In this document: one piece after another, positions 1 to 64,000 of the stretch
Layout of the letters: each line of letters starts with the position of its first letter
Position numbering within the stretch: the stretch's first letter is position 1
IMG/VR virus record: IMGVR_UViG_3300045988_159857
Span: 1-64,000 of that record
Strand: one strand, 5' to 3'
Source: a virus
DNA length: 64,000 nt
The notes under the pieces: generated by a model
The model's database searches: none
Told to the model about the DNA's origin: nothing
The model's input: the letters and a program-made list of their open reading frames with translations, nothing else
Program-made: the position numbers and the translations under genes

Positions 1-1396
1 GGTCACTTGTATTTATATCCCCATCAAAGGTTGTGCGATTATATGTAGCCCAAGGAGTAAACATTGTTCCAAACTCACCGTGTGACTTCCAAGATTCGTC
101 GTCTTGTACCACGGCATAAAGGCTATCAACATGGTCAATGTTTGTAGTACGCTCTACATTATCTGTGTGGTCAATAATTGCTACACAATCACCACGATTG
201 TAAGCAACATTTAACATTTTCTGTACAAGAGCTCCAGAGTTGTATTCGTAAACAGGATAACCGCCAGTAGTCATATACTTAAACGAATAATTACCTTTAT
301 CCATTAAACCGTCACTTGAACCTGCGTCAAATATTTTACTAAGAGCACTATACATTGTTCTAATGTTAATACCGTTAACCATAACTCTATACGTTTTCGA
401 CGAATCAAAAGTTGGAGAAATGTTTTTATCCCAAACAGTATCTTTGACAACACCGTCGGTAGCCCACTTTTCAATCCATTCATTACTATATGTTTTATAT
501 GTTACTTTATCTTCGGTTACCTCTTTAATTTCTTGTAAAGTAAATTCATAAGCACCCTTCGGCCAATCGGTAGGACTATCTCCCGTAATTATTTGATAAT
601 TATTTGGAGTCCCTGGTTTTCTCTGGTAATACTTATCAGCCACATAAGGGGTTTCATTTGAAACAGGTTTCCTTAAGTAATAAGGAATTGTAGTAAGAGC
701 TGAATAGAAAACCTTTGAAGCGTTACCTGTAGATTTAATAACTCCATTATCGATATCTTGACTATCAATAGTAGTAGTCACATATACAAAACGTTCCATT
801 GTAACATCATCAATAGTAATGTTTTTAATACTTCTCGTATAATAAGTGTTACTGCTACTATATACTTTACCGTTGGCTACTTCAAAAAACTCCGGCATAG
901 AAGCAGACAGACAATCTGTGTAAACTTCTTTTTGTTCCTCATAATTAGTATAATTCTGAGCCCAGTCTTCCGGTTGTGTACCACTTAAAGTTGTATACTC
1001 AGGAATGTCAATGTCAGGATTGACACGTTCATATAAAACATTAAGTCCTTGACTAAGTAACTCTTTAGCCATTACATAACTAGGGTCTAAATCATCTGTG
1101 GTAAACATAACACCACTGTAAGGTACAGCTTCGTTAGCAAAACCTTTTCCCATACCACCTATGTCCTTATAATACTGAGTCGTGCTAAACTTTGGGGCTT
1201 TCTTACCACACATCGTTTCAAAACTTGCAACATCAGTAAATAAGGTAGGTTTGTTTATTCCAATTACATTCTTATACTCCTGTTTTGTAAAATTGTTAGT
1301 AACATCTACAAAACCGGGAATATAGGCAATATCCGTACTCTCGGAATTTTTACCAGGACTAGTTAAATCGTGTTCAACAATTTCAATCTTTGGCAT
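1..1396 (-). CDS. Contractile tail sheath protein, N-terminal ~465 aa (gene continues beyond window start)
   Basis: Absent from the ORF track because it has no stop in the window. My translation from ATG 1396-1394 (SD AAGGAG 5 nt upstream) stays open to position 1: MPKIEIVEHDLTSPGK...MTTGGYPVYEYN...RGDCVAIIDHTD...FGTMFTPWATYN, which are sheath-type motifs. Confidence 0.6.
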   Translation of the reverse strand, partial: MPKIEIVEHDLTSPGKNSESTDIAYIPGFVDVTNNFTKQEYKNVIGINKPTLFTDVASFETMCGKKAPKFSTTQYYKDIGGMGKGFANEAVPYSGVMFTTDDLDPSYVMAKELLSQGLNVLYERVNPDIDIPEYTTLSGTQPEDWAQNYTNYEEQKEVYTDCLSASMPEFFEVANGKVYSSSNTYYTRSIKNITIDDVTMERFVYVTTTIDSQDIDNGVIKSTGNASKVFYSALTTIPYYLRKPVSNETPYVADKYYQRKPGTPNNYQIITGDSPTDWPKGAYEFTLQEIKEVTEDKVTYKTYSNEWIEKWATDGVVKDTVWDKNISPTFDSSKTYRVMVNGINIRTMYSALSKIFDAGSSDGLMDKGNYSFKYMTTGGYPVYEYNSGALVQKMLNVAYNRGDCVAIIDHTDNVERTTNIDHVDSLYAVVQDDESWKSHGEFGTMFTPWATYNRTTFDGDINTSD

Positions 1397-1407
1397 ATGT
1401 CTTCTCC

Positions 1408-2040
1408 TTATTTTAATATAACATCTTTCATAAACTCTTCTTCTGATTTATCTGATATGACACATTGTGTGCAAAGAGAGATGGTGTCTTTGTATCTCAC
1501 ATCAAACAAATATGCGTCATCGACAGTTAAATGAATTGTATTCCTTGTAAATTGTCCTGAAATTAGTCTTTCAGGAATGTTTGAGTTGTCTTCAACTTCA
1601 CTGCTCATACGTATATTCGCATCATGATGAAAATTAACCCCTTCATAAGGAATTATGACATCTAACTTCGGATAGTTTACAATATTAAATACAATGTTTC
1701 TTGTAAATTCATCAGCCTCATCGAAATACCTTGTGTATATATCTAATTGATAAGGTATACTTATAGGTATAGCGTTTAACTGATAACTTCTTCCTCCCGC
1801 TATAGCACCTAATTGTTTACCGTCATAGCTTAAAACTCTTTTTGTCGTATCAAGTACTGTGTAACCTCCACTTCTCGATAAACTTATTAAGGGTAACTGA
1901 ATTGGGGAGTCATTATTTTTGTCAGCAATTACTTGGAACAACCTTTTAACATCATTTGGACTAACTAAATTTATTTGTGTATCCTTGGTCCATTTTCTTA
2001 ATTTATTTATTATTGCATCATCGTACAACTTAATAGACAT
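1408..2040 (-). CDS. Hypothetical neck/tail-completion module protein
   Basis: Track ORF 1408..2052. Start moved to MSIKLYDD (ATG 2040) because GAGG lies 6 nt upstream and the first ATG sits inside that SD. Lies immediately upstream of the sheath gene. Confidence 0.55.
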   Translation of the reverse strand: MSIKLYDDAIINKLRKWTKDTQINLVSPNDVKRLFQVIADKNNDSPIQLPLISLSRSGGYTVLDTTKRVLSYDGKQLGAIAGGRSYQLNAIPISIPYQLDIYTRYFDEADEFTRNIVFNIVNYPKLDVIIPYEGVNFHHDANIRMSSEVEDNSNIPERLISGQFTRNTIHLTVDDAYLFDVRYKDTISLCTQCVISDKSEEEFMKDVILK

Positions 2041-2041
2041 T

Positions 2042-2464
2042 TTAAACCTCATTTACATATCGCTCGTAATATTCATCCAAATTATTTTTAACATAATTAA
2101 ACGTGTTAAGGAATATATGTGTACCCTTTATTCCGAAAACACCGTCCTCGATTAAATTACAAAGCGAGATAATACTTATATTAGTGTGGGGGTAATTTTT
2201 AACAGGGTTAATATATAAACGCCATCCACCTTTTATTTTCTCGAAGGTAAAAAATTTTACTGCTAAAATTATAATCTTCCTTAAGTCAAACGGTTTATTT
2301 ATACCATCGAATACATTAGTTTCATTAAAATATTTATTCAAAGGTATAAACTGTTTATTATCAAGGTTTTGTAAAATCTCAATATATATTTCACTTGTTA
2401 ACCATTTAATAAATTCTTTATCGTAATTATTAGAGATAATTGTTAATGTCATTAGCTTTATCAT
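2042..2464 (-). CDS. Hypothetical virion (neck module) protein
   Basis: 140-aa ORF tightly packed in the head-to-tail gene string. No recognisable motif. Confidence 0.55.
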   Translation of the reverse strand: MIKLMTLTIISNNYDKEFIKWLTSEIYIEILQNLDNKQFIPLNKYFNETNVFDGINKPFDLRKIIILAVKFFTFEKIKGGWRLYINPVKNYPHTNISIISLCNLIEDGVFGIKGTHIFLNTFNYVKNNLDEYYERYVNEV

Positions 2465-3548
2465 CGTCGTCAGACATCTTGTCTAACGCTCTTATTATAC
2501 CGGCGGTTATTTCAACTTTGTCACTGATATTACTGATTACTTTCATATTAAGTAACGTACTTCGTTTATCCTGTTTTACAGCTGTTGAATATTCGTCATA
2601 AGTTATCCAATTACCATCGTGAAAAACTAAATATGTATTTATTAAATTACTTTCGAGAGGTCTGTCAGTGTGCTCTTTCTCTCTGACAAATATTATATTA
2701 CCTTCTACTTTTTCACTTCTAGGAATATCCTTCAACGTACTATATGATTTTTGTTTAAGGATTTTATCCTGCATAGCTTTTGTTAATCTTAACTTGTCGG
2801 TTGTCAAATAATTATAAGCCGTGTTTACATAATAACTTTTATTTTCTGTTGGGTATTCAATTTTACTAGCCCTATTAAAATATTCCGATACCCATTTTTT
2901 AACTACATTTGCTTGTTGTGTGTAAGGTATTTTAAATCTTTTTATCGCATCGTTCAATGTATACTCGTAACTAGTTGAACTAACTTTATTAGAATGTCCG
3001 GTATCATCAGTTGACCATTGTTCAATTACACCATATATTGTGTCAATACCTTCGTCACCCGGTTTTCCGGCTGGTAGTATATCTCCCGAAATTGGGTCTA
3101 TAAATTGGTCCTCTGAAATATATGTTGTATCCGTAAAGTATTTTGACAACTCTTTTTTATCCATTACAATTTCAAACGCATTTAGGGTATAGTCGAACTC
3201 AGTTTTTGGCCTGTTATATAATGACTCAAGTCTTAAGTAGTCATGTGACAAATCAACTTTACCGCTTTGAATATAATCATTTAATAACTTGAAATTATCC
3301 TCATAACCTTTTTTAGGTTCAAACTCTAACTGGTCAAGGAATTTCATGTACGGATTTTTACTTTCGTCTATCCCGTAAAAATCAAAATTTTCAAATATAG
3401 CATCTTTAATATTTTTTAGACCTTTGTTTGGATATGCGTTTATAATTTGTTCGGTTATATTTCTTCTTGTTTGTGTACTTCCTTTATTCCATTTTTTAAA
3501 AATGTCTTCAGATATTGAAGGGACAGCCTCTAATAATACTAGTTTCAT
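2430..3548 (-). CDS. Hypothetical virion protein
   Basis: 372-aa ORF abutting its neighbours with 1-nt spacing in the late module. Confidence 0.6.
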   Translation of the reverse strand: MKLVLLEAVPSISEDIFKKWNKGSTQTRRNITEQIINAYPNKGLKNIKDAIFENFDFYGIDESKNPYMKFLDQLEFEPKKGYEDNFKLLNDYIQSGKVDLSHDYLRLESLYNRPKTEFDYTLNAFEIVMDKKELSKYFTDTTYISEDQFIDPISGDILPAGKPGDEGIDTIYGVIEQWSTDDTGHSNKVSSTSYEYTLNDAIKRFKIPYTQQANVVKKWVSEYFNRASKIEYPTENKSYYVNTAYNYLTTDKLRLTKAMQDKILKQKSYSTLKDIPRSEKVEGNIIFVREKEHTDRPLESNLINTYLVFHDGNWITYDEYSTAVKQDKRSTLLNMKVISNISDKVEITAGIIRALDKMSDDDDKANDINNYL

Positions 3549-3549
3549 T

Positions 3550-4047
3550 TTAATTGTACCCCTCTTCTTTATTTAATAAATTAAATGAACTATGTTCATA
3601 ATTTTTGTTTTCGGATATGTAAGTGTTCTCATACTCCGGAACAATTTCACAGGTTATTGCTGCTGGATATACCATTGAATTTGTTATTTTTACACATCTG
3701 AATAATCTACCTTTACTATTGTCTATTCCACTAGGGATTATAAATAGTGCCCCTACTTGTATTTCAGGAGTGTCATATGCAATATCAATTAAAGAGCTAC
3801 TTTCTTGTAACTCACTTACCCAACCACGTTTTTTCATAGTGCTTTGTGTAGGATGTTCTTCAAAGATACAACCGATAAGTAAAGGTTCTTTGTAATTACT
3901 ATCTATTTCAGAATAGGTTGTCCAAGTTTTATCTTCTCTTGGAGCCCTATATATTACTTGTATACCTAATAACTTTACCATTTCATCGAAATATTTTCTA
4001 TGTATCTTTATGTCAGGAGTGAGTAGTTTTCCGTATTTTTGTTGCAT
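3550..4047 (-). CDS. Hypothetical virion protein
   Basis: 165-aa ORF in the late module. Confidence 0.55.
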   Translation of the reverse strand: MQQKYGKLLTPDIKIHRKYFDEMVKLLGIQVIYRAPREDKTWTTYSEIDSNYKEPLLIGCIFEEHPTQSTMKKRGWVSELQESSSLIDIAYDTPEIQVGALFIIPSGIDNSKGRLFRCVKITNSMVYPAAITCEIVPEYENTYISENKNYEHSSFNLLNKEEGYN

Positions 4048-4051
4048 ATTA

Positions 4052-4588
4052 TTACTCCTTCTCTGATAATATCTCTGTTAAAAGATACACATCGTCACCA
4101 TGTTTAGCTCTATAGTCATAAAAATTAGTTTCAATGTTGAAAATAATTTCAGATATTATTTCTGAATATTTGTTTTCCTTTAATTCAAGATAATCTTCAA
4201 GTTTTATATTTTTGTTTATACTATATGTAATCAATTCAACAATATATTTACCTAGTAAAGCGTCCCCAAATGACTTTTCCAAAGTTTCTTTTACAATATC
4301 ATTGTTAGCCTTTGTTAAATCATCATGCGCGGCCTTACTTACGATAGCTATATTTGTGATATCGTTAAAATCAGAATTACTTGAGGTAGGATGAATTCCA
4401 TTTATGTGATGGGCTTGAAAACCTTTTTTATATAATTGTTCCCCAAGTGTTGTTTTAAGAGCTTGTTTTCCGTAGGATGTTCCCCAAAAACCTCGAGGTT
4501 TATAACTCCTGTTACTTAGTAAACTTAATAGTGAATTATTTTCATGTAAATAATCTTCAAATAAGTTTTCATCTAAATATAATTTCAA
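4052..4588 (-). CDS. Free-standing HNH-type endonuclease (homing-endonuclease-like)
   Basis: Motif GFQAHHINGIH...NIAIVSKAAHDDL fits the HNH pattern HH..G...N...H. Sits between structural genes just after a terminator. Confidence 0.5.
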   Translation of the reverse strand: MKLYLDENLFEDYLHENNSLLSLLSNRSYKPRGFWGTSYGKQALKTTLGEQLYKKGFQAHHINGIHPTSSNSDFNDITNIAIVSKAAHDDLTKANNDIVKETLEKSFGDALLGKYIVELITYSINKNIKLEDYLELKENKYSEIISEIIFNIETNFYDYRAKHGDDVYLLTEILSEKE

Positions 4589-4620
4589 AGTTTCACCTAC
4601 TTGTTTATTATCAATTATAT

Positions 4621-4656
4621 ATACAAGAAAAGAGGTAGGTTATTTCCTACCTCTTT
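4621..4656 (-). terminator. Intrinsic terminator after the 531-aa acidic protein gene
   Basis: Perfect 11-bp stem, 4629-4639 with 4646-4656 (AAAGAGGTAGG/CCTACCTCTTT), followed on the minus strand by TTCTTGTAT. Confidence 0.6.
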
Positions 4657-4672
4657 AAGTCTTTACAGGTTT

Positions 4673-6214
4673 TTATATTCTATACTCTGTAGGTATTAAA
4701 TCTTGTGCCTCTTTTATATTTTTCATTATTGCCGCTTTATGAACTTTCCAGTAATTATCAAAAGCATCAATATCGTCAATTGTTTTTTGCATAAGATTTT
4801 GTACGTCTTTAAAATCAGTAACTTTATATTTAACAAGTCTTTTAATGTTAGAGACATAGTCCATTGAAGTAGGGGCAGCATAACCTTTACCTAATAATTC
4901 CGGTTCGTCGTATTCTTCAGATAAAGTATTGTCTACTTCTTCTTTAAAACCGTTTGCAAACATAGCTTTTCTTTGTGCGTCTGCTTGTTTTTTTGTTCTA
5001 AATTTTCCGTGTGTACCTTCAGTACCTTTATTTACCCATTTATCGTCTTTTGTTTTAATTGTATCCTCATGTAAAGAAATATCTTCAACAGGTTCCATAA
5101 CAGCGTCAACCCCACGAGACTTTAAATGGTCGTAGGCCCTTTTTGCATCATTATACGAATGATAAATATAACCAGCTTCTTTATCCCCTACCATATACTG
5201 TGTCTCTTCATCATCTTCTTGAAGTCTTTTACTAACAGGTTCCTCATTTTTATGATTGTAACTCCCGTTTAGATAACCTTCATTATGTGATTGTGAGCCT
5301 ACATAAAAACCAAAATTTTTTAATTGTCGAATCAATTCATCTGCGACGGGTTTACTATACTTATCTATATCATTAGGTTTATGTATCTTCCGCATATCAA
5401 TTTTCTCAGAAGCTGTAGCTTCATTACCGTCCCACTCTACTGTAACCTTTATTTTATTATTCTCTAAATAAGTGCTGACCAGCTCTACACGAGAATAAGA
5501 AAGTGCATTGATAGCATCTACAACATCTTCTGCAAATTCATTGATATCGTCTCTTGTAAAATACTGCGACGGGTCGATGTCATATGCTCCACCATAGTCG
5601 CGAGCACTTTCAATGACATTTTTATGCTTTGGAGTAGTACCTTTTTGATAAGACTCGTTAAATTCATTGTCTTCTAGATACATATCAATTGCAGAAATAA
5701 CTTCATCTTTGATGGTATCTATGTCGTTTTCGTCCGAATTTGTTGTAGTATCAAATGCTACTTGGCAAGCTTCCTCTGCAACACCGTCCGATAATTCATA
5801 AATTAAAAATTGAATATCGTCAATAGTATCGGCGGACTCAACAGCTTTTTTAAAATCAGTAACTTCATCAGGTTCGGGGTTGTAACTTTCGTTAACATTT
5901 TGTTTATACTCCGGTTTGAGTTCGTCTATAATACAGTTTATAACCGAATTAAAGTCACCTGTATTAAACATTTCTGTGTAAAAATCACAGTCAGTAATTT
6001 CCCACCAGCGCTTATCGGGAACCATACTTTCTATTCTATCTGCAAATGAATCGGCTATACTATAAAGGGACCTATCATTACGAATACAATAATCTAAGGT
6101 TTCTTTAAGAGATTTACGAAGTTCTTCCTCAAAGGTAGGTTTTATCTCTACCTTTGATACCTCAACTTCGTTTAATAAATTATCTATTGATTCATTAAGT
6201 TTTTTAATACTCAT
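4673..6214 (-). CDS. Acidic virion-associated protein, function unknown
   Basis: Track ORF 4673..6268. Start moved to MSIKKLNES (ATG 6214), which has SD AAAGAGGGGTG and removes the overlap with the upstream gene. Asp/Glu-rich. Confidence 0.6.
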   Translation of the reverse strand: MSIKKLNESIDNLLNEVEVSKVEIKPTFEEELRKSLKETLDYCIRNDRSLYSIADSFADRIESMVPDKRWWEITDCDFYTEMFNTGDFNSVINCIIDELKPEYKQNVNESYNPEPDEVTDFKKAVESADTIDDIQFLIYELSDGVAEEACQVAFDTTTNSDENDIDTIKDEVISAIDMYLEDNEFNESYQKGTTPKHKNVIESARDYGGAYDIDPSQYFTRDDINEFAEDVVDAINALSYSRVELVSTYLENNKIKVTVEWDGNEATASEKIDMRKIHKPNDIDKYSKPVADELIRQLKNFGFYVGSQSHNEGYLNGSYNHKNEEPVSKRLQEDDEETQYMVGDKEAGYIYHSYNDAKRAYDHLKSRGVDAVMEPVEDISLHEDTIKTKDDKWVNKGTEGTHGKFRTKKQADAQRKAMFANGFKEEVDNTLSEEYDEPELLGKGYAAPTSMDYVSNIKRLVKYKVTDFKDVQNLMQKTIDDIDAFDNYWKVHKAAIMKNIKEAQDLIPTEYRI

Positions 6215-6218
6215 AAAT

Positions 6219-9200
6219 TCACCCCTCTTTAACAATACCCTTACAACGAACCTTTTTGTTTTCGTCATTTTTTGTTCTGTAATTGTAACTTAAAGCTTCA
6301 CAAACCATTTTACTATTTGTTTTTAATAAGAAAGGGGCTGCGTCCTTTGTGATATTTAAGTTTTTTCCTTGAAATCCTTTATGGTTCTTTGTGGAAATGT
6401 TTTCATTAAAGGAGAATTTAGTATTTTTAACCTTACCACTTGTAAACTTAATTAAACCTTCAACGATTATCTGTTTTGGAGAACGGGTAGATTTCGTAGC
6501 TTTGAAAGATTCTACGTTACTATAATTTTCCTTTAAGTAATTTTCACACAACTTACTGAAAGATTCATTGAATTCGTTTTCTGCAAATTCAGTCTCTTCT
6601 TCATTATCGTTGTCTTCTTCTGATTCATCATCAATTGAATTTGTTTCAATATCTTGAATTGTCTCATCGTCTAAAGGTTTTATAACTTCTTTGTCTTCAA
6701 AGTGTTTATCCTCAACAGGTTCAGTTGTAACTGTAACCTTTCCGTTATCTTCTGAAGTCATTGTGGTTTTTGAGTCATCTGTAGTAATTGTTACATCTTT
6801 TACACATTCTTTTAATGATTCATTCTCCGCTCTATTATAAGTATAGCTGATATAACCGTTATCCAGCAGCTCGTCAGCTTTTGAATTCATTTCATCTCGA
6901 CTCGTAAACTTTAATTTTCGTCCCTCCCCATTTTCATCGACTTCATCCATGATTTCAATTACACCTCTAAAAGGATAATGGTTATAGATATGAGTAGAGA
7001 ACACTTTATCATGAGCTGTCTGTCCAAACAAATCTTTAGTATCATTATCAACAGATTCTTTTAATGATTCATCAAACCAACTCTTGTAATCATTTTCAAG
7101 AGAAGACACTACTTCGTTAGCAAGAGTTTCATCATTATACTTATCTTTTATTTCGTTGTAGATTGTGTCGTAAGTATCTGGAGTGTACTTTGATTGATAC
7201 TCTGTAAACAAGGTGTCACGAAGGTTGTCTTCTTCTTCTGTTTCTTTTAATGATTCGTCATACTTACCAGCAATTACTTGATAGTCACCGTATTTGTCCT
7301 TAACTACTTGAAGACCTGCTTCTTTTATTTCTTTATTTGTCTGATTAGATATTTTACCATAACGTTTCATATCATAATCAACCCATTGTTGATATTCATC
7401 AATATCTTTACCGATATCTTCTTTGATGGATTCTTTAACACCTTTACCTTCACCTGAAAGGATTATACCGTAAATATACTGTAATGCTCCAAAATCATTC
7501 TTCTTTTGCATATTACTTTTTATAGTTTCAAGATAATTTTTATCTCTTACCTCGTCAGTAATTGAATCTAAAAATTTTACGATTTCACCTTTAGTAGCCA
7601 TTTTTGATATTTTATCTTTATTTTTTACTAAGATATTACTTAAACTACCTTTATAATCTGTTACAGTAGCTTCGTTAAAGGACTCTTTAACACTGTTAAG
7701 TATATCTTCAATATATTTAAAATTCCAACTACTAGAAATTCTTTGCTTCAATTTTTCAATATCCGTCGACATAAAATCGCGTTTGGAGGCTGCAGAGGCG
7801 TCTCTTATAGCATCTGCAGTTCTATTTGAAGCAGAAATAACATAACTTTTTAATTGCCTAAATTGATAATCGGGTATTTTCATAATATTAAGGGCGTTAT
7901 CCTTAATATACTGTTTAACCTTTTCCTCATATTCTTTACATGCTTTATTTATAACTTTAATTCTGTCCTCTAGTTGTTGTGGGTCTACTTCTTCTACATT
8001 ACCTAAGAACGTAGTAACATCGTCATAAGCAGCATCAAGATTCTTTTTGAAAACTTGAGGGTCGAAGTTTGCTACAGAAACACCATTGAAATCATTCACA
8101 TGCTCATAAGACGGAAATTCCTTGTACTCTTCATAATTTATATTTTCCAAATGATGAAAAGCAATTGATATATATACATCACTACCTGAGCGTAAATATG
8201 TTATTGGAATTAGACCTTTGTAAAGATATGCTTGGAATCTATTACCGTCGTCGGTAAAATCGCCTTCACGGTCTCGTGTTACCCCAGGAATAGAAGATAA
8301 TCTAATTTTATTGTCTTCATCTAAAACGGCTTCATTTATGAAATCATCTTCAGATACTTCGAATGATTTATCAATAATATTAAGTAAATTCTGAACCCTG
8401 TCGGTAGTAGCTTCATTTAATGATTCATTTTTTACCTTTGATTTTATTATGAAAGGAACACTGGCTTTACCACCATAACCTGTATCATAAGAAATATTAT
8501 GGTCTTTAAGATATTTTTCAAAATCTTTTACATCAGTCCATTTTACAGAAAATCTTCTAACACCAGAATTTAATTTATCAACATATTTAGCAAAAGTCTC
8601 GTCAGATGTACCAATATGATGACTAAAATCTGTGTATTCATCTGCTAATATTCTTATTCTTAAATTCCCATATTCAGGTAATTTATAATATTTGTAATAT
8701 TCATCTGTACGGTCATACATAAGTTTAGTTCCTTTTGGAATTATAACTTCGTCACCTTTTATCAATTCAGGATAATTTTTTAACTTATTGAATAAAGTTA
8801 TATTATCATCTTCAATTGCCGATAAAGTATCATATTCATAGTCATCAGTAAATTGAAGTGTTGTAGCTTCATTTAATGATTCTTTAATATCATCTTCTAC
8901 TTTTTCCTCGGTTTCAGTATTCATAGGAGCTACTTCACCTATAACTTTAAAGCCATCTGTAGAATAACAATAAGGACATTCCATATCTATATTAGCGTTG
9001 TTTGTTTCGTCATCAATGACGACTTCGTCCTTGTCTTTATAAATTTTTGAATGACAAACGTTACAATCAATAATGACTTTACCAATATAAGAATCTTCAA
9101 TGTCGTCTTCTGTCTCGGCGTCCATATCGAAAATAGTTGTCTCGTCAACATTGTCGTCAATGTTTTCGAAGTCGGCAAGTTTCTTTATACCGTCTGCAGA

Positions 9201-9263
9201 AACGTCAAAAGTTTCTTCATTCAAAGCATCAAGAGCTTTGAAGGCTTCTGTTAAATAACTCAT
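6219..9263 (-). CDS. Large acidic multi-domain virion protein (candidate protease-processed polyprotein / internal head protein precursor)
   Basis: 1014 aa. N-terminus MSYLTEAFKALDALNEE, a CxxC...CxxC zinc ribbon (aa 67-99), and seven ES[LFI][NK]E motifs at aa 128, 280, 527, 611, 670, 732 and 815. Lies downstream of the capsid gene block. Confidence 0.6.
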   Translation of the reverse strand: MSYLTEAFKALDALNEETFDVSADGIKKLADFENIDDNVDETTIFDMDAETEDDIEDSYIGKVIIDCNVCHSKIYKDKDEVVIDDETNNANIDMECPYCYSTDGFKVIGEVAPMNTETEEKVEDDIKESLNEATTLQFTDDYEYDTLSAIEDDNITLFNKLKNYPELIKGDEVIIPKGTKLMYDRTDEYYKYYKLPEYGNLRIRILADEYTDFSHHIGTSDETFAKYVDKLNSGVRRFSVKWTDVKDFEKYLKDHNISYDTGYGGKASVPFIIKSKVKNESLNEATTDRVQNLLNIIDKSFEVSEDDFINEAVLDEDNKIRLSSIPGVTRDREGDFTDDGNRFQAYLYKGLIPITYLRSGSDVYISIAFHHLENINYEEYKEFPSYEHVNDFNGVSVANFDPQVFKKNLDAAYDDVTTFLGNVEEVDPQQLEDRIKVINKACKEYEEKVKQYIKDNALNIMKIPDYQFRQLKSYVISASNRTADAIRDASAASKRDFMSTDIEKLKQRISSSWNFKYIEDILNSVKESFNEATVTDYKGSLSNILVKNKDKISKMATKGEIVKFLDSITDEVRDKNYLETIKSNMQKKNDFGALQYIYGIILSGEGKGVKESIKEDIGKDIDEYQQWVDYDMKRYGKISNQTNKEIKEAGLQVVKDKYGDYQVIAGKYDESLKETEEEDNLRDTLFTEYQSKYTPDTYDTIYNEIKDKYNDETLANEVVSSLENDYKSWFDESLKESVDNDTKDLFGQTAHDKVFSTHIYNHYPFRGVIEIMDEVDENGEGRKLKFTSRDEMNSKADELLDNGYISYTYNRAENESLKECVKDVTITTDDSKTTMTSEDNGKVTVTTEPVEDKHFEDKEVIKPLDDETIQDIETNSIDDESEEDNDNEEETEFAENEFNESFSKLCENYLKENYSNVESFKATKSTRSPKQIIVEGLIKFTSGKVKNTKFSFNENISTKNHKGFQGKNLNITKDAAPFLLKTNSKMVCEALSYNYRTKNDENKKVRCKGIVKEG

Positions 9264-9321
9264 ATAATATCTCCTTAATAAAATTTTATTTAACTACAAT
9301 AATTTAATACAATTGAACAAA

Positions 9322-10041
9322 TCAATCGTAACAGTATATAAGTTGCGTATTTGTTTGTAAATATGTTCTTAACTCACTTAATTCTGTGTTACCCTCGTTA
9401 AGTAATGTTTCACCGTCTTGTGCCCACAAGGCGTTGGATTGGGTGAATCTACTTCTTATTCTACCGACGTATATTTTTGATAAGGCTTTAGAAAGCCTCA
9501 TTATAACATCAATCCAGAAATCGGAGGTGACTTCCTCAACACTATCGTACCTTGGAACATATTCAATAGTTACACTGTCCCCTATATTTAGGGTTGTGTT
9601 TATATAAAGTTTTTTCTCACTGTCTTCAAAATAGTACGCCAAGTCAGTCGATAAGGTATTATGTATTTGTTGTACAGTACTCCAGGAAGAAAAATTGTAA
9701 GCATAATTTTGAAAGTTATACATACTTCCTAAACCGTTTGTAAATTGATATAATCCTAATTGAACAGGGTCTGTACTAACAGTACTACTATTACCTACAT
9801 CTCCACTTATACCTGTGCCAGTAGAACGTAAAACTTTAGTGACAGCGTTAACCTTATATTTTGTTAAATCAATACATCTACTATAAGGTACAGTTATTAT
9901 TTTTGTTGAACATATATACCTTTGAACTTCTCTTAGTGCTGAATTAACTATTTTCTGTAGGGTGCTATCGTCTACTTCTAAATCTAACACACCTCCAGTA
10001 AGAGCTAACTTTATTTCATCTACATAAGCGTCCATTTGCAT
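9322..10041 (-). CDS. Putative head-tail adaptor/neck protein
   Basis: 239 aa. N-terminus ...DEIKLALTGGVLDLEVDDSTLQKIVNSALREVQRY resembles adaptor-type N-termini. The call rests on position after the capsid gene and is weak. Confidence 0.35.
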   Translation of the reverse strand: MQMDAYVDEIKLALTGGVLDLEVDDSTLQKIVNSALREVQRYICSTKIITVPYSRCIDLTKYKVNAVTKVLRSTGTGISGDVGNSSTVSTDPVQLGLYQFTNGLGSMYNFQNYAYNFSSWSTVQQIHNTLSTDLAYYFEDSEKKLYINTTLNIGDSVTIEYVPRYDSVEEVTSDFWIDVIMRLSKALSKIYVGRIRSRFTQSNALWAQDGETLLNEGNTELSELRTYLQTNTQLIYCYD

Positions 10042-10088
10042 AGTTTAGTAAGCTCTCCTTTAACAAATTTTTACAACACTTTATACAA

Positions 10089-11558
10089 TTACTTCCCAGT
10101 TAATTTCCATATAAAAGTTTCTTGTCCACTATCAATGACAGGTAAGAACCCGTGAGCTAACATGATAGTATCGTTACTACTAGATTTCCCATAATAACCA
10201 TATTGATTACCAAATAACTGGTCAAACCCTCTTTGTCTAAGAAGATTATCTGTTATATGTTTGTTAGTTTTAGGATTATACCAGTGCCTACTTAAAGTTG
10301 TACCCTTACTCGTAAATCCTAGTTTGTGATAAACTTTCCCTTCAAACTTTGATTTGTCACAGTATGATATAATACTTTTAGGAGTAAATTTAGTTATAAA
10401 ATGCTTAAATAATTTTTCTTCACCTCCTACAACATAATAAGGACTACATAATCTAATTAGTTCGTATTCGTAATTCTTATTGTAACGAGGTTTACCAAAC
10501 GTCATTACAGAGACTAATTTTTCATTATTGAATAATCCTAATCGGATAGTATCTTTAGCGTATCCTTGTAAATGATACTTATTAAGGAATGTTTTTACTG
10601 TTTGTTTATCAACTTCTTTTATTACACAATCCCTTGCATAAACTTTTTCTCTTTTAGATAACAAGTTAACTATCTTAACTTCGTCATCCCAATCCCAAAC
10701 ATGAATACACCTATAATTATATTTATTTGCTAAATCTGTTTTAATTTTATGATAGTTTTCGTCTAATCCATTTTTATTTCCGTAAGGAATATAATATGTA
10801 TTATGTGTAACAGTAGGATTTATTTCAATTAAAAAATTACCTACTTTAAAATCATAACTTTTTGTTTCAAGCACGAATTCTCTTTCGTATTTAATACCGT
10901 TATTATCTAATATTTTTGCAAACTGATTGTTCGGCTTTGTAAATTTCTTTTTACGGTGTGTTGAAAGATAATCTAAACATAAAGGATTTTCAATTCCGTA
11001 TCTTTCAACCATTGTTTGTTTTTGTTTTATCAATCCTTGTTTATAAGATTCTTCTAACGTTCCATAATTAGTAATTCTTGTTTGTTGTCCTTTTTGCCAG
11101 TTGTTTATGTTATCTGAAGGGTATATTTTATACTTAGTAGCCCAACTTAGTTTAGCAGCTTGTTTTTTACTTTTATGACAATCAAAATAATCAATTATTT
11201 TATCAAGCATATAACTTTTAACATTATATTTATCCATCATATACTTACGAGAGTTATTGAGTACCAAGTAATCGTTTACAAACTCTTCTTTATCAATATT
11301 TTTTATTTTATAATTAAAAGTGTCGGTACGTTTCTCAAATGATTTTTTAATACTTTCGCTATGTTGTCTACTATATTCTTCTAAAGAACCGTACTTTTCA
11401 ATTATTTTCTTTTTACGGTGAGCGTCTTTATTGTCTTTTGTCCAAAAATTCTTACCTACACTTTTAAGATGTATATCACAATTACTCTTATGACCTAAAA
11501 ATGATTGTTTATTTTCAACTGTTTTTCCACATTCACATTTATACAACAAGACAAACAC
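10089..11558 (-). CDS. Free-standing endonuclease-like mobile gene (Zn-finger N-terminus, PD-(D/E)xK-like core, GNAT-like C-terminal domain)
   Basis: CECGK...HKSNCDIH finger. Core SYDFKVGNFLIEINPTVTHN...YRCIHVWDWDD. C-terminus ARDCVIKEV...FLNKYHLQGY...LIRLC...VVGGEEKLFKHF. Inserted between the capsid and adaptor genes with its own promoter. Confidence 0.4.
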   Translation of the reverse strand: MFVLLYKCECGKTVENKQSFLGHKSNCDIHLKSVGKNFWTKDNKDAHRKKKIIEKYGSLEEYSRQHSESIKKSFEKRTDTFNYKIKNIDKEEFVNDYLVLNNSRKYMMDKYNVKSYMLDKIIDYFDCHKSKKQAAKLSWATKYKIYPSDNINNWQKGQQTRITNYGTLEESYKQGLIKQKQTMVERYGIENPLCLDYLSTHRKKKFTKPNNQFAKILDNNGIKYEREFVLETKSYDFKVGNFLIEINPTVTHNTYYIPYGNKNGLDENYHKIKTDLANKYNYRCIHVWDWDDEVKIVNLLSKREKVYARDCVIKEVDKQTVKTFLNKYHLQGYAKDTIRLGLFNNEKLVSVMTFGKPRYNKNYEYELIRLCSPYYVVGGEEKLFKHFITKFTPKSIISYCDKSKFEGKVYHKLGFTSKGTTLSRHWYNPKTNKHITDNLLRQRGFDQLFGNQYGYYGKSSSNDTIMLAHGFLPVIDSGQETFIWKLTGK

Positions 11559-11576
11559 ACCTTTCTACTAATATTT

Positions 11577-11609
11577 AGTATATTATAATTTACAATATTG
11601 ATTAACTAA
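11577..11609 (-). promoter_or_regulatory. Early-type promoter variant driving the endonuclease-like gene
   Basis: On the minus strand: TTTAGTTAATC, with -35 TTAATC (11600-11605), a 17-nt spacer and -10 TATACT (11577-11582). Confidence 0.4.
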
Positions 11610-11618
11610 ATTTAAGTA

Positions 11619-11650
11619 ACAAAAAAGACAGGTATGTTTCAACCTGTCTT
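11619..11650 (-). terminator. Intrinsic terminator after the major capsid gene
   Basis: 9-bp stem, 11625-11633 with 11642-11650 (AAGACAGGT/ACCTGTCTT), followed on the minus strand by TTTTTTG. Confidence 0.7.
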
Positions 11651-11668
11651 TATTTATAGGTTTAATTG

Positions 11669-13153
11669 TTAGCTGTTAACTTTAACATTAAGGTTGTTAA
11701 CATTGGTATCAAGTAAGTTACCTTTAACGAGGAGGTATGAATACTGTCCAACTTCACCCTCTTTAGTGTCTACAACCTCGTCTCCTACTTTGTTGTATGT
11801 TGATAAGAGCTTCATATCGTACATAGTACTGAAACCTTGTGTCATTGTACCATCCGGTAAACCAAGTAACTGTGTAGGAACAACAGCCATATAAGGAGCA
11901 TAAACAGCAGCACTTGTCTGGAGGTCATTACCATTTACACCAAAGAAGAATTCTCCATCAGCAAGAGCCGGTGAAACAAATACTTTTAAGCTATCAACAG
12001 TACCTGCAAAATACGGACCATTAACTACTGCAGCAGGAGCTGGTGTCCAACCCTTAACAAATGGGAGGATTGTAAGTACATCAGCACCACAAACCATGTA
12101 GTTAGGAGCAAACTTCTGTGTTCTCTTGTAAATGATAGCCTTTGCACGAGCGATAATCTCACTAAATGCTTCGTAATACTGTGAACGAGAAATTGCCTTA
12201 TCGTCCTTATATCTTTCAAAATTAAGATTCTTATCAATCTCTGCACCATCGCTAAGTAACTTAACACCTTCAGTGTCTATTTCATACTGTAACTCGCCCT
12301 GTGCCTGAGCTGCAAGCTGTTGACCCATATCAAAGCCATAATCATTAGAAGCCTGGAAAGCTGCAATCTGGCTGTAATAAATAGCAATTCTACGAGCGTG
12401 AGCATGAAGGTCTACAGAAGCCATTGAAGCCTTAAGTGTAGGAAGTGATGTAGGTGTTTCCTGTTGAGGGATGATAACATTGTCATATATATAAAGTACC
12501 TTGACAACGGCACCAACAATAAACTTTGTATCATCCTTATTAAATGAGACTTTACCTGTGTTTGTATCAAAACTAACAGACTTATCAACAACTTCGCTAC
12601 CAGCTGCAACAACCTTATAGTGCGTGTTATCAATCATAAGCTGTTTAATTCCAAGTACGGGAGCCCAATCAAGAGTAAATGACTTGGAAGTGTCAGTAAC
12701 AATATCACCCTCAACTACGGTGTGTGATTCGCTAATGGTGTCAGATGTGTAACGAGCACGGTCCTCGTCCATCTTGCCCATATGATAAGGACTATTAAAG
12801 AGGTCATTAACCTTTACGCCACCCTTATCAATACCAGCAGAATACTTAACATAAGTAACATAACCTGCAATGCTTGTCATAGGCTGAACAAGCATAATCT
12901 CGGGAAGGATAAGATTCGGTACAGCTAAGTTTGTGATATTGAGACAAAATCTCTTGTAATCTCCCATTGCACTACGCTGTGTAGCAGCAGAAGTTTCAAA
13001 AGCTTCGTTCATAAACTTAGATGTGTTTTCAAGCATAGCTGCTAAAGCAACTTTCTTTTGTGCTGACATTGCAGCACCATTATGTGACTTTTTATGAATC
13101 GACTCAGCTAAAGCAATACGCTTAGCATAAGATTCAAGTAAATTCTTTGCCAT
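11669..13153 (-). CDS. Major capsid protein (T4 gp23-like)
   Basis: 494 aa after the protease-scaffold gene. Segment VPNLILPEIMLVQPMTSIAGYV parallels T4 gp23 IPNLIAFDICGVQPMNSPTG. A strong terminator follows. Confidence 0.8.
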   Translation of the reverse strand: MAKNLLESYAKRIALAESIHKKSHNGAAMSAQKKVALAAMLENTSKFMNEAFETSAATQRSAMGDYKRFCLNITNLAVPNLILPEIMLVQPMTSIAGYVTYVKYSAGIDKGGVKVNDLFNSPYHMGKMDEDRARYTSDTISESHTVVEGDIVTDTSKSFTLDWAPVLGIKQLMIDNTHYKVVAAGSEVVDKSVSFDTNTGKVSFNKDDTKFIVGAVVKVLYIYDNVIIPQQETPTSLPTLKASMASVDLHAHARRIAIYYSQIAAFQASNDYGFDMGQQLAAQAQGELQYEIDTEGVKLLSDGAEIDKNLNFERYKDDKAISRSQYYEAFSEIIARAKAIIYKRTQKFAPNYMVCGADVLTILPFVKGWTPAPAAVVNGPYFAGTVDSLKVFVSPALADGEFFFGVNGNDLQTSAAVYAPYMAVVPTQLLGLPDGTMTQGFSTMYDMKLLSTYNKVGDEVVDTKEGEVGQYSYLLVKGNLLDTNVNNLNVKVNS

Positions 13154-13177
13154 AACTATTTAATTCCTTTCAAAAAT

Positions 13178-14716
13178 TTAATTTAATAATTTTAATAAAT
13201 CTTCATCTAAAACATCATCGGGGTTTTCATACCTCTTAGTTTTTTTACTTTCTGTCATGACTATTCGACTACCATCTGTAACTCCAAAATTGAATGGTAA
13301 TTTACTCATGTTCATCTTATAGTTTCTTAACTCGTCGCAAACTCTATCAATGTCATCAAATGAATAAGATTCTTTTAATTTATTCTTAATCTCGACATCT
13401 GATACTCCCAGTTGTGAAGCTTTATTTTCAATATAGCGTTTCACGGCCTCTTCAGAGGACTTACGATACTTTTCTACAAGTTTATCAGCTTTTTTCAAAT
13501 TATTTTTGTACTGGGCGTTCTTTGCTTGTGAGTCTCTACGTAACTCATTAAGTTCTTCCTTTAACGAAATTACTTCTTTGTTGTCTTTTGACATAGCTTC
13601 GTTAACTTGTTTTTTACTTTTACCAAGTTCTTCCGTTAATGAAACTATCTTTTCGTCTTTGGTGTCAATATTGTTGTTTAATGTTTTACAACTTGTCTTT
13701 AATTTTTCAAATCTTTTGTTTAATGACTCGTTTAAGTTTTTAAGCTCAATAACTTCATCATCTTTAGTTTCCAGCTGTTCCTTCATCGACACCAACTGAT
13801 TTTTAACAGCTGCATACTTTTTTACATTTTCGGATAGTGTAACAACAGCATTTTTCAACTTAGCTACTACAACTTCATTCTTAACATCTTTTGCATAACA
13901 AACTGATAGTTTTTCCTGTAGCTTTGTAACTCGTTTAGTTAAGGCTGCGTTTTCCTTTAATGCTTCCTGTAAACTTTTTAATAAATCTTCTCCGGCATTG
14001 TCGGCTTCGTCATTATGTTTGTTTACATCGTCATCCTGTACGTCACTTATTGTTTCGTCTGATGACTCTTTATAGTCTAACCCAATTCTACCTAAACACT
14101 CTTCCATCGTGGCCCTGATTTTAGGAGTTTCGGCTGAATTAAGTTCTTCATTTAATGTTTTATACAATGTTTTATTACCAATTGATTCATTTACATAATT
14201 AAGTCGAGCAGACTCTACGGCAGGAAGTAAAACAGCGTCCCAACACTCACACTCATAAGTGTCTTCATCAACAACTTCTGTTCCGTCATAATCTTCATAA
14301 GTATCTCCACTACCTCTAGAAGATACGCCGATATTACAACCATAGTCACACAAAGTTTTTAGTATTCTTCCACAAGGTGTATTGATTATATCAAACACAC
14401 CATAAATAACACCGTCGTCACTCTTTTTAGGAAACTCGGCTAAACATAAAGCGGCTTTAGTAATATCTGTTTCTTGTCGTCCTTCAGGATGTCCTAATTC
14501 ACCTAAACAGACTTTATTTTCTATTTTTTCTTTCATTATAGGATTTTCAAAAACTTTTTCCCATAATGCAAGTGGGTATTTTCTACCGTTTCTTGTAGGG
14601 TTTTTACCGTCAGCTATAACACCTTCAAGTCTTCCAAGAATACCTCTACTCTTTTGCTCTTCAGGAGTTAATTTCTTATATGTAAATTTATTGATATGGT
14701 TAAAACTTTCAAGCAT
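13178..14716 (-). CDS. Prohead core protease (T4 gp21-like) fused to a coiled-coil scaffold-like region
   Basis: The N-terminal ~170 aa contain NGRKYPLALWEKV, CLGELGHPEGR and NIGVSSRGSGD, matching gp21 NKRLYP, GELNHP and GVSSRGLG. Residues ~230-470 are a Lys/Glu-rich heptad sequence. Confidence 0.75.
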   Translation of the reverse strand: MLESFNHINKFTYKKLTPEEQKSRGILGRLEGVIADGKNPTRNGRKYPLALWEKVFENPIMKEKIENKVCLGELGHPEGRQETDITKAALCLAEFPKKSDDGVIYGVFDIINTPCGRILKTLCDYGCNIGVSSRGSGDTYEDYDGTEVVDEDTYECECWDAVLLPAVESARLNYVNESIGNKTLYKTLNEELNSAETPKIRATMEECLGRIGLDYKESSDETISDVQDDDVNKHNDEADNAGEDLLKSLQEALKENAALTKRVTKLQEKLSVCYAKDVKNEVVVAKLKNAVVTLSENVKKYAAVKNQLVSMKEQLETKDDEVIELKNLNESLNKRFEKLKTSCKTLNNNIDTKDEKIVSLTEELGKSKKQVNEAMSKDNKEVISLKEELNELRRDSQAKNAQYKNNLKKADKLVEKYRKSSEEAVKRYIENKASQLGVSDVEIKNKLKESYSFDDIDRVCDELRNYKMNMSKLPFNFGVTDGSRIVMTESKKTKRYENPDDVLDEDLLKLLN

Positions 14717-14795
14717 TCTTTTTACCCCTATTTTAGAAGTTTATTTTTCACTATTTAATACAATTTCTGTTTTTATAAAAAATTTTAATTTTTAG

Positions 14796-14825
14796 TTGAC
14801 GAACTACCAAAAAATATCATATATT
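14796..14825 (+). promoter_or_regulatory. Plus-strand copy of the TTAGTTGA promoter box (only one in this orientation)
   Basis: TTAGTTGACG with -35 TTGACG (14796-14801), an 18-nt spacer and -10 TATATT (14820-14825). Points into a 182-nt intergenic gap that holds an 11-bp hairpin (14858-14884). Confidence 0.35.
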
Positions 14826-14898
14826 AAATGTAGAGGTAATGTGTCAGGGGGTATACTTAAGCGTTTAGTAAAACTAAACGCTTACACTAATAAAATTT

Positions 14899-15363
14899 TT
14901 AATTTTTAATACTCTCTAAACATTTAATATCAGTTTTAATTATTCTAAGTAGTTTTATACATAAAGTAATATCATAAGTTTCGCAATAATTTGTTATAAC
15001 TTTTGTTATTTCACTTATCCTAGAATGTTTTAAAAATAGTTCTTTATTTTCACACTTTTTTGAAAATAAAAGTATTTGAGTAACAAGAGCTGATAGTGTT
15101 GTTAACACTTCCTGTGGTTCGTCAATTTCTTTAACAATATTTTTGTATAACTTAGATTTCTTATTATTGTAATTATGTCTTAATTGTTCATAAAATTTAC
15201 ACAAATCTAGTTGTCTTTTATTATTGATAAATTTAAGTACGTCAACGTTTATACTGTTACTAGTAACAGTTAAATTTATCATTTTTTGTAATTCTTCCTT
15301 TGAAATTTTATCATCAGTTGTCAAATCAGTAAGAAGAAGTAAACAATCATTTTTAGTTATCAT
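14899..15363 (-). CDS. Hypothetical protein between portal and protease genes
   Basis: 154-aa ORF with no recognisable motif. Confidence 0.5.
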   Translation of the reverse strand: MITKNDCLLLLTDLTTDDKISKEELQKMINLTVTSNSINVDVLKFINNKRQLDLCKFYEQLRHNYNNKKSKLYKNIVKEIDEPQEVLTTLSALVTQILLFSKKCENKELFLKHSRISEITKVITNYCETYDITLCIKLLRIIKTDIKCLESIKN

Positions 15364-15396
15364 TATAAAACTCCTTTTAGGTATTACCTACTAAGT

Positions 15397-17271
15397 TTAT
15401 TGTGTATCATTCATATCGACTCCCAGTTCGATTGGACTTGGTAATTTGTCGTCACTTAATGCAACTTCATTATCACTTTTTTCAAGTGTCTTGGGAGAGC
15501 CCTCCTGAGGGAGTATTGTATCATTCAAGTCTTGTTTTGGGGAATTGTCAAAAGACATTTTCGGTTCCCTTGTACTACTCATCTCATCTTCAAGATAATC
15601 ATTGTCATCCTCAAGGTCAACTTCTTCAGAATTTTCTTGTTCTAATTTATCTATTTCTTGTTGAATTATTTCAATAACTTCGTTATCGTCAACAATATTT
15701 TTAAGTAATACCTTAAGAATTTTAAGTTTTGAACCCGTATCCTCTATGTCAGATAACATGTTCATTATGTCAGAAGTTAATTGAACTTTATTACTTAAAT
15801 TATCTCTTCTATCAATTTCTTCCTGTGTTACGGGGATTAACATATGTATCTTAAATTCATTGACATAACTATCTAATTGTTTATCAATTAACAAAAGATT
15901 TATAGCATCCGTTATTGCTTGAATCATTGTTGTTTGGATACGTTTAATCATTTTAGCATAACGAGAAGATATTATAGACAATGAGGAACCGCCATTAAAT
16001 CCTGTGCTATCATCTGTTTGTGCGAAAAACTGTTTCGGTACTCTAAGTGCCCCATATAACAAATTTTGATAATAGTCAAGGTCAGCTAAACTTTTTACAT
16101 CGACATCTCCCCCAATTTGAGAAGTTGTTACAGCTCCCTTACCTTCATGAGTGGGAATATAAACATTATTCTCAATAGGTCCAGGGTTGGTATATTCAGC
16201 CATACCAGTATTTTTGTTTATTGCGCTTTTCTGCTCAATAAGACGCTTAACATCCATTAGAACTTTAGTGACATTTTCTTTAGGCATATCACCGACTTCA
16301 ATGTTAATCATTCTTACTATTGAAGATTTTGTCAATCTATTTAATAAAACAGAAGTTTGTAAAAGATTTAATTCTCGCCATATTTTGAAAATGTTACTTA
16401 ATAATGAATTACCTCTTCTAACTTTATATGTTTTAGCATTTAACTGACTTTCATAATCTTTATTATTAAGATAAATATTAACGGTTTCTTCTTCTCTACC
16501 AATATCATCCTCTAAAGCTGCGTGTACAAATTCTGTGGCAGGATACAATTCCAAATCTTGTTGTTTGAAATTATAGACAAAATTCATATATTGTGTTAAA
16601 TCATCTTTTTTAATTGTACCCCCTTGTATGGGAGTTTTCACATAACCTACTGTTTTACCAAGTCTAGTTAACTCAAACATTTCAGCAGGATTTGCTACCA
16701 TCTCTATATATGTTGCATACCTATCAGATTTTTTGTAATCAATTATTTTAAGGTTTTCATTAAGTTCCTTATTCTTTTTGTTGTTATTAAATAACTCGTC
16801 ATCATAATCTGACTCACGATATAACCTTAAATAAACATCACCGTAACGACATAATGAATATGTCCATTTGAAAATGTTTTTATTGACATTCAAACTATCT
16901 AAAAGAAATTCAACATACTTAGCAACTTCAGGCCTTGACGATTCAACCCAAACAATATCCCCATTTTCATTTCTTTCCGTAGCGTCCTCGGCATATGTCT
17001 CAACTACGGCACTTATTGTACCGTCTTCACACATACTGTCAATCATATTATATAATTCGTTTCTATTTGTAGCAGTTTGAGATAAACTATTAAACGAGTT
17101 AATATCAAACTGGGAAGAAGCTGCGGCTCCTATTATATTTGAGTATAAAGTTTTATCTAAGTCAATATCCCTTTTTCTGTCAGGAACAACTTCAGATTTT
17201 ATTTTATTATTATAAAGTTCATCGTCTTGCACAAAAGCTGAGCCTACATTGTTCTTATCAGACATAAACAC
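15397..17271 (-). CDS. Portal protein
   Basis: 624 aa in the canonical position between TerL and the prohead protease. Acidic C-terminal tail. Start may be MSDKNN (17265). Confidence 0.7.
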   Translation of the reverse strand: MFMSDKNNVGSAFVQDDELYNNKIKSEVVPDRKRDIDLDKTLYSNIIGAAASSQFDINSFNSLSQTATNRNELYNMIDSMCEDGTISAVVETYAEDATERNENGDIVWVESSRPEVAKYVEFLLDSLNVNKNIFKWTYSLCRYGDVYLRLYRESDYDDELFNNNKKNKELNENLKIIDYKKSDRYATYIEMVANPAEMFELTRLGKTVGYVKTPIQGGTIKKDDLTQYMNFVYNFKQQDLELYPATEFVHAALEDDIGREEETVNIYLNNKDYESQLNAKTYKVRRGNSLLSNIFKIWRELNLLQTSVLLNRLTKSSIVRMINIEVGDMPKENVTKVLMDVKRLIEQKSAINKNTGMAEYTNPGPIENNVYIPTHEGKGAVTTSQIGGDVDVKSLADLDYYQNLLYGALRVPKQFFAQTDDSTGFNGGSSLSIISSRYAKMIKRIQTTMIQAITDAINLLLIDKQLDSYVNEFKIHMLIPVTQEEIDRRDNLSNKVQLTSDIMNMLSDIEDTGSKLKILKVLLKNIVDDNEVIEIIQQEIDKLEQENSEEVDLEDDNDYLEDEMSSTREPKMSFDNSPKQDLNDTILPQEGSPKTLEKSDNEVALSDDKLPSPIELGVDMNDTQ

Positions 17272-17313
17272 TCTATTACCTTTCTATAAAATATCTATAA
17301 TTTTTCATACAAT

Positions 17314-19344
17314 TTACCATACCATTATACCGTCAGAAATAAACCCAGAACTAACAGGTACAGAAGGTCCGAAACCAAAATCTAAGTCTTTAGAATTTTG
17401 TTTAGGAATTGTTTTTTGTGGTCTAAATAAATTTTTTAATTCGTTTTCAAAGTCAACTGTAATTTGTTCTTGAGTTTGATTAGTAGAACTTGAAGCTACA
17501 CTTACTAATGTATCAATGTCCTCTCCATACTCAATAGAAAATTCATCAGCGTGTAACGAGGCATTATAAAGAGAGCCACACACGGCATCAGCACTGTCCT
17601 TTGAGTTTATAGAGGAAGGACTATGGTCTATTTTACCGGAATTATTATCCCTTTCAAGTCCTATCAATTCTTCTTTAAGTAAAGTACTTTGATAAAATTC
17701 TATTCTTTCTTCATATATTGTAGACCTTAAGTATTGATAAGGTTTACAAATTCTGTCCGTATCTACCCGGTCCACCGAAATTATAGATGTATTAAAACCT
17801 TCAGCATTCAATGTTTGCTGTAATTGTGCTGATTGATATGTATCCGTACTGACCCCCGCAACTTTAAATCCTTGTTGTTTTAACCAACGTATAAAGTTTC
17901 TATTTTTCTCAAAGGATATCTGATAACCTCGTGGGGCTTTAACCGAAACATTGAAAGCTACTGTGTAGTACATATCTTTAGATGGAGGTTCACCCTCAGT
18001 AGGAGGTTTTTTACCCCTTTGAAAGACTCCAGCAATGCCTGTTTTATCTCCACTTAAAGACATATCAAGATGAATATAAAGTGGTTTTGTTTTCAACTCA
18101 GGTTTGATTCTACTAACATCAAAAAAGTCCCAATATTGAGTTGTATCTTCTTTAGCGTTACCAACTTCTATTATTTCTTTTACAAAGGCATTTTGATAAG
18201 TCGTTGTTTCAACAGCGGCTAAACGAGGTCCTGAAATGTATCTGTTAGAGCTCGTTGTTGATATACCTGCAATATCCGTTAAAGCAACATCAATGTCTTC
18301 TATAAAGTTTTCATAGTAACCGATTGGTACCTCAATTATCTTGTAACCTCTATTTCGTACTTTGTTACACTCTTCCTCTGTAATGTTTAATGGTAAAACT
18401 TCGGAACTAAGGAATTTTGAACCTACTGCGACTTTAAACTTTACTTTACTGTCTTTATCTTCTCTTATGACCCATTGTGGTTCATCTACAACATATGTTG
18501 TACCCATATCCAATTTTCTTTTTGTTTGAATAAATGTTTCCATATAGGACTGTTCGGTTCTTTTTGATGAAGCTACAACTAGTAAGGTAGGATTTTTATC
18601 ATTCTTCATAAAACGAGATTGCATACGGGCGGCAGCTGTATTTACTAATAATTTAGCTTTTTCTTTTTGTTTATTTACATCGGAATTAGGTTGAAAGGAT
18701 ACTTCATCAAAAAAGGCCCAGAAAACTGCACGTCCAATTATATGTCTACTTTGGGAACCACATATAAGTTCAATCTTTTTACCGGGAGACCAGGTAGGAT
18801 AATTACCTTTTGAAAGTGTGCCGTGTTCTAAAAACCATGCAGATGATTGAAGTAGTTGCTGTAATTTGTCCCATCCAACACCCTCTGCGGCGTCTAATGT
18901 AATGTTCATTATTGCAAAAGATATCTTATCAATAGGTTGTAATCCGTAATATAAATAAGGGTCTTTTAAGCATAACATACGATATAATTCGTAGGTTCCA
19001 GTTAATATAGCTTCAAGTGATTTGCCTAAACCTATACCTCCGGTAAGTGCTAACGTGTTATATCGTGCTGGTTTCAAAGGGTCTGGAAATATCTTTTTTA
19101 GCACATCAACCCAATAGGGATATACCGTAAACTTTCCTTCTTCATTTATCAAACCTTTACCGAGATACTTTGGGTCATGTAAAAATGTTTCAATATCTAC
19201 AGGTATTTCTTCATAGTCAGAAATAAGCAGTTCATTGTATGTAGATGAACTGCCTTGTTTAGAATATTCAGAAAGAATTTTTAACACAATATCTTTTTCT
19301 TTTTCCGATAAAGTATTTAATACATCAAATTCGTTAGATATCAT
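17314..19344 (-). CDS. terL: Terminase large subunit
   Basis: Walker A LTGGIGLGKS, Walker B-like VFWAFFDEVSF, C-terminal nuclease-type HLDMSLSGDKTGIAG. 676 aa directly upstream of the portal gene. Confidence 0.85.
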   Translation of the reverse strand: MISNEFDVLNTLSEKEKDIVLKILSEYSKQGSSSTYNELLISDYEEIPVDIETFLHDPKYLGKGLINEEGKFTVYPYWVDVLKKIFPDPLKPARYNTLALTGGIGLGKSLEAILTGTYELYRMLCLKDPYLYYGLQPIDKISFAIMNITLDAAEGVGWDKLQQLLQSSAWFLEHGTLSKGNYPTWSPGKKIELICGSQSRHIIGRAVFWAFFDEVSFQPNSDVNKQKEKAKLLVNTAAARMQSRFMKNDKNPTLLVVASSKRTEQSYMETFIQTKRKLDMGTTYVVDEPQWVIREDKDSKVKFKVAVGSKFLSSEVLPLNITEEECNKVRNRGYKIIEVPIGYYENFIEDIDVALTDIAGISTTSSNRYISGPRLAAVETTTYQNAFVKEIIEVGNAKEDTTQYWDFFDVSRIKPELKTKPLYIHLDMSLSGDKTGIAGVFQRGKKPPTEGEPPSKDMYYTVAFNVSVKAPRGYQISFEKNRNFIRWLKQQGFKVAGVSTDTYQSAQLQQTLNAEGFNTSIISVDRVDTDRICKPYQYLRSTIYEERIEFYQSTLLKEELIGLERDNNSGKIDHSPSSINSKDSADAVCGSLYNASLHADEFSIEYGEDIDTLVSVASSSTNQTQEQITVDFENELKNLFRPQKTIPKQNSKDLDFGFGPSVPVSSGFISDGIMVW

Positions 19345-19409
19345 CTACTCGACCTCATTCAAAGTTACAGATACTTCTCTAACCATTTGTCAATGTCAAA
19401 GTTTTGGTC

Positions 19410-20153
19410 TTAAATGTCATCAAAGTCATCATCTTCGACATTCCTGTCTGGTTCAATTTTTATTTCATCCTTACTGAAAGTGTATTTTCCACCTTCCGCA
19501 ATTATCTGTATGTCTTTTCCGAGTTCCTTTATTTCAATCTTAATATCTTTGTCGAATATATTTGATAATTTATACTCAACCTCTTCCACAAAATAATCTA
19601 AGTTAGTGTATTTATAGAATAACGACTGTCGTACTCCCTCTTTTACAAGTCCGTTCAATCTGTCTTGACTTCTTTTCTCTTCAATATGTTTTTGTAGTTC
19701 TTTATCAAAGTAGTCAACTACTAAAACAGGAAACTTAGTATCCCAAGAAGTTAATTGTGCGGCAACATACATTCTATGTCTACCCTCTTGTGTGTTATGG
19801 GCGTAGTTAAGAAAGGTTATCGGAAATTTCTTTTTAGCTTCTAAAATTACTTTTTTAAGATAATTTATAGATTCTGTATCAGCTTTTGTTTGTCTAATTT
19901 GTTTTTCTGCATTATTACCAAATATTTTACCACATCCTTCAAAATATTCTTTTGGTGTTAACATTTTGATTTCTGTTTTTAAGTTTTTCGCCTTTTTACC
20001 ATATTCGGGGTCTTTAATTAAGTCGTCATAGAAAGACATACCGGTTTTAGTTTTATCAAACAAGTCGTTAGCTGAAACAGTCTCAGTACCATAGTCAAAG
20101 TAGTTTGTACCGTTAACCGTAAAGTCATTTTCAAATAATTTTTGTCTTTTCAT
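19410..20153 (-). CDS. ParB-like nuclease-domain protein (possible packaging accessory / small-terminase role)
   Basis: Motif NTQEGRHRMYVAAQL resembles the ParB/Srx DGxHR box. Lies immediately upstream of terL. Confidence 0.35.
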   Translation of the reverse strand: MKRQKLFENDFTVNGTNYFDYGTETVSANDLFDKTKTGMSFYDDLIKDPEYGKKAKNLKTEIKMLTPKEYFEGCGKIFGNNAEKQIRQTKADTESINYLKKVILEAKKKFPITFLNYAHNTQEGRHRMYVAAQLTSWDTKFPVLVVDYFDKELQKHIEEKRSQDRLNGLVKEGVRQSLFYKYTNLDYFVEEVEYKLSNIFDKDIKIEIKELGKDIQIIAEGGKYTFSKDEIKIEPDRNVEDDDFDDI

Positions 20154-20165
20154 TCTCTTAAACCT

Positions 20166-20495
20166 CTATGACTCCTCGTCAGGGAGTAACAAAATTTCTT
20201 CTTTTTTATGTGTAATAACACCGTTACCTCCAAGTTCGTGATACGTTTGATAAGCGTTAAGGAATTCTTCTTTCTCTAAGTGGGAACACCAACCTCTACT
20301 AGTATATTCAGCGTGATTGACTACTAAAATACCACAGAGAGTGTGTCTAACGGCGTCCTTTACTAACAACATGTCATTGTCTTTGGTTTTTATTTTTTGT
20401 TTATAATTCTTTATTTTAGCTACACAGTAACTGACAATAGCACAAAGAACCGCCCAAATAATCTTTTCAATTAAATTACGAAGTGAATCATCCAC
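20166..20495 (-). CDS. Small membrane protein
   Basis: 109 aa with one N-terminal hydrophobic helix, IIWAVLCAIVSYCVAKI. Confidence 0.5.
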   Translation of the reverse strand: MDDSLRNLIEKIIWAVLCAIVSYCVAKIKNYKQKIKTKDNDMLLVKDAVRHTLCGILVVNHAEYTSRGWCSHLEKEEFLNAYQTYHELGGNGVITHKKEEILLLPDEES

Positions 20496-20517
20496 TGGTT
20501 TTGACCGTCCTTTATGT

Positions 20518-20883
20518 TTATTTAAATTCAGCAGTTTTTTCGGTTACTTTATTACTGTCTTTTTCAAAGACTTTATTAAATTCAGCAAGGGCACTTTCAA
20601 GTAAAAGTCTTAATTCAACCTCAGTACATGTAATACCTTGTTCATTTAACATCTTTGTAGCTGCTTCAATAGCCTTTTCTAATTTTTCAGGACCGTTGAG
20701 GTCTTTATAACACTGTTCAATTGCACTTACAACTGTTTTTGCAATTGATTTCTTTGTTTTGTCGTTAAGAATTTTATTTGCAATCTTCTTAGCAACAAGA
20801 CCAATATATGTAGCAAGTGCTGTTAAAATACCTCCTAGAATTTCTGTTCCATATTGAGAAATTACTTCTTTAATAATATCCAT
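20518..20883 (-). CDS. Holin-like protein (LL-H-type architecture)
   Basis: 121 aa. N-terminal TM helix ILGGILTALATYIGLVA followed by a charged helical tail, ...AIEAATKMLNEQGITCTEVELRLLLESALAE. Confidence 0.45.
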   Translation of the reverse strand: MDIIKEVISQYGTEILGGILTALATYIGLVAKKIANKILNDKTKKSIAKTVVSAIEQCYKDLNGPEKLEKAIEAATKMLNEQGITCTEVELRLLLESALAEFNKVFEKDSNKVTEKTAEFK

Positions 20884-20933
20884 AATAATATACTCCTTTA
20901 TATTATAAATAGTTTTTACATAATTTTATACAG

Positions 20934-21365
20934 TTATTTATTGAAAGATTGTCCTTTAATGTATACGTATACATTAACAACCATATTATTTTGAAAAGCT
21001 AACGTATCTCCCTGAATGGTATAATCAATAATCACATTACCCACAGGGGTTACAGTTACGTTTTTTATGTTAATCTTAACTTTAGTAACCTGTTGAAAAG
21101 GGTAGAGAGGATTTTCCGTAACACTAAGAATACAACAATCAACAGAACTGAACTTAAAATCCCCCGTCTGTATTTTACCTGATATAATATTATCTGTATT
21201 TTTAGAGTCTAAAGTTACTTTGAAAGTGTGTGTTTTTTCGGTATAACCTGATTTGAAGTCAATTTCATGTGTAAGTAAGTCAGAAGACACTAAGAATGAG
21301 TTGTCTTTTTTAACGAAATCAACCATTGGGGAACCACTAACAATTGGATAATTTTTAATTCTCAT
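20934..21365 (-). CDS. Hypothetical structural (fibre-module) protein
   Basis: Track ORF 20934..21386. Start moved to MRIKNYPIV (SD AAAGAGGG upstream). Confidence 0.5.
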   Translation of the reverse strand: MRIKNYPIVSGSPMVDFVKKDNSFLVSSDLLTHEIDFKSGYTEKTHTFKVTLDSKNTDNIISGKIQTGDFKFSSVDCCILSVTENPLYPFQQVTKVKINIKNVTVTPVGNVIIDYTIQGDTLAFQNNMVVNVYVYIKGQSFNK

Positions 21366-21376
21366 TTTTACCCTCT

Positions 21377-21823
21377 TTATACACAATATTGTAAATGGTA
21401 GTAATTAACTTGTCCTGTAGCATCAGTTGAAAGAGCAGAATTACAAAACAGTTCATACGTTATAATTATATCATTTCCCGAATGCTTAACATCCTTTATC
21501 AATAAATCAACAAAAGTTTCATTATTAGCCTTACCATTAGCATTATGGTTACCAGACACACAAACAATGTCTGTAATATTACTTGGACAAGGAATTGTTA
21601 TATAACATTCCCTACTATAATGTCCTCCGGTACTACCTGTATCGACAGGTAATGTACCTATTGTTTCATTTACCCATAAATCTACAATTCCAGATTTCCA
21701 TTGTCTAAAAGTATATTTTACAGTTCCACCGGTTAACGATGATGTCCCTTCTCCACTCCCAGTTAGTCTTATAAAATCGGTTAAATCATAACCGTCTATA
21801 GATAAATTTACTAAATTAGCCAT
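21377..21823 (-). CDS. Hypothetical structural (fibre-module) protein
   Basis: 148-aa Gly/Thr-rich ORF, probably beta-rich. Confidence 0.5.
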   Translation of the reverse strand: MANLVNLSIDGYDLTDFIRLTGSGEGTSSLTGGTVKYTFRQWKSGIVDLWVNETIGTLPVDTGSTGGHYSRECYITIPCPSNITDIVCVSGNHNANGKANNETFVDLLIKDVKHSGNDIIITYELFCNSALSTDATGQVNYYHLQYCV

Positions 21824-21835
21824 ATATTTGTCTCC

Positions 21836-23554
21836 TTAATAAGGGTATTCATTAAATTGTTCTGTTGTGACCATACAAATATCGTTCGATGTATTGTCCG
21901 GTTTGTAAAATTTTATTTGGTTATAAATAGGGGTAGTTGTAGATTCATCATGTATCGTTGTATCAATTGCATACGCAGATAAATATAAATTTGTATTATA
22001 TTTTTGCTCTTCGTAAGGGGTAATACTAACATAACCCCTTACTGCGTAACCGCTATCATCACTTGAGTAACCTGTTACCAATGTCGTAAAATATTGTGTA
22101 GTATTAGCAGGAATTTTTATCTGTTTTATAAAGGAGTATTTATTTACTAAGGTAACAGTTATGTCTATGTCAACATCGTTTTTGTTTATAAACTTAATCA
22201 TGTAGTTCTTTTCTTCCAAAATGTAATTATTTTTGTTCAATTTAATTTCTGCAAAACGTAAACTGTCAAGTCCCTCATTATTATTTTTGTAAACACCTTC
22301 TAGGTAACATATAGGTTGTTTAGAACAAGGAATAATACGGTAGGCGTTTGTATTCACATTAGCTGTTATTGATACTCCATCAATGGTTTTTTTCGTAAAG
22401 TCTAATGTAGGGATTAAAATATCAGTATTCATTGTTTGATAATCGGTTAAACTATTTAAGCCCATGTAGTTATTCTCTACAAAACCCTTTGAAGAGTCCG
22501 TATTCATTAAAGATATGTTAGAACCTTTTTCAAAAGAAATACCCTTTTTCATATCCTGTTCAATAAACTCATTTGCAAATGTATACCTATTTTTAGCAGA
22601 CAATATAATTCGTTTGGATATATATTGCCTAATAGGTAGATTAAATGTACTTAATGTTATTCCATCGGTAACATTTTCAGTATTTAATTTATCACATAAC
22701 AAAGGACTACAAACTATTTCACCTTTTCGAGAATCTAAAGTAGATTCATTAAAAATTTCACTTAACGATGTTTCACATAAGAACCCTACTATTTGATTAT
22801 TAGTGTCTTTAATAATATTTGTTATATGAAAATTTGCGTATCGGTAAGTGTTATTACTTGTTTGACACTTAAATAATACCGGTAAACTGTCATTATCAGC
22901 AGTAACCAAATCTTCGGGAAAAGTATTAAATACTGCAACAAACCCGTTTTTGGGACGTATTTCAATAAAACACCTTGAATAGTCACAATAATTTACATCA
23001 ACAATTGGTTCAATGTTTCCGGGACTATTTGTAAACGAATGTGTATTATCAGTTGCTAAATAATCGACAATTTTCAAGGTATGACTTCCGTCACTTTGGA
23101 TATTTTGTACATTCACATAATAGTACACTTCTACTCCCGTTTGTTGAGTAGCACTAATTGTTTTTGGATATATTGTGCCGTAAAGCATTATAGTAGCACT
23201 TGTTACACTTGTTACATTTATTGTAAGTTGTATATCAAGTATTAAGGGAATACAATCGCTTGAATTAGATTTAATTATTCCTTTAATTAACACTTCAGAA
23301 GGTATCGTAAATGTTTTTTCGATTGTTTTAACACCATTGTACACTACAAAACGGTCTGTACCGTCTTCTATATCTATACCATTTAAAGAAAATTTTGTAA
23401 AACTAAATGTTGAAGGTTGCTCGTCAACAGTGATTCTTAAACTTACGTTCAAATCATTAGGACTATATGTAAATTGTCCTGAACTATTATTTGTATTTTT
23501 CCAAGAAAATTGTAAATTTTCATTAAGTAGTAATTGTACATTAGAAGCTGTCAT
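21836..23554 (-). CDS. Putative receptor-binding / fibre-distal protein
   Basis: 572-aa Asn/Thr/Ser-rich ORF downstream of two tail-fibre genes. Confidence 0.45.
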   Translation of the reverse strand: MTASNVQLLLNENLQFSWKNTNNSSGQFTYSPNDLNVSLRITVDEQPSTFSFTKFSLNGIDIEDGTDRFVVYNGVKTIEKTFTIPSEVLIKGIIKSNSSDCIPLILDIQLTINVTSVTSATIMLYGTIYPKTISATQQTGVEVYYYVNVQNIQSDGSHTLKIVDYLATDNTHSFTNSPGNIEPIVDVNYCDYSRCFIEIRPKNGFVAVFNTFPEDLVTADNDSLPVLFKCQTSNNTYRYANFHITNIIKDTNNQIVGFLCETSLSEIFNESTLDSRKGEIVCSPLLCDKLNTENVTDGITLSTFNLPIRQYISKRIILSAKNRYTFANEFIEQDMKKGISFEKGSNISLMNTDSSKGFVENNYMGLNSLTDYQTMNTDILIPTLDFTKKTIDGVSITANVNTNAYRIIPCSKQPICYLEGVYKNNNEGLDSLRFAEIKLNKNNYILEEKNYMIKFINKNDVDIDITVTLVNKYSFIKQIKIPANTTQYFTTLVTGYSSDDSGYAVRGYVSITPYEEQKYNTNLYLSAYAIDTTIHDESTTTPIYNQIKFYKPDNTSNDICMVTTEQFNEYPY

Positions 23555-23567
23555 GCTATATCATCCC

Positions 23568-24020
23568 TCAGGTAAAGTTTATCACAAGTGCTTTGTAGGC
23601 TTCGTCCCATTCAATCGAATAAAAATCGGTAGAGGCATTTAATTTCTTATTCACAGCCTCAGTAACTACCTTATTCTGAACAGGGTTTGTTGATGTTGAA
23701 GATAGTGTGGAGTCAATAGTTATTTGTCCTCCTCCACCCCCTAATTCAAGATTACCTCCTCCAAGTAACGAATATCCATTTACAGTTTTAATGTTCACAC
23801 CCGAAACTAACTTATCTTGTTTATTGTCAACATTTGCTTGTGTTGCAATTTCAATGTTTCCAGGTCCAAGTATGGAGGAACCGTTTATAGTTTTAATACT
23901 AGTACCACTTACAAGTAAATCTTGTTTTGTTCCAAGCTCTTGTCTAAATGTGTTCTTTAAAGGTACCTCGTATTTAGTTGTTGTATTTTCGTAACCTATT
24001 TGTAAATACTTAGCTTCCAA
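23568..24020 (-). CDS. Tail fibre protein (short)
   Basis: Two copies of LVSG(T/V)xIKT(I/V)NGxS(I/L)LGxGN(I/L)E plus STNPVQNKVVTEAVN, which are typical fibre repeats. Confidence 0.6.
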   Translation of the reverse strand: MEAKYLQIGYENTTTKYEVPLKNTFRQELGTKQDLLVSGTSIKTINGSSILGPGNIEIATQANVDNKQDKLVSGVNIKTVNGYSLLGGGNLELGGGGGQITIDSTLSSTSTNPVQNKVVTEAVNKKLNASTDFYSIEWDEAYKALVINFT

Positions 24021-25298
24021 TTATATAACCTCCTCATATAATTTGAAAGTTATGTTATTAGCATCATACACTGTAGCATCTCGTAAATTCATTAAAATCT
24101 CATTTGCTTGTGTAACCGCTTCATTAACATATTGAGGAATTTCAACAGTTTCAGTCTTTTCTGTAAAAGTAACTTTAGGTAAATCAAAGTTACCTTCCCC
24201 TAAAACACTAGTATTGTTTATCGTTTTAATGTTTGTACCACTTACTAATGTTTCTTGTTTACCGTTAAGTGCTTCTTGTAATCCTTGAACATTAGTAATA
24301 GTAGGTCTAGCTCTTGAAACAGTTATCTTACCGTTTATTTGTGTAACTTTTGTAACAAAATTATTAGCTAATGCATTATCAGAAACATCAAGTCCGTTAA
24401 TAGCATTAGTTATTTCATTATTAGTCTCAGTTTTTGTATAGTAGTCACTAAGGTCTACATCATTAAGTCCTGCGTTTATCCATAAACCATTAGTATAAAC
24501 GTATAAAATAATTTCAGTTTCAGTTGCTGAACCACTTGGTGAACCTATTACAGTTATTAACAAACCGTCATAGTCTGTAGGTTGTCTATTTAAATTTGTT
24601 ACAATATATTGTGTTGCGTATGTTTGTACCTCTGTATAATTACAAATACATTCGGCATCTGTGTTTCTAATTCTGATAGAAGATATTGAAGCTACAAGTT
24701 CGTCAACATATTTCTTTGTTGTAGCAGTATTCGAAGGACTAGATTCCGTAACAGTGTCTTTAAGTAAAATACTTCCGGTAGTAACATTTCCTTTTGTACT
24801 TACAGTAAAAGCATTACTTCTTGACACATTTTCATTTTCGGCTGTTCCGTTACCAATGGCAAATAATGTATCGTCATTTGTTGATTTAAGTGCTACATAA
24901 TTACCTATAAGAAATTGTCCTTCGACATCACCTGTTTCATTACCTTGTCCAAATACAGCTTGATATTTACCTTCTGTACTTAACAGGTTATTTGTTCTTC
25001 CGCTACCCTCTATGCTTATTGTAATGTTATGTATTTCATTTGTACTATCAGGGTCGGGTCTGTAACCTGCTAACTGATTAAGAACCAGACTTATTTGTTC
25101 ATTACTTAATTCGTATGACTTATTCGCCACTTCCGAAACATAACTATTTATACTTCTATACATATTCTCGTTTAAGTTTTGTGCATTCAAACGAGTTACA
25201 TTGTTAATCCAAACAGGTTTAAAATTTGGAGAAATAACATCATTAGATGATATAGTCTTACCCGACAAGTTGTTTATCAATTGATTATATGTAGACAA
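24021..25298 (-). CDS. Tail fibre protein
   Basis: 425 aa. C-terminal LVSGTNIKTINNTSVLGEGNFDL repeat. TTG start with GGGGTG SD. Confidence 0.6.
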   Translation of the reverse strand: MSTYNQLINNLSGKTISSNDVISPNFKPVWINNVTRLNAQNLNENMYRSINSYVSEVANKSYELSNEQISLVLNQLAGYRPDPDSTNEIHNITISIEGSGRTNNLLSTEGKYQAVFGQGNETGDVEGQFLIGNYVALKSTNDDTLFAIGNGTAENENVSRSNAFTVSTKGNVTTGSILLKDTVTESSPSNTATTKKYVDELVASISSIRIRNTDAECICNYTEVQTYATQYIVTNLNRQPTDYDGLLITVIGSPSGSATETEIILYVYTNGLWINAGLNDVDLSDYYTKTETNNEITNAINGLDVSDNALANNFVTKVTQINGKITVSRARPTITNVQGLQEALNGKQETLVSGTNIKTINNTSVLGEGNFDLPKVTFTEKTETVEIPQYVNEAVTQANEILMNLRDATVYDANNITFKLYEEVI

Positions 25299-25368
25299 AT
25301 ATTTTTCACCCCTTCAAGTGAATTCAATCTCAATATGTTATACAAGAAGACAATGACTGAGTTTGTTA

Positions 25369-25764
25369 TCAGCCCTTGTCTAATTTACATTCACGCACAC
25401 TGTTCTCTGTACCCGTTATCCAGAAATCTTTCATAGGAAGTATAGTACAAACTTTTGTTTTTTCATACAGTAATTTAATAGTAAAATAATATTTACCTGT
25501 TTTCAAGTATTCTGTATCAGGAGGATTAAGAGTAAACTTTATGGTACCTTTTTCATCTATGAAATTACTATTATCATACGTTTTTCTAATAATAGCATTT
25601 TCAAAAGATTCTCCAGGTTGTATTATTGCACAATATAATCTATCATCATTTTCTAATTTATATTGTTTTGGTTCAAATTTTGTACCACAGTTTATATTGA
25701 TGTTATACTCAAAGTAATCTCCCCTACTTAATGTAAAACAATTTATGTCATTTTCTATAAACAT
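25369..25764 (-). CDS. Hypothetical protein (fibre module)
   Basis: 131-aa ORF. Confidence 0.5.
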   Translation of the reverse strand: MFIENDINCFTLSRGDYFEYNININCGTKFEPKQYKLENDDRLYCAIIQPGESFENAIIRKTYDNSNFIDEKGTIKFTLNPPDTEYLKTGKYYFTIKLLYEKTKVCTILPMKDFWITGTENSVRECKLDKG

Positions 25765-25787
25765 TTCACTGTTTCCTCACTTAAATA

Positions 25788-25982
25788 TTAAAATTTATTG
25801 TTTTCGGCTTGAGGTAAATTTTTAGCTGTCCATTTACCCTCATCAACAATTAAAAACTTACCGTCGTCCTCAATAGAAACGGGAGGTAAAGCTATTGCTT
25901 CTAAAGAGTCAATAGCTTTGTTTATATCATCTAATTGTTTTTGTATACGAAGGTTTGGACTACAACAACTATTATTTTTCAT
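25788..25982 (-). CDS. Small fibre-module protein
   Basis: 64 aa. Motif LPPVSIEDDGKFLIVDEGKWTAKNLP is of a kind that recurs in phage tail-fibre regions. Confidence 0.45.
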   Translation of the reverse strand: MKNNSCCSPNLRIQKQLDDINKAIDSLEAIALPPVSIEDDGKFLIVDEGKWTAKNLPQAENNKF

Positions 25983-25995
25983 AAAATAATTCTCC

Positions 25996-26634
25996 TTAAT
26001 TTATTGTCAGAGGAATTTTTTTAACTGTTTTTGTTTCATCGTTTTTAGAAATGATTACTTCTAATAAATACTGACCTTGTAAGAGTTGTGGATATTTTTC
26101 GTTTGATATAGGTAAACTCCACAAAGAATCGTCAACAGTTACCTCTTCTTCTTCTATTATAGATTCTTGTCTAAAGTTAAGTATTTTTATTTTAACTGTA
26201 GTATCTGTTGGATTGAATATAAATTTAATCTTTTCTGTACCGTTTATACAGACTAAAGGATTTATTTCTTCCCACTGATATACTCCACTAACAAGTCCGT
26301 AACATTTCCAACATTTATGGTCTACTGTATTGTAAGCTAATTGACAACATTGTCCAAAAGTTTCAGGGGTTGGTGTTTTTCCAGACTCCTCATATATTAT
26401 TGAGTCAAATTGTACAAATAAAAATAAATCTAAAGTATCAGTTAATATAAATTTATCATTTACGTTCCATTCTAATGATATAAGATTTCCGTATCTGTCA
26501 AATGACTTGTACGGAGGGTTAAGTTGTATCTCCCCGTTAATAGGAGGAAAATCTTTTGTTAAGTTATATTTAAGTCCGGAATCACTTTCATTATAGTTGT
26601 CAAACATATGTGTTATCGGTAATTTTTCGCTCAT
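25996..26634 (-). CDS. Hypothetical protein
   Basis: Track ORF 25996..26718. The first 28 codons translate a terminator palindrome, so the start is moved to MSEKLP (ATG 26634, SD GAGGTG). Confidence 0.55.
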   Translation of the reverse strand: MSEKLPITHMFDNYNESDSGLKYNLTKDFPPINGEIQLNPPYKSFDRYGNLISLEWNVNDKFILTDTLDLFLFVQFDSIIYEESGKTPTPETFGQCCQLAYNTVDHKCWKCYGLVSGVYQWEEINPLVCINGTEKIKFIFNPTDTTVKIKILNFRQESIIEEEEVTVDDSLWSLPISNEKYPQLLQGQYLLEVIISKNDETKTVKKIPLTIN

Positions 26635-26683
26635 ATTTTCACCTCTACTCATATAATTATACAAGTTATTTACGAATATAGAA

Positions 26684-26711
26684 ATAACCCTCCTGAGCTC
26701 AGGAGGGTTAT
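26684..26711 (-). terminator. Intrinsic terminator (perfect 28-nt palindrome)
   Basis: ATAACCCTCCTGAG/CTCAGGAGGGTTAT, followed on the minus strand by TTCTATATT. Confidence 0.65.
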
Positions 26712-26730
26712 TGTACATAAGATATTTACA

Positions 26731-27612
26731 TTATTTTGAATACGTAGGCACATCAGGGTCATAATAAGGTTCATCATAATCAGTGTCCTTAAGATATATT
26801 CTGACATAGTATTTATTCTTATTAGCTACATACTTATCATAACCCTTTTTGTAGTATCTATGATACTTTTTAGCCATTTCAACAACTTTATCTTGAGTAA
26901 CTTCATCAGGTACCCAAGCTCCAAGATAATCTCCTTTGTTATCGGTCGAGTAAGAAACATCTCTTATATCAAGATTAAGTGAAGGAGCTTTTGTAGGAAT
27001 ATACTTACCGTTAGACACTTTATAAACTCTTTCACCGTCTGTTAACTCTAACTGTATGATGTCAAACAAAGGTTCTCTTTTCTTATGATAGTAGAAGTCA
27101 GGCTCTTTATTCTCAACAATTTCTTTTTGAACACCTTCCATAACAGTTTCATTGTCTGTTATATAAGAATAAGTTTGAGCAAAATCGTTTAGTATATCAG
27201 AAACATTTCCAATATCCTCTAAATCCGTTTCTGAAAGATAATCGTTTACATTTTCTAACTTAGTTAAATCATCTAAGAATTCTACTATGTCGTCAGCAAG
27301 CTTTTCAGCCCTTTTATATAACTTAACGTCATTTACATCTTCTTCAAATAATGATTCGTCAAGATTTAATTTTTCCATTTTGGGAGTACCTTTCTGTTTA
27401 GTTTCAGTTTTTTGTGATTCTTTGGTAAACTCCTTCATAACTTTGTCCTGTTCTTTGAAGTCTTTTTCAAACTTCTTTTTTCGAGCAATACGTTGGTTTA
27501 TTGCGTCAGCGTAAACCTCGGGAACATTACCTTTTGTTTCTATAGTATCTTCGGGTACTTCCATATTACAGTTACCTATAATAGCTTCATTAAGTTTACT
27601 TCTTTTATACAT
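26731..27612 (-). CDS. Acidic hypothetical protein in a promoter-gene-terminator cassette
   Basis: 293-aa ORF flanked by promoter 27706-27734 and terminator 26684-26711. Confidence 0.55.
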   Translation of the reverse strand: MYKRSKLNEAIIGNCNMEVPEDTIETKGNVPEVYADAINQRIARKKKFEKDFKEQDKVMKEFTKESQKTETKQKGTPKMEKLNLDESLFEEDVNDVKLYKRAEKLADDIVEFLDDLTKLENVNDYLSETDLEDIGNVSDILNDFAQTYSYITDNETVMEGVQKEIVENKEPDFYYHKKREPLFDIIQLELTDGERVYKVSNGKYIPTKAPSLNLDIRDVSYSTDNKGDYLGAWVPDEVTQDKVVEMAKKYHRYYKKGYDKYVANKNKYYVRIYLKDTDYDEPYYDPDVPTYSK

Positions 27613-27671
27613 TTATTTACTCCTTTACTTACTCCTTATAAATTTATACCTGTAACATTCTAAAAACCGTC

Positions 27672-27725
27672 CATTTACTTATCCTCCTATTTAATTTATA
27701 TTTATATTATATGTTATAAACAGGA
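27672..27725 (-). repeat. 54-bp promoter/leader cassette, copy 1
   Basis: Identical to 29938-29991. Contains -10 TATAAT, SD AGGAGG and an ATG, which here opens only a 4-codon ORF (MDGF). Confidence 0.8.
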
Positions 27726-27734
27726 AAAAATCAA
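27706..27734 (-). promoter_or_regulatory. Sigma-A/70-type promoter
   Basis: -35 TTGATT (27729-27734, containing the TGA stop of the upstream gene), a 17-nt spacer and -10 TATAAT (27706-27711). Confidence 0.55.
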
Positions 27735-29119
27735 CCTGTAATTGATGATATATTTTTACGATTGTTCCAAATTTCTATGCGTTCACTTGAAGGTAAATCT
27801 CTAAGATAGTAGTAATCTACATAATCTTTGATTTTATCTTTACTCAATGTAGGTAATATTTCACGAGCTTCTTTCATCGTAGTTCCAAGATTGTACATTA
27901 TAGCTGCAATTGCAACTTCTTCGTCAGTACCAGTTCTGTCAATACTTTGAAATACACTTTCAACGTCATCTACATCATCAGCAGAATATACGTTATTGGT
28001 AGCTATTAATTCATCAATGAAATTTTTAGCCGCTTCTTTAGATGGATACCCTGTGTCCTCTAACTCTCCTTGTTTATCGTACACATTGTACCCATATCCA
28101 GCCCGGTCTAGTCTAATCATATATCCCTTATACCTTTCATTTGTAACACCAATACGTTTGTCTGATTTATAGTTTGCAGTTTCGTCGCCAGAGTTAACGG
28201 ATTTTGGGGCTACCTTATCCATCTCAACCAAAGCTTTAGCTTTACTCATTGCTTCCTTCAAATCATTTACATTGTAACCATCAGAAGCATTATCATAAGT
28301 ATCAAGCTGCTTGTCAGCTTCTATGTTACCTTTTTCAACTTCGTCAGCACTCGGGTCAAATAATTTAGCTAATGTTTGAAGTTGTCCGACGTGAGTTTGT
28401 TCTTCTGTTATTATGTCTTTCAGTACTGGTATAATGTCAAACTGTTGTTCAGCCTCTGCAGAAGCTATTGCTGAATTATACATATCAATAGCATCATATT
28501 CGGAAATTATAAGATTATTTATAAGACTTGACATCCCGTGGTCTGAAGGTGTTTGAGTTTCTTGAACGTCTTCTTTAATAGGTTTCTTAAATCTTTTTTT
28601 ATCCCTTGTACTTTCCTCTAATTCATCTACGTCATCTGCGAAGCCTTCATAACTGTCAAACCATTCTTGAGCGTCTTCATCATTCTCAGTCTCATAATCA
28701 TGAGTACTATTTTCCGGGGTGTAAAAATCCGGGTCACCAAAGATAAATATGTTTTTGCCTGTGAGAGTGTCTTTATACCAAGTATATTCATTATAGAAAC
28801 CGTCTGAATCTAAAACATCTTTACGTGTAACTAATTCGTATCTGTCTTCATTAGGTATATAAAGGTCATCAAAATCATCAAAGTCTTCACAAATATTAGT
28901 AATAGAAGAGTTTGAAGGCCTACTTCCCTGTTGTCTTGTATATGTCTTATTCAAACTATTGAAGATTGTTGCAGGGTCTTCGTTAGTGTAAATCATCTTA
29001 ACTAACTTTTCTTTTTCCTGTTCCGTAAGTTTACAAGATTCATAAAGTGACACTAAGTCATACTTACAGTCAGTGTCCATATCCATTTTATTTAAAGATT
29101 CACGAATTCTTATAAGCAT
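27731..29119 (-). CDS. Acidic protein with a central ferritin-like (half-ferritin / EncFtn-like) motif
   Basis: aa ~194-262: ...IISEYDAIDMYNSAIASAE...VLKDIITEEQTHVGQLQTL carries the E..A(I/V)D.Y and EE..H half-site pattern. Confidence 0.4.
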   Translation of the reverse strand: MLIRIRESLNKMDMDTDCKYDLVSLYESCKLTEQEKEKLVKMIYTNEDPATIFNSLNKTYTRQQGSRPSNSSITNICEDFDDFDDLYIPNEDRYELVTRKDVLDSDGFYNEYTWYKDTLTGKNIFIFGDPDFYTPENSTHDYETENDEDAQEWFDSYEGFADDVDELEESTRDKKRFKKPIKEDVQETQTPSDHGMSSLINNLIISEYDAIDMYNSAIASAEAEQQFDIIPVLKDIITEEQTHVGQLQTLAKLFDPSADEVEKGNIEADKQLDTYDNASDGYNVNDLKEAMSKAKALVEMDKVAPKSVNSGDETANYKSDKRIGVTNERYKGYMIRLDRAGYGYNVYDKQGELEDTGYPSKEAAKNFIDELIATNNVYSADDVDDVESVFQSIDRTGTDEEVAIAAIMYNLGTTMKEAREILPTLSKDKIKDYVDYYYLRDLPSSERIEIWNNRKNISSITG

Positions 29120-29167
29120 ATAAATAAAGTCCTTTCAAAATTTATTTTTCAACACTTTATTATACAA

Positions 29168-29512
29168 TTAACTAAGGTAGTCAATATCACCTAAGTCACA
29201 TACTGGACATTCACCACTGTCATTAAGTTGTGTTCCACAATTATCACACTTCTTTATGTGTCCTTGTTTGATTATTTCTCCAATTTCGTCCTTATATATC
29301 TTTTGTGTGTCAGGTACTTCTTCAAGATAGTAATCATCAAGTGTTAAATCACTATTAGTGTAGAACCCATAATTAACTTTGAGTCTGTACAAAATATTAT
29401 TGATAGCTTGTTTTTTAGACACTGCTTTAGTAGTTATGTTATTAACAACATCATAAAGTTGGCCAAATCTGAAAATAGGTCCGCTATAAGTATACATATT
29501 TGTAGTATCCAT
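29168..29512 (-). CDS. Hypothetical protein with a C-terminal zinc ribbon
   Basis: CDNCGTQL...CPVCD. Start moved to MDTTNMY (SD GGAGAG 9 nt upstream). Confidence 0.5.
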   Translation of the reverse strand: MDTTNMYTYSGPIFRFGQLYDVVNNITTKAVSKKQAINNILYRLKVNYGFYTNSDLTLDDYYLEEVPDTQKIYKDEIGEIIKQGHIKKCDNCGTQLNDSGECPVCDLGDIDYLS

Positions 29513-29610
29513 AGTATAAATCTCTCCTAACATTTACCAGATTCGCTTGTAAAGCGATTTTATTCTCTTAGAATATCTTTTTATTAACTCAAATACAAAA
29601 TTTGTTGTAA

Positions 29611-29638
29611 CAAAAATGGACTATGAATAACATAGTCC
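29611..29638 (-). terminator. Intrinsic terminator
   Basis: 8-bp stem, 29618-29625 with 29631-29638 (GGACTATG/CATAGTCC), followed on the minus strand by ATTTTTGTT. Confidence 0.6.
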
Positions 29639-29646
29639 ACTACAAA

Positions 29647-29940
29647 TTACTTGTTATACCTTTTCTTTAAAAGTTTAGGTGTGTAAGTATTTTCCCAATA
29701 TGACAACTTGTCCTGTGTTGGAGCCTTATGCATTTCATCCCAAACTATCTCACATCTATCTATCCTAAACCGTTTTGTTGTCTGCCAACTTGACAATTCG
29801 TCCTTTGGCATTTTAACAATATACCAACCGAAACTATTTTTTGACCAACGTTTTTTACAGTTATTCATACATATGTCAAAATCATGCTCAACAACACTTT
29901 CTTTCCAAGGACCCATTCCTACATACTCAAAATTGTTCAT
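29647..29940 (-). CDS. Hypothetical protein in a moron-like cassette
   Basis: 97-aa ORF with its own consensus promoter and terminator inside the fibre region. Confidence 0.55.
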   Translation of the reverse strand: MNNFEYVGMGPWKESVVEHDFDICMNNCKKRWSKNSFGWYIVKMPKDELSSWQTTKRFRIDRCEIVWDEMHKAPTQDKLSYWENTYTPKLLKKRYNK

Positions 29941-29991
29941 TTACTTATCCTCCTATTTAATTTATATTTATATTATATGTTATAAACAGGA
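29938..29991 (-). repeat. 54-bp promoter/leader cassette, copy 2
   Basis: Identical to 27672-27725. Here the ATG starts the 97-aa ORF. Confidence 0.8.
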
Positions 29992-30004
29992 GATAATCAA
30001 CTAA
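29972..30004 (-). promoter_or_regulatory. TTAGTTGA-type promoter
   Basis: TTAG + -35 TTGATT (29995-30000), a 17-nt spacer and -10 TATAAT (29972-29977). Confidence 0.6.
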
Positions 30005-30394
30005 TTAGTTATTATTATCTTCTGTAGGAATAGTAGGGAATTTAATGTCGAACGGAAACCCGGGTTGCTGTGGTAAATCTCTCAACTCTTGTCTATATTT
30101 TGACCAGTCACTTGTTAAAATTTTCCCGAGCGATTTAAGAAAACTTAACCAGGAGGAAAAAGAAGAGCCTGAAGGAACTTTTATATCAAATCTGTCAAAT
30201 GCTACCCTACTATCACTTTCTTTTAACAAGTTATCCCTTAACTTACGAGCAAGACTTGCGGCTAATTCTTCGTCTTTATTCTCAACCGCTTTTTCATAAG
30301 ATTCTTTGATAACATCGTTCATCTGTCCTGTAATTCCCTCACAGATAGTCTCAAGTCGGGATATTCTTAATGTGTCATTATTCTGGATACTCAT
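30005..30394 (-). CDS. Hypothetical protein
   Basis: 129-aa helical-looking ORF. Confidence 0.5.
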   Translation of the reverse strand: MSIQNNDTLRISRLETICEGITGQMNDVIKESYEKAVENKDEELAASLARKLRDNLLKESDSRVAFDRFDIKVPSGSSFSSWLSFLKSLGKILTSDWSKYRQELRDLPQQPGFPFDIKFPTIPTEDNNN

Positions 30395-30425
30395 AAAGTA
30401 ATTACTCCTTTAAATATGTTTATAA

Positions 30426-31538
30426 TTAACCGATTGTACAAGCAGGAGCTACCCCAAAAGAGTGTTTAGCAGAATTAGCTACTATACCTCCCGCAGCGTT
30501 AACTATTTTAACAGCACTTGCTAACCCCGTACTGGGAGAGCGTGTCCACCATATTTTTGCTACGGTACTTAAGTATTTAATTCTGTTTGTATTTGTAGCA
30601 TTTGTATAGAATTCTAATACCGAAGAATCATCATCTACAATAGTAGATGTACCACCGTTAATTTCTTTTTGTGACAATAAATACATGATATCGTTCAATG
30701 TGTATTTACTGTTTTTAGGGGTATCAGAATTTACAGTTTCATATATATTATTCGTACTACAAGGAAGTATTACCGTTGTTAATGTGTTCTTGAAATCAGT
30801 CGGTAGCTCGGTAAGGAAACTTTTTACATTTTGTTCATATATTCTATCAAACTTTGTCTGCGCTGTCAACCAACCTCCGGGAGTATTTGAATTACTATTT
30901 AACCAACTTCTAATTCTTGATTGTTTATAATTATTACTACCTACTGCTGCTCTATCATAAATATTTATGTCAGTACTGGAACCATCATCGGAACCTAAAT
31001 CAGTTCCCTCACTCCCTTCAGATATTGTCACACTCCACAAAACGGTATTTGAGGAAGGTCCTGAATAAGCTTTTAATGTTTTATCTGTATATTTACCATC
31101 GTAGTTTCCGTTTAGAACCAGTTGTTGCCCTGCTTCTAAAACTTGTGTTGTTGTGAATTGAAACGTCTTACCTCTATCAGAAACTAACCAAGGTTGTCTG
31201 TTACATGTAAAATGATATGTGCCAGCAGGTAAATCAGTATCGGAACAGTACCAAGCTTGTAAACCCTCAAACGCCATGCTTGTTACACAATTATGTGTTT
31301 GTAGTGTCATAGTATGTGCTGCGGGGTCAGAAGTTTGTTTAAAGTGGTCATGTGCTACAACATCCCACACAATATCCCCATAAGAATCATGTTTAGTTGT
31401 AAATTGTGTTCCAACCGGAAATTTTATTCTACCATAACCCGCTTTTACAACTTTTTGCACATCTGACCATGTACTTGTTGGAAAAAAGGTAAGTAATTTT
31501 TCATCAACATATTCTTTAGTCACTAAATTTATTGACAT
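30426..31538 (-). CDS. Putative receptor-binding protein
   Basis: C-terminus ...IWWTRSPSTGLASAVKIVNAAGGIVANSAKHSFGVAPACTIG follows the W.RSP...V.PA pattern seen in putative adhesin/RBP domains of Firmicutes phages. Confidence 0.45.
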   Translation of the reverse strand: MSINLVTKEYVDEKLLTFFPTSTWSDVQKVVKAGYGRIKFPVGTQFTTKHDSYGDIVWDVVAHDHFKQTSDPAAHTMTLQTHNCVTSMAFEGLQAWYCSDTDLPAGTYHFTCNRQPWLVSDRGKTFQFTTTQVLEAGQQLVLNGNYDGKYTDKTLKAYSGPSSNTVLWSVTISEGSEGTDLGSDDGSSTDINIYDRAAVGSNNYKQSRIRSWLNSNSNTPGGWLTAQTKFDRIYEQNVKSFLTELPTDFKNTLTTVILPCSTNNIYETVNSDTPKNSKYTLNDIMYLLSQKEINGGTSTIVDDDSSVLEFYTNATNTNRIKYLSTVAKIWWTRSPSTGLASAVKIVNAAGGIVANSAKHSFGVAPACTIG

Positions 31539-31557
31539 CTAAGATTAAACTCCTTTA

Positions 31558-31695
31558 TTAGGTATTGAAATTTTTTATTTGTTTGTATTCTTCCGCAGTT
31601 AAAAACTTTTTAGCAAGAATATTTAATGATTTTATCGGAATAGACGATTTACCTTCTTTATGTAGTTTGAATTGAAGTATGATAAACTCTTTCAT
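31558..31695 (-). CDS. XkdX-like small protein
   Basis: 45-aa ORF below the track cutoff (my translation): MKEFIILQFKLHKEGKSSIPIKSLNILAKKFLTAEEYKQIKNFNT. ATGA overlap with the upstream gene. The ...LTAEEYKQI ending is typical of XkdX. Confidence 0.45.
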   Translation of the reverse strand: MKEFIILQFKLHKEGKSSIPIKSLNILAKKFLTAEEYKQIKNFNT

Positions 31696-31883
31696 TGATT
31701 TTCCTCCTTAATAGAAAGCATCATCAAATCTGCAACAGCACTTTCAAGGGCTTCAAGTCTTTGAGAATCTGTTACTTGATTTTGAAGGAATGCTCTTTGC
31801 TTTTCGAGTTTATCATTAAAGTCTTGGATAAGCTTCATCGCCGCTTCATACTCGACCTTGTTATCTTTCTTGCTTAGCTCCAT
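31692..31883 (-). CDS. Small coiled-coil protein (XkdW position)
   Basis: 63-aa ORF between the fibre gene and the XkdX-like gene. Confidence 0.45.
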   Translation of the reverse strand: MELSKKDNKVEYEAAMKLIQDFNDKLEKQRAFLQNQVTDSQRLEALESAVADLMMLSIKEENQ

Positions 31884-33556
31884 TATTCTATTTCCCCCTC
31901 TACTGTGATTGAAAATCCTGTAAGCATTGCATCTCCTGTTAAAATCAATAATTGTGTTCTCTTGTTGTTAGCTTCATTTGTTTTGAAGAATAACTTTTTA
32001 TCTGTACTCTGCAACTGGGAGTAACACTGAATTGGATATGTAGCTTTGATACCGGAGAGGTCAAATGAGTTTGTAAATGTAACAGAATTTATCGGTTCCC
32101 AACAAACTCCAGTTGAAGTACCTTCCATATTATATGAACGTCGGTCATCTGCAACTGTTATAAAAACATCATTCTGGATTAAACCTTCATACCTTGGATG
32201 TTTTATTTGGGAGAGTTCAGTTGTTGTGCTTGTATCAATGATACAAGCAGGGTCTTCTGTAAAACTAAGTACTATACCTACATTGTCTCCAGAATATATA
32301 ATCTCTTTCGCGGTTAAAGAATTATCTGATTTGTTGATTTCAGTTTTTGTGCAGCATCCTATAGTGGTATAATTGTTTCCGGTAATTGGGTTACCATCAG
32401 CTGAAATTATAACACCTGTACCCCACGCACCATTACCCGAATAAATTGGATTTGGTGAATTCTTTATGTCCATATTGACAGCTCTTGCAGAAATTTTCAT
32501 TCTTAAATTTTTAGTATTGTTGGGGATGTTACAACTAATAAGCAAGTCATCAGGATAAGGTTTTCCAAATACCACTGTGTTGTTTGTAGTATCTACGGAT
32601 ATACAATGAATTAACTTATAGTTGTCGCTTGAATTCCAAGCATTGTTACGATTAAATTCTAATGTGTCATCAACAAATATATCATCACCATATGTCAATT
32701 TAAATTTTGTTTCGGCAGTATCAGTATACTTGATAAAGTAGAAAGTATCAGCTTTGAGTTTATTTACATTGCCTGTTATAATCGTAGGTTGGGTATCAAA
32801 AGGCATTGCAGACGTGCGATATTCCCATTTCCACTTTTTATTGTTGATATAATTGTCCCAGTTTATATACTTATTAGGAATCTGATTTACGTGGTCTACC
32901 ATATTCTTGAAATTTTTGAATTTAACTTGAGCTACAAAGTTTTCATTTCCACCGTATCCCGGCCCAATTACAAAACAGGCGTTTGGAGTATTGTGAACAA
33001 CGCCGATATCTTGTTCTACATCAGTTATCTCTAATGTAATACCGAATATAATACCAACATTTTCTACATCTTCTCCCATTCCCATTAACTCATTAGGAAC
33101 ATCTGCATCTACCGTTGTATATCCATCATCAAACATCTCTCTCACATTTACGGATTTAATGAATACATTGGTACCTGAGCTTTGAAGTTCTTCACCGTCA
33201 TAAACTTCGTATTCTAACTGTTGTCCGTCCGTAAATTGAGATAAATCAGCATCAGGCATTGGAACAGAACAATAAATTCCTTCGCCTGTTGCTTCATTCG
33301 TAATTGGAATTGTAAATTCCCACACATCGGATTCAATCTTTTCGTCATAGAACGGTCTATTCTTAATATAAGCAGAATTTTTACTATCATTTATATTCCA
33401 ATCGGATTGAGAATTTGCTTCACCATACAAATCGTTACCTTTATAAATTCTATGAGTATCGGTTGTAAAATATAATGCATTTGCTGATTTAGTTATATTG
33501 TCATATTCTGATTGTGAATATTTATAAAATTCTACTTTATCTTTTGTTACCATATC
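31883..33556 (-). CDS. Tail fibre / XkdV-like structural protein
   Basis: N-terminus MVTKDKVEFYKYSQSEYDNITKSANALYFTTDTHRIYKGNDLYG is fibre-like. Start moved to ATG 33556 (SD AGGAGGAG 7 nt upstream). Confidence 0.55.
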   Translation of the reverse strand, partial: DMVTKDKVEFYKYSQSEYDNITKSANALYFTTDTHRIYKGNDLYGEANSQSDWNINDSKNSAYIKNRPFYDEKIESDVWEFTIPITNEATGEGIYCSVPMPDADLSQFTDGQQLEYEVYDGEELQSSGTNVFIKSVNVREMFDDGYTTVDADVPNELMGMGEDVENVGIIFGITLEITDVEQDIGVVHNTPNACFVIGPGYGGNENFVAQVKFKNFKNMVDHVNQIPNKYINWDNYINNKKWKWEYRTSAMPFDTQPTIITGNVNKLKADTFYFIKYTDTAETKFKLTYGDDIFVDDTLEFNRNNAWNSSDNYKLIHCISVDTTNNTVVFGKPYPDDLLISCNIPNNTKNLRMKISARAVNMDIKNSPNPIYSGNGAWGTGVIISADGNPITGNNYTTIGCCTKTEINKSDNSLTAKEIIYSGDNVGIVLSFTEDPACIIDTSTTTELSQIKHPRYEGLIQNDVFITVADDRRSYNMEGTSTGVCWEPINSVTFTNSFDLSGIKATYPIQCYSQLQSTDKKLFFKTNEANNKRTQLLILTGDAMLTGFSITVEGEIE

Positions 33557-33573
33557 ATTACTCCTCCTACAAA

Positions 33574-33843
33574 TCACACTGAAGTATCGTTCCAGTATAT
33601 TGAAGTGTCTATATTCTCCAACTCTTTTTTAATATTGTCAAATTCTTCTGTGATAACCTTATTTTGTAATGGATTTGTCGAGGTATTCGACAACTCGGAA
33701 TCTATCTTAACAGTTAACCTTTTTATTTCTTCAGCCATTTCTGTAGGTGTCATTTCAGGTAGTGACTTATCAACATTACGAATACTGTCACCTATTTCAG
33801 TTAATGTTTCTCCATTTATAGTATAAATACTAATAGTAAACAC
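33574..33843 (-). CDS. Small fibre-associated protein (start codon uncertain)
   Basis: Contains STNPLQNKVITEEFDN. The track's GTG start overlaps the SD AGAGGTG. An in-frame ATT 6 nt after the SD (33834) is better placed. Confidence 0.5.
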   Translation of the reverse strand: MFTISIYTINGETLTEIGDSIRNVDKSLPEMTPTEMAEEIKRLTVKIDSELSNTSTNPLQNKVITEEFDNIKKELENIDTSIYWNDTSV

Positions 33844-33889
33844 CTCTTTTTGTTTAAATCATCAATATTTTATACAATTAAGTCTATTG

Positions 33890-33928
33890 TGAAAAATGAC
33901 CGTGGAAGTTTTACTAACCACGGTCATT
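33890..33928 (-). terminator. Intrinsic terminator closing the early/middle region
   Basis: 11-bp stem, 33895-33905 with 33918-33928 (AATGACCGTGG/CCACGGTCATT), followed on the minus strand by TTTTCAC. Confidence 0.7.
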
Positions 33929-33967
33929 GGTGTTTTAATAATTAGTATTAAACGTAACTTTTTACTA

Positions 33968-34276
33968 TTAGTCCTCTGTGTTTTCCTCGGGGACTATTTC
34001 CAAGTGTTTAATTGCCCATGCACCATTTTCACCTGTCCAATAGTGATGTGCCCACTCTTTAAGCCATTTTTCTTTATTGTTTCGGTCAAAGGTTTTATTG
34101 TATCTTAAGTCAATAATTTGTTTGTAAAATTCTTTACTTTGAATAGAAACGTAATAACCGTTTCCGTAAGTGTCGGGGTTATACCTAAAATTACAAGCGA
34201 GGTCAAAAAATAGTTCACTCACCATCCCTTTAGGTGTATTGGGGTCCGTGATGGTCACTTTCATTCTGTAGTTCAT
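33968..34276 (-). CDS. Hypothetical protein
   Basis: 102-aa ORF with promoter 34310-34342 and terminator 33890-33928. Confidence 0.55.
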   Translation of the reverse strand: MNYRMKVTITDPNTPKGMVSELFFDLACNFRYNPDTYGNGYYVSIQSKEFYKQIIDLRYNKTFDRNNKEKWLKEWAHHYWTGENGAWAIKHLEIVPEENTED

Positions 34277-34309
34277 TTTGAAATCTTCCTTCCTTTATTT
34301 TATACTTAT

Positions 34310-34342
34310 ATTATAATATATAATTACATAACTATCAACTAA
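34310..34342 (-). promoter_or_regulatory. TTAGTTGA-type promoter
   Basis: TTAG + -35 TTGATA (34333-34338), a 17-nt spacer and -10 TATAAT (34310-34315). Confidence 0.6.
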
Positions 34343-34404
34343 TTATATCTACAACAGTAGAAATTATTAGGGATTATCAATCTGTATCATTTATAATTAC
34401 AAAC

Positions 34405-35091
34405 CTAACTTTTTAAAGTACTTTTTTGTTTTATTAAACTATCACATTCTAAAGGTGTGTCAAATTCTAGTTTATCTATTAACTTATATTTTATTTGTAA
34501 ATCTCTATAAGTTAGTTTTCCGTTAACTCTATTTTCTAATATTTCTTGTTTTAATTCTTTAAGTTTCTGAATATCTAAATCTTTTAAGTAATAGAAATGT
34601 TTATTATTAGTTTTACTAGAATGTTCGTCATTGTTTAGCGAAGATTGTAAATCTTCGTCAAATACTCCTTTCAGTACTTTATCTTCTTTATTTATTATAT
34701 CAGTATTTATTTGTCCTTGGTTTTCAACATGTAGAAGTTCAAGGTGTAGGTTTTCTACACCTTGAAAATCATCGTCTTGACAAGATACATCCTGTGGTTC
34801 TTCGTACACGTCATATTCATACTCTATCCTACAGGAAGAAGTTTCGTTACCGTATTTTTTAGTTACTTTTAAATAACCTAGTTTAGTTAATTCTTTTAGT
34901 GTAGAACGGATTGTAGTTTCTCCAGCTGCTGTTATTTTACATAATCCTTTTATCGTATAGTCCCAATCAGGAGGTAATGATAACATTAAAGACAATAATC
35001 CTTTACCCTTTAAGGATAACTCTTTATTTCTTAAATGATGATTACTCATTACTGTATAATTGTTTGTTTTGTTAACTCTGAAAACTGACAT
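34405..35091 (-). CDS. Winged-helix DNA-binding protein (replication-organiser/regulator-like)
   Basis: N-terminus FRVNKTNNYTVMSNHHLRNKELSLKGKGLLSLMLSLPPDWDYTIKGL...IRSTLKELTKLGYL fits the HTH pattern of phage replisome-organiser N-terminal domains. Confidence 0.45.
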   Translation of the reverse strand: MSVFRVNKTNNYTVMSNHHLRNKELSLKGKGLLSLMLSLPPDWDYTIKGLCKITAAGETTIRSTLKELTKLGYLKVTKKYGNETSSCRIEYEYDVYEEPQDVSCQDDDFQGVENLHLELLHVENQGQINTDIINKEDKVLKGVFDEDLQSSLNNDEHSSKTNNKHFYYLKDLDIQKLKELKQEILENRVNGKLTYRDLQIKYKLIDKLEFDTPLECDSLIKQKSTLKS

Positions 35092-35120
35092 ATCATATCT
35101 TTCCTTTTAAGTAAAAAATA

Positions 35121-35233
35121 AACCTATCTAAAAGTTGCAAACAAGTAATCATGTATACACAAGATTAAATATCTTTTAGATAGGTTATTAACAAATATGG
35201 AATTTTATCTATATATACATTACTTGTTTGCAA
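35121..35233 (-). repeat. Two interleaved perfect inverted repeats (14 bp and 15 bp)
   Basis: IR1: 35121-35134 with 35173-35186. IR2: 35135-35149 with 35219-35233. On the minus strand the order is A-B-A'-B', followed by TTTATTTTTT. Confidence 0.8.
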
Positions 35234-35286
35234 TTATATATACAGTATGTTTTGCTTAAATTTTTATTTTGCGTCTATATTACAAT

Positions 35287-35400
35287 TTATTCCTTGGGAT
35301 TATCTAAAAGTGCTTTATATCTGTTTTCATAACATTCACATTCTTCTTTTGTTTCAAATTCAGTACCGTCATTAGCAATGTAAAGTGTTTTCTTTATCAT
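35287..35400 (-). CDS. Possible 37-aa protein
   Basis: My translation: MIKKTLYIANDGTEFETKEECECYENRYKALLDNPKE. Starts 7 nt after the ThyX-like gene's stop. Below the track cutoff. Confidence 0.3.
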   Translation of the reverse strand: MIKKTLYIANDGTEFETKEECECYENRYKALLDNPKE

Positions 35401-35406
35401 GACTTT

Positions 35407-36114
35407 TTACCCATTTATGGTCCCTCCAGTAATTAATTCCGAATATGGCAAACCTTTAATCCAGTCAATAAAACCAATAGACCATTCGTCTAGTTTATGG
35501 TTTTTACGAGATTTGTAAATATTTGCCAGAACTTCATAATTAAGCATTACTGTACGTTTCTGGTTATAAGAGCTAGGTAATAACTGAATAAGCTGCCACC
35601 AAATCGACTTGTCGCCTTCCTCTAAATACGCCAATCTATAAACATTTAGAGCATCAATTATAGTGTTCAGCAGTTTCAATGAATCCGGTTCTGCGTCATA
35701 CCGAAGGTTTTCTTCTGTAAACAAATGTTCATGACTGAAATCATCTACTGTAAATTCTTTTGCGTGAATCTTATGCATAGTAGAACAAGAGTTAGCAACT
35801 GTGCCGACCTTATATGTGTCAAATTCTTTCCACCAATATAAAGGCGCAGTAATATCCACATATACAGTAATCATTCGCATAAACTTACGGTGGTCTGTAC
35901 CAGCGTTGCGAAGAGCCGTCATGAGCTTCTGGTCATTAGGACCGATTGCTAATTCGTAATAATAATCAGTGTCTTCGTCTACAAAAATATAATTATCTCT
36001 AGGCCAATCTGGGCTCCAACCACTATCACTCTTCTCCCAAGAGTTCATAGGATTTCTCATTCCTCTTATAGCAGACTCCCAACCAACGACTTCTGTATTT
36101 TCGAATTTAATCAT
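35407..36114 (-). CDS. ThyX-fold protein lacking the ThyX signature motif
   Basis: GTDHRKFMRMITVYVDITAPLYWWKEFDTYKVGTVANSCSTMH aligns by eye with ThyX [40 protein letters not shown], but RHR is replaced by TYK and SGRY by STMH. Confidence 0.45.
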   Translation of the reverse strand: MIKFENTEVVGWESAIRGMRNPMNSWEKSDSGWSPDWPRDNYIFVDEDTDYYYELAIGPNDQKLMTALRNAGTDHRKFMRMITVYVDITAPLYWWKEFDTYKVGTVANSCSTMHKIHAKEFTVDDFSHEHLFTEENLRYDAEPDSLKLLNTIIDALNVYRLAYLEEGDKSIWWQLIQLLPSSYNQKRTVMLNYEVLANIYKSRKNHKLDEWSIGFIDWIKGLPYSELITGGTING

Positions 36115-36135
36115 TACTTATTTTCTCCTTTATTC

Positions 36136-36321
36136 TCATTCCTCTGAACAATCTTTCTCTATGTTTTCAAGTCTTTCTAGGACTCTAGTAAATATCCGGA
36201 TAACATCAAAATAATCTTGTTCAGAAAAAGCATGTAACAAACTCGAATTCATTAACTTCATCAAATCTCTTTTCTGTATTACGGAAATAGTCTCATAATT
36301 CGGCGTTATGTATTCACTCAT
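36136..36321 (-). CDS. Hypothetical small protein
   Basis: 61-aa ORF in an overlapping early-gene string. Confidence 0.45.
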   Translation of the reverse strand: MSEYITPNYETISVIQKRDLMKLMNSSLLHAFSEQDYFDVIRIFTRVLERLENIEKDCSEE

Positions 36322-36575
36322 TTCTTCACATTTTCCTTTCTTATATCATCCCAACCTCGCATACTATTGTATAATTTTATAATAAATTTTCTACCGTTTT
36401 CGTCTAACAATTCAGTTATTCGGTCAATTTGAGTTATAGCACATAGGTAATTGAAATTATCTTTAACAAATCCGTTTTTGTTAAAGAAATCTGCTTGTTC
36501 TTGACAATCTAATTCCCACAATTCATCTGCTAAATCTTTTCCACTTAACTTAATTTCTATGGTTTTAGTTATCAT
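36318..36575 (-). CDS. Hypothetical small protein
   Basis: 85-aa ORF with 4-nt overlaps on both sides. Confidence 0.5.
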   Translation of the reverse strand: MITKTIEIKLSGKDLADELWELDCQEQADFFNKNGFVKDNFNYLCAITQIDRITELLDENGRKFIIKLYNSMRGWDDIRKENVKK

Positions 36576-36850
36576 TTTTCATCTTTCCTTTCTCCGTAAC
36601 TACAAAAATCATACTCGTTCATAGGGAATACGGTAAATAGTCTTGCGCATACATTCCCTAATAATGCATTGTCAACAGAATAGTACTTACAATATTTGCA
36701 ATAAACAGCAGTCTGGACTGCTTTTGTTTTATCCTTGAATGACATACACACTTCTGCTAAAATACCATCCGGTTTAAGTCTTGATGAGAGATACTTTTTA
36801 TGATTCTCTACACACTCGGCATAATTTACACAATCAATACAAGTCTTCAT
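36572..36850 (-). CDS. Cys-rich small protein
   Basis: 92 aa with CIDCVNYAEC...C...CKYCKY...C, a likely metal-binding pattern. Confidence 0.5.
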   Translation of the reverse strand: MKTCIDCVNYAECVENHKKYLSSRLKPDGILAEVCMSFKDKTKAVQTAVYCKYCKYYSVDNALLGNVCARLFTVFPMNEYDFCSYGERKDEK

Positions 36851-36861
36851 TTGTTAACTCC

Positions 36862-37119
36862 TTAAAGTTTATTGTTTGCCTCAAAGTCTTTTTTACGTTC
36901 GGGAGCACCGTCAGCGTAACAACATATAAAATGTCGTGAATATACGGAAAACCCACTTCGTGTTACTTCCTCCTCAGCCCAATAACTTGAAATTTCTCTT
37001 TCGCCGATTTCAGTATGTTTTTTCGGGTCAAACCTTCTGCAAAGCACTTTTCCATTATAACCACTAAGCACCTTCAAATCACTTTCACAACCGTACTTAT
37101 AAAACTCTTTTACAGTCAC
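36862..37119 (-). CDS. Hypothetical small protein
   Basis: 85 aa. GTG start with SD AAAGGAAGG. First gene after promoter 37152-37184. Confidence 0.5.
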   Translation of the reverse strand: MTVKEFYKYGCESDLKVLSGYNGKVLCRRFDPKKHTEIGEREISSYWAEEEVTRSGFSVYSRHFICCYADGAPERKKDFEANNKL

Positions 37120-37151
37120 TGTTTATCATCCTTCCTTTAATGTTCTATTAT

Positions 37152-37184
37152 ATTATAATTTATTTTTTGTTACTGTTCAACTAA
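37152..37184 (-). promoter_or_regulatory. TTAGTTGA-type promoter
   Basis: TTAG + -35 TTGAAC (37175-37180), a 17-nt spacer and -10 TATAAT (37152-37157). Confidence 0.6.
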
Positions 37185-37192
37185 TTTGTTGT

Positions 37193-37236
37193 AAAAAAAA
37201 ATAACCAGCTGGAAGGTTCTTACTCTCCAGCTGGTT
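37193..37236 (-). terminator. Strong bidirectional intrinsic terminator
   Basis: 11-bp stem, 37203-37213 with 37226-37236 (AACCAGCTGGA/TCCAGCTGGTT). T-run of about 8-9 follows on the minus strand and TTTTAT on the plus strand. Confidence 0.75.
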
Positions 37237-37350
37237 TTATATTAACTGTTTTTAATTTGTATACCGGTTCAACAGTTCTTACACCGGTTTTATATATTAA
37301 CATCCTTTTCCGGATAAGGAATGTTTTTGGGACTTGAAATTTTAGCCTTA
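37193..37350 (-). ncRNA. Candidate ~155-nt small RNA (three hairpins, the last being the terminator)
   Basis: Possible promoter: -35 TTGTTA (37380-37385), a 17-nt spacer, -10 TATAAA (37357-37362). Hairpins at 37301-37323, 37263-37288 and 37203-37236. Two loops share GTAAGAAC. No convincing ORF. Confidence 0.3.
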
Positions 37351-37419
37351 TTTTAATTTATACTTTTTACTATTTGTCCTAACAAAACAATCATTTTTAT
37401 AAACTAAAGTTATATTACC

Positions 37420-37617
37420 TTACCACGTCTTGATATACTTACCGACTTCGACAGAGAGTTTCGTGCTGATAATTCGGGCGTGTTCGTACTGGGCTTTCAC
37501 GCCGGGAACAAAATCTTTGGTAATTCCATTCTCAATGTTCTTCCGATTCTGAATGAGAAGGTCTGCTTGGTACAGGTTCAAGAGCCGTACCAATTCTTGT
37601 TTTTCGGATATCGTCAT
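37420..37617 (-). CDS. Hypothetical 65-aa protein, compositional outlier
   Basis: SD AAAGGAG. Visibly more G+C-rich than its neighbours. Confidence 0.5.
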   Translation of the reverse strand: MTISEKQELVRLLNLYQADLLIQNRKNIENGITKDFVPGVKAQYEHARIISTKLSVEVGKYIKTW

Positions 37618-37686
37618 TTTCTGTACTCCTTTCTGTGGATTGAATTCACAAAATTTTCTCTTTTTTGTAAGCTAACAAATTTTGAT

Positions 37687-37932
37687 TTAATCGTCTGTGA
37701 GTTCTTCATAAAGTCTTTCTAATTCATCCCATTCTTTATCGGTTGTACCAAATACCTCAAAATATTCACACTCATAACATATATCTACTTTAAAATATTC
37801 ACCTGAAAAAATATTTATAGTTAAGTCCCCACACCAATTGCGAGTGTTGAATATTCCACAACTTGCTTGTGGGCATAGATTTTTGATAATTTGTTTTACT
37901 TTTTTAAACTCTTCTATTCTGTTCATTTCCAA
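37687..37932 (-). CDS. Cys-containing small protein
   Basis: 81 aa. TTG start (37932, AGGAG 9 nt upstream) or ATG at 37926. Confidence 0.5.
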   Translation of the reverse strand: MEMNRIEEFKKVKQIIKNLCPQASCGIFNTRNWCGDLTINIFSGEYFKVDICYECEYFEVFGTTDKEWDELERLYEELTDD

Positions 37933-37938
37933 TGCTTT

Positions 37939-38410
37939 CTACTCCTGTTCACAATCGGGATTATCCCAAATATTACCTATAACCTCAGTACTGCAAGGGT
38001 CACCATAAGCAGTCTCAATTGTTATAACAGCAAGAGGTTGTGTGTTGATAAGGTGATTAACTTCACAAGGTTTTACATTGACAAAACACATCTCCCATTG
38101 TAATGTCTCTTCGTTAAAGAATACTTTTCTTAATTCGCCACTATAAAGTTTTATAATGTCTCCTTCAAATATTTTATTGTCATTTTTATCAGTCAGTCCA
38201 GTAAATTCACTAATAGTTTCAGGGACAATATCATATACCCGAAAATTATAACAAACATACGTATCTGCAATAGGTATACCTTTATCAATTATTCCGTATC
38301 TGTCAGGGTCAGAGAAACTTTCTTTACCAAGTTTGACAAGAGAGCCCTACATCCAATTATTATTGTGTTTTGACTTACCTCTAAATAATATTTTTCTTAT
38401 TTTTGTTCAT
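37939..38410 (-). pseudogene. YopX-family gene disrupted by a frame change near the start and an in-frame TAG
   Basis: My translation: ...KILFRGKSKHNNNWM*GSLVKLGKE...FTGLTDKNDNKIFEGDIIKLY...EVIGNIWDNPD. TAG at 38349-38347 sits where YopX proteins have W-x-Y-G. The ATG at 38410 is in another frame. Confidence 0.55.
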
Positions 38411-38546
38411 CCTTCCAACTACTTTCTGTTTTCAATCTGTTTGTAAAACATATTCCGTTCCACTCAACATACAAACAATTTGCACCACCGCAATTATATT
38501 CTTCACACTCGTCTGTCCGTTTACCCCTAAACAAAATCACTCTCAT
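38397..38546 (-). CDS. Possible 49-aa protein with a YopX-like N-terminus
   Basis: My translation: MRVILFRGKRTDECEEYNCGGANCLYVEWNGICFTNRLKTESSWKDEQK. ATGA overlap with the upstream gene. Confidence 0.3.
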   Translation of the reverse strand: MRVILFRGKRTDECEEYNCGGANCLYVEWNGICFTNRLKTESSWKDEQK

Positions 38547-38893
38547 TCTTCTTCACCAACCATTTCTTTTAATACACAGTTAATATCTGTTGTTACAGAA
38601 AGCCACGCATCAGTTGATAGGTCATCGTTAGAATTACAACATTCTCTTATTCTTTCAGCAAACTTTTTGTAGGTTTCAGCTTTAGTGTGTTCATCTCGGT
38701 CTTGAATAGATATATAAGCATCTCTTGCCACAGATACCTCTTTCTTTAATCTTTCAATTTCCGATTTTTGGTGTTTGATAAGGTCGAGAGTCGCGTTTAA
38801 CACTTGTATATACTTTTCTTGAAAACCTGTATATAGGCTCAATTCAGTTAAGTCTTTTATAATTTCCTCATCATTAAATTTATTATCGGTCAT
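38543..38893 (-). CDS. Coiled-coil hypothetical protein
   Basis: 116-aa ORF, first after promoter 38926-38958. Confidence 0.5.
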   Translation of the reverse strand: MTDNKFNDEEIIKDLTELSLYTGFQEKYIQVLNATLDLIKHQKSEIERLKKEVSVARDAYISIQDRDEHTKAETYKKFAERIRECCNSNDDLSTDAWLSVTTDINCVLKEMVGEEE

Positions 38894-38925
38894 TTTAATA
38901 ATCTCCCCATCTAATTTATACTCAT

Positions 38926-38958
38926 ATTATATAGTAAAAATAGATTACAATCAACTAA
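38926..38958 (-). promoter_or_regulatory. TTAGTTGA-type promoter
   Basis: TTAG + -35 TTGATT (38949-38954), a 17-nt spacer and -10 TATAAT (38926-38931). Confidence 0.6.
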
Positions 38959-39058
38959 AAGGGTTTGTGTTTTAACATAAACTCTTATTTTATTTTAAAA
39001 TGTCTAGGTTATTTTACAATCCTTAAATAAATCATAGAGCAATTATAAAGCGTTCTTT

Positions 39059-39397
39059 TCATATATCTTTAAACTCCTCAATCATCTTTTCAATCATAAA
39101 CTTTGGAATATAAACTACACCGTTTTCTTCATGTGTGTCAAGATAAAATTCAAGGGATTCTTTAATATGTTTCAAGTTTTTATCTTTCTGTTTGATATTT
39201 TGTTTACTTTGTTCCTCTTTAAGTGCTTTCTTTTTTACATAAGAGTAAATATCACATTGACATTTATCACCTTTACAATGACAAATATCTCGCTCCTTAG
39301 TTCCCCAGCATTGTCCTTCTTTTATAACAATAAGATGGGGATTATAAATCCCTCTTTCTACTTCGTGATAACAGTCACATTTTTGCATTACAATCAC
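39059..39397 (-). CDS. Cys-rich small protein
   Basis: CDCYHE...CWGTKERDICHCKGDKCQCD. Start probably MQKCDC. Confidence 0.5.
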   Translation of the reverse strand: MIVMQKCDCYHEVERGIYNPHLIVIKEGQCWGTKERDICHCKGDKCQCDIYSYVKKKALKEEQSKQNIKQKDKNLKHIKESLEFYLDTHEENGVVYIPKFMIEKMIEEFKDI

Positions 39398-39657
39398 CTA
39401 TGTTTCAGTGTGTCAATTTCTTCTTTGAGCAATTGAATTTGTTTTATTTGAGCTTCAACAAGACTTTTTAGTTCTTTAAATTTTAACTTTTTCATACGAT
39501 TATCATACTCAATATCTAGTCCAGCAACTGTCCCGATAAACATTATAATAAAACCAACAACCATCATAAATGTTCCATATTTACTATATTGACAAGTATC
39601 AACACTTTGCAAGACTATTGCAAGTCCACAAGTAAACAAACCGTTAGCGTAAAACAT
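39394..39657 (-). CDS. Small membrane protein
   Basis: 87 aa with two hydrophobic helices followed by a coiled-coil tail. Confidence 0.5.
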   Translation of the reverse strand: MFYANGLFTCGLAIVLQSVDTCQYSKYGTFMMVVGFIIMFIGTVAGLDIEYDNRMKKLKFKELKSLVEAQIKQIQLLKEEIDTLKHR

Positions 39658-39658
39658 A

Positions 39659-40024
39659 CTAATTATCCTCCTTTACAAACTTAACTCCATTGATTTCGAT
39701 AGCATTAAACTTATCAATCTTATCTTTATCAATAGTAATACTTATCTTATCGTCATTTATTTTAATGGATTTTGCATTGATAGTCAACTTATTATATTCT
39801 GGTATTCGAAGAAAATTTGTATTATTATACAAATCCTCATCAACCACCGAGTCTATATTTTCTGTAAAATTTATCCTATCAGTACTAGTTATATAATAAT
39901 AACTGTTGTCTATTATTTTACCAAAGGGGTTGTTCCTCGCGAGCTCGTCTTCGATACCAAGTGCTTTTAACTGCTCCCCAGTAAGCTCAGCTTTCTTACC
40001 ATTGATTACGATATAATCATCCAT
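39659..40024 (-). CDS. Hypothetical protein
   Basis: 121-aa ORF. Confidence 0.5.
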   Translation of the reverse strand: MDDYIVINGKKAELTGEQLKALGIEDELARNNPFGKIIDNSYYYITSTDRINFTENIDSVVDEDLYNNTNFLRIPEYNKLTINAKSIKINDDKISITIDKDKIDKFNAIEINGVKFVKEDN

Positions 40025-40239
40025 TAGTTATTCTCCTTTAAAAACTTATCAAATTCAATCAAAAAGTTACATTTGTGGGGGTTATAATTAGAACAGATAA
40101 ACTCTTTATTCCAATATCGTGGACATTTAGTTTTACTATCTCTATAGGGACAAAGCGTATATCCCCAACTATCCAGATAATTAAAAGGGCAGCTATCCAT
40201 ATAATATGGAAGACTATCAACTATAAATTTCATATTCAA
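40024..40239 (-). CDS. Cys-rich small protein
   Basis: 71 aa with six Cys residues. Confidence 0.45.
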   Translation of the reverse strand: MNMKFIVDSLPYYMDSCPFNYLDSWGYTLCPYRDSKTKCPRYWNKEFICSNYNPHKCNFLIEFDKFLKENN

Positions 40240-40492
40240 CCTCCAATTTTCTCAATAGTTTAGTAACATCTTCACAAACATATCCACAAGCTTCATCTTG
40301 CATTATGATACCACAATTTGATAATCCATCATTTATAGCGGAAAGTATTTCTCTATATGCTTGTTTCTTAATGTTGCTTTTATTAGATGAACTAACCGTA
40401 AATGTATTTATACCAAAAACCTCGTTCTGTTTTATCGATGGAAGAATGCCCTTGTTAATAAGAGAAATTATATTCTCTACTTTTTCTGACAT
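40217..40492 (-). CDS. Hypothetical protein
   Basis: 91-aa ORF downstream of promoter 40583-40615. Confidence 0.5.
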   Translation of the reverse strand: MSEKVENIISLINKGILPSIKQNEVFGINTFTVSSSNKSNIKKQAYREILSAINDGLSNCGIIMQDEACGYVCEDVTKLLRKLEVEYEIYS

Positions 40493-40582
40493 TTCAAAAC
40501 CTCCGTAACTTTTGTTAAATACTATTTTAATTAGTGTTAACTTTAAAATTTAAATTATAATAATTTATTTACTTTATATAAA

Positions 40583-40615
40583 ATTATAATATGTTGTTAA
40601 TCTAATATCAACTAA
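40583..40615 (-). promoter_or_regulatory. TTAGTTGA-type promoter
   Basis: TTAG + -35 TTGATA (40606-40611), a 17-nt spacer and -10 TATAAT (40583-40588). Confidence 0.6.
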
Positions 40616-40655
40616 AAATAAAAGACATACATAACAAAATGTATGTCTTAATTAT

Positions 40656-41087
40656 TTAATTACCGGAACTACCAAAACCTTTAGAACCTCTTTCAGTATT
40701 TTGTAATTCATAAACCACTTTCAAATTATCAATATTAGCAACAGGAATAATTACTAACTGTGTTATCTTATCCCCACATTCAAATTCCTTTATGTTTTTT
40801 GAATTGTTGTAAAGTTTTACAACTATACTTCCTGTATATCCTGAGTCAATTACCCCTTCACTTGTAATACCTTGTTTAACATTCAATCCAGATTTAGACT
40901 TAAGAAATCCTACATACCCCTCCGGTATTTGTACATGTACTCCCGTATCTATTGTTAGTGACTTATTACCGGGAAGAATGTATTTTTGTGCACCGGTTTT
41001 CGGTATTCGTAAATCAAAACCTGCATCTCTTTTGTAAGCTCTTTCAGGTAAATAAGCTCCTTTGTCAAGTTTTACATTTAATTCCAT
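40656..41087 (-). CDS. dut: dUTP diphosphatase (trimeric dUTPase)
   Basis: RDAGFDLR, GFLKSKSGL, GVIDSGYTGSIVV and a C-terminal RGSKGFGSSG motif. Confidence 0.9.
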   Translation of the reverse strand: MELNVKLDKGAYLPERAYKRDAGFDLRIPKTGAQKYILPGNKSLTIDTGVHVQIPEGYVGFLKSKSGLNVKQGITSEGVIDSGYTGSIVVKLYNNSKNIKEFECGDKITQLVIIPVANIDNLKVVYELQNTERGSKGFGSSGN

Positions 41088-41192
41088 TTACATACCTTCT
41101 TTAGATTCATTTTTAAATTCTTCAATTATGTTGGTAAGTTTTTCTATTTCAAGTTTATTATAAAGTTCGTTAACTTGTTTAATATTTTTCAT
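41088..41192 (-). CDS. Possible 34-aa protein
   Basis: My translation: MKNIKQVNELYNKLEIEKLTNIIEEFKNESKEGM. Its stop directly abuts the dut ATG. Confidence 0.3.
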   Translation of the reverse strand: MKNIKQVNELYNKLEIEKLTNIIEEFKNESKEGM

Positions 41193-41204
41193 AATATTAA
41201 CCTA

Positions 41205-41235
41205 TAAAAAATAGTGTAGTAAAAACTTACTACAC
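41205..41235 (-). terminator. Intrinsic terminator
   Basis: 9-bp stem, 41214-41222 with 41227-41235 (GTGTAGTAA/TTACTACAC), followed on the minus strand by TATTTTTTAT. Confidence 0.6.
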
Positions 41236-41237
41236 AT

Positions 41238-41271
41238 ATTATAATATCAAATATTATTAACTTTCAACTAA
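41238..41271 (-). promoter_or_regulatory. TTAGTTGA-type promoter abutting the terminator
   Basis: TTAG + -35 TTGAAA (41262-41267), an 18-nt spacer and -10 TATAAT (41238-41243). The predicted start falls inside the terminator's 5' arm. Confidence 0.5.
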
Positions 41272-41296
41272 CTTTTTATTTTAATGATAACATTTG

Positions 41297-41509
41297 TTAT
41301 ATATTATCATTACATTGTTTACGGTAGGCCATTTCAGCTTCAATAGCGTGAATCTTTACTTTTTCATTCTTGATATAATGACGAAGTGATATTTGAATTA
41401 AGAATGACCTTGTTGTTTGCAATGTCCTTTCCCAATCTTCAATTTGTTCAAGAAGTTCTTTTTTCTCTCTTTCCAAAGCTTGGTTAGAATACTTTTCATA
41501 GTTTTTCAT
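41297..41509 (-). CDS. Hypothetical coiled-coil protein
   Basis: 70-aa ORF directly after tRNA-Ser, SD AAAGGAAGTG. Confidence 0.5.
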   Translation of the reverse strand: MKNYEKYSNQALEREKKELLEQIEDWERTLQTTRSFLIQISLRHYIKNEKVKIHAIEAEMAYRKQCNDNI

Positions 41510-41538
41510 AACTTTTCACTTCCTTTTTGTTTTATTTA

Positions 41539-41633
41539 TGGCGTCAGCGATTGGACTTGAACCAACACACCGTTAAAAACGACTACTCAAGGATTAGCAA
41601 TCCTCTACCTTACCAAATTAGGTTTACGCTGAC
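41539..41633 (-). tRNA. tRNA-Ser (anticodon GCU), CCA encoded
   Basis: Hand-folded. Acceptor GTCAGCG/CGCTGAC, anticodon arm GAGGA-TTGCTAA-TCCTT, long variable arm, T arm with TTCAAGT loop. Confidence 0.8.
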
Positions 41634-42032
41634 AAATGGGAAAGTTTTTAATTATTAGAATAATAATTATTATAATAATAATCAAGGAATTACCAGAACT
41701 TTCAAACCTTCAGGAGTATATACTCTTTATCGTTTGTATTACTCTAAAAAACTAATCGGGTATTCTGTACGAAGTACTTTTTAACTAGTATGAATAAAGT
41801 ATTCGTACAGAATACTTAGAAAAACTAAGATAAAGTTTATTAAACCCTAACTTTTTTGATAAAATAAGTGATATTAAGTCTTAGAACTTGTTATTCCGCA
41901 GAATCAATCATTCAACTTAACTTGTCTTTTGTAGTCACTTAACTACTCAGGTTCTTTGTCAGCTACCTCGACCCCATCACTTAGACATCGTCCTTTCATA
42001 CTTTGCCATTCTTAAGATAGTGAATTAGGACT

Positions 42033-42108
42033 TGGCTCCTCAAGTTGGACTTGAACCAACGACTTCTTGGTTAACAGCCAAGCGTTCTACCAACTGAACT
42101 ATTGAGGA
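42033..42108 (-). tRNA. tRNA-Asn (anticodon GUU), CCA encoded
   Basis: Perfect cloverleaf. TCCTCAA/TTGAGGA, D arm GTTC-AGTTGGTA-GAAC, CTTGG-CTGTTAA-CCAAG, GTTGG-TTCAAGT-CCAAC. Confidence 0.9.
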
Positions 42109-42116
42109 ATATTTAA

Positions 42117-42193
42117 TGGTGACGACAAGGAGATTTGAACTCACTATTATATGCGTGAAAGGCATATGTCCTTACCTATTAGACGATGTCGCC
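42117..42193 (-). tRNA. tRNA-Glu (anticodon UUC), CCA encoded
   Basis: Acceptor GGCGACA/TGTCGTC (one G-U pair), anticodon arm TATGC-CTTTCAC-GCATA, T loop TTCAAAT. The T stem has one mismatch. Confidence 0.7.
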
Positions 42194-42363
42194 ATATGAT
42201 GTAATTAAGTGGCTTTCACGCTGACCCAGAGGGCGGATCGCTTGGTTTCCACATTCCAGATAGCTTGTACTTGACTGAGATAGCTATCAGTAATTCTCGG
42301 CTCTTTTATCTCTGGATTATAGAGCAATAAGCGTAGTAAGGTACCGTACTCCAGAGGCTTGAA
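42194..42363 (-). ncRNA. Structured 170-nt spacer RNA of unknown class
   Basis: No ORF. G+C-enriched by eye. AGATAGCT direct repeat (42258, 42278), palindrome GATAGCTATC (42279-42288), motif GGCTTTCAC (42211) shared with 43321. Confidence 0.3.
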
Positions 42364-42434
42364 GCTGGTGAAAGGACTTGAACCTTCAACTTATTGCGTA
42401 CAAAACAATTACTCTACCATTGAGTCACACCAGC
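42364..42434 (-). tRNA. tRNA-Thr (anticodon UGU), no encoded CCA
   Basis: GCTGGTG/CACCAGC, D arm ACTC-AATGGTA-GAGT, ATTGT-TTTGTAC-GCAAT, GAAGG-TTCAAGT-CCTTT. Confidence 0.8.
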
Positions 42435-42772
42435 ATATACAAGGTCGTTAAGTTTCTCGAATAGCGGACGTCCCTTTAACGACCTCTCCGTTCTCTCTAC
42501 ACATGGTAGAGGAACAATTACTTGTTGTCTGGATTTTGACTATTTTGGTTTGGACAAGTAACTCAAACCTCGGGTTTACCTATAACGTCGTTCCCTTATA
42601 AACCACGGAATGTTTTCGATTACATACAACGCTATCTTTTGCCATCCAAGCAGGGCGAGTACTTCCCTTGCTATCTCTAATCCGCTTCAACTATCCTAAA
42701 ACAGCCCGCCCAATTAGTTTTGGCTCTGCGATAACTTGATAGCTTTTAGTTTGTTCACCAACTGAACTTCGG
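42435..42772 (-). ncRNA. Structured 338-nt spacer RNA of unknown class
   Basis: No ORF. Helices include 42443-42451 with 42476-42484 (9 bp perfect), 42495-42500 with 42506-42511, and a 7-bp TACTTGT/ACAAGTA pair. Has a tRNA-like D-arm fragment at 42753-42772. Confidence 0.35.
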
Positions 42773-42859
42773 TGGTACAGGTAGTGGGACTTGCACCCAC
42801 ACGGAGTTTCCTCCACAGGTTTTTAAGACCTGTATGTCTGCTTATTTCATCATACCTGC
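42773..42859 (-). tRNA. tRNA-Leu (anticodon UAA), copy 1, CCA encoded
   Basis: Type II tRNA. Anticodon arm CAGGT-CTTAAAA-ACCTG, variable arm, T arm GTGGG-TGCAAGT-CCCAC, G1-U72 pair. Confidence 0.8.
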
Positions 42860-43094
42860 TTATAAATTTTATGTTCGATTACCTTCTAACGAACATTAGT
42901 ATTAAATATTAGTGGTATTTAATACTTTTCTCACTCACGGCTAACCCACTAAGTTATTTGTAGGAGGAAGATTTCGCATAATTAAACTTGTTACAGATCG
43001 ACATCTGAATTTAGGGCTCGAACCTAATAACAGAGGCTTAACCATTTTAGGAGCTACCTTGGACAAATTTTACGCTATATATCCATCAAGCGGC
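42860..43094 (-). ncRNA. Structured 235-nt spacer with an orphan T-arm
   Basis: T-arm-like TTAGG-TTCGAGC-CCTAA (43011-43027) with no matching acceptor stem. Hairpins at 42871-42896, 42898-42926 (11 bp) and 42994-43007. Confidence 0.3.
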
Positions 43095-43181
43095 TGGTAC
43101 CGATGACCGGACTTGAACCGGTACGAGGTTTCCCTCACAGGTTTTTAAGACCTGAGTGTCTGCCTATTCCACCACAACGGC
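43095..43181 (-). tRNA. tRNA-Leu (anticodon UAA), copy 2, CCA encoded
   Basis: Same anticodon arm as copy 1. T arm ACCGG-TTCAAGT-CCGGT. The acceptor has G1-U72 and a U5-U68 mismatch. Confidence 0.7.
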
Positions 43182-43226
43182 ATATAATCTACACTCTTTA
43201 TTTAATGTGTCGAGTGCACAAACACA

Positions 43227-43303
43227 TGGTCGAGATGACAGGACTTGAACCTGTGACTTCTGCACCCCAGATGCAGCGCCCTACCCAACTGGGCTACATC
43301 TCG
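43227..43303 (-). tRNA. tRNA-Pro (anticodon UGG), CCA encoded, apparent C at position 33
   Basis: CGAGATG/CATCTCG, D arm GCCC-AGTTGGGTA-GGGC, anticodon arm CTGCA-TCTGGGG-TGCAG, ACAGG-TTCAAGT-CCTGT. Confidence 0.75.
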
Positions 43304-43339
43304 ATAATGTTGAGCCAAAGGGCTTTCACCTTTGGGAAC

Positions 43340-43397
43340 AATGGTTGGATTTGCACTGCAGTTGCTTACCAACAGTCTTTCCAGGCGACTAACCATT
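43340..43397 (-). ncRNA. 58-nt tRNA-like minihelix
   Basis: 7-bp closing stem AATGGTT/AACCATT, D-arm-like AGTC-GCCTGGAAA-GACT, a short GTTG-GTAAG-CAAC hairpin and a T-loop-like TGCAAAT with no T stem. Confidence 0.3.
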
Positions 43398-43454
43398 AAC
43401 TTCAGTTACATTGTTTTTTCATATTAACATATTTTAAGAAATTTTCTTTTCGGT

Positions 43455-43528
43455 CGAAGCTTTGAAAACTCGAATTTCAACCTTTCCCCTGACATAACGG
43501 GGACGTGCTATCCACTACACTAAACTTC
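43455..43528 (-). ncRNA. Non-canonical tRNA-like gene (9-nt anticodon loop)
   Basis: Acceptor GAAGTTT/AAGCTTC. Only 1 nt before D stem GTGT/GCAC. Anticodon stem TCCCC/GGGGA encloses GTTATGTCA. Normal T arm TGAAA-TTCGAGT-TTTCA. No CCA. Confidence 0.4.
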
Positions 43529-43574
43529 TAATTTCTGCTATTATCAATTAAATTATTGTACAGATATAACTATA

Positions 43575-43693
43575 GTATAAGCTGTTCATCTAACTCCATT
43601 TAACTACTGCTGCTGCGTCCTAATACTAGTACCCGTAAATGGGTGATACAACAATTCACTCTATCTAGATATTAGGCTTCGTAGCACTTATAC
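43575..43693 (-). ncRNA. Nested-helix leader element at the 5' end of the tRNA array
   Basis: P1 43575-43583 with 43683-43693. P2 43619-43629 with 43665-43676 (11 bp with one bulge). P3 43631-43634 with 43641-43644. No ORF. Confidence 0.3.
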
Positions 43694-43746
43694 CATATTT
43701 TAATTTTTGACCTTGATAGTTATAAGTATAATTTATTTTTAATAAT

Positions 43747-44205
43747 TTAACCTTTTGATACGTCTACTCTATAATGAGATTCAATGTAGTCTAACTTATT
43801 CTTAAGCTCTCTAATCTCATCAAGTTTGTTTTCATAGAGAGTAAATACGTCAGGTTCGTCGTCATTTGAATTTTCTAATTCTGACTCCTCGTCATTTGCG
43901 TGCTTAAGTAACTCTCTAATGATATCCTCCAATCTATATGCTTCAGATTCTGCGGTTTTAAGCTTCGTTTGAATTACTTCATATGTATCATTATCAAACT
44001 TACGGATTTTGTTAGTCATTTTAGAAAGTCTGATAGCATACTCAAGAGCATTTCTTAATGTAAGTAGCTCGGTGTAGTCCTTACCTTTAACATCATAACA
44101 TGCAACGGAACACTCTTCATATTTGTAAAGGACGGCATCACACTCTTCTAGAAGTCTGTAAGCTTCAAGGTACGTAGGATTAAAGTTTTTTAAATCAATG
44201 TTCAT
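43747..44205 (-). CDS. Coiled-coil hypothetical protein
   Basis: 152-aa ORF, SD AAGGAG, downstream of two tandem promoters. The tRNA array follows with no obvious promoter of its own. Confidence 0.55.
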   Translation of the reverse strand: MNIDLKNFNPTYLEAYRLLEECDAVLYKYEECSVACYDVKGKDYTELLTLRNALEYAIRLSKMTNKIRKFDNDTYEVIQTKLKTAESEAYRLEDIIRELLKHANDEESELENSNDDEPDVFTLYENKLDEIRELKNKLDYIESHYRVDVSKG

Positions 44206-44226
44206 TATTACATTCTCCTTTATACA

Positions 44227-44259
44227 ATTATATATTAAATGTTACAATTTTTCAACTAA
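44227..44259 (-). promoter_or_regulatory. TTAGTTGA-type promoter
   Basis: TTAG + -35 TTGAAA (44250-44255), a 17-nt spacer and -10 TATAAT (44227-44232). Confidence 0.6.
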
Positions 44260-44334
44260 AATTATTTAATTTTTACTAATTATTTTAGTTTTTTATTCAT
44301 TAAAGTTACTACATGTAATTTAATTTATATCCAT

Positions 44335-44367
44335 ATTATATGATATAAATAATTTTATATCAACTAA
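44335..44367 (-). promoter_or_regulatory. TTAGTTGA-type promoter (tandem with 44227-44259)
   Basis: TTAG + -35 TTGATA (44358-44363), a 17-nt spacer and -10 TATAAT (44335-44340). Confidence 0.6.
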
Positions 44368-44388
44368 ATTATTTATAATAATATACAA

Positions 44389-44733
44389 TTAAGAACTAAT
44401 TTTAATAATTTTATCACCTTTATGAGTTGCGTATTTATTATTGAAAGTAGCGAGAAGTTGTTCCCAAGAAAGAACCATGGCATAGTTTTGGAAGATTCTA
44501 CCATCTTCCATTCCATTACAATGTCCTACATAACTAACTATTGCAGATTCTTTGCTTCGAGATTTTGTGGTATAATGACGACCGTCTAAACGCGTGATTA
44601 CATAAAACGTTTCTGGTCCGTTACCGTTATAATTGTCGAAAATTATGTGATTAGGGTGAAGTACCGACAGAATTTTGTCTTTCACTTCAAGTACATTACC
44701 CTCATTTTCATCAAGATATAAAGTTACTTTCAT
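44389..44733 (-). CDS. Hypothetical protein
   Basis: 114-aa ORF, SD GGAGAAAGGA. Confidence 0.55.
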   Translation of the reverse strand: MKVTLYLDENEGNVLEVKDKILSVLHPNHIIFDNYNGNGPETFYVITRLDGRHYTTKSRSKESAIVSYVGHCNGMEDGRIFQNYAMVLSWEQLLATFNNKYATHKGDKIIKISS

Positions 44734-44878
44734 TTAGTATTTTATTCCTTTCTCCTAAGTAATTAAAATCTACTCACTCTAACAATATCACATCAGTCAT
44801 GTTAAACATTATATAGCAACCGCAAATCAATTTGACAGTATTAAATAAACGTCATCAAGAAATCTTCTCTGCTTGGAA

Positions 44879-45596
44879 TCATTTTGTTTTCTCCTTTGAT
44901 TTGTGTTTTTCTTCAACCATTTTTGCATATGTAAAACAGTGTGATAAGAATTTATCAAATACGAAAAGGTTGTTTGCCGAAAAGCACGAAAAATATATCG
45001 CATCCTCGTCGTTATACAACTCGCCTTGATACCTTTTCCATATCTCTTCATAAGCAAAACTCTTTCGCAAATATGTTAATTGTTCACTTGCATCTATAGG
45101 GTCTGGATATTCTTTGTCAAAATTAAAAGGACTATAATTTTCGTTATAGATTTTCTTAATCTCACCAACATCTTTTGTTATCCATTTTCCGAATATTTCT
45201 TCAAATTCTTTTACTCCGTGCCAATGTGAAGCCTCATAATCTTGGTCGCCAGAATTTTGAAATTCAATTGACGCATCAAATAAGTCCTTTACAGCATTTG
45301 GTACTCCGAAGACTCCAAGAAGATGATATTCATTATCATAAAAATATCTGAAGGTAAATAGATTACACACCCAATTATTTGAGGCATTAAAAACATCAGT
45401 TTCTTCTTTTATGACTAAATCCGAATAATTCTCTGATAAATCAAAAAGATGTTTCTTTACGAAAGGACAATAAATGTAATTGTCCTTTGCAATTTCTGAA
45501 AAATCAAAATACAGGCGTTTTTTTTAAGTTGCGAAGGAAAGGAATTATGTCCTTCTCTTCCATTTTCTTAAAATTGATTTCACACCAATAACTCAT
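44879..45596 (-). CDS. Hypothetical protein interrupted by a frame change at an A8 run
   Basis: ATG 45596 with SD GAGGAGAA opens a 30-codon ORF (MSYWCEINFKKMEEKDIIPFLRNLKKTPVF). The +1 frame is open from the A8 run (45518-45525) to the stop at 44879 and contains track ORF 44879..45370. Confidence 0.5.
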
Positions 45597-45672
45597 TTTA
45601 TTTTCTCCTCATATCAAAATTACTGTGATGTTAATCTTACCTTAACACTCCTATTACAATTTTCTTATCTAT

Positions 45673-45705
45673 AGTATAAGATATACTAAAGTATTATTCA
45701 ACTAA
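45673..45705 (-). promoter_or_regulatory. TTAGTTGA-type promoter
   Basis: TTAG + -35 TTGAAT (45696-45701), a 17-nt spacer and -10 TATACT (45673-45678). Confidence 0.55.
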
Positions 45706-45795
45706 ATATCCTTTAAAAGTTAAAATTCCCGAATTTTAATGTTTTGGAATTAGTTTAATTAACATACTTACGGAGGATATTATAAGTATTTATGA

Positions 45796-45975
45796 TTAGA
45801 GATTAACATAGTTACTTACTAATACATTTGGATTACGCCCTTTACCTAGTTTTTTCCATTCACTATCATAAATGAAGTAAGTACTTCGGTCATCTTTTTT
45901 TGAAGTTATGTAAAATTTATCACCTGTAGAATTTTTAACACTTATCCAAATTATTTCATTCCCATGTTTTTTCAT
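45796..45975 (-). CDS. Possible 59-aa protein
   Basis: My translation: MKKHGNEIIWISVKNSTGDKFYITSKKDDRSTYFIYDSEWKKLGKGRNPNVLVSNYVNL. Below the track cutoff. Confidence 0.4.
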   Translation of the reverse strand: MKKHGNEIIWISVKNSTGDKFYITSKKDDRSTYFIYDSEWKKLGKGRNPNVLVSNYVNL

Positions 45976-45994
45976 GAATATTTACCTTATCTAC

Positions 45995-46153
45995 TTAATC
46001 ATTTAGTGTTTTATTGTTTATATAGGTAATAATAATATGATTATCAGCAGTGTTAAATACGTTTACTATTTTAATTTTGTTTATATCTTGTTTTACTACC
46101 CAGTCTTTATAATACTCTACAGTAGTAAATAGTTTAACATTATAAGTATTCAT
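45995..46153 (-). CDS. Possible 52-aa protein
   Basis: My translation: MNTYNVKLFTTVEYYKDWVVKQDINKIKIVNVFNTADNHIIITYINNKTLND. Starts 4 nt after the upstream stop. Confidence 0.35.
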   Translation of the reverse strand: MNTYNVKLFTTVEYYKDWVVKQDINKIKIVNVFNTADNHIIITYINNKTLND

Positions 46154-46157
46154 AAAC

Positions 46158-46349
46158 TTAGTTTACCTTTTCAGCCCCGGCTATAATTACTCGGTATTCG
46201 GCTATCGATATTTCCCCTGGTTTAAAATGGGCCTTTTTAGCTACTCTCCTTGCATTACCCTTTTTGTAATAATACTTCCTACCTTTTGTGTTTAATACTA
46301 AAGGTTGTAGCGTATTACTATCTACAATAGCGTATATCCTATCAAGCAT
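46158..46349 (-). CDS. Hypothetical small protein
   Basis: 63-aa basic ORF. Confidence 0.5.
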   Translation of the reverse strand: MLDRIYAIVDSNTLQPLVLNTKGRKYYYKKGNARRVAKKAHFKPGEISIAEYRVIIAGAEKVN

Positions 46350-46350
46350 T

Positions 46351-46647
46351 TTATATTTCAGTCCTTTCTACAAGTTCAAATTCCGGAATTTCAGCGTGTC
46401 TACCGAAAATGTCGACTTTATCTTTTAAATAGTTTGTAGACTTTTCAATCAATTCATGACATCTCTTCTCTGTCGTTAAATAAGGAACTGCCGAAATTTC
46501 CCAATCATCACAATCGTTATAACCTTTCAAATAAAGTTGTCTTCCGTAAAGGTTTGTTCCAGCTAATATTATATATTTTTTATTGTCAAAAGTTTCTGTA
46601 CTTTCCCACAAACTTTTCTTTTTTATCTTACTTTTACTCATTGTCAA
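46351..46647 (-). CDS. Hypothetical protein
   Basis: 98-aa ORF. Confidence 0.5.
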   Translation of the reverse strand: MTMSKSKIKKKSLWESTETFDNKKYIILAGTNLYGRQLYLKGYNDCDDWEISAVPYLTTEKRCHELIEKSTNYLKDKVDIFGRHAEIPEFELVERTEI

Positions 46648-46903
46648 TAACTTCTTTATTTGTACAAGGAATGACAGTGTTTAACCAATCATACTCATAC
46701 TTAACAGCACTATCGAAGTCATCAAAGTTAAATAACTGTCCTGAAGATGTTACATAAAAAGGTTGAGAATTGTTAACTATAACAACTTTTACATTTGCGT
46801 TAGCCATCTTCTCAGGTGTCATTTGTAACATTATTCTTCTGTAGTTTGTCATTTCACGATTGTCTCTACTTTCTGTTATCAAATCATTTTTATTAGAACT
46901 CAT
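46634..46903 (-). CDS. Hypothetical protein
   Basis: 89-aa ORF, SD AAGGAGAA. Confidence 0.5.
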   Translation of the reverse strand: MSSNKNDLITESRDNREMTNYRRIMLQMTPEKMANANVKVVIVNNSQPFYVTSSGQLFNFDDFDSAVKYEYDWLNTVIPCTNKEVIDNE

Positions 46904-46915
46904 CTTTAATTCTCC

Positions 46916-47080
46916 TTAATAGTTATTTTCATACCATTCAATTTTATCCTTAAGTTCGTCCACTTGCATTAAGGTAGCTTGTAAATATTCTACAATGTCC
47001 ATTCCTTTGAAATCTCCACGAGCCTTAACAAATTGTTCGTAGTCGGATAAAAACTTTTCAACGTCACTTTTCAAAATCAT
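46916..47080 (-). CDS. Possible 54-aa protein
   Basis: My translation: MILKSDVEKFLSDYEQFVKARGDFKGMDIVEYLQATLMQVDELKDKIEWYENNY. ATGA overlap with the ligase stop. Confidence 0.4.
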   Translation of the reverse strand: MILKSDVEKFLSDYEQFVKARGDFKGMDIVEYLQATLMQVDELKDKIEWYENNY

Positions 47081-48405
47081 TCTAAACTTACCTCCTTCCC
47101 AATTTCTCTAACACTTAAGAATGTAGGAAATTGTAGACTTTCAGTTCCGTCCTTATTCTTTGTAACTTCTTTATATTTAACTTCAATAACTCTACCAATG
47201 ATTTCTTCAGGATGTTCCCAATAGTATATCCTTTGTTCGTCAGAAAGCCCTGAACCTACGCCAACTTCGTTACCTTTAAAATCAACTATAAATTTACCAA
47301 CTCTATTTTCGTTACGTCCTGTTCCGGCTTCTACTTTAATAACTTTCAAATCGTATTTGTAGAATTTCTTAACTTTTATAAGATTCTTTGTTCGTCTACA
47401 TTCATAAGGGGTATCAAGATTTACCATAACACCTTCCCAATCATGTTCTTCTGCATATTCGAGTGCTTTGTTAATTTCGTTATGGTTAGTACCTTGGTAT
47501 AAAAATTCAACGACATCAATATTGTTTAACTTATAGTCATCTATAATTTTATTAAACATTTTTAATATAGGAAGTCTCATCTTATAGGTTAGTAATGATT
47601 TTCCGTTCTCAAATTCAGTTGTTTTAAGTAAATCAAATAGAACTAATTTAAGTTCTGATTTGTTTTCCTTTTTAGAATTTGCAATACCTGTACCTTTTTG
47701 AAACCTTTCACTATCAGTAAGTATTCCGTCATCTTTTAAAAGTAACTCCCCATCAAATACATAGTCTTTATAATTAGTAGGAGACATCATCGTTTGAATA
47801 TCTTTTATAATATGTTCACAACCTGTGAATTCTTTACCTTGACGGCTGTATAGATGTCCTTTATAGTAAAAACATCGTGTACCATTTAATTTGTGACTAA
47901 TGCTTATCCAAGCATTTTCCGGTATTTTACAATTCTCTATACTTGTGCCAAGCATTACATCTAATGTTTTAATAAAATCTTTACCGTATATTTTATTACA
48001 AGTTGTAACACTAACTCCAAGTCTTAATGATTTAGTTACTATATCCTGTAAGAATTTCTCTAGTACGGCTTCATAACATAAACCTTCGCCCTCAATAAGC
48101 TTTTCAATATAGTGATTTACATAAGCGATATCTATATCTCTACCTGTAGTATTCTCTTCAAAGTATTTAAGAAAATTTTCTATCCGATAGTCATAAGACT
48201 TTTCAGTGTGAACAGTATAACTAACATCTTTCTTAATCTTACTTGTGTTTATTCCTGTTACTATCATTGGGTCAACAATGAATTTTAACACAGTCTTAAA
48301 TATTTGAACATGTTCTTTTGATTTAAGAAAAGCTTCTTTTTCAAGTCTCGATGATGTTTCTTGTAAGGTTTTGAAATCTAAATATAAATTATACAATTCA
48401 CTCAT
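47077..48405 (-). CDS. ATP-dependent DNA ligase
   Basis: Motif I variant SHKLNGTR (KxNG instead of KxDG), motif III FDGELLL, motif IV EGVMVN, motif V LIKVKKF. Confidence 0.75.
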   Translation of the reverse strand: MSELYNLYLDFKTLQETSSRLEKEAFLKSKEHVQIFKTVLKFIVDPMIVTGINTSKIKKDVSYTVHTEKSYDYRIENFLKYFEENTTGRDIDIAYVNHYIEKLIEGEGLCYEAVLEKFLQDIVTKSLRLGVSVTTCNKIYGKDFIKTLDVMLGTSIENCKIPENAWISISHKLNGTRCFYYKGHLYSRQGKEFTGCEHIIKDIQTMMSPTNYKDYVFDGELLLKDDGILTDSERFQKGTGIANSKKENKSELKLVLFDLLKTTEFENGKSLLTYKMRLPILKMFNKIIDDYKLNNIDVVEFLYQGTNHNEINKALEYAEEHDWEGVMVNLDTPYECRRTKNLIKVKKFYKYDLKVIKVEAGTGRNENRVGKFIVDFKGNEVGVGSGLSDEQRIYYWEHPEEIIGRVIEVKYKEVTKNKDGTESLQFPTFLSVREIGKEVSLE

Positions 48406-48494
48406 TTATTTATAACCTCATATAATAGTGTATGCTTTATAATTATAAAGAAAGTCTTTAAAAAAGGTTTATAACCTTTTTAACTTATAAACAT

Positions 48495-48527
48495 ATTATA
48501 ATATAAAACATAATAAATTTCAACTAA
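48495..48527 (-). promoter_or_regulatory. TTAGTTGA-type promoter built over the kinase gene's stop codon
   Basis: The TAG stop forms part of the TTAG box. -35 TTGAAA (48518-48523), a 17-nt spacer and -10 TATAAT (48495-48500). Confidence 0.6.
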
Positions 48528-49411
48528 TGTGCTTCAACGTCGGCTTCGTGAAGCAAATCAATATATTTTTTGAGAAATGTCGGTAATTGTTTGTAGTATT
48601 TCGTTTCCAAATACGGTTCCATATGTACATTAACTAACCATGAAACATTTATAACAGTACAAAGGTCATCACCTTGAAGAAGTCCCGGAATTAAATAACT
48701 ACCTACATTTTGGTTGTTGTAATAGTGTGCTATAGTTGTTTCTTCTTGTTTACTATTATGAAAATCTTTTACAAAAGGTTTGCCACAATCATGATATTTC
48801 GCAGCAGTAATCAAATATTTACTAACATTTTGTTTAGTAGACATTATACGTTCACACTCATTACAATGTTCTAAAATATTTAAGGTGTGGTGAGGGTTAT
48901 CGTGTGGTTCATCCATCATTGAGTATACTTTATCTTTGAACTTCTTAATATCAAAATTCTCATCGTTTATTAAATAGTTAATATGGTCCCAACCCTCGTC
49001 GAAAAACGGTGGTTGATAAAGTTTTACAAATTTATTTATAACATATTTACCAACATGTCGTTCACGATGTATATCTCTATCTATACAAACAGTTATAGGT
49101 GCCCACACTACTACGGCATACTTTACAACGTAAGAAGGTAATTTTGTTAAAAGTTCTTTACGTTTTTTACGTACAACATTGGTTGCATCATATATTACAT
49201 TAACACCTTTGTCTAAATTTTCAAGTGTTCTTACTAACATTTCCTTAAAAACTTTATTATTGTCTTCTTGTGAACTCGCATTCCCAAACAACTCTTGTCG
49301 TATCACATCAGAGGATATTATGACTGTACCAGGTTTTTTACGTTTTTGTCCGTAATAACTTTTACCACTACCGGGTAATCCTATTAGCATTGTGAACATT
49401 GGGAATTTCAT
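48524..49411 (-). CDS. Polynucleotide kinase (P-loop) fused to an HD phosphohydrolase domain (RNA end-healing enzyme candidate)
   Basis: N-terminal MLIGLPGSGKSYYG P-loop. C-terminal HDNPHHTLNILEHC...AAKYHDCGKP has HD-domain His/Asp motifs. Confidence 0.65.
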   Translation of the reverse strand: MKFPMFTMLIGLPGSGKSYYGQKRKKPGTVIISSDVIRQELFGNASSQEDNNKVFKEMLVRTLENLDKGVNVIYDATNVVRKKRKELLTKLPSYVVKYAVVVWAPITVCIDRDIHRERHVGKYVINKFVKLYQPPFFDEGWDHINYLINDENFDIKKFKDKVYSMMDEPHDNPHHTLNILEHCNECERIMSTKQNVSKYLITAAKYHDCGKPFVKDFHNSKQEETTIAHYYNNQNVGSYLIPGLLQGDDLCTVINVSWLVNVHMEPYLETKYYKQLPTFLKKYIDLLHEADVEAH

Positions 49412-49413
49412 AC

Positions 49414-49746
49414 TTAATTACACCTCTCGTAATAATCGTCAACAACCACACTACTTACAATACTTTTAGTATCTACTATGTTTGATTGTCCTTCGACAAT
49501 AGCATTAAATATTCGTGAAAGACATTCATCAACATATCTTTCGTAGTTAATATATTTATTTCTATGTGCGAATAGAGGACAATAAAATACAGTGACAACA
49601 TCTCCACCCTCAAGAGTACAGATAATATTTTGTGAACTATTTACAAATATTCTACATATTTTGTCTATTCGAACACACTGATTGTCTATTGTTTTTAACC
49701 ATTTTCCCACTTCAGCAACTCCTTTTCCCATTTGGAAGAATTCCAA
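49414..49746 (-). CDS. Hypothetical protein
   Basis: 110-aa ORF. Overlaps the ligase's 3' end, so the start may be MGKGVAE. Confidence 0.45.
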   Translation of the reverse strand: MEFFQMGKGVAEVGKWLKTIDNQCVRIDKICRIFVNSSQNIICTLEGGDVVTVFYCPLFAHRNKYINYERYVDECLSRIFNAIVEGQSNIVDTKSIVSSVVVDDYYERCN

Positions 49747-50873
49747 GTTTTCATATACTCCACTGGATTTTTATCATAAGCGAAGAAAAGATAAGACCTT
49801 ACCCATTCCGGATAACTATTAACTAACTGAGCATATTCTTTACGAGTATAATTTTGAGGAAGTTCCGTCCTAAGTTTAACCAAGTAACTAAACGCCATAT
49901 TTTTATAATCAATGATGTCGGCTTCAACGGATGCTAACTCTTTATTATAATCCGTACAATATGTTAGAAATTCTTCTCTTTCACCTTTAAGTATAACATC
50001 TATGAGATACTTTTTCGTAACAACATTATTATTACGCGCATAATGAGCTAAAACATAATTAGGGGATTTTATTTTTATACGATTATTTTTCTTATCATGA
50101 ACTACATAACCTTCTTCATCCCAAGGTAACTCTTTTGAAGCTAACACAACGTCCTCAAAGGTTGAAAGATTATACACCTTTGGAATTTTTACCCCAACAG
50201 TTAAAAAGTCTTTTGTGCATTCCGAATCGGTAAATGATGTTAGAAGGTCTTCTACATTTCTTTCTCCTAAAAAGTATAAACAGGTTTCATTATAAGGCAC
50301 AACAATTCTGTTATATGGGCTCACTAACTCAAAAATATATGTTTGTTTTTTATGTTTTTTACAAATTTTAATTAGTTTAGTTGTGTCCACCGAACTAACA
50401 AACAATTCACCAAAATTTTTATATTTAACACAATTAAGGGGTGCATTAAAAGCGTTTATAGTACCGTTTGTTGAAATCGTATAATCATCAATATCTGAAT
50501 TATACCACACTTTGATTAAAGAACCATCAACTTTTTCGGTAACCTTTGCAGAATTCCAATCAATTTTAGGTACATAAGATTCTTGATAGTTTCCAAACTT
50601 ATCAAAGGCGTGACAAACCGGTTTTGTCCATTCTCCCTCTCTAAATACTATTCCTCTACACTCTCTAACAATATAATTGTTGAAATCAGACTTTACTTGG
50701 TTATATGTAAACATTACATAATGTTTATCATTTTTATAATAATGTTGAGTTTTAACACAATAAGGTTTTTGACACAACAATTGTTCATAATTACTGTTCA
50801 GGTCACAAAAACGTCCTATTTGTGTGCTATAAACCATAAAAACACCGTCCTTAAAAGTGTAACTGAAAGTCAC
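49695..50873 (-). CDS. RNA ligase, T4 Rnl1-like
   Basis: ECRGIVFRE matches T4 Rnl1 ECRGIMFE. Adenylylation motif TEKVDGSLIKV matches TKEDGSLVS. Start may be the ATG at 50837 rather than the GTG at 50873. Confidence 0.8.
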   Translation of the reverse strand: MTFSYTFKDGVFMVYSTQIGRFCDLNSNYEQLLCQKPYCVKTQHYYKNDKHYVMFTYNQVKSDFNNYIVRECRGIVFREGEWTKPVCHAFDKFGNYQESYVPKIDWNSAKVTEKVDGSLIKVWYNSDIDDYTISTNGTINAFNAPLNCVKYKNFGELFVSSVDTTKLIKICKKHKKQTYIFELVSPYNRIVVPYNETCLYFLGERNVEDLLTSFTDSECTKDFLTVGVKIPKVYNLSTFEDVVLASKELPWDEEGYVVHDKKNNRIKIKSPNYVLAHYARNNNVVTKKYLIDVILKGEREEFLTYCTDYNKELASVEADIIDYKNMAFSYLVKLRTELPQNYTRKEYAQLVNSYPEWVRSYLFFAYDKNPVEYMKTWNSSKWEKELLKWENG

Positions 50874-50897
50874 ACTATAATGTTAATTATTATATAT

Positions 50898-50930
50898 ATA
50901 ATAATTTATCTTTACACTAAAGGTAACTAA
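50898..50930 (-). promoter_or_regulatory. Variant promoter box (TTAGTTACC)
   Basis: -35-position hexamer TTACCT (50921-50926), a 17-nt spacer and -10 TATTAT (50898-50903). Confidence 0.35.
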
Positions 50931-51070
50931 TTTTTACCTTTAATACTTTTAAGTAACATTATTTATATATTTGACTTGTAAGCTCTTGGGCTTGCTGTAA
51001 AGCGTTTTTGTATGAATATAATTAAATTATATTATTAAAATTAAAGTTGAAATTTTATTGCGTTATTTTA

Positions 51071-51107
51071 ATAATAAAATAAGGGTTATAAATTACTTAT
51101 AACCCTT
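51071..51107 (-). terminator. Intrinsic terminator
   Basis: 11-bp stem, 51081-51091 with 51097-51107 (AAGGGTTATAA/TTATAACCCTT), followed on the minus strand by ATTTTATTATT. Confidence 0.65.
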
Positions 51108-51168
51108 AAAAATATTAACAATTAAATTTATTAACTTATAACAATAGTTTTAAAGCCTTTAAACATAA

Positions 51169-51576
51169 TTACATAAAATCTCTTGACGACATTCCATAGT
51201 AACCAAGGGGGTCTCTTTCGTATGCAAGACTGTCTTCAAACTCTTCATAAGCTTCGTTTTCAAAAAATGATTTGACATCGTCTTTCATAATTTCAGTGAG
51301 AACTTCTTCGTCAGTATCCTTTACAACATGTCTTGCAAAAGAGACACTTTTAGGGTCTTTTACATCAAGTTTTGTACTATGATAGTCATACTCGTCCATC
51401 ATTGCCTTCACATCGTCTTCTGAAGATTGTGAAATTACCTCAGAAGCTAAGTCAACTACTTCTTCGTCGGAAAGCTCATCAAAAAACGGTCTTGTATCGA
51501 CTTCGTATTCGTAATCATACTCATCGAAATTTCCTGCTCTTGTTCTGTAATCAAACGTGTAATGTAAAGTAGACAT
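51169..51576 (-). CDS. Highly acidic 135-aa protein
   Basis: Asp/Glu/Tyr-rich throughout: ...FDEYDYEYEVD...DEEVVDL...MMDEYDYH... Confidence 0.55.
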   Translation of the reverse strand: MSTLHYTFDYRTRAGNFDEYDYEYEVDTRPFFDELSDEEVVDLASEVISQSSEDDVKAMMDEYDYHSTKLDVKDPKSVSFARHVVKDTDEEVLTEIMKDDVKSFFENEAYEEFEDSLAYERDPLGYYGMSSRDFM

Positions 51577-51631
51577 TTATAACACCTCAAATTATTTAAT
51601 AAGTTTTAACTTTTAATACAATTATGTTGTG

Positions 51632-51663
51632 TAAAAAAGAGGTAACCTTTAACGGGTTACCTC
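51632..51663 (-). terminator. Intrinsic terminator overlapping a stop codon
   Basis: 9-bp stem, 51639-51647 with 51655-51663 (GAGGTAACC/GGTTACCTC), followed on the minus strand by TTTTTT. Confidence 0.7.
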
Positions 51664-51888
51664 CAATACATACATTCCAATGTAACTAATTATAAGTAAT
51701 ATCAGAGACATTATAATTCTTATTATCATAACATGAAATTCAATCAATTCCAGGTCACTTGCACCCGCAGTACTAAAAGCACTTAAAAGTCCTAAAATAA
51801 GAAACATAATACTAAGAATACCTAAAACTTTTCTCCTACGTCTGATTACCTTAATTCTTTCATTCTTAGTAAGTTTTTTCATTTTCAT
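51649..51888 (-). CDS. Small membrane protein (2 TM helices)
   Basis: 79 aa. A basic N-terminus followed by two hydrophobic helices. Confidence 0.55.
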   Translation of the reverse strand: MKMKKLTKNERIKVIRRRRKVLGILSIMFLILGLLSAFSTAGASDLELIEFHVMIIRIIMSLILLIISYIGMYVLEVTR

Positions 51889-51915
51889 TTCCTCCAGTAC
51901 TTAATTTATGCATAT

Positions 51916-51948
51916 ATTATAGTATTAAATTAAATAACAATCAACTAA
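51916..51948 (-). promoter_or_regulatory. TTAGTTGA-type promoter
   Basis: TTAG + -35 TTGATT (51939-51944), a 17-nt spacer and -10 TATAAT (51916-51921). Confidence 0.6.
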
Positions 51949-52161
51949 TTATATGAATACTAAGATACCTGTAAAGACTTGAAAAATTAACATTATTGAC
52001 AAAAAACTTGTAACAAGACAAAATAAAATAAATAGTATTATTCTTTTTAATTTACACCTTTTACAAAATTCACCAAATATTGTGTTATATAATAACACAC
52101 AATCAATAACAAAAACAAACAACCATATTATTAGTAATAAAGACCACTTAAATATTGTCAT
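51949..52161 (-). CDS. Small membrane protein (2-3 TM helices)
   Basis: 70-aa ORF, almost entirely hydrophobic. Confidence 0.5.
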   Translation of the reverse strand: MTIFKWSLLLIIWLFVFVIDCVLLYNTIFGEFCKRCKLKRIILFILFCLVTSFLSIMLIFQVFTGILVFI

Positions 52162-52170
52162 AACTACCTC

Positions 52171-52917
52171 CTATAGTAAATCGTCTTCTAATATTAAAAC
52201 GTTCATTTCTCCTGTATATGCTGTACACCTGTCAATCGCATATATTCCTTCGTTCTCGTAAATGTTCCAACAAGCATTATCACCAAATTCAGACATTGTT
52301 GTTTGAGATTTTCTTTCTGTATCCCTAGCCCATCCATACGAACAGTGCCAATGTCCACACACTGTTGTTTTATTAGGTACCAGTATTCCTTTGTCAGCTA
52401 AATCCATACCGTTATACCAACAACTTTTAGACCAATTCCCATTTCTCCAGTTAAGGTCATATGAAGGAAAGTATGGTGTAAAACCTTTCATATTACAAGG
52501 TATCCAACCATGAACAAATACGTAGTTTTTAGTCTCAAAGTAGTCAACCATTTTGGAGTAAAATTCGTTAATTACTTTAGCTACTTGAGGAAGTGTATAT
52601 TCTTTCTTTTTAACTTTTATTTTATTAACAAGTGTTTGAAATGTTTCATCGGTACCGTTTTGATAGTCATGGTGAAGAGGGTATCCTCTATCAAGATAAC
52701 TTTCCATAAGATATTCATGATTACCTTTTACAAGTACAACATTGTTTAACGACATTAAATATGTCATGACCTCATAAGGTTTGTCTCCCCTATCCCAATA
52801 GTCACCACAACAAACTAATAAGTCATTTTCGTTATTTTCTCTAAAACCAACACTCTTCAGTGTTTCTCTTAAGATATCGTAGTAACCGTGAATATCTGAC
52901 ACAGCGAAGATTCGCAT
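52171..52917 (-). CDS. Metallophosphoesterase (lambda-phosphatase / PrpE-like)
   Basis: MRIFAVSDIHG, CCGDYWDRGD, VKGNHE, GHWH. Confidence 0.8.
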   Translation of the reverse strand: MRIFAVSDIHGYYDILRETLKSVGFRENNENDLLVCCGDYWDRGDKPYEVMTYLMSLNNVVLVKGNHEYLMESYLDRGYPLHHDYQNGTDETFQTLVNKIKVKKKEYTLPQVAKVINEFYSKMVDYFETKNYVFVHGWIPCNMKGFTPYFPSYDLNWRNGNWSKSCWYNGMDLADKGILVPNKTTVCGHWHCSYGWARDTERKSQTTMSEFGDNACWNIYENEGIYAIDRCTAYTGEMNVLILEDDLL

Positions 52918-52952
52918 TATTTATAAATCTCCTTCCACCTTTATTTTACTAT

Positions 52953-52985
52953 ATTATATTATTTTTAGTAGTAAAAAACAACTAA
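52953..52985 (-). promoter_or_regulatory. TTAGTTG-type promoter embedded in the 3' arm of a terminator
   Basis: TTAG + -35 TTGTTT (52976-52981), a 17-nt spacer and -10 TATAAT (52953-52958). Confidence 0.55.
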
Positions 52986-53018
52986 GTCATTTAAATATTT
53001 AATAGACTTAGTTGTTTT
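52975..53018 (-). terminator. Intrinsic terminator (14-bp perfect stem)
   Basis: Stem 52975-52988 with 53005-53018 (AAAACAACTAAGTC/GACTTAGTTGTTTT). The T-run is continuous with the stem. Confidence 0.65.
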
Positions 53019-53030
53019 ATATAACCAGCT

Positions 53031-53720
53031 TTATATATGTTTTACTGTTGTAATATTTCCTTGAAATCCTAATCCATTAACTGTTCCGGAACTTCTTGTT
53101 GCTTTAGACATACTTTTGGTATCAACAATAAATTCCATCATACAACCATTAGATAGTGTGTAAGAATGTGTACTATCTGTATGTTTATCACTTTTAATAT
53201 CTGCCAGAATAACTTTCCAGTGAGTACCTTCGTCTGTTTCTATATATAGTTTATCGCCAACTTTTCCATAATGAGTACCCATTGCTACACAATAGTAATC
53301 ACCTATTTTTCTTAAACCGTTCTCGTCGGTTACCGCTTGTTGTTGTAATTTGTAGGCAAAACTGTTTTTATTTGTTATTGTTCGGTAGTCCATATAACTT
53401 TTGAACGATGAACATTTTACCTTTGAAACAATATTGTTATTACTTTTTTGTGTTTGGACACTTAAATTATCAATCTTTTCTTGTAACGCCTTGTTTTCAC
53501 TTTTATACTTTTCTAACTCCTCATTCAAACTATCTTGTTCGTTTTGTAATTGTTCAATCTGTTTATTTAATAAATCAATAGTACTTTTGCTACCTTCAAT
53601 TTCTTGCTTATAGTTATATATTATATTATTAAAAGTATAAAACGTTGTACAACAAAAGATAATAAGCGATATAGCAACTATAATTTTAATGTTAAACTTG
53701 TAAGATGTTTTAATTATGAT
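53031..53720 (-). CDS. Membrane-anchored coiled-coil protein with a C-terminal beta-barrel-like domain (possible cell-wall-active)
   Basis: Track ORF 53031..53528 (TTG start). The frame stays open 64 more codons, encoding a TM helix (IKIIVAISLIIFCCTTFYTF) and a continuous coiled coil. There is no ATG/GTG/TTG, but GGAG lies 6-12 nt before in-frame ATC-ATA-ATT (53720-53712). Confidence 0.5.
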   Translation of the reverse strand: MIIKTSYKFNIKIIVAISLIIFCCTTFYTFNNIIYNYKQEIEGSKSTIDLLNKQIEQLQNEQDSLNEELEKYKSENKALQEKIDNLSVQTQKSNNNIVSKVKCSSFKSYMDYRTITNKNSFAYKLQQQAVTDENGLRKIGDYYCVAMGTHYGKVGDKLYIETDEGTHWKVILADIKSDKHTDSTHSYTLSNGCMMEFIVDTKSMSKATRSSGTVNGLGFQGNITTVKHI

Positions 53721-53807
53721 ACTTTACTCCTTTCGTAGATGACAAGTGTCATCTCCGCCGGTTATAGTTCACAAACCTCCTTTTCTTTTAGCTTAGGTTT
53801 CAAGTTT

Positions 53808-53841
53808 ATGTAAAATACAAACGGGTTTAATCCCGTTTGTA
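53808..53841 (-). terminator. Intrinsic terminator
   Basis: 11-bp stem, 53814-53824 with 53831-53841 (ATACAAACGGG/CCCGTTTGTAT), followed on the minus strand by TTTTAC. Confidence 0.6.
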
Positions 53842-53858
53842 TTGTTACCATTCGTTTA

Positions 53859-54386
53859 TTAAGCTTCCAAATCATTAAGTTTATAAATATTTGCAAACTT
53901 AATAGTTTGTATTTCATTTCCTGAACTACCGTTGTTTTTCGTGAAATACAAATCTATTATACAATTTTTATAAGGGGAACCTTCAAGGGTTTCTGTGAAG
54001 AGGTAAATTCCTTCTTCAGGCCAAATTGTCAGAAACTTTGATTTTGTATTTGATTTTTCATTTAAGTTAGCAACCTGAAGGTAATAATTTGTAGTAACTA
54101 AATTATATTTAACTTTGTTTTCAACAATCCACTTATAATTATTTGTAGACTTTCTTTTTGTATCTTTTTCTTGTCTATTTTTAAGTCTTTCTACGACACT
54201 TCTAATGTTGTGATAATTAACACCTACTCGAGCACTTTTTTCAGTAAACTTAATTATCTTAAGACCTTTTTTATAAAAATCAGCTTTAACAGGTAATTCT
54301 GTTCGGTAACCTACTCTAACAATTCTTCCATTACCAATGTCAGTAACCTTTTTAATTAACTTATCCTTTTCAATTGTTCCAAACAT
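53859..54386 (-). CDS. Hypothetical protein
   Basis: Track ORF 53859..54443. Start moved to MFGTIEK (SD AAGGAG). The longer start lies upstream of the predicted transcription start. Confidence 0.55.
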   Translation of the reverse strand: MFGTIEKDKLIKKVTDIGNGRIVRVGYRTELPVKADFYKKGLKIIKFTEKSARVGVNYHNIRSVVERLKNRQEKDTKRKSTNNYKWIVENKVKYNLVTTNYYLQVANLNEKSNTKSKFLTIWPEEGIYLFTETLEGSPYKNCIIDLYFTKNNGSSGNEIQTIKFANIYKLNDLEA

Positions 54387-54418
54387 TTTAATAATCTCCT
54401 TATTTAATTTACACTTAC

Positions 54419-54451
54419 AGTATAGTATATTTTTAGTTAACATTCAACTAA
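54419..54451 (-). promoter_or_regulatory. TTAGTTGA-type promoter built over a TAG stop
   Basis: -35 TTGAAT (54442-54447), a 17-nt spacer and -10 TATACT (54419-54424). Confidence 0.55.
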
Positions 54452-55017
54452 AACTTATTTGAAGTTATTTCTTTATGTAGTTTAATGAAATCCCAGGCCT
54501 CTGAAATGTTTTTAACTCGTATATCATAATAATTAAGTTGACAGTTATGATTATATGGCTTATCAATAAGTATTCTTATACTATCACTATTTTTAATATT
54601 TTCTTCATAATCATCAATTATATAATCACATTTTATAATATCTTTATGTGAGGTAAAAATTATGTCAGAAGCTTTAATTACATTACCAAAATGGTTTAAT
54701 ATAGAGTCTTCCATTTTCGCCTTGATTGTTCGATAATCAGAATCAGTAACTATATAAACAATGTTGTCTTTCTTCATCTCTTTTATAACGTCAATATAGT
54801 TGTTACTAACAGGAACATTTAACCAAAAGTACTCATTATATAAGGGTTCAAAAATTTCTTCTTTTGAAAGTGTTGGAAAAACTTTAGTCATATCCCAATT
54901 ACACACTTCGTTTACATTAACCCGTGTTCCGTGTTTGTTGTTTAACCAGTTAATCCAGGTTATTAACATATCGTTTAATACTGAGTCATAATCACATAAT
55001 ATAATATCGTTAGACAT
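54448..55017 (-). CDS. HAD-superfamily 5'(3')-deoxyribonucleotidase-like protein
   Basis: N-terminal DxD motif IILCDYDSVLNDM and a downstream VYIVTDSD...IIDD pattern. Confidence 0.5.
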   Translation of the reverse strand: MSNDIILCDYDSVLNDMLITWINWLNNKHGTRVNVNEVCNWDMTKVFPTLSKEEIFEPLYNEYFWLNVPVSNNYIDVIKEMKKDNIVYIVTDSDYRTIKAKMEDSILNHFGNVIKASDIIFTSHKDIIKCDYIIDDYEENIKNSDSIRILIDKPYNHNCQLNYYDIRVKNISEAWDFIKLHKEITSNKF

Positions 55018-55047
55018 ATTTGTAACTCCTTAAATTTATGTAATTAT

Positions 55048-55080
55048 ATTTTAATATTTATTTAGTACATAATCAACTAA
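55048..55080 (-). promoter_or_regulatory. TTAGTTGA-type promoter
   Basis: TTAG + -35 TTGATT (55071-55076), a 17-nt spacer and -10 TAAAAT (55048-55053). Confidence 0.5.
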
Positions 55081-55091
55081 AAAATAATTGT

Positions 55092-55124
55092 AAAATAAAA
55101 CACCGGTATTAAATACCGGTGTTT
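55092..55124 (-). terminator. Intrinsic terminator after tRNA-Gln
   Basis: 12-bp stem, 55098-55109 with 55113-55124 (AAACACCGGTAT/ATACCGGTGTTT), followed on the minus strand by TATTTTA (the U-run itself lies in the stem's 3' arm). Confidence 0.7.
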
Positions 55125-55161
55125 AAGTAAAGGAGGACACAAAAATATAACAAACAATATA

Positions 55162-55235
55162 TGGCAGGAATAAGTTGATTCGAACAACTACTGCAGCAGT
55201 CAAAGTGCTGTGTGCTACCGTTACACCATACTCCT
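55162..55235 (-). tRNA. tRNA-Gln (anticodon UUG), CCA encoded
   Basis: AGGAGTA/TATTCCT (one G-U pair), D arm GTGT-AACGGTA-GCAC, CAGCA-CTTTGAC-TGCTG, AGTTG-TTCGAAT-CAACT. Confidence 0.85.
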
Positions 55236-55244
55236 ATATCAAAA

Positions 55245-55312
55245 GGCCTGGTACATAAAGGAAGGAAGATAAATAAAACAATACTAAATACTACGGAGGT
55301 ATGTACCAGGCC
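55245..55312 (-). other. 13-bp GC-rich hairpin with a 42-nt loop immediately 5' of tRNA-Gln
   Basis: GGCCTGGTACATA (55245-55257) pairs with TATGTACCAGGCC (55300-55312). On the minus strand it is followed by TTTT, then 5 nt, then the tRNA. Confidence 0.6.
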
Positions 55313-55322
55313 GAGGAATAAT

Positions 55323-55646
55323 TTACATTTCTGACTCTACTTTATTAAGCGTATTTCGATAGTTATCGAGTTCGGCGCTAGAATCATTTACATACTTTAT
55401 CATTTTTCTAAGATAGTTTTTAGATTCATAATACTGTTTAAGAGCCTCACGATATTTTTCATTAGCTCTTTTGTATCTTTTATCTCCAACAAGAACGTCA
55501 CAACGACATTTTGCAAGTCTGGCACCCTTAAGAGGGTCATATTTATCATTAGCAGAACAAACAGCCTTACATTTAATAGTTTTGCCGGCATAATGACTTA
55601 CACAATAAACTATATGTTTATCATCATTGAAATAATATCTATACAT
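55323..55646 (-). CDS. Hypothetical protein
   Basis: 107-aa ORF, SD AAGGAGATTTGG. Confidence 0.55.
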   Translation of the reverse strand: MYRYYFNDDKHIVYCVSHYAGKTIKCKAVCSANDKYDPLKGARLAKCRCDVLVGDKRYKRANEKYREALKQYYESKNYLRKMIKYVNDSSAELDNYRNTLNKVESEM

Positions 55647-55684
55647 TTTTCCAAATCTCCTTATCCAAATTTACATACATATAT

Positions 55685-55718
55685 ATTATATAATATAAAT
55701 GTAAAAATTTTCAACTAA
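55685..55718 (-). promoter_or_regulatory. TTAGTTGA-type promoter
   Basis: TTAG + -35 TTGAAA (55709-55714), an 18-nt spacer and -10 TATAAT (55685-55690). Confidence 0.55.
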
Positions 55719-55836
55719 TTTTTAATATTTCAGTTAACCTTTACAACAATATCATTTGTTATCTTGTAAAGTATACAAATATCGGGTGATGGATGAAAAT
55801 ACTCTAAACATAATAATTATTTAATATCCAAAGGTT

Positions 55837-56028
55837 TTAAACATATATTTCCTCATCCGAGTGTGGTCCAAATTTATTTTGATATTTAAACCTGTACGAT
55901 GATTTGGTAACAACACTAGGTGAGCAATGATATAAAGTATCATCTTCCAATTTAATATAAATTAAAGGGTCATCATCCCCACTAAGTATAAAACCTTTAC
56001 TTTCTGTAAATGTGTACTTAATTTTCAT
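55837..56028 (-). CDS. Hypothetical small protein
   Basis: 63-aa ORF after promoter 56085-56117. Confidence 0.5.
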   Translation of the reverse strand: MKIKYTFTESKGFILSGDDDPLIYIKLEDDTLYHCSPSVVTKSSYRFKYQNKFGPHSDEEIYV

Positions 56029-56084
56029 AATCTTTAAACCATTTCCATTCTACCATTGTATCGCTACCTAAATTTTATACTTAA

Positions 56085-56117
56085 ATTATAGTAAATATTA
56101 AATAAATTATCAACTAA
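56085..56117 (-). promoter_or_regulatory. TTAGTTGA-type promoter
   Basis: TTAG + -35 TTGATA (56108-56113), a 17-nt spacer and -10 TATAAT (56085-56090). Confidence 0.6.
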
Positions 56118-56150
56118 AAAATACATTATTTTTAAAAATGCGAAACATAA

Positions 56151-56181
56151 CGGGGAAAAGACCGTCATGTCATTTTCCCCG
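56151..56181 (-). terminator. Intrinsic terminator after the endolysin gene
   Basis: 9-bp stem, 56151-56159 with 56173-56181 (CGGGGAAAA/TTTTCCCCG). T-rich tract downstream on the minus strand. Confidence 0.55.
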
Positions 56182-56205
56182 TATCACAATTTAAATAAAA
56201 ATAAA

Positions 56206-57288
56206 TTACTTGTAAATCTTAAGTACTTGTCCAACATAAATCCTGTTAGGATTAGAGATACCGTTGTCAGAAGCTATCTTACGATAGTTTGTATGGTATT
56301 TTACAGCAATACTAGAAAGGGTATCTCCACGCTTAACAGTATAAGTTACATAAGAAGGTTTGGGTGTACCAACTTTATTGTTTACAATCTTTTGGATAGT
56401 ATCATAATCGTAACCTGCTGCAGTTAACTTATTCTTACGTTCAGCTCCATTACCCCATTGCCCCTTAAGTACTTCGTTAGCAATTTCTTCATTTGATTTA
56501 ACAGGAACAGTTTTAGTTACTCTTTCGTTAACAATTTTTTGAACAGCACTGTAGTCGTAACCAGCTTCTGTCAAACGTTGTTTACGTTCATCACCGTTAC
56601 CCCATTGTCCGTTTATAATTTCCGTAGCAATTTCCTCATTTGATTTCTTCACAGGAACGGTGTCGGTTGTAGTATCAGAAGATTTAATAACTTCATTATA
56701 CATAATGTTCATATCAACGTTTCCTGAAATACCGTCTACAGAACCCTTTGATGAATACTGCCAAATATCGTATGTTCTTGTAAAGTCGTTAACCTTCGAG
56801 GCGTATTCTGCTACCCACTTACTAACATTGTCGTACCAAGCATCGGTCATTTTCTCGTTCCAGAATGCCGAGCGTGACGAATAAATACCCATCTTATAAC
56901 CAGCTGCGGTTAACTGATTATAAAATTCTTTCATTATTTCTAACATTTTCTCGTTACTAATTGTTCGCCAGTCAAGTCCTTTTGTATTCTCGACATCAAT
57001 GTACACAGGACCATCAATAGTCTTACCATTAAGTAATCTCTTAATGTGAGACATTTCACTAGTTACTTTACTTGTTGTTAAAGCATAACTAAAGAAATAT
57101 ACCGAGACAGGAATACCTACCCTGCGACACTCAGCATAGTTTCTTTCAAACTGTTTGTCATCTTGTGATTTAAGGTCATTACCAAGACCACAGCGAATAA
57201 TAGCGAATTGTACACCAGAAGCCTTTACTTTGTCCCAGTTAATTTCGCCTTGATATTTCGACACATCAATACCTTTAAATTCTGCCAT
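56206..57288 (-). CDS. Endolysin: GH25 muramidase + two CW_7-type repeats + LysM
   Basis: [29 protein letters not shown] (GH25). Two repeats of the form ...GQWGNG(D/A)ERK..LT(E/A)AGYDY..(V/I)QKIVN. C-terminal [16 protein letters not shown]...GQVLKI (LysM). Confidence 0.85.
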
Positions 57289-57319
57289 ATAATAATCTCC
57301 TTTTTAATTATTTAATATT

Positions 57320-57487
57320 TTAGGTAAGTGTTTCTTTGTAAGGACATGTTTCTAAACACTTGTCTAAGTCACAATAAGTGTCATATACAGCGTCGAACAC
57401 ACTGTTATTCTGTTCCATCGCTTTTTCTTTTATTGAGTCTCCAACAGGACATTCATCACACTTTAAGTATTTTGTTCTATCAAATAT
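57320..57487 (-). CDS. Possible Cys-rich mini-protein lacking a canonical start codon
   Basis: My translation: (I)FDRTKYLKCDECPVGDSIKEKAMEQNNSVFDAVYDTYCDLDKCLETCPYKETLT. In-frame ATA at 57487, 8 nt after AAAGGTGGG. The only ATG (57418) would remove the CxxC. Confidence 0.3.
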   Translation of the reverse strand: MFDRTKYLKCDECPVGDSIKEKAMEQNNSVFDAVYDTYCDLDKCLETCPYKETLT

Positions 57488-57488
57488 A

Positions 57489-57677
57489 TCAATTACCCAC
57501 CTTTACATATAACCCACAATGACAAGGTCCAGGGTCCTTACAGTTTATAAAATCTTTACACATACATTTAGTGTCTTCATTTTTAATTAAACGACAAGGA
57601 CAATATCCATCATTATCTTTTAATTTCTTTCTAATGGAGTTTACAAGACTTTCGTCATTGTTGACGACTATCTTCAT
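57489..57677 (-). CDS. Ferredoxin:thioredoxin-reductase catalytic-subunit-like (FTR/FDR-like) mini-protein
   Basis: 62 aa with GYCPC-x9-CMC-x11-CHCGLY, the CPC...C.C...CHC pattern of FTR beta-type proteins. Confidence 0.5.
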   Translation of the reverse strand: MKIVVNNDESLVNSIRKKLKDNDGYCPCRLIKNEDTKCMCKDFINCKDPGPCHCGLYVKVGN

Positions 57678-57678
57678 T

Positions 57679-58152
57679 TTAACTTATCACCTCAGCATAT
57701 TGATTGTCACTTACTAAATCTATTCCTAATATTTTGTCATAATGGGGTTTTTGATTGGGAATAAATCTCCCGTATTTGATAATGATATTTTCATATTTAC
57801 TTAACCAAAGTACTTTATCTTGTAACTCATCTTTATAATATCCTGTGTAGATAATAATTTTTGCATCAGTATAATTTCGCGCTGTCTTTACTAAGCTCTT
57901 TAAATCTTCCCAACTATCAAAAGGTTCCAACCCTCCACAAACAATTGCTTTTGTGATATTGTTATTTATGAACTTTTTAACAATTGAACCTTCCGTTACA
58001 TAAATATCTTTTTCATTTGTAAGGGAGATGTTTTGACAGACACAGTTCCCATTTTCCTTGTTACATTTGAAAGAACACTTTGGAAAGATTATAAACATTG
58101 AAGGTTCTTTGTAATTACAGAAATCCTCGTATATTATATCTTTAACAAACAT
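57679..58152 (-). CDS. nrdG: Anaerobic ribonucleotide reductase activase (NrdG-like radical-SAM protein), atypical Cys spacing
   Basis: Architecture parallels T4 NrdG: ...DFCNY...IIFPKCSFKCNKENGNCVCQN...VCGGLEP...IIIYTGYY...KYGRF. Lies directly downstream of nrdD. Confidence 0.65.
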   Translation of the reverse strand: MFVKDIIYEDFCNYKEPSMFIIFPKCSFKCNKENGNCVCQNISLTNEKDIYVTEGSIVKKFINNNITKAIVCGGLEPFDSWEDLKSLVKTARNYTDAKIIIYTGYYKDELQDKVLWLSKYENIIIKYGRFIPNQKPHYDKILGIDLVSDNQYAEVIS

Positions 58153-58611
58153 TTACATCACCATGTCGTGTTCTAATACCGAGTACCACTTACGCATATC
58201 TCCTTCTTTACGGCGAACCGTTTGCCAACTACTAACAGGGGTGTAGAAACCTACAACTCTACGGTATTTGTCCTTAACGCCTTTCCCACACATAGGGCAC
58301 TTTGTAGTTCCTATGAAAGAGTGTCCGTCTTCACATACATTTATTGTGGTAGTAAACGCCGAATATATTACCTTATGTTCCGCAAGATAATTTAACATTT
58401 CCCAAGCAGCTTCTTCTGTCGGGAATCTATTTTCAATGTTAATGTGTGCAATAGCTCCTCCGCTACAAAGATTGTCTAATACACTACTTACAGCACACTT
58501 TTCTTCAATAGTACATTTTTCATAAAGGGGTATCCACTGATTTGACAGTATAAAGTATGAGTTGTCTCCTGTAACTACTTTAGACTTTATATTTAATTCA
58601 TTGAACTTCAT
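58153..58611 (-). CDS. nrdD: Class III ribonucleotide reductase NrdD, C-terminal fragment (Zn site + glycyl-radical domain)
   Basis: LSNQWIPLY, CEDGH...CPMCG and RRVVGFYTPVSSW (glycyl-radical motif). Start moved to ATG 58611 (AAGGAG 8 nt upstream). Confidence 0.8.
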   Translation of the reverse strand: MKFNELNIKSKVVTGDNSYFILSNQWIPLYEKCTIEEKCAVSSVLDNLCSGGAIAHINIENRFPTEEAAWEMLNYLAEHKVIYSAFTTTINVCEDGHSFIGTTKCPMCGKGVKDKYRRVVGFYTPVSSWQTVRRKEGDMRKWYSVLEHDMVM

Positions 58612-59428
58612 TACCATAACTCCTTAATTCACTAATAAAATTTTCAAACTGACTGCGATATATCGTCATATAGTTTAATTTATTTTTAATTGCAAGTTCA
58701 TGTTTTTTCTTGTCTAAGATTGACCAAGTGTATATTATCATATTTGACCAATCGTCTCCTTTCTGAAGTAGTTCGTTCAGAACTTTTACATCACGGTCGC
58801 ATTTATCATTGTATGCGTGGTCAAAATGTGAGGGGTGTATATTCAACTCAATAAATAAATCTTGTGATTTTATATAGAAATCACACTTATAAGGGTATCT
58901 TTCATCTGTGTATTGACATATTATATCATCTTTATTATATTTACATTGTAAGGCTTCGTAAGCAAGATGTTCATAACTAGAAGTTGCATATGTCCCATTT
59001 TTCTTGCGGGTTTCGTTTGCAACCATACTTCTTCTTTTATACTCTTCTTTCGAAATAGTTTTTCTATTCCTTCTTGCAGAATCAGACATCCTTTTGTGGT
59101 ATAAGTCGTACTCCTCTTTTGTCCAAGAATTTCTGGACTGTTCTTTTTTGTATTCCCTATTATCACGATAGTCGTCCGAAACATTTTGCCAGAACTCTTT
59201 TAGGGTATTAGAAATCTTCTCACTACGTTTACGGTTGTATTCTTCCCACATACCATTATTCTTTAATTTATCATTAACTTTTCTAACCCCGGCACCAGAT
59301 TTTTCATTAAGTTCTTTCTGATTCCAATTTCCAATTGACCATCCCTCATCAATATATCTTGACAAATCCTCTGTTCTCACTTTAGTGTTTATGTGGTCCT
59401 TATTTATAAAAGTATATATCTTTCCCAT
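58598..59428 (-). CDS. Free-standing PD-(D/E)xK-like homing endonuclease inserted in nrdD
   Basis: Basic repeat-rich N-terminal region. Core YPYKCDFYIKSQDLFIELNIHPSHFDH resembles the core of ORF 10089-11558. Start moved to MGKIYTF (SD AAGGTGA). Confidence 0.55.
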   Translation of the reverse strand: MGKIYTFINKDHINTKVRTEDLSRYIDEGWSIGNWNQKELNEKSGAGVRKVNDKLKNNGMWEEYNRKRSEKISNTLKEFWQNVSDDYRDNREYKKEQSRNSWTKEEYDLYHKRMSDSARRNRKTISKEEYKRRSMVANETRKKNGTYATSSYEHLAYEALQCKYNKDDIICQYTDERYPYKCDFYIKSQDLFIELNIHPSHFDHAYNDKCDRDVKVLNELLQKGDDWSNMIIYTWSILDKKKHELAIKNKLNYMTIYRSQFENFISELRSYGNEVQ

Positions 59429-59494
59429 CAAATCACCTTTACCAATTGATTTTACGTATATATACAATTTTAAATTTGAAATCAGTGGTTACCT

Positions 59495-61189
59495 TTAACG
59501 TATTCTATATCTTTCTATGTATTTCTCGTCCATATCTAATCCATTTCGAATAGCGGTGTCAAATGTCACCTTTATGTCACCATTTTTTTTAGTTACTTTA
59601 ACAATATTAGTGCTATTTATCTTGTAATAGTGGTCCTTGTATTCAAATTCATAATCATAAGCGAGTTTTCTTGCATCCTCAAATAAAAGTTTGTCTGCAG
59701 CACACATGACTCCTGCAGCGTTTTCAGCCGGTATCTGTTCAATATTAAACGTAAACTCGTCTGTAAAATTATCTTTCACATCATTAAGGACATTAAATAT
59801 ATCTTTTGCAAACTCAATACCCTCTTCTGTGTAAGACTTGTATCCCAATTCATCTGTTTGAATGAAACCAAACTCACACATAACTTCATACATTCCAAGA
59901 ATACCTATAGTACAGTATTGTTTATCAAGTTCTACGGCACCTTCTTGATAATTTGGAAGTAATCCTTTTTCAATATTACGTTTAAGTATATGTCGCATAG
60001 CATATAAAGCCTGACAATCAAGGGTTGTTCTCTCTCTTAATTTATCTAAGTACCTTTTCTTGTTACACTTAGTTTCATAAGCAATACGTACAAGGTTTAT
60101 TGTAGAAACACGACAACTACCTACACTAAGAGCACTACCACCTACACTATTTTGAAAAGCTGTTAATTTTGAAGTATCTGAAAGTAATCTACAACAGTTA
60201 GATAACGAGGTTACTTGGTCACTAATAAATAAATTACTATCAGCCCATTTCATGTTATGTTTACTAGCCCAACGAGCAAATTCCTCGTCTTGAAACCTAC
60301 CATCCTTATACAGAAATGACATAGTTAGAACAGGAAAAGTAAACATTTGTTCTGAACGTATGTCAGACACAACTCTCATAAAGTCTTTTTGGAACTGCAT
60401 TATTTCTTCAATACTGTCTATTGCAAAAGTTCCGTCAGGATATTCAAGTCCCCCAAATAAGGCCTCTAAGTATTTTCTATCAAATATAGACATATTTGTA
60501 AAGGCACTTTGGTCAATCCTTAAAAAGGGCTGGTTAAGTCTAAATATCAACTTTTGGAAACACTGGTCTCTGTAATATCCAGGGTCTTTTATGTAAAATC
60601 CTGTCTCAATATCCTTTTTCCAGAACCAATATGCCCATATTAAAATATTTGGAAGTCCTACTGCCCCACTTTGTCTATTAGATAAAAAAGATATAAACTC
60701 TATGCAGTCATCAAGAAATGTAGTTAAATGTTTTGCTGGTTTGTTGTTATAATTGTTTCCGAGGAAGAATAGTCCTTCGCGAGCTAATCTTGATAAGTCT
60801 TGTGCCCAACAATAGGCGAATAAACTACATGAAGTACTATCATTAAGATAAAAACCTTTACTAAATTCTTGTTCCAACCAATCTTTAGCTACTTTAATTC
60901 CAAAAAACTTCTTTATCTCTATAAAGACTTTATTGAGTCCAAAAAGTTTGTCAGAACTTTTTCCTTTTTCAGTCATAAAGGAACGTATGTCACGATGACT
61001 TGAATTAGCATTAGGGTCAATTGAGGCATCAGCCAAGTTTTCAGCTACAATAAAATTTTTCAAAAATTCAGAATAATCTAATTGTGACTCGTCAACACCG
61101 TTAAGTATTTCAAAATCGTTGCCATATTTTATACGCAGGGCATTGAGGGTGCGTTCAAAATCTTTGTTAAGTTTCAACTCGATTTGCAT
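59495..61189 (-). CDS. nrdD: Class III ribonucleotide reductase NrdD, N-terminal fragment
   Basis: SNCCRLLSD, GSCRVSTINL and NIEQIPAENAAGV are typical NrdD segments. The last ~50 aa (YDYEFEYKDHYY...ERYRIR) look unrelated to NrdD. Confidence 0.8.
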   Translation of the reverse strand: MQIELKLNKDFERTLNALRIKYGNDFEILNGVDESQLDYSEFLKNFIVAENLADASIDPNANSSHRDIRSFMTEKGKSSDKLFGLNKVFIEIKKFFGIKVAKDWLEQEFSKGFYLNDSTSCSLFAYCWAQDLSRLAREGLFFLGNNYNNKPAKHLTTFLDDCIEFISFLSNRQSGAVGLPNILIWAYWFWKKDIETGFYIKDPGYYRDQCFQKLIFRLNQPFLRIDQSAFTNMSIFDRKYLEALFGGLEYPDGTFAIDSIEEIMQFQKDFMRVVSDIRSEQMFTFPVLTMSFLYKDGRFQDEEFARWASKHNMKWADSNLFISDQVTSLSNCCRLLSDTSKLTAFQNSVGGSALSVGSCRVSTINLVRIAYETKCNKKRYLDKLRERTTLDCQALYAMRHILKRNIEKGLLPNYQEGAVELDKQYCTIGILGMYEVMCEFGFIQTDELGYKSYTEEGIEFAKDIFNVLNDVKDNFTDEFTFNIEQIPAENAAGVMCAADKLLFEDARKLAYDYEFEYKDHYYKINSTNIVKVTKKNGDIKVTFDTAIRNGLDMDEKYIERYRIR

Positions 61190-61192
61190 ATA

Positions 61193-61411
61193 CTAATTAA
61201 TTCCTCTTCCTTGATTATTAACCCATTCTACAGCTTCAGTAAATCTAAGTAGTTTTCCTTCTACTTCGAGAAGAGGAACTTCGTCAAAACCTTTTGCAAT
61301 AAGTTCGTTTACATCAAAATTTGTTTTCAATGTAAAGTCTATGTTAGCGTTATGAAGTTTCTTAAGTAACACCTCACATTTTGGACATCCTGTTGAATAT
61401 AGCGTTACCAT
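61193..61411 (-). CDS. NrdH/glutaredoxin-like redoxin
   Basis: MVTLYSTGCPKCEVLLKKL... has a CxxC thioredoxin-fold N-terminus. Start set at ATG 61411 (SD GGAG), not the track's 61555. Confidence 0.65.
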   Translation of the reverse strand: MVTLYSTGCPKCEVLLKKLHNANIDFTLKTNFDVNELIAKGFDEVPLLEVEGKLLRFTEAVEWVNNQGRGIN

Positions 61412-61427
61412 AATTACTCCTTTCTTT

Positions 61428-61601
61428 TCAATGGTTAAAGGTATTCTTAGGGGTAAAAGCTCCACAAGGACCTTCAGTGCCATGACAACCGTGTGTATAA
61501 TTAGCACAAGCCCAACATCTCTGTTTGTCCCACTTTCTTTGAAGTGCTCCTTCACTCAATTCACTAAAACTATAAGTAGGTTGTTTAAATTCAATACTCA
61601 T
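61428..61601 (-). CDS. 57-aa Cys/His-rich protein missed by the track
   Basis: My translation: MSIEFKQPTYSFSELSEGALQRKWDKQRCWACANYTHGCHGTEGPCGAFTPKNTFNH. SD AAAGGAG 8 nt upstream. First ORF after promoter 61656-61688. Confidence 0.45.
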   Translation of the reverse strand: MSIEFKQPTYSFSELSEGALQRKWDKQRCWACANYTHGCHGTEGPCGAFTPKNTFNH

Positions 61602-61655
61602 AAATATTACTCCTTTATATAAATTTTACAGAAATTTGTTTTTCTGTTTAATCGT

Positions 61656-61688
61656 ATTATAATAGAGTAATATATTTATTTCAACTAA
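61656..61688 (-). promoter_or_regulatory. TTAGTTGA-type promoter of the redoxin/nrd operon
   Basis: TTAG + -35 TTGAAA (61679-61684), a 17-nt spacer and -10 TATAAT (61656-61661). Confidence 0.6.
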
Positions 61689-61696
61689 GTTAACAT

Positions 61697-61721
61697 AAAC
61701 CGATAGTTTATCTATCGGTTT
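61697..61721 (-). terminator. Hairpin overlapping a stop codon (weak terminator)
   Basis: 10-bp stem, 61697-61706 with 61712-61721 (AAACCGATAG/CTATCGGTTT). No clear U-tract. Confidence 0.4.
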
Positions 61722-61915
61722 AACATCATTAACAATTGGTCACCGTTTGCGACCTTTCTACCATAAAAATCTCTTGTTACGTTTAATTTTTTATCGTATT
61801 TACCCTTAATTCTTCCATAAAAATCTCGGATAATTTTATTTCCGGTACGGGAATCTGTTTCAACGAAACCTATTATCTTCCCTGTCCAATCTTTTATCTT
61901 CTCTTTATGAACCAT
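61712..61915 (-). CDS. Small protein with a duplicated RDFYGR motif
   Basis: 67 aa: ...IIRDFYGRIKGKYDKKLNVTRDFYGRKVANGDQL. Confidence 0.55.
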   Translation of the reverse strand: MVHKEKIKDWTGKIIGFVETDSRTGNKIIRDFYGRIKGKYDKKLNVTRDFYGRKVANGDQLLMMLNR

Positions 61916-62273
61916 CCAAAAACAACTCCTTCATATTAACAATCCTTGACAAGGCTTCTTCTACACTTAATACGTTGACTTGAGTTATACCTTTTCGCCT
62001 GTCGTTAACAAATATATCTATTGCTTTCTCCAACTTTGCTGGATTAAACTGTTGGTAGTCGTATACAAATGTTCTAGGTATTGTATAATCATTCTCCTGG
62101 TCAATTATTTGTGGTCCGTATTGAATTATTTTACTGAACCCGTCTTTTGTTTCAACTATAAATAAGTATTCACAGAAATTATCATTTATACACGAAAGTG
62201 CAAACTCTCCAATATTATCTATTTCAAATGTACCATTAGATTGTCGAACATAGTAATAATTGAATGAAGGCAT
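61905..62273 (-). CDS. Hypothetical protein
   Basis: Track ORF 61905..62312. Start moved to MPSFNYYY (ATG 62273), directly after the SSB-like gene's stop. Confidence 0.5.
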   Translation of the reverse strand: MPSFNYYYVRQSNGTFEIDNIGEFALSCINDNFCEYLFIVETKDGFSKIIQYGPQIIDQENDYTIPRTFVYDYQQFNPAKLEKAIDIFVNDRRKGITQVNVLSVEEALSRIVNMKELFLDGS

Positions 62274-62274
62274 A

Positions 62275-62871
62275 TCAATCAACAACCTCGTATTTAGTAA
62301 TGTAAACCTCATGTGCTATACGAATTTCATAGTCCCCGTTATCAAGTAATTGTTTATGTTCTCTAGACCTAAATTCTCCTGACACTTTTAACTTTGTGTC
62401 TACACATTTAAAGGATAATTCTTTCGCTATTTTACCCCAACATATACAAGGAATATATGAATTCAACCTTTTTTGTTTATCCTCGGATACAATATTATTT
62501 GCCAGAATAAAGTGTAAGTTATCCTTACCTGTACGTGTTTTTCTTATTTCACTTATTTTACAAATCCTACCATCTAACTCAACACTATTTACAACATCCG
62601 TTTTCGGTTTGTCAAAGTAGGTAAAAACGTACATATCCACTTTATTTTTGTTATTACTAACCTTATGCGAATATGACCTAATGTTTCCAGTTAAACTAAC
62701 CATGTCATTTTCTTTGTACGGATTAGTAAATTTTTTAAACTTTATATTCAAGACATCTTCAGTTCCATTATCTCGAGGTACAAGTAATTTAGCTTTATTG
62801 AATTCAATTCCTTGTATTGTGTGGGAAGGTTCAATATCTTTGATATAACCTTTCAAAGTAACTTTGTTCAA
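62275..62871 (-). CDS. Single-stranded-DNA-binding-like protein (two OB-fold-like halves)
   Basis: Start moved to TTG 62871 (SD AAGGGGTGA 6 nt upstream), which gives MNKVTLKGYIKD..., an SSB-like N-terminus. A second half follows: NSVELDGRICKISEIRKT.... Confidence 0.5.
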   Translation of the reverse strand: MNKVTLKGYIKDIEPSHTIQGIEFNKAKLLVPRDNGTEDVLNIKFKKFTNPYKENDMVSLTGNIRSYSHKVSNNKNKVDMYVFTYFDKPKTDVVNSVELDGRICKISEIRKTRTGKDNLHFILANNIVSEDKQKRLNSYIPCICWGKIAKELSFKCVDTKLKVSGEFRSREHKQLLDNGDYEIRIAHEVYITKYEVVD

Positions 62872-62885
62872 ACTATATTCACCCC

Positions 62886-64000
62886 TTATACACACATTTT
62901 CCACTGTCCATTATCATAAACATATGGCACTGCGGATAACCATTTTTGTTGTTTTTCATCGTATACAAAAACTGCAGCTGGAGTTGGGACACTTGTCGGT
63001 TCCGTAAAAACTCTCGCACACCCGGTAGGTGTGTTTGTTACAGTATTTGAATGATAAGTTACATTATTTGAATCTTTAGTAGCATAAGCTGTTCCTGATA
63101 TAGGAACATTGGGAACACCTGTCACCCTAAATGTACATTTTGTTGTAGCTGTAGTTGTGGTGTTAACTATTCGTGTGCCGTCATTGAGTAATAAATACCA
63201 GTTACGACATGGGACATCACTTTCCGCTGTGTAAACAATATCTAATCCTTCTACAACACTGGCTAATTTAATTATTGGATAAGTCGTATCACAGTTAATT
63301 GTTGTTGAATTGTCAATACGAGTATTATCGAGTCTTTGTAAAGTGATGTTGTAAGAACGGTTTGTGTTCTCACCTAAATTAACATTAAAAGTTCCTTTAT
63401 AATTTTGTGTGTTACCAACATAAACCCCTTCGAACCACACACTAGAATTTATATCAGTATCTAAACTTAATATTCCGGAAGTATTGTCAGTAACTGTTAT
63501 CTTTGCATTATTTATAGCAGGCCTTCTGCAATCCCATGTTACGGTTGGGCTTTGTCCCCAAGGACCATTTACACGCTTTGCCCAAAGATAAACAGTGTGA
63601 ATAGTGGGACTTATATTACTTAGTGACCACGTACCGTTTGTAGTAGCTTGTGACCAATATGTTGTGTCTCCTGTACCATCTAAGTTATACATCCAAATGT
63701 CACAACTTACATCACTACCAGCTTCCCAATATAAGGAGGATGCAGTACAACCTGCATTACTTAACCACACATTAGGAGGGGCATAAGCCGGTGCCCCAAC
63801 TACCACTGACCAAACAACTTCCCAAGTATTTTTTGCGGGACACCCACAACTTGATTTTGTCCAAATTTTCAGTGTGACAGTATCTCCATAGTTAGTTGTA
63901 GAAACGGTTACATTACCACTATACCTCCCTGAACTCCATTTATTTGGACTAGTAGGTTTGTGATATATTTCTACTAGAGGGCTATCATCAATACTTGCAG
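62886..64000 (-). CDS. Fn3/Ig-like repeat structural protein, C-terminal part (gene starts beyond window end)
   Basis: The frame of track ORF 62886..63806 stays open to position 64000 by my translation (...TVTLKIWTKSSCGCPAKNTWEVVWSVVVGAP...). Thr/Asn/Trp-rich, beta-sandwich-like sequence. Confidence 0.55.
   Translation of the reverse strand, partial: ASIDDSPLVEIYHKPTSPNKWSSGRYSGNVTVSTTNYGDTVTLKIWTKSSCGCPAKNTWEVVWSVVVGAPAYAPPNVWLSNAGCTASSLYWEAGSDVSCDIWMYNLDGTGDTTYWSQATTNGTWSLSNISPTIHTVYLWAKRVNGPWGQSPTVTWDCRRPAINNAKITVTDNTSGILSLDTDINSSVWFEGVYVGNTQNYKGTFNVNLGENTNRSYNITLQRLDNTRIDNSTTINCDTTYPIIKLASVVEGLDIVYTAESDVPCRNWYLLLNDGTRIVNTTTTATTKCTFRVTGVPNVPISGTAYATKDSNNVTYHSNTVTNTPTGCARVFTEPTSVPTPAAVFVYDEKQQKWLSAVPYVYDNGQWKMCV

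Follow-up and report, generated by a model that had tools for sequence, protein, structure and literature searches.

Stable RNAs other than tRNAs have been known inside phage tRNA clusters since the 1970s, namely bands C and D (species 1 and 2) of the virulent phage T4, which are transcribed together with its tRNAs. Considerably larger are ROOL (∼580 nt) and GOLLD (∼800 nt). These large structured RNAs are often located beside tRNA genes in Firmicutes phages and prophages (PMC5737381; PMC12286853). The function of the T4 band C and D RNAs is still unknown, and in Pseudomonas phage PAK_P3 two of the phage's tRNA genes are separated by a large intergenic region that encodes a further RNA, sRNA2, which is among the most abundant late transcripts and displays a T-loop-like stretch (PMC4933390). 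Here, we describe a tRNA locus in a window of 64,000 nt (IMG/VR record IMGVR_UViG_3300045988_159857, positions 1 to 64,000), which we consider rather probable to be a phage tRNA array of interchangeable blocks, most gaps of which would encode a conserved folded non-coding RNA of their own.

Layout of the tRNA locus

Positions 41510-43746 constitute a tRNA locus on the minus strand in which ∼1.57 kb (70%) is spacer. A sequence-only reading had reported seven tRNAs, about 1.6 kb of non-tRNA sequence and no credible ORF, and on all three points it has been borne out. The seven tRNAs, all on the minus strand, are recovered by ARAGORN and by Rfam (571 nt in sum, 47.8-73.8 bits at a gathering threshold of 29), minus-strand ORFs do not exceed 64 aa, and the plus strand holds one 98-aa ORF that overlaps tRNA genes. 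Nowhere else does the window run as far without a minus-strand ORF of at least 50 aa; the ORF-free gap at 484-1407 has been set aside, since it is simply a gene cut off by the end of the window. What the seven-gene count overlooked is an eighth tRNA-shaped gene at 43455-43528. All eight genes are uninterrupted according to ARAGORN with introns allowed. In minus-strand order, the features are:

43747..44205, minus: 152-aa gene, context outside the RNA locus, travels with the module set
43529..43746, minus: S0, promoter-like box, then a conserved leader RNA (∼190 nt), upstream of the tRNA-like gene
43455..43528, minus: tRNA-like gene, cloverleaf, Rfam tRNA 32.7 bits (gathering 29)
43304..43454, minus: S1, extended −10-like TGTTAATAT, then a ∼113-nt RNA (core 43310-43422)
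43227-43303, minus: tRNA-Pro (UGG), ARAGORN and Rfam
43182..43226, minus: S2, 45-nt conserved spacer with hairpin and promoter-like box
43095-43181, minus: tRNA-Leu (UAA) copy 1, ARAGORN and Rfam
42860..43094, minus: S3, 235 nt with the canonical T-arm-like hairpin TTAGG-TTCGAGC-CCTAA
42773-42859, minus: tRNA-Leu (UAA) copy 2, ARAGORN and Rfam
42435..42772, minus: S4, ∼335-nt multi-helix RNA filling the entire tRNA-Leu to tRNA-Thr gap
42363-42434, minus: tRNA-Thr (UGU), ARAGORN and Rfam
42194..42362, minus: S5, variable 5′ S5a (42310-42362) and conserved 3′ RNA S5b (42194-42309)
42117-42193, minus: tRNA-Glu (UUC), ARAGORN and Rfam
42033-42108, minus: tRNA-Asn (GUU), ARAGORN and Rfam
41850..42032, minus: S6a, ∼180-nt RNA with closing helix TAAGTGAT/ATCACTTA, then a U-rich tail
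41634..41849, minus: S6b/S6c, ∼20-bp hairpin, then an A+T-rich promoter-like stretch before tRNA-Ser
41539-41633, minus: tRNA-Ser (GCU), ARAGORN and Rfam

In this order the spacers measure 218, 151, 45, 235, 338, 169, 8 and 399 nt, the 8 nt separating tRNA-Glu from tRNA-Asn (42033-42193). Their G+C content, expected from the sequence-only reading to be raised, is indeed so in S4 (0.42), S5 (0.44), S1 (0.36) and S3 (0.34), but not in S0 (0.28) and S6 (0.29), with the genome at ∼0.30. The description of the spacers as full of perfect helices is not confirmed by single-sequence folding, in which MFE z-scores range from +0.3 to −2.5 (single spacers, both strands, against dinucleotide shuffles); the sole strong value, −4.0, belongs to the sub-region of S6b that contains the hairpin at 41760-41815.

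Around 29 related loci have been recovered from metagenome assemblies; lineage (a) is the window's own, further lineages are (b) and (c), and loci that are named singly below are L001, L006-L008, L010-L013 and L021. The tRNA-like gene has a 9-nt anticodon loop, corresponding to two extra loop bases in the alignment, and this loop occurs among the relatives as GUUAUGUCA, GUUUUGUCA, GUUCGUCA and GUUAGUUAU; outside it, identity is 97-100% in lineage (a), L001 and L010, and 84% in L011-13. The two tRNA-Leu copies are 75% identical to each other, copy 2 having the T-loop UGCAAGU and copy 1 occurring as CAA or UAA alleles in relatives.

Rfam 15 has been searched with the whole window at gathering score, and with 41200-44000 and S4 alone at E≤10. 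Besides tRNAs, the 41200-44000 search has returned only three noise-level matches far under their gathering scores, and S4 alone has returned none at E≤10. Neither the ROOL nor the GOLLD covariance model has matched at any of these settings, and the same scopes have given no Rfam match to group I/II introns, self-cleaving ribozymes or RNase P RNA; tmRNA is absent by ARAGORN and by Rfam. The Rfam and ARAGORN check proposed with the sequence-only reading has thus left tRNAs only, so the RNAs of the locus are not ROOL, GOLLD, introns, ribozymes or tmRNA, and the kinship with ROOL or GOLLD suggested there has not been confirmed. Hidden or split tRNAs have not been detected in the spacers by ARAGORN (introns allowed, threshold lowered to 80%), and the spacers themselves give no match to the tRNA model RF00005 at E≤10. 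In a blastn search of 41400-43850 (word size 11) against 50,697 INPHARED phage records, matches have been obtained over tRNA genes only, and therefore no cultured relative carries these spacers. Judged by these searches, the modules belong to no described RNA family.

Constraint, folding and exchange of the spacer modules

The spacers represent discrete modules (S0, S1, S2, S4, S5 and S6) that are common to three or four otherwise different phage genomes, and the backgrounds bearing the same blocks have otherwise little DNA in common. The modules are under nucleotide-level constraint, are non-coding, show covariation of the RNA type and move between phage genomes as units. In lineage (b), the tRNA-like gene, S1 and tRNA-Pro are placed upstream of the 152-aa gene and S6a/b, tRNA-Leu, S4, tRNA-Thr and S5 downstream of it, and in L006 the block of tRNA-Leu copy 1 and S3 is absent as a unit. 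The 152-aa gene adjoins S0 or S1 in lineages (a), (b) and (c) and is missing from L021; it has 19 homologues (58-99% identity), no Pfam or PHROG family and a predicted structure of three long helices that is uninformative (pTM 0.41). Judging from these arrangements, phages of different architecture evidently exchange the modules as cassettes with particular tRNAs. Exact-pattern scans of IMG/VR have located S1 in two contigs and S4 in none, and scans for both in JGI/ENA metagenomes have located three contigs. No S1 or S4 pattern has been found in bacteria and archaea (one genome per species), which gives no clue to a host or prophage. The phage itself is an uncultured gut phage of Firmicutes type, its major capsid protein being at most 30% identical to that of any cultured phage.

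With the 152-aa gene as divergence yardstick, the only neighbouring gene in common, S0, S1, S2, S4, S5a and S6a diverge by 0.03-0.12 between the window and lineages (b) and (c), and its four-fold degenerate sites by 0.15-0.36 in the same comparisons. S0 is ∼94% conserved in the 46-kb phages, where the four-fold sites of the adjacent gene diverge by 17-36%. In L021 and L001, conservation is higher in the spacers than in the tRNAs that they flank: between L021 and the window, S1 is 97% and S2 93% identical, and the tRNA between them 74%, with another anticodon. S2 is more conserved than both flanking tRNAs (mostly 91-100% identity in lineages (a), (c) and L021, 89% in L007). That spacers sometimes outdo their tRNAs in conservation reverses the usual view of what is the payload of such an array.

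These comparisons bear on an alternative that we regard as unlikely but as deserving serious attention, in which the spacers are cis-acting plumbing or debris (promoters, terminators, pre-tRNA processing hairpins and decaying tRNA pseudogenes) that is degraded after cutting, and in which the apparent conservation stems from recent whole-array exchange between co-infecting phages. Between backgrounds, the three- to fivefold stronger conservation of the spacers relative to the four-fold sites, and their advantage over the flanked tRNAs in L021 and L001, argue against it. Within lineage (a), S4 diverges by 4-6% and S5 by 8-19%, which equals or exceeds the 0-7% at synonymous sites of neighbouring genes; the spacers are there no more conserved than synonymous sites, and the pattern resembles what recombination would leave by swapping alleles more than plain purifying selection. 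The genomes are mosaic, the gene at 31883-33577 of the window being likewise common to lineage (b), and the ordinary MFE z-scores also suit plumbing or debris.

The same alternative gains from promoter-like boxes in S0, S1, S2 and S6c, the large hairpin in S6b and the tRNA-like fragments. The homology of S0 in lineage (b) begins exactly at TTGACA-17-TATAAG, the window equivalent of this box being the extended −10-like TGGTATAAG; the middle part of S0 exists as two alleles, and the window is without a 61-nt piece present in all relatives. S2 has the box TCGACA-16/18-TAGATT/GATTAT at 43213-43184 and S6c has TTGAAA-16-GATTAT at 41705-41678. S2, S6b and S6c are short promoter- or terminator-like pieces; a promoter/terminator scan of the locus has given no enrichment over shuffles. 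The fragments are the T-arm of S3 and the D-arm-like P3 of S1. S3 is confined to the window's own lineage at 97-99% identity and is therefore uninformative about structure; it is not called as a tRNA under relaxed ARAGORN settings.

However, signals of 30-50 nt do not explain a 335-nt S4 and a 180-nt S6a that are conserved at 93-99% across backgrounds with compensatory changes. For S4, 14 distinct variants from lineages (a) and (b) yield a consensus of 88 pairs, five of them with compensatory changes and 12 with one-side-only changes that keep pairing, and only 6 of 1232 cells are unpaired (99.5% paired). In L011, GGTTTG/CAAACC is replaced by GGTTGG/CCAACC, and the loop of this hairpin pairs with the downstream ACAAGTAAYT; elsewhere, S4 varies by indels of 1-2 nt and by a replaceable apical loop. 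S6a, 93-99% identical in lineages (a) and (b), has 54 consensus pairs, of which one is compensatory, its closing helix shows four wobble-compatible changes, and in lineage (b) it comes after the 152-aa gene, not tRNA-Asn. S5b (∼115 nt) ends in the hairpin AGCG-UGAAAGC-CACU and is retained where an ORF replaces S5a (L007, L008) as well as in lineage (b), where no tRNA-Glu comes after it; three of its pairs show compensatory changes, with RNAalifold and hand-drawn models in disagreement.

The fold of S1 comprises a three-way junction (P1, P3 and P4/P5) and a GNRA-capped hairpin P6, which ends 11 nt before tRNA-Pro. Across 17 distinct variants from four genome backgrounds, its RNAalifold structure has 26 pairs with 99.5% of cells paired; 23 of the 26 are invariant, and changes in P4 and P5 provide two compensatory pairs. 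P3 bears a hairpin insert of 0-25 nt whose stem sequence differs among variants. The P5 loop is an invariant CUGCAG, and that of P6 is always U-GNRA-N-Y, the tetraloop being limited to GAAA, GGAA, GUAA, GCAA or GAGA, and such loop constraints would not be expected of debris. A D-arm-like hairpin (AGTC-GCCTGGAAA-GACT) directly precedes a 5-bp stem, which suggests descent of S1 from a tRNA; S1 as a permuted or intron-bearing tRNA has been rejected, the 7-bp 'acceptor' pairing of L021 not being kept in other variants. A covariance model of S1, run against the window and every locus, finds one copy per locus and no paralogues, so the spacers are not copies of one another. The shared motif GGCTTTCAC pointed out in the sequence-only reading has been verified at both 42211 and 43321. 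Its complementarity in S5b to the anticodon loop of tRNA-Glu is real (9 contiguous nt plus one pair past a mismatch), but since the S1 loop varies freely as GNRA, the motif has been read as a GNRA-type hairpin loop and not as an antisense element that binds this tRNA.

Covariation is thin: most helices never vary, for several compensatory events there is one lineage only (L010, or L011-13), and shuffle controls overstate significance because the sequences are related. Still, with Rfam blank, conservation and covariation are present in related phages, and the functional idea of the sequence-only reading stands insofar as the spacers are not junk, given conserved modules, compensatory changes, structure-preserving indels and no coding signal.

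That the blocks act as DNA, i.e., as recognition or homing sites of free-standing endonucleases, recombination hot-spot sequences or an origin-like element, appears very improbable to us. In its favour, the module borders are in relatives the exact insertion points of HNH endonuclease genes and other ORFs, the shuffling of alleles between backgrounds clearly marks the region as a hot spot of recombination, and S6b and S6c contain palindromes and A+T-rich direct repeats, the S6b hairpin having arms at 41760-41779 and 41796-41815 (14 nt perfectly complementary) around a conserved 15-nt loop. In lineage (b), its TACTTT/AAAGTA is changed to TGCT/AGCA. But many predicted G-U pairs switch to or from G-C or A-U, a kind of change without meaning for duplex DNA, and hairpin shape is kept with entirely different sequences in the S1 P3 insert and in the 5′ and 3′ hairpins of S4. 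The sense strand folds far better for S4 (alifold energy −70.9 versus −53.7 antisense) and S6a (−30.2 versus −17.5), with no strand asymmetry in S1 and S5b, and endonuclease targets span tens of bases, not 1.5 kb. Small proteins of 30-40 aa can practically be dismissed: although a 40-aa TTG ORF in S5 is open in 11 of 12 variants and a 41-aa ORF in S3 is unbroken in every one of its near-identical copies, the spacer ORFs do not combine a kept frame with a third-position excess across relatives (variable sites by codon position 8/5/6 in the S5 ORF versus 28/25/78 in a neighbouring real gene), the S5 ORF has a frameshift in L011 and no start in L007 and L008, indels break frame in S4 and S1, the S4 ORFs are interrupted in relatives by indels or stops, and the starts are TTG or GTG with no Shine-Dalgarno sequence obvious by eye.

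Proposed release and possible roles of the spacer RNAs

By analogy with described phage clusters, the spacers are probably structured non-coding RNAs that are co-transcribed with the tRNAs and released by tRNA processing. The modules would be transcribed on the tRNA strand, from a promoter upstream of the 152-aa gene and from the internal promoter-like boxes before S0, S1, S2 and tRNA-Ser. RNase P would cut each tRNA at its 5′ end and tRNA 3′-end processing enzymes at its 3′ end, and such cuts would automatically free each spacer as a separate small RNA. The band C and D RNAs are released in this way from the T4 tRNA cluster. That the spacer RNAs accumulate stably, we purely infer from this analogy.

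Genes for a T4-type RNA ligase 1 (Rnl1) and an AAA_33+HD protein are situated 5-7 kb upstream of the locus, and this adjoining pair of ligase and kinase/HD-phosphatase looks like a tRNA repair pair. More speculatively, the RNAs might belong to a tRNA-centred takeover or counter-defence kit, in which they could serve as decoys or sponges that draw off tRNA-binding or tRNA-cutting host factors, or could associate with each other. A self-complementary loop and a GNRA-capped hairpin drive self-assembly in other natural RNAs, and S1 has both, namely the invariant CUGCAG loop on a covarying stem and the always-GNRA hairpin loop; it could accordingly form homodimers or higher assemblies. Alternatively, S1 could be a decoy that docks on a host factor with affinity for tRNA, for instance an anticodon nuclease or a processing enzyme. 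That phage tRNAs can evade tRNA-targeting defences is reported in PMC11555353.

One may tentatively postulate, as a possibility that we hold to be somewhat doubtful, that S1 and S4, perhaps together with S5b and S6a, are the first representatives of new classes of trans-acting structured phage RNAs. If so, S4, with its ∼335 nt and possible pseudoknot, would count as a new ornate RNA of medium size, and the array a tool kit of tRNAs and RNA effectors that phages trade as cassettes. Stable and trans-acting spacer RNAs would amount to new RNA families in the conflict between phage and host over tRNAs, and to testable candidates for RNA-RNA assembly or nuclease decoys. Were they only processing scaffolds, the sequence constraint on pre-tRNA spacers would still be unusually strong.

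Comparison with known systems

Compared with tRNA (RF00005), the locus has seven standard tRNAs flanking the spacers and one more gene with a cloverleaf; S1 shares a D-arm-like hairpin, but its topology is not that of a cloverleaf. ROOL and GOLLD differ in size, the largest module here being ∼335 nt, and by the lack of any covariance-model match at E≤10. The T-arm-like hairpin of S3, and the hairpins of S1 and S5b with 7-nt loops starting in U, recall sRNA2 of PAK_P3, which in contrast shows no homology by blastn and is one RNA of ∼100 nt, where here a series is known from sequence alone. The precedent of T4, raised in the sequence-only reading, is the right analogy: like the band C and D RNAs, the modules are encoded between or beside phage tRNA genes on the same strand, and this genome also has a T4-type RNA ligase 1 and a kinase/phosphatase gene. 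Unlike in T4, with which blastn against INPHARED finds no sequence similarity, modules of up to 335 nt occur in a Firmicutes-type uncultured phage, and processing would follow as proposed above. With at least five separate modules, each of which has natural variants, the locus is a richer and comparatively tractable example.

Anatomy of the array and its relatives

The locus at 41510-43746 lies on the minus strand, as does every gene surrounding it, and forms the window's largest stretch without a minus-strand ORF of at least 50 aa. The sequence-only reading had described it as free of credible ORFs, and this has been borne out: no ORF on the coding strand exceeds 64 aa, and a 98-aa ORF on the plus strand only translates tRNA genes. 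The seven tRNAs it had folded (Ser-GCU, Asn-GUU, Glu-UUC, Thr-UGU, Leu-UAA twice and Pro-UGG; 571 nt in total) have been found concordantly by ARAGORN and Rfam. The elements between and beside them are as follows.

Spacers of the tRNA array and two accompanying genes
43747-44205 (-): 152-aa gene; product acidic, predicted all-helical and without family assignment
43746-43529 (-): spacer S0, 218 nt
43455-43528 (-): tRNA-shaped gene
43454-43304 (-): spacer S1, 151 nt
43226-43182 (-): spacer S2, 45 nt
43094-42860 (-): spacer S3, 235 nt
42772-42435 (-): spacer S4, 338 nt
42362-42194 (-): spacer S5, 169 nt
42116-42109 (-): gap between tRNA-Glu and tRNA-Asn, 8 nt
42032-41634 (-): spacer S6, 399 nt

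The claimed enrichment in G+C has held for S4 and S5, and less so for S1 and S3 (0.34-0.44 against ~0.30), and has not extended to the remaining spacers. The wealth of helices has proved weaker than stated, single-sequence folding giving ordinary z-scores of +0.3 to -2.5, and has been retained only for an S6 hairpin of ~20 bp. At curated thresholds, Rfam 15 has returned nothing but tRNAs; at E ≤ 10, the 2.8-kb region has yielded tRNAs and three noise-level rows far under their gathering scores, and S4 alone zero matches. ARAGORN has found no tmRNA at the locus and, with introns allowed or the threshold lowered, no further tRNAs inside the spacers. The families suggested from the sequence (ROOL, GOLLD, introns, known ribozymes and tmRNA), as well as RNase P RNA, have thus been ruled out within reach of the Rfam and ARAGORN models. 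A sensitive blastn search of 50,697 phage records has matched the tRNA genes only, and none of 185,579 reference genomes has contained the exact S1 or S4 patterns, hence giving no host clue. Anaerobic Firmicutes are likely hosts in view of NrdD, SpoIIID-like and SPP1-type holin genes present among the relatives.

Nineteen homologues of the 152-aa gene have been recovered from a large protein collection, and their contigs, together with exact-pattern scans, have provided at least ~29 related loci, the source samples including ERZ27269963, ERR5263587, SRR25448396 and SRR11835909. Background (a) comprises ~120-kb phages resembling the window, with a dUTPase downstream of the locus and, upstream, a kinase/HD gene, an ATP-dependent DNA ligase and, for some of the phages, an RNA ligase 1 (Pfam RNA_lig_T4_1 in the related loci L006 and L007, a PHROG RNA-ligase family in the window). 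Background (b) consists of ~118-kb phages with UvrD, SMC-like, SpoIIID-like and NAD-ligase genes, and background (c) of ~46-kb phages. The 152-aa gene accompanies the S0 and S1 modules in these three backgrounds; it is absent from L021, a 41-kb contig. Besides the locus, background (b) shares one gene only with the window (31883-33577 (-); 13491-15155 in L010; ~560 aa, ~88% amino-acid identity, no family assignment), which is further evidence of mosaic exchange between these phages. No cultured phage has a major capsid protein more than 30% identical to the window's, and the nearest come from Bacillus and Listeria myophages.

Conserved non-coding modules exchanged as cassettes

The spacers constitute modules that are constrained, non-coding, RNA-like in their variation and exchanged as cassettes. 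In a block-by-block map, every spacer has been seen to recur as a unit. Of these units, background (c) has no more than S0, a degenerate tRNA-like piece, S1, Pro, S2 and Leu. Background (b) is reordered: the tRNA-like gene, S1 and Pro precede the 152-aa gene, and S6a/b, Leu, S4, Thr and S5 follow it. The block of the first tRNA-Leu and S3 is absent as one unit from L006, and S5b, a sub-part of S5, has been retained in L007 and L008, where an ORF takes the place of S5a on its 5' side, and in lineage (b), where no tRNA-Glu follows. In some relatives the borders between modules are the exact sites of inserted ORFs, HNH endonucleases among them: an HNH_3 endonuclease ORF lies between S2 and the first tRNA-Leu (truncated there) in L003 (9146-9664), L029 (9168-9686) and L030 (1961-2512), and other relatives carry a 110-aa ORF between S6 and tRNA-Ser or a 67-aa ORF in place of S5a. 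Conservation in L001 is visibly higher for the spacers than for tRNA-Pro and tRNA-Leu. In L021, identity to the window is 97% for S1 and 93% for S2, against 74% for the intervening tRNA (11579-11655). This tRNA shares acceptor stem and T arm with the window's tRNA-Pro, differs from it in D arm and anticodon arm and reads UAG (Leu), which looks like an anticodon-arm swap within a fixed frame.

An extra hairpin-rich segment between S4 and tRNA-Thr, which may be a further RNA module, has been observed in L005 (9817-9924; ~108 nt when the sequence is read directly, 135 nt as the gap in the BLAST map of modules) and also in L004, L007, L024-L026 and L029; it does not occur in the window. The window is further without 61 nt of S0 near 43565, where the relatives have a TTGACA-type box, and, near 41850, without 18 nt of S6 that make up one half of an AAAAAGT...ACTTTTT hairpin; both segments are present in every relative.

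RNA-like variation within the modules

The proposal of helix-rich RNAs has been upheld in part by the homologue alignments, in which the modules are conserved and carry compensatory changes; this covariation is suggestive and falls short of statistical proof, as the counts come from related sequences of modest diversity and some events belong to one lineage. In S1 (17 distinct sequences), the 7-bp helix P1 (AACAATG/CATTGTT) closes a three-way junction containing the D-arm-like P3 (AGTC/GACT) and P4 (GTYGG/CCRAC), P4 carries the 3-bp stem P5 (RCA/TGY), P4 and P5 have one compensatory pair each, and P6, a 7-bp hairpin, lies 11 nt ahead of tRNA-Pro. P1 and P6 are invariant and therefore speak neither for nor against the structural model. 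An insert of 0-25 nt at P3 forms a hairpin with varying stems (CGTC/GACG, TTACC/GGTAA, TTGTC/GGCAA, CCT..AGG), and a deletion variant (L024, L025) re-forms one longer hairpin. The P6 loop, which read on the opposite strand is the GGCTTTCAC motif noticed earlier, follows the pattern U-GNRA-N-Y in 17/17 variants (GAAA, GGAA, GUAA, GCAA, GAGA). The P5 loop (43356-43361) is a self-complementary hexamer, CUGCAG, likewise invariant in 17/17 above a covarying stem, and would allow loop-loop homodimers. The T-loop of the second tRNA-Leu (42784-42800), UGCAAGU, also follows U-GNRA-N-Y, like the S1 and S5b hairpin loops, with G replacing the near-universal U55.

The S4 consensus (14 sequences, 88 pairs) contains five compensatory pairs, located in the 5' and 3' hairpins, and 12 pairs altered on one side with pairing kept, only 6 of 1232 cells being unpaired. 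Some alleles have a different apical segment in the 3' hairpin or have lost it, and the stem of this hairpin covaries from GG/CC to AA/TT. GGTTTG/CAAACC becomes GGTTGG/CCAACC in L011-13, and the loop of this helix, AGTTACTTGT, could pair with ACAAGTAAYT 20 nt downstream, giving a pseudoknot or else an alternative fold. In S6a the closing helix has four changes compatible with wobble pairing as well as one compensatory pair; in S6b it is the upper part of the hairpin that covaries. Three compensatory pairs have been counted in a hand-drawn model of S5b; RNAalifold favours a different fold, and the structure is thus tentative. The terminal S5b hairpin AGCG-UGAAAGC-CACU (42204-42221) forms an antisense match to tRNA-Glu (42153-42164), 45 nt downstream, that covers the anticodon loop and some of the anticodon stem over nine contiguous nt and one pair past a mismatch. 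The match may be chance, since 19 inverted pairs of at least 12 nt occur in the 2.4-kb region scanned.

The tRNA-shaped gene reaches 32.7 bits with the Rfam tRNA model (threshold 29). Its acceptor stem, D arm and T arm are normal, and its anticodon loop has 9 nt, or 8 nt in some of the relatives compared (L001, L007, L010, L011); the loop sequence changes between relatives, with the remainder 97-100% conserved in most of them. An ordinary decoding tRNA is unlikely. A ninth tRNA, Gln-UUG (55162-55235 (-)), stands isolated in a 305-nt gap, 11 kb off the array.

Competing explanations, proposed processing and precedents

When backgrounds (b) and (c) are compared with the window, the four-fold degenerate sites of the 152-aa gene have diverged by 15-36%, against 5.5-6% in S0, 4.6-11.6% in S1 (aligned columns), 4.4-8.9% in S2, 5-6% in S4, 3-5% in S5a and 3.5-5.8% in S6a, change in the non-coding modules being three to five times lower. 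This deficit relative to synonymous sites, the length of the conserved cores and the loop-specific constraints are left unexplained by the main rival, in which the spacers are regulatory or processing plumbing and decayed tRNAs, carried by recent exchange. It does account for the promoter-like boxes, for a T-arm fragment within S3 and for what is seen in lineage (a), where divergence is 0-7% at four-fold sites of the nearly identical flanking genes, 4-6% in S4 and 8-19% in S5. In that lineage, the array appears to behave as a recombination hot spot swapping diverged module alleles, which weakens a simple purifying-selection argument and has been counted as evidence against it. We regard this rival as possible and hold folded non-coding RNAs, transcribed with the tRNAs, to be probable.

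An action of the modules as DNA, as endonuclease sites or recombination signals, would agree with the inserted HNH genes and conflicts with G-U-rich, strand-asymmetric helices. RNAalifold energies are -70.9 kcal/mol in the tRNA sense vs -53.7 antisense for S4 and -30.2 vs -17.5 for S6a, both rich in G-U pairs, which argues for RNA over DNA-level palindromes and makes this account improbable; S1 and S5b have shown no asymmetry between the strands. That the spacers encode small proteins is very unlikely: S1 and S4 carry 1-2-nt indels and length-variable segments, S4 ORFs are disrupted in relatives, and the only ORF staying open (40 aa in S5, TTG start) has variable sites of 8/5/6 by codon position, in contrast to 28/25/78 in a neighbouring real gene, is frameshifted in L011 and has lost its start in L007 and L008.

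For the favoured folded RNAs, the anatomy suggests transcription on the tRNA strand from a promoter before the 152-aa gene, plus internal boxes. A promoter-like TTGAAA-17-TATAAT, predicted to be strong, lies ahead of that gene at 44255-44227. The conserved part of S0 starts at a -10-like TATAAG, to which lineage (b) adds a perfect TTGACA 17 nt before, that of S1 starts at TGTTAATAT, ~7 nt ahead of P1, and further promoter-like boxes occur within S2 and S6c. As the modules span tRNA-to-tRNA gaps, routine cuts by RNase P at tRNA 5' ends and by 3'-end maturation enzymes would free them as discrete RNAs, predicted at ~113 nt for S1, ~180 nt for S6a and ~335 nt for S4.

Speculatively, the module RNAs may act in a contest over tRNAs. 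This role is favoured by the T4-type RNA ligase 1 beside the kinase/HD gene, by the nearly frozen tRNA-shaped RNA with its oversized, freely changing anticodon loop, and by the known ability of phage tRNAs to defeat tRNA-cutting defences (PMC11555353). In the window, a kinase/HD-phosphatase-like gene (AAA_33 + HD) adjoins a T4 gp63-type RNA ligase 1 (phrog_562) at 48524-50873 (-), 5-7 kb upstream of the array, with RNA_lig_T4_1 at the same place in L006 and L007; the two genes look like a tRNA repair pair.

The band C and D RNAs of T4 arise through tRNA-processing cuts. They have been cited as functionally unexplained, and phage PAK_P3 has a small RNA, abundant late in infection, whose gene lies between two tRNA genes (PMC4933390). 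Non-tRNA RNAs within a phage tRNA cluster are of a kind already known; the spacer sequences here match no described family, and the number, size and cassette-like behaviour of the modules exceed the T4 and PAK_P3 examples.

What the first reader, a model, noticed from the sequence alone, without database searches (positions are those of the whole stretch)
57320..61601. Phage-encoded thiol-based reductant chain for an anaerobic RNR: NrdH-like redoxin + NrdD + NrdG + FTR-like mini-protein
One promoter (61656-61688) heads a string of genes. In order they are a 57-aa Cys/His-rich ORF, a CxxC NrdH/glutaredoxin-like redoxin (61193-61411), nrdD, nrdG, a 62-aa protein with the CPC...CMC...CHC motif of ferredoxin:thioredoxin-reductase catalytic subunits (57489-57677), and possibly another CxxC mini-protein (57320-57487). 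Established work on the Methanosarcina barkeri class III RNR showed that some NrdD enzymes are reduced not by formate but by an NrdH-like redoxin, which is recycled by an FTR-like ferredoxin:disulfide reductase. Finding the whole set on a phage, miniaturised, suggests the phage brings its own ferredoxin-linked electron supply for dNTP synthesis. I do not know of this being described as a phage module.
Basis: partly seen in the sequence, partly recalled or inferred. Interest (0 to 1): 0.65.

Follow-up and report, generated by a model that had tools for sequence, protein, structure and literature searches.

The report
Phage ferredoxin-type reductant module for anaerobic RNR
A gut-type phage carries, in one tight gene string, an oxygen-sensitive enzyme that makes DNA building blocks together with two tiny helper proteins that probably feed it electrons from the host's ferredoxin; hundreds of other phages carry the same set, but I found no paper that describes it as a unit.

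Summary
The genes exist where stated, on the minus strand of a tailed-phage genome. Three corrections apply.

- nrdD is not one gene. A mobile insertion carrying a homing-endonuclease gene splits it into 564-aa and about 152-aa pieces.
- The 62-aa protein scores just below Pfam's FeThRed_B cut-off (19.1 against 22 bits).
- The last mini-ORF lacks a canonical start codon.

The 62-aa protein belongs to a large family with six invariant cysteines (CPC..CMC..CHC). Its profile and its confident AlphaFold model both match only the solved ferredoxin:disulfide reductases 4TPU and 7PWE. NrdD is the Thermotoga type, with the Cys-Cys finger motif, the bottom Cys and the Glu that mark thiol-dependent enzymes. 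The order redoxin(CPxC)–NrdD–NrdG–mini-FDR recurs in 75 of the 80 best of 504 IMG/VR contigs and in prophages. Where the site is readable, every FDR-linked NrdD is the Cys-Cys type (110 of 111).

The function is inferred, not shown. Clostridium phage c-st (2005) and crAss001 (2018) already annotate the FTR-like gene, but I found no paper linking it to the RNR. I rate this a new variant of the Methanosarcina FDR–NrdH–NrdD system, of moderate to good interest.

The parts
61656..61684 (-). Sigma-70-like promoter candidate (TTGAAA-17-TATAAT) heading the gene string.
   Evidence: 11/12 match, joint best in 56000-63000. It lies in the 110-nt gap after a hairpin with a T-run at 61719-61692. This is a consensus match only.
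61428..61601 (-). 57-aa lineage-specific mini-protein with conserved C-x2-C-x6-C-x6-C-GAF-P and two His. Function unknown, possibly metal-binding.
   Evidence: AAGGAG Shine-Dalgarno (ribosome-binding) site 8 nt upstream. No Pfam, PHROG or NCBIfam hit. Homologues occur only in close relatives plus L175 and L015, always just upstream of the redoxin. No PDB match.
61193..61411 (-). 72-aa thioredoxin-fold redoxin with active site G-C9-P-K-C12 and cis-Pro V44-P45. Proposed direct reductant of NrdD.
   Evidence: Sub-threshold hits to Thioredoxin_3 (21.5 bits), MTH895/ArsE (23), YruB Grx-like (20.6) and NrdH (18.8), plus phrog_22. A homologue sits upstream of NrdD in 68/80 viral loci. The motif is CPxC in 92 of 101 sequences, CPKC in 62.
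59495..61189 (-). NrdD N fragment (564 aa): catalytic barrel with C127, C332-C333 and E484, plus a 55-aa non-NrdD tail (59498-59665).
   Evidence: Pfam NRDD 181 bits. T. maritima NrdD 4COI/4U3E at E 7e-115. Motifs. The tail is conserved in L175 and, at lower identity, in L176.
58546..59708 (-). Mobile insertion and co-conversion tract that replaces 52 nt of the intact allele.
   Evidence: blastn against L010, which has an intact 641-aa NrdD. L172 has the same insertion with the ORF frameshifted. No group I or II intron found by Rfam.
58598..59428 (-). 276-aa free-standing homing-endonuclease candidate (289 aa if started at TTG 59467). The C-terminal nuclease-like domain carries RYPYKCDFYI..DLFIELN..H.
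   Evidence: Sits at the same nrdD site in L175 (89% id) and L176 (52% id). 5-8 copies per Lak megaphage genome. Distant relatives carry DUF7487 with NUMOD1/HTH. Invariant residues. Only a weak fold match to Vsr.
58153..58611 (-). NrdD C fragment (about 152 aa) with the Zn site (C95..H99..C107-x2-C110) and the glycyl-radical Gly. That Gly is G123 counted from the ATG at 58617 (codon 58251-58249).
   Evidence: Pfam NRDD 90 bits, profile positions 437-562. Own AAGGAG site 8 nt before the ATG at 58611, inside the end of the endonuclease ORF. The L175 gene call starts at the same Met.
57679..58152 (-). NrdG activase (157 aa, radical-SAM type) with invariant Cys C26, C30 and C39.
   Evidence: Fer4_12 30.9 bits, phrog_626, weak TIGR02491. 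Conservation across 87 sequences.
57489..57677 (-). 62-aa mini ferredoxin:disulfide-reductase (FTR catalytic-core) homologue: C26-P-C28, C38-M-C40, C52-H53-C54.
   Evidence: The family has 1447 50%-identity clusters at E<=1e-3.
57320..57487 (-). About 55-aa mini-protein with four conserved Cys (CxxC ... CxxxC) and a non-canonical start in this phage (ATA 57487 or ATT 57493, after AAAGGTGGG). Function unknown.
   Evidence: A 56-aa homologue with an ATG start, 39% identical, sits at the same place in L175. No PDB match.

Best explanation
The string is a phage operon for anaerobic dNTP synthesis that brings its own disulfide-reducing relay.

- **Activation.** NrdG (radical SAM) installs the glycyl radical on NrdD. 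Here NrdD is assembled from two polypeptides.
- **Catalysis.** NrdD is the thiol-dependent type. Each turnover oxidises an active-site cysteine pair (C127 with the C332/C333 finger).
- **Relay.** The 72-aa CPKC redoxin re-reduces that pair. The 62-aa mini-FDR then re-reduces the redoxin. The mini-FDR is a minimal FTR catalytic core, with a [4Fe-4S] cluster on C26, C38, C40 and C52 beside a redox-active C28-C54 disulfide and H53.
- **Electron source.** The mini-FDR takes electrons one at a time from reduced host ferredoxin, for example from pyruvate:ferredoxin oxidoreductase in a clostridial host.

The phage thereby ties dNTP supply to the abundant low-potential ferredoxin pool rather than to formate or NADPH/thioredoxin reductase.

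**Shown here:** the gene identities, the motifs, the fold and the conserved linkage.

**Inferred:** cluster binding, the partner order, the ferredoxin donor and the activity of the split NrdD.
For: 1. **The mini-protein is an FDR.**
   - C26, P27, C28, C38, C40, C52 and C54 are invariant and H53 is >=90% conserved across 67 homologues.
   - The family profile hits only the FDRs 4TPU and 7PWE with the motifs in register.
   - The model has pLDDT 94.8 and its Foldseek top hits are the same two FDRs.
   - PF02943 is precomputed on most homologues.
2. **NrdD is the thiol type.**
   - It matches TmNrdD at E 7e-115.
   - The CCR, YC and N-x-E motifs are present.
   - SCCR is essential in TmNrdD, and T4 has MGCR instead (PMC4493059).
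3. **Linkage.**
   - 504 IMG/VR contigs encode a relative.
   - In the best 80, NrdD is present in 75, NrdG in 71 and the redoxin in 68, in the same order.
   - The other five lack an NrdD hit. In four of them (L028, L064, L074, L085) the contig ends upstream of the FDR gene. L091 keeps 6 kb of upstream sequence and has NrdG next to the FDR gene, but shows no NrdD hit.
   - The module also occurs in c-st and in prophages of isolate genomes.
4. **All FDR-linked NrdDs are the CC type.** This holds for 110 of 111 loci, even at 24-30% identity. The exception is interrupted at that very site.
5. **Precedent.**
   - The M. barkeri class III RNR is served by FDR plus an operon-encoded NrdH-like protein (Wei 2015, cited in PMC9176816 Table 1, PMC6262447 and PMC5704485).
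   - 7PWE is a natural glutaredoxin-FDR fusion.
   - Methanosarcina atypical Trx with the same GCPKC motif is discussed as an FDR substrate (PMC6262447).
6. **Host FDR genes.** Host-type Clostridia carry longer FDR genes (117-128-aa ORFs), in L140 next to a thioredoxin gene.
Against: - No biochemistry was done.
- The window protein itself is below Pfam's cut-off.
- Foldseek and PDB E-values are modest (0.005-0.2) because the protein is tiny.
- CC-type NrdDs also occur in phages with no FDR within 3 kb (Aeromonas, Vibrio, Desulfovibrio phages, cr116_1). The FDR is therefore not obligatory, and the 110/111 figure may partly reflect a high base rate of CC-type enzymes.
- The FDR gene usually abuts nrdG. 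One NrdG-FDR fusion protein exists (P0243; also L073), which hints at an NrdG partnership.
- crAss001 has the FDR but no NrdD.
- No ferredoxin gene is in the window.
- nrdD is split here, and the function of the split form is untested.
Confidence: 0.6

Rival explanations
1. The mini Fe-S protein serves NrdG, not the redoxin. It would deliver the single electron that reduces the radical-SAM cluster for glycyl-radical formation, the role flavodoxin plays in E. coli. The redoxin would then be recycled by the host thioredoxin reductase.
For: - The FDR gene starts within 50 nt of the nrdG end in 77 of 106 loci. One locus (L073) and one database protein (P0243, 232 aa) are in-frame NrdG-FDR fusions.
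- This NrdG has an unusual Cys spacing.
Against: - A simple electron carrier needs four Cys. Here all six FTR cysteines are invariant and the catalytic His is nearly so, including the disulfide pair.
- In c-st the order is grx-nrdG-nrdD-FDR, so the FDR does not abut nrdG there.
- FTR-type clusters are not classical 2+/1+ carriers (established FTR chemistry, from memory).
- Fusions of adjacent, overlapping genes can arise from single errors.
Confidence: 0.12
2. The FDR and redoxin form a general disulfide-reducing auxiliary metabolic pair. They might keep host or phage thiol proteins reduced or provide oxidative-stress relief. On this view they are not dedicated to the RNR, and their place next to nrdDG only reflects a nucleotide-metabolism or early-gene cluster.
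For: - crAss001 carries the FDR among tRNA genes with no NrdD. Its authors called it an auxiliary metabolic gene (PMC6235969).
- Cellular relatives sit next to ordinary thioredoxin or in unrelated contexts.
- CC-type phage NrdDs exist without an FDR.
Against: - The four-gene order is kept across NrdDs that are only 24-30% identical, and with different flanking genes.
- The crAss001 RNR is a class II enzyme that also needs a thiol reductant, so even there an RNR link is possible.
Confidence: 0.18
3. The 62-aa protein is a structural zinc- or metal-binding mini-protein or regulator that merely retains FTR-like cysteines and has no redox role.
For: - It is very small.
- It scores below the Pfam cut-off.
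- Many phage Cys-rich mini-proteins are Zn fingers.
Against: - The CPC/CxC/CHC register with the FDRs matches exactly, and the fold match to 4TPU and 7PWE is specific.
- The His and Pro of the motifs are conserved.
- The protein is persistently linked with a CxxC redoxin and a thiol-type RNR.
Confidence: 0.05

Closest known systems
Methanosarcina barkeri class III RNR with operon-encoded NrdH-like redoxin and ferredoxin:disulfide reductase (Wei et al. 2015, Biochemistry 54:7019; 'NrdD3' in PMC9176816 Table 1)
   Same: - A glycyl-radical NrdD with NrdG.
- A small thioredoxin-fold CxxC protein in the operon.
- An FTR-catalytic-subunit homologue proposed as the link to ferredoxin.
   Different: - This one is phage-borne.
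- The NrdD is closest to the T. maritima ('NrdD2'/NrdDh) enzyme, not shown to be NrdD3.
- The FDR is a 62-aa bare core with CHC and CMC motifs.
- The FDR gene sits inside the nrd operon.
- I could not read the 2015 paper (not held), so details of the archaeal system rest on citing papers and on memory.
Ferredoxin:disulfide reductases with solved structures: M. acetivorans FDR (PDB 4TPU) and the D. psychrophila glutaredoxin-FDR fusion (PDB 7PWE)
   Same: - The sequence motifs are in register.
- They are the best and only meaningful structural matches, with TM 0.72-0.76 over the whole query.
- 7PWE shows that a Grx-like partner can be physically coupled to an FDR.
   Different: - Those proteins are 173-196 aa, with a rubredoxin or Grx domain, and have CPC..CPC..CYC.
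- The phage protein is 62 aa with no extra domain and has CPC-x9-CMC-x11-CHC.
Plant/cyanobacterial ferredoxin:thioredoxin reductase catalytic subunit (Pfam PF02943)
   Same: - A six-Cys signature including CHC.
- The Pfam match covers profile positions 21-87 of 106.
   Different: - No variable subunit.
- Shorter, with different Cys spacing (canonical CPC-x16-CPC-x8-CHC, from memory).
- Below the gathering score.
Clostridium phage c-st / D-1873 nrd cluster (CST074-CST077)
   Same: - The same four functions: glutaredoxin, NrdG, NrdD and a 63-aa protein.
- The record describes that protein as 'weakly similar to ferredoxin-thioredoxin reductase catalytic chain'.
- The FDR is 57% identical.
   Different: - The gene order is grx-nrdG-nrdD-FDR.
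- NrdD is 978 aa, with a large insertion at the CC site rather than a split.
- NrdG is of another subtype.
- The record gives no functional interpretation.
Genes-in-pieces RNR of Aeromonas phage Aeh1 (nrdA split by mobE; PMC3045599) and 'fractured genes' with Vsr-like homing endonucleases (PMC2677866)
   Same: - An RNR catalytic gene is cut in two by a free-standing endonuclease gene.
- Both fragments carry extra tails that came with the insertion.
- The downstream fragment has its own ribosome-binding site.
   Different: - The target is the class III nrdD, which is not among the enzymes listed in those papers.
- The endonuclease family has no Pfam model. Its distant relatives carry DUF7487.
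- The role of the tails is untested here.

Membership tests
FTR catalytic subunit / ferredoxin:disulfide reductase (Pfam PF02943 FeThRed_B) | Score at or above the Pfam gathering threshold (22 bits). | tested here: not met
   19.1 bits, E 1.4e-3, profile positions 21-87 of 106. Most of the 120 listed homologues do carry a precomputed PF02943 hit. Longer cellular relatives score 22-32 bits.
FTR catalytic subunit / ferredoxin:disulfide reductase | Six conserved Cys in three C-x-C pairs (cluster ligands plus the redox-active disulfide) with a His or Tyr in the last pair. | tested here: met
   C26-P-C28, C38-M-C40 and C52-H-C54. All six Cys are invariant and H53 is >=90% conserved across 67 sequences. 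The pairs are in register with 4TPU and 7PWE.
FTR catalytic subunit / ferredoxin:disulfide reductase | The fold of solved family members. | tested here: met
   AF2 pLDDT 94.8. Foldseek against the PDB gives 4TPU at TMq 0.72 and probability 0.98, and 7PWE at TMq 0.75-0.76 and probability 0.97-0.99. The only other hit is noise.
FTR catalytic subunit / ferredoxin:disulfide reductase | Binds a [4Fe-4S] cluster and reduces disulfides with electrons from ferredoxin. | not testable with these tools
   Needs anaerobic purification, spectroscopy and an activity assay.
Thiol-dependent class III RNR (NrdD2; T. maritima / N. bacilliformis type) | NrdD family membership and the glycyl-radical motif. | tested here: met
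   Pfam NRDD at 181 bits (N fragment) and 90 bits (C fragment). RVVGFY with G123 in the C fragment. NF006127 at 420 + 99 bits.
Thiol-dependent class III RNR (NrdD2) | Cys-Cys in the finger-loop motif (instead of Met-x-Cys), the conserved bottom Cys and the active-site Glu. | tested here: met
   S-N-C332-C333-R aligns to Tm 328-SCCR-331. Y126-C127 aligns to Tm Y124-C125. E484 aligns to Tm E495. The T4 counterpart is MGCR (PMC4493059).
Thiol-dependent class III RNR (NrdD2) | Turnover supported by a redoxin and not by formate. | not testable with these tools
   Needs an enzyme assay.
Methanogen-type class III RNR (NrdD3) system | NrdD3-specific active-site residues. | not testable with these tools
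   No M. barkeri sequence or paper text was available. The strong similarity to TmNrdD argues for NrdD2 instead.
NrdH-redoxin (TIGR02194) | Family HMM above its cut-off, plus the CVQC active site and WSGFRP motif (motifs from memory). | tested here: not met
   18.8 bits against a cut-off of 85.75. The active site is CPKC and there is no WSGFRP. It is a minimal thioredoxin-fold CxxC redoxin, 'NrdH-like' only by size and context.
NrdG (class III RNR activase, radical SAM) | Family HMM and the CxxxCxxC cluster motif. | tested here: inconclusive
   Fer4_12 at 30.9 bits is above its cut-off. TIGR02491 at 27.7 is far below its cut-off of 126. The invariant Cys are C26, C30 and C39, spaced C-x3-C-x8-C rather than CxxxCxxC.
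Free-standing homing endonuclease creating a fractured gene | The insertion is absent from an otherwise near-identical allele, the same site is occupied in diverged genomes, and the gene is multi-copy or decaying. | tested here: met
   L010 is intact. The window and L175 carry an intact ORF, and L172 has it frameshifted. L176 has a 52%-identical ORF at the same site. Lak phages carry 5-8 copies.
Vsr-like homing endonuclease family (Dassa et al. 2009) | Vsr catalytic fold and motifs. | tested here: inconclusive
   Foldseek hits Vsr 1VSR/1CW0 only at E 0.7-0.9 and probability 0.44. The conserved D183..D190..E194..H201 pattern is suggestive.

The most novel reading that the evidence does not exclude
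The operon may encode a complete electron wire, not just its last two steps.

- The two lineage-specific four-Cys mini-proteins that bracket the module (61428-61601 and 57320-57487) could be phage-made metal centres. They would dock onto the bare 62-aa FDR and hand it electrons, doing in trans what the rubredoxin domain fused to the M. acetivorans FDR may do in cis.
- More broadly, the module would show that T. maritima-type class III RNRs are physiologically ferredoxin-driven. The natural reductant of that enzyme has not been identified.
Probability: 0.12. Interest if true: 0.8.

Novelty: new variant of a known kind. Interest (0 to 1): 0.6.

Why it matters
- **A missing reductant.** Class III RNRs were long thought to run on formate. 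Thioredoxin- and ferredoxin-linked versions are recent and rest on very few enzymes. The physiological reductant of the T. maritima type is still unidentified: E. coli thioredoxin fails, and an unknown protein of more than 10 kDa is needed (PMC4493059). Here a compact four-gene set pairs exactly that NrdD type with a CPxC redoxin and a minimal FDR. It recurs in at least 504 viral contigs and in many prophages of gut Firmicutes, which gives a directly testable candidate.
- **A new kind of phage metabolic gene.** If correct, many anaerobe phages plug dNTP synthesis into the host's low-potential ferredoxin pool. The FTR-like gene of crAss001, published as unrelated to replication (PMC6235969), would need a second look. 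That phage's RNR is also thiol-dependent.
- **A minimal enzyme.** At 62 aa, the FDR is by far the smallest relative seen here: the solved FDRs are 173-196 aa and the cellular ORFs 117-128 aa. That makes it a convenient model for this unusual Fe-S/disulfide chemistry.
- **A clean homing-endonuclease series.** The split nrdD provides an empty site, an intact endonuclease and a decayed endonuclease in near-identical phages, all in a class III RNR.

Tried and rejected
- **Group I or II intron in the nrdD insertion.** Rfam found nothing at E<=1 over 8 kb. At E<=10 over 1.3 kb it gave only a 17-bit group II fragment inside the ORF. The C fragment has its own ribosome-binding site, so I reject splicing.
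- **Intein at this break.** The tail does not start with Cys or Ser, stop codons intervene, and the 'DN|S' junction is not conserved in L176. Rejected. A true split-intein block does occur at a different nrdD site in L176.
- **+1 frameshift from the FDR gene into the downstream mini-ORF.** An SD-like AAGGTGG lies 2 nt before AAU-UGA, which recalls prfB. Re-pairing of tRNA-Asn on AUU is poor, and L175 has an ordinary ATG. I consider it unlikely.
- **PDB searches.** The NrdD tail and both four-Cys mini-proteins gave no meaningful hits.
- **Ferredoxin-like gene in the window.** A six-frame motif scan found none.
- **Megablast of the region against 50,697 phage records.** No match.
- **Primary papers.** Wei 2014 and Wei 2015 are not held. 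Five literature searches for a phage FTR/FDR-NrdD link, or for the FDR and Grx-FDR systems, found none.
- **Control phage NrdDs.** I expected formate-type enzymes, but all were CC-type without an FDR. The control did not sharpen the specificity and instead weakens the 110/111 argument.
- **Fold search of the endonuclease.** Inconclusive.

Full report
**What is in the sequence**

Every ORF of 120 aa or more in the 64-kb window lies on the minus strand. The window encodes a major head protein, a prohead protease, a portal and a DNA ligase. It also has nine tRNAs and a GH25/CW_7/LysM endolysin. It is therefore a tailed phage, probably of a Gram-positive anaerobe. GC content is about 31%.

The finding's region reads as follows in the direction of transcription:
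- A promoter-like TTGAAA-17-TATAAT at 61684-61656, just after a hairpin with a T-run.
- A 57-aa Cys/His ORF at 61428-61601.
- A 72-aa CPKC redoxin at 61193-61411.
- NrdD.
- NrdG at 57679-58152.
- A 62-aa CPC..CMC..CHC protein at 57489-57677.
- A small Cys-containing ORF.
- The endolysin.

Gene gaps are 0-3 nt outside the insertion. The promoter is only a consensus match. The scan found 40 such sites against 32 expected by chance.

**Correction 1: nrdD is in pieces**

Pfam NRDD matches two ORFs. The 564-aa ORF covers profile positions 30-445 and the 154-aa ORF covers 437-562, with a 289-aa ORF between them.

- Contig L010 is 96.7% identical and has an uninterrupted 641-aa NrdD. Window 58546-59708 (1163 nt) replaces 52 nt of it.
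- Contig L172 (122 kb, 97.3% identical) has the same insertion, but the middle ORF is frameshifted.
- Rfam finds no intron.
- The C fragment has its own AAGGAG site 8 nt before the ATG at 58611, inside the end of the middle ORF.

The middle ORF is 276 aa from its ATG with a Shine-Dalgarno site.
- It has about 275-aa relatives with no Pfam model.
- More distant relatives carry DUF7487 with NUMOD1/HTH modules.
- Lak megaphages hold 5-8 copies each.
- It occupies the same nrdD site in L175 (89% identical) and in L176 (52% identical).

The 55-aa tail on the N fragment and the roughly 20-aa head on the C fragment are conserved across these lineages. This matches the known 'genes-in-pieces' pattern of Aeh1 NrdA, where such tails are essential for assembly (PMC3045599). 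It also matches 'fractured genes' with Vsr-like endonucleases (PMC2677866). The fold match of my model to Vsr is weak. I infer that the split NrdD is functional, but I did not show it.

**Correction 2: the 62-aa protein**

On its own the protein scores 19.1 bits against FeThRed_B, below the cut-off of 22. The case rests on its family.

- It matches phrog_38239 at E 9e-22.
- 209 homologues are 60-70 aa long, and most carry a precomputed PF02943 hit.
- 1447 clusters at 50% identity reach E<=1e-3.
- In a 67-sequence alignment C26, P27, C28, T36, C38, C40, F43, C52 and C54 are invariant, and H53 is nearly so.
- The profile hits the M. acetivorans FDR (4TPU, E 5e-3) and the D. psychrophila Grx-FDR fusion (7PWE, E 9e-3), with all three Cys pairs in register.
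- The AlphaFold model is confident at pLDDT 94.8. Its only real Foldseek matches are those two entries.

I conclude that it is a minimal FDR/FTR catalytic core. Cluster binding and activity remain inferred.

**NrdD subtype**

The N fragment matches T. maritima NrdD (4COI/4U3E) at E 7e-115. 'SNCCRLL' aligns to Tm 328-SCCR-331. That motif is essential by mutagenesis, and its T4 counterpart is MGCR (PMC4493059). Y126-C127 aligns to Tm Y124-C125 and E484 to Tm E495. These are the features attributed to thioredoxin-type 'NrdD2' enzymes (PMC4390871; PMC9176816 Table 1). Whether the enzyme also fits the methanogen 'NrdD3' definition could not be tested.

**The redoxin**

The redoxin gives sub-threshold hits to several thioredoxin-fold families. 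It has G-C-P-K-C and a V-P cis-Pro candidate. It is not an NrdH in the strict sense, scoring 18.8 bits against a cut-off of 85.75. Across related loci the active site is CPxC in 92 of 101 sequences, mostly CPKC. PMC6262447 lists a Methanosarcina atypical Trx with the same GCPKC motif in its discussion of FDR substrates. The text and the table of that paper disagree on which Trx is meant.

**Comparative genomics**

- In IMG/VR, 504 contigs encode a relative of the mini-FDR. In the best 80 loci, NrdD lies just upstream in 75, NrdG in 71 and the redoxin in 68, in the same order. Of the five without an NrdD hit, four are cut short upstream by the contig end. L091 keeps 6 kb upstream and has NrdG, but no NrdD hit.
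- In GTDB genomes there are at least 589 hits. Of the 71 kept loci that have at least 3 kb of upstream sequence, 39 have NrdD.
- In the isolate genomes L112 and L115 the module sits among phage-type nucleotide-metabolism genes. L115 also has an integrase nearby. Both therefore look like prophages.
- The remaining genomic hits were sampled at two loci. There the FDR-like ORFs are 117-128 aa and cellular. In L140 the ORF sits next to thioredoxin.
- Clostridium phage c-st has grx-nrdG-nrdD-FDR. Its 2005 annotation already notes the weak FTR similarity.
- All FDR-linked NrdDs where the site is readable (110 of 111) carry CCR, YC and N-x-E, even at 24-30% identity.
- Caveat: four phage NrdDs without a nearby FDR are also CC-type. 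The FDR implies a thiol-type NrdD, but the reverse does not hold.

**Mechanism and rivals**

The best reading, at about 0.6, is a relay: host ferredoxin to mini-FDR to CPKC redoxin to the NrdD cysteine pair.

The main rivals are these:
- The FDR serves NrdG. The FDR gene abuts nrdG in most loci, and rare NrdG-FDR fusions exist. The invariance of the disulfide cysteines and the near-invariance of the His argue against this.
- The pair is a general disulfide-reducing accessory. crAss001 carries the FDR without NrdD. However, its RNR gp69 is a class II enzyme with the Cys-rich C-terminal finger, and that enzyme also needs a thiol reductant (PMC5704485).

No ferredoxin gene is in the window.

**The two extra mini-proteins**

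The 57-aa ORF has only lineage-restricted homologues in L010, L172, L175 and L015. They always sit just before the redoxin and conserve C-x2-C-x6-C-x6-C-GAF-P.

The ORF at 57320-57487 lacks a canonical start here. It has a 39%-identical homologue with an ATG start in L175, and four Cys are conserved. Neither protein matches anything solved, and neither is part of the widely conserved module.

**Novelty**

The biochemical paradigm is known from M. barkeri. The gene has been annotated in c-st and crAss001. The crAss001 paper called it unrelated to replication (PMC6235969).

Across the literature searches that bear on it, I found no paper that describes a phage FDR-redoxin-NrdD module. Those searches cover only the held library, and the two primary papers could not be read.

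I classify this as a new variant of a known kind. It combines a bare 62-aa FDR core with an NrdD2-type enzyme, it is encoded inside the operon, and it is widespread in phages of anaerobes.

Noticed in passing
window 58546-59708 (insertion); fragments 59495-61189 and 58153-58611: nrdD is split by a free-standing homing-endonuclease gene. Close relatives show the whole cycle: an empty site (L010), an intact endonuclease (window, L175) and a frameshifted one (L172). The tail on the N fragment and the head on the C fragment are conserved, as with the Aeh1 NrdA 'genes in pieces'.
   Followed up: yes
L176:500-5283; L001 (c-st CST076); L121: In L176, NrdD is in three pieces. The first break is at the catalytic Cys-Cys motif, and fragment 2 opens with a classic intein C-terminal block (..VYDIEV..DHTF..VEN|CRLL). 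This suggests a split or decayed intein with a degenerate 401-aa ORF between the fragments. The 978-aa c-st NrdD and the L121 NrdD are also interrupted exactly at the CC site.
   Followed up: partly
window 57679-58152: Across 87 sequences, the NrdG of this module has invariant cysteines at C26, C30 and C39 (C-x3-C-x8-C) instead of the canonical radical-SAM CxxxCxxC. The c-st NrdG reads C-x5-C-x2-C.
   Followed up: partly
window 61428-61601: A 57-aa orphan with four conserved Cys and two His (RC..CAN..HGCHG.EGPCGAF.P). It is found only in this lineage and in L015, always directly upstream of the redoxin. It has no family or PDB match.
   Followed up: partly
window 57320-57505: A conserved mini-gene of about 55 aa with four Cys, whose CxxC lies upstream of any ATG/GTG/TTG. 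The likely start is ATA or ATT, after a strong AAAGGTGGG. The layout (SD-like, 2 nt, AAU-UGA) also loosely recalls the prfB +1 frameshift site at the end of the FDR gene.
   Followed up: partly
proteins P0243, P0225, P0205/P0211/P0215; L073: Natural fusions of the mini-FDR exist. The partners are NrdG (232 aa), a HAD-like phosphatase, and an unknown N-terminal domain of about 65 aa.
   Followed up: partly
L002/L174 (Bacteroides phage crAss001): crAss001 gp5, the FTR-like protein, sits in a tRNA array. The phage has no NrdD. Its RNR gp69 is a class II enzyme with a C-terminal Cys-rich finger. gp56, annotated as an HxsC-like radical-SAM maturase, is a small radical-SAM protein of unclear role.
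   Followed up: partly
L140:5809-6505 (Agathobacter rectalis), L130:5845-6198: Cellular Clostridia carry longer FTR-like ORFs (117-128 aa) that are 53-57% identical in the core to the phage mini-FDR. In L140 one lies immediately upstream of a canonical thioredoxin gene. These are a likely source of the phage gene.
   Followed up: partly
window 43455-43528: ARAGORN calls a tRNA-His with anticodon ATG, where GTG is usual, inside the eight-gene tRNA cluster at 41539-43528.
   Followed up: no
window 61712-61915: A 67-aa protein with repeated 'RDFYGR' motifs lies just upstream of the module's promoter. Similar proteins sit upstream of the module in L012 and L016.
   Followed up: no
window 56206-57288: The endolysin (GH25 + two CW_7 + LysM) follows the nrd string directly on the same strand. 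No holin-like gene and no terminator-like site lies between them.
   Followed up: no
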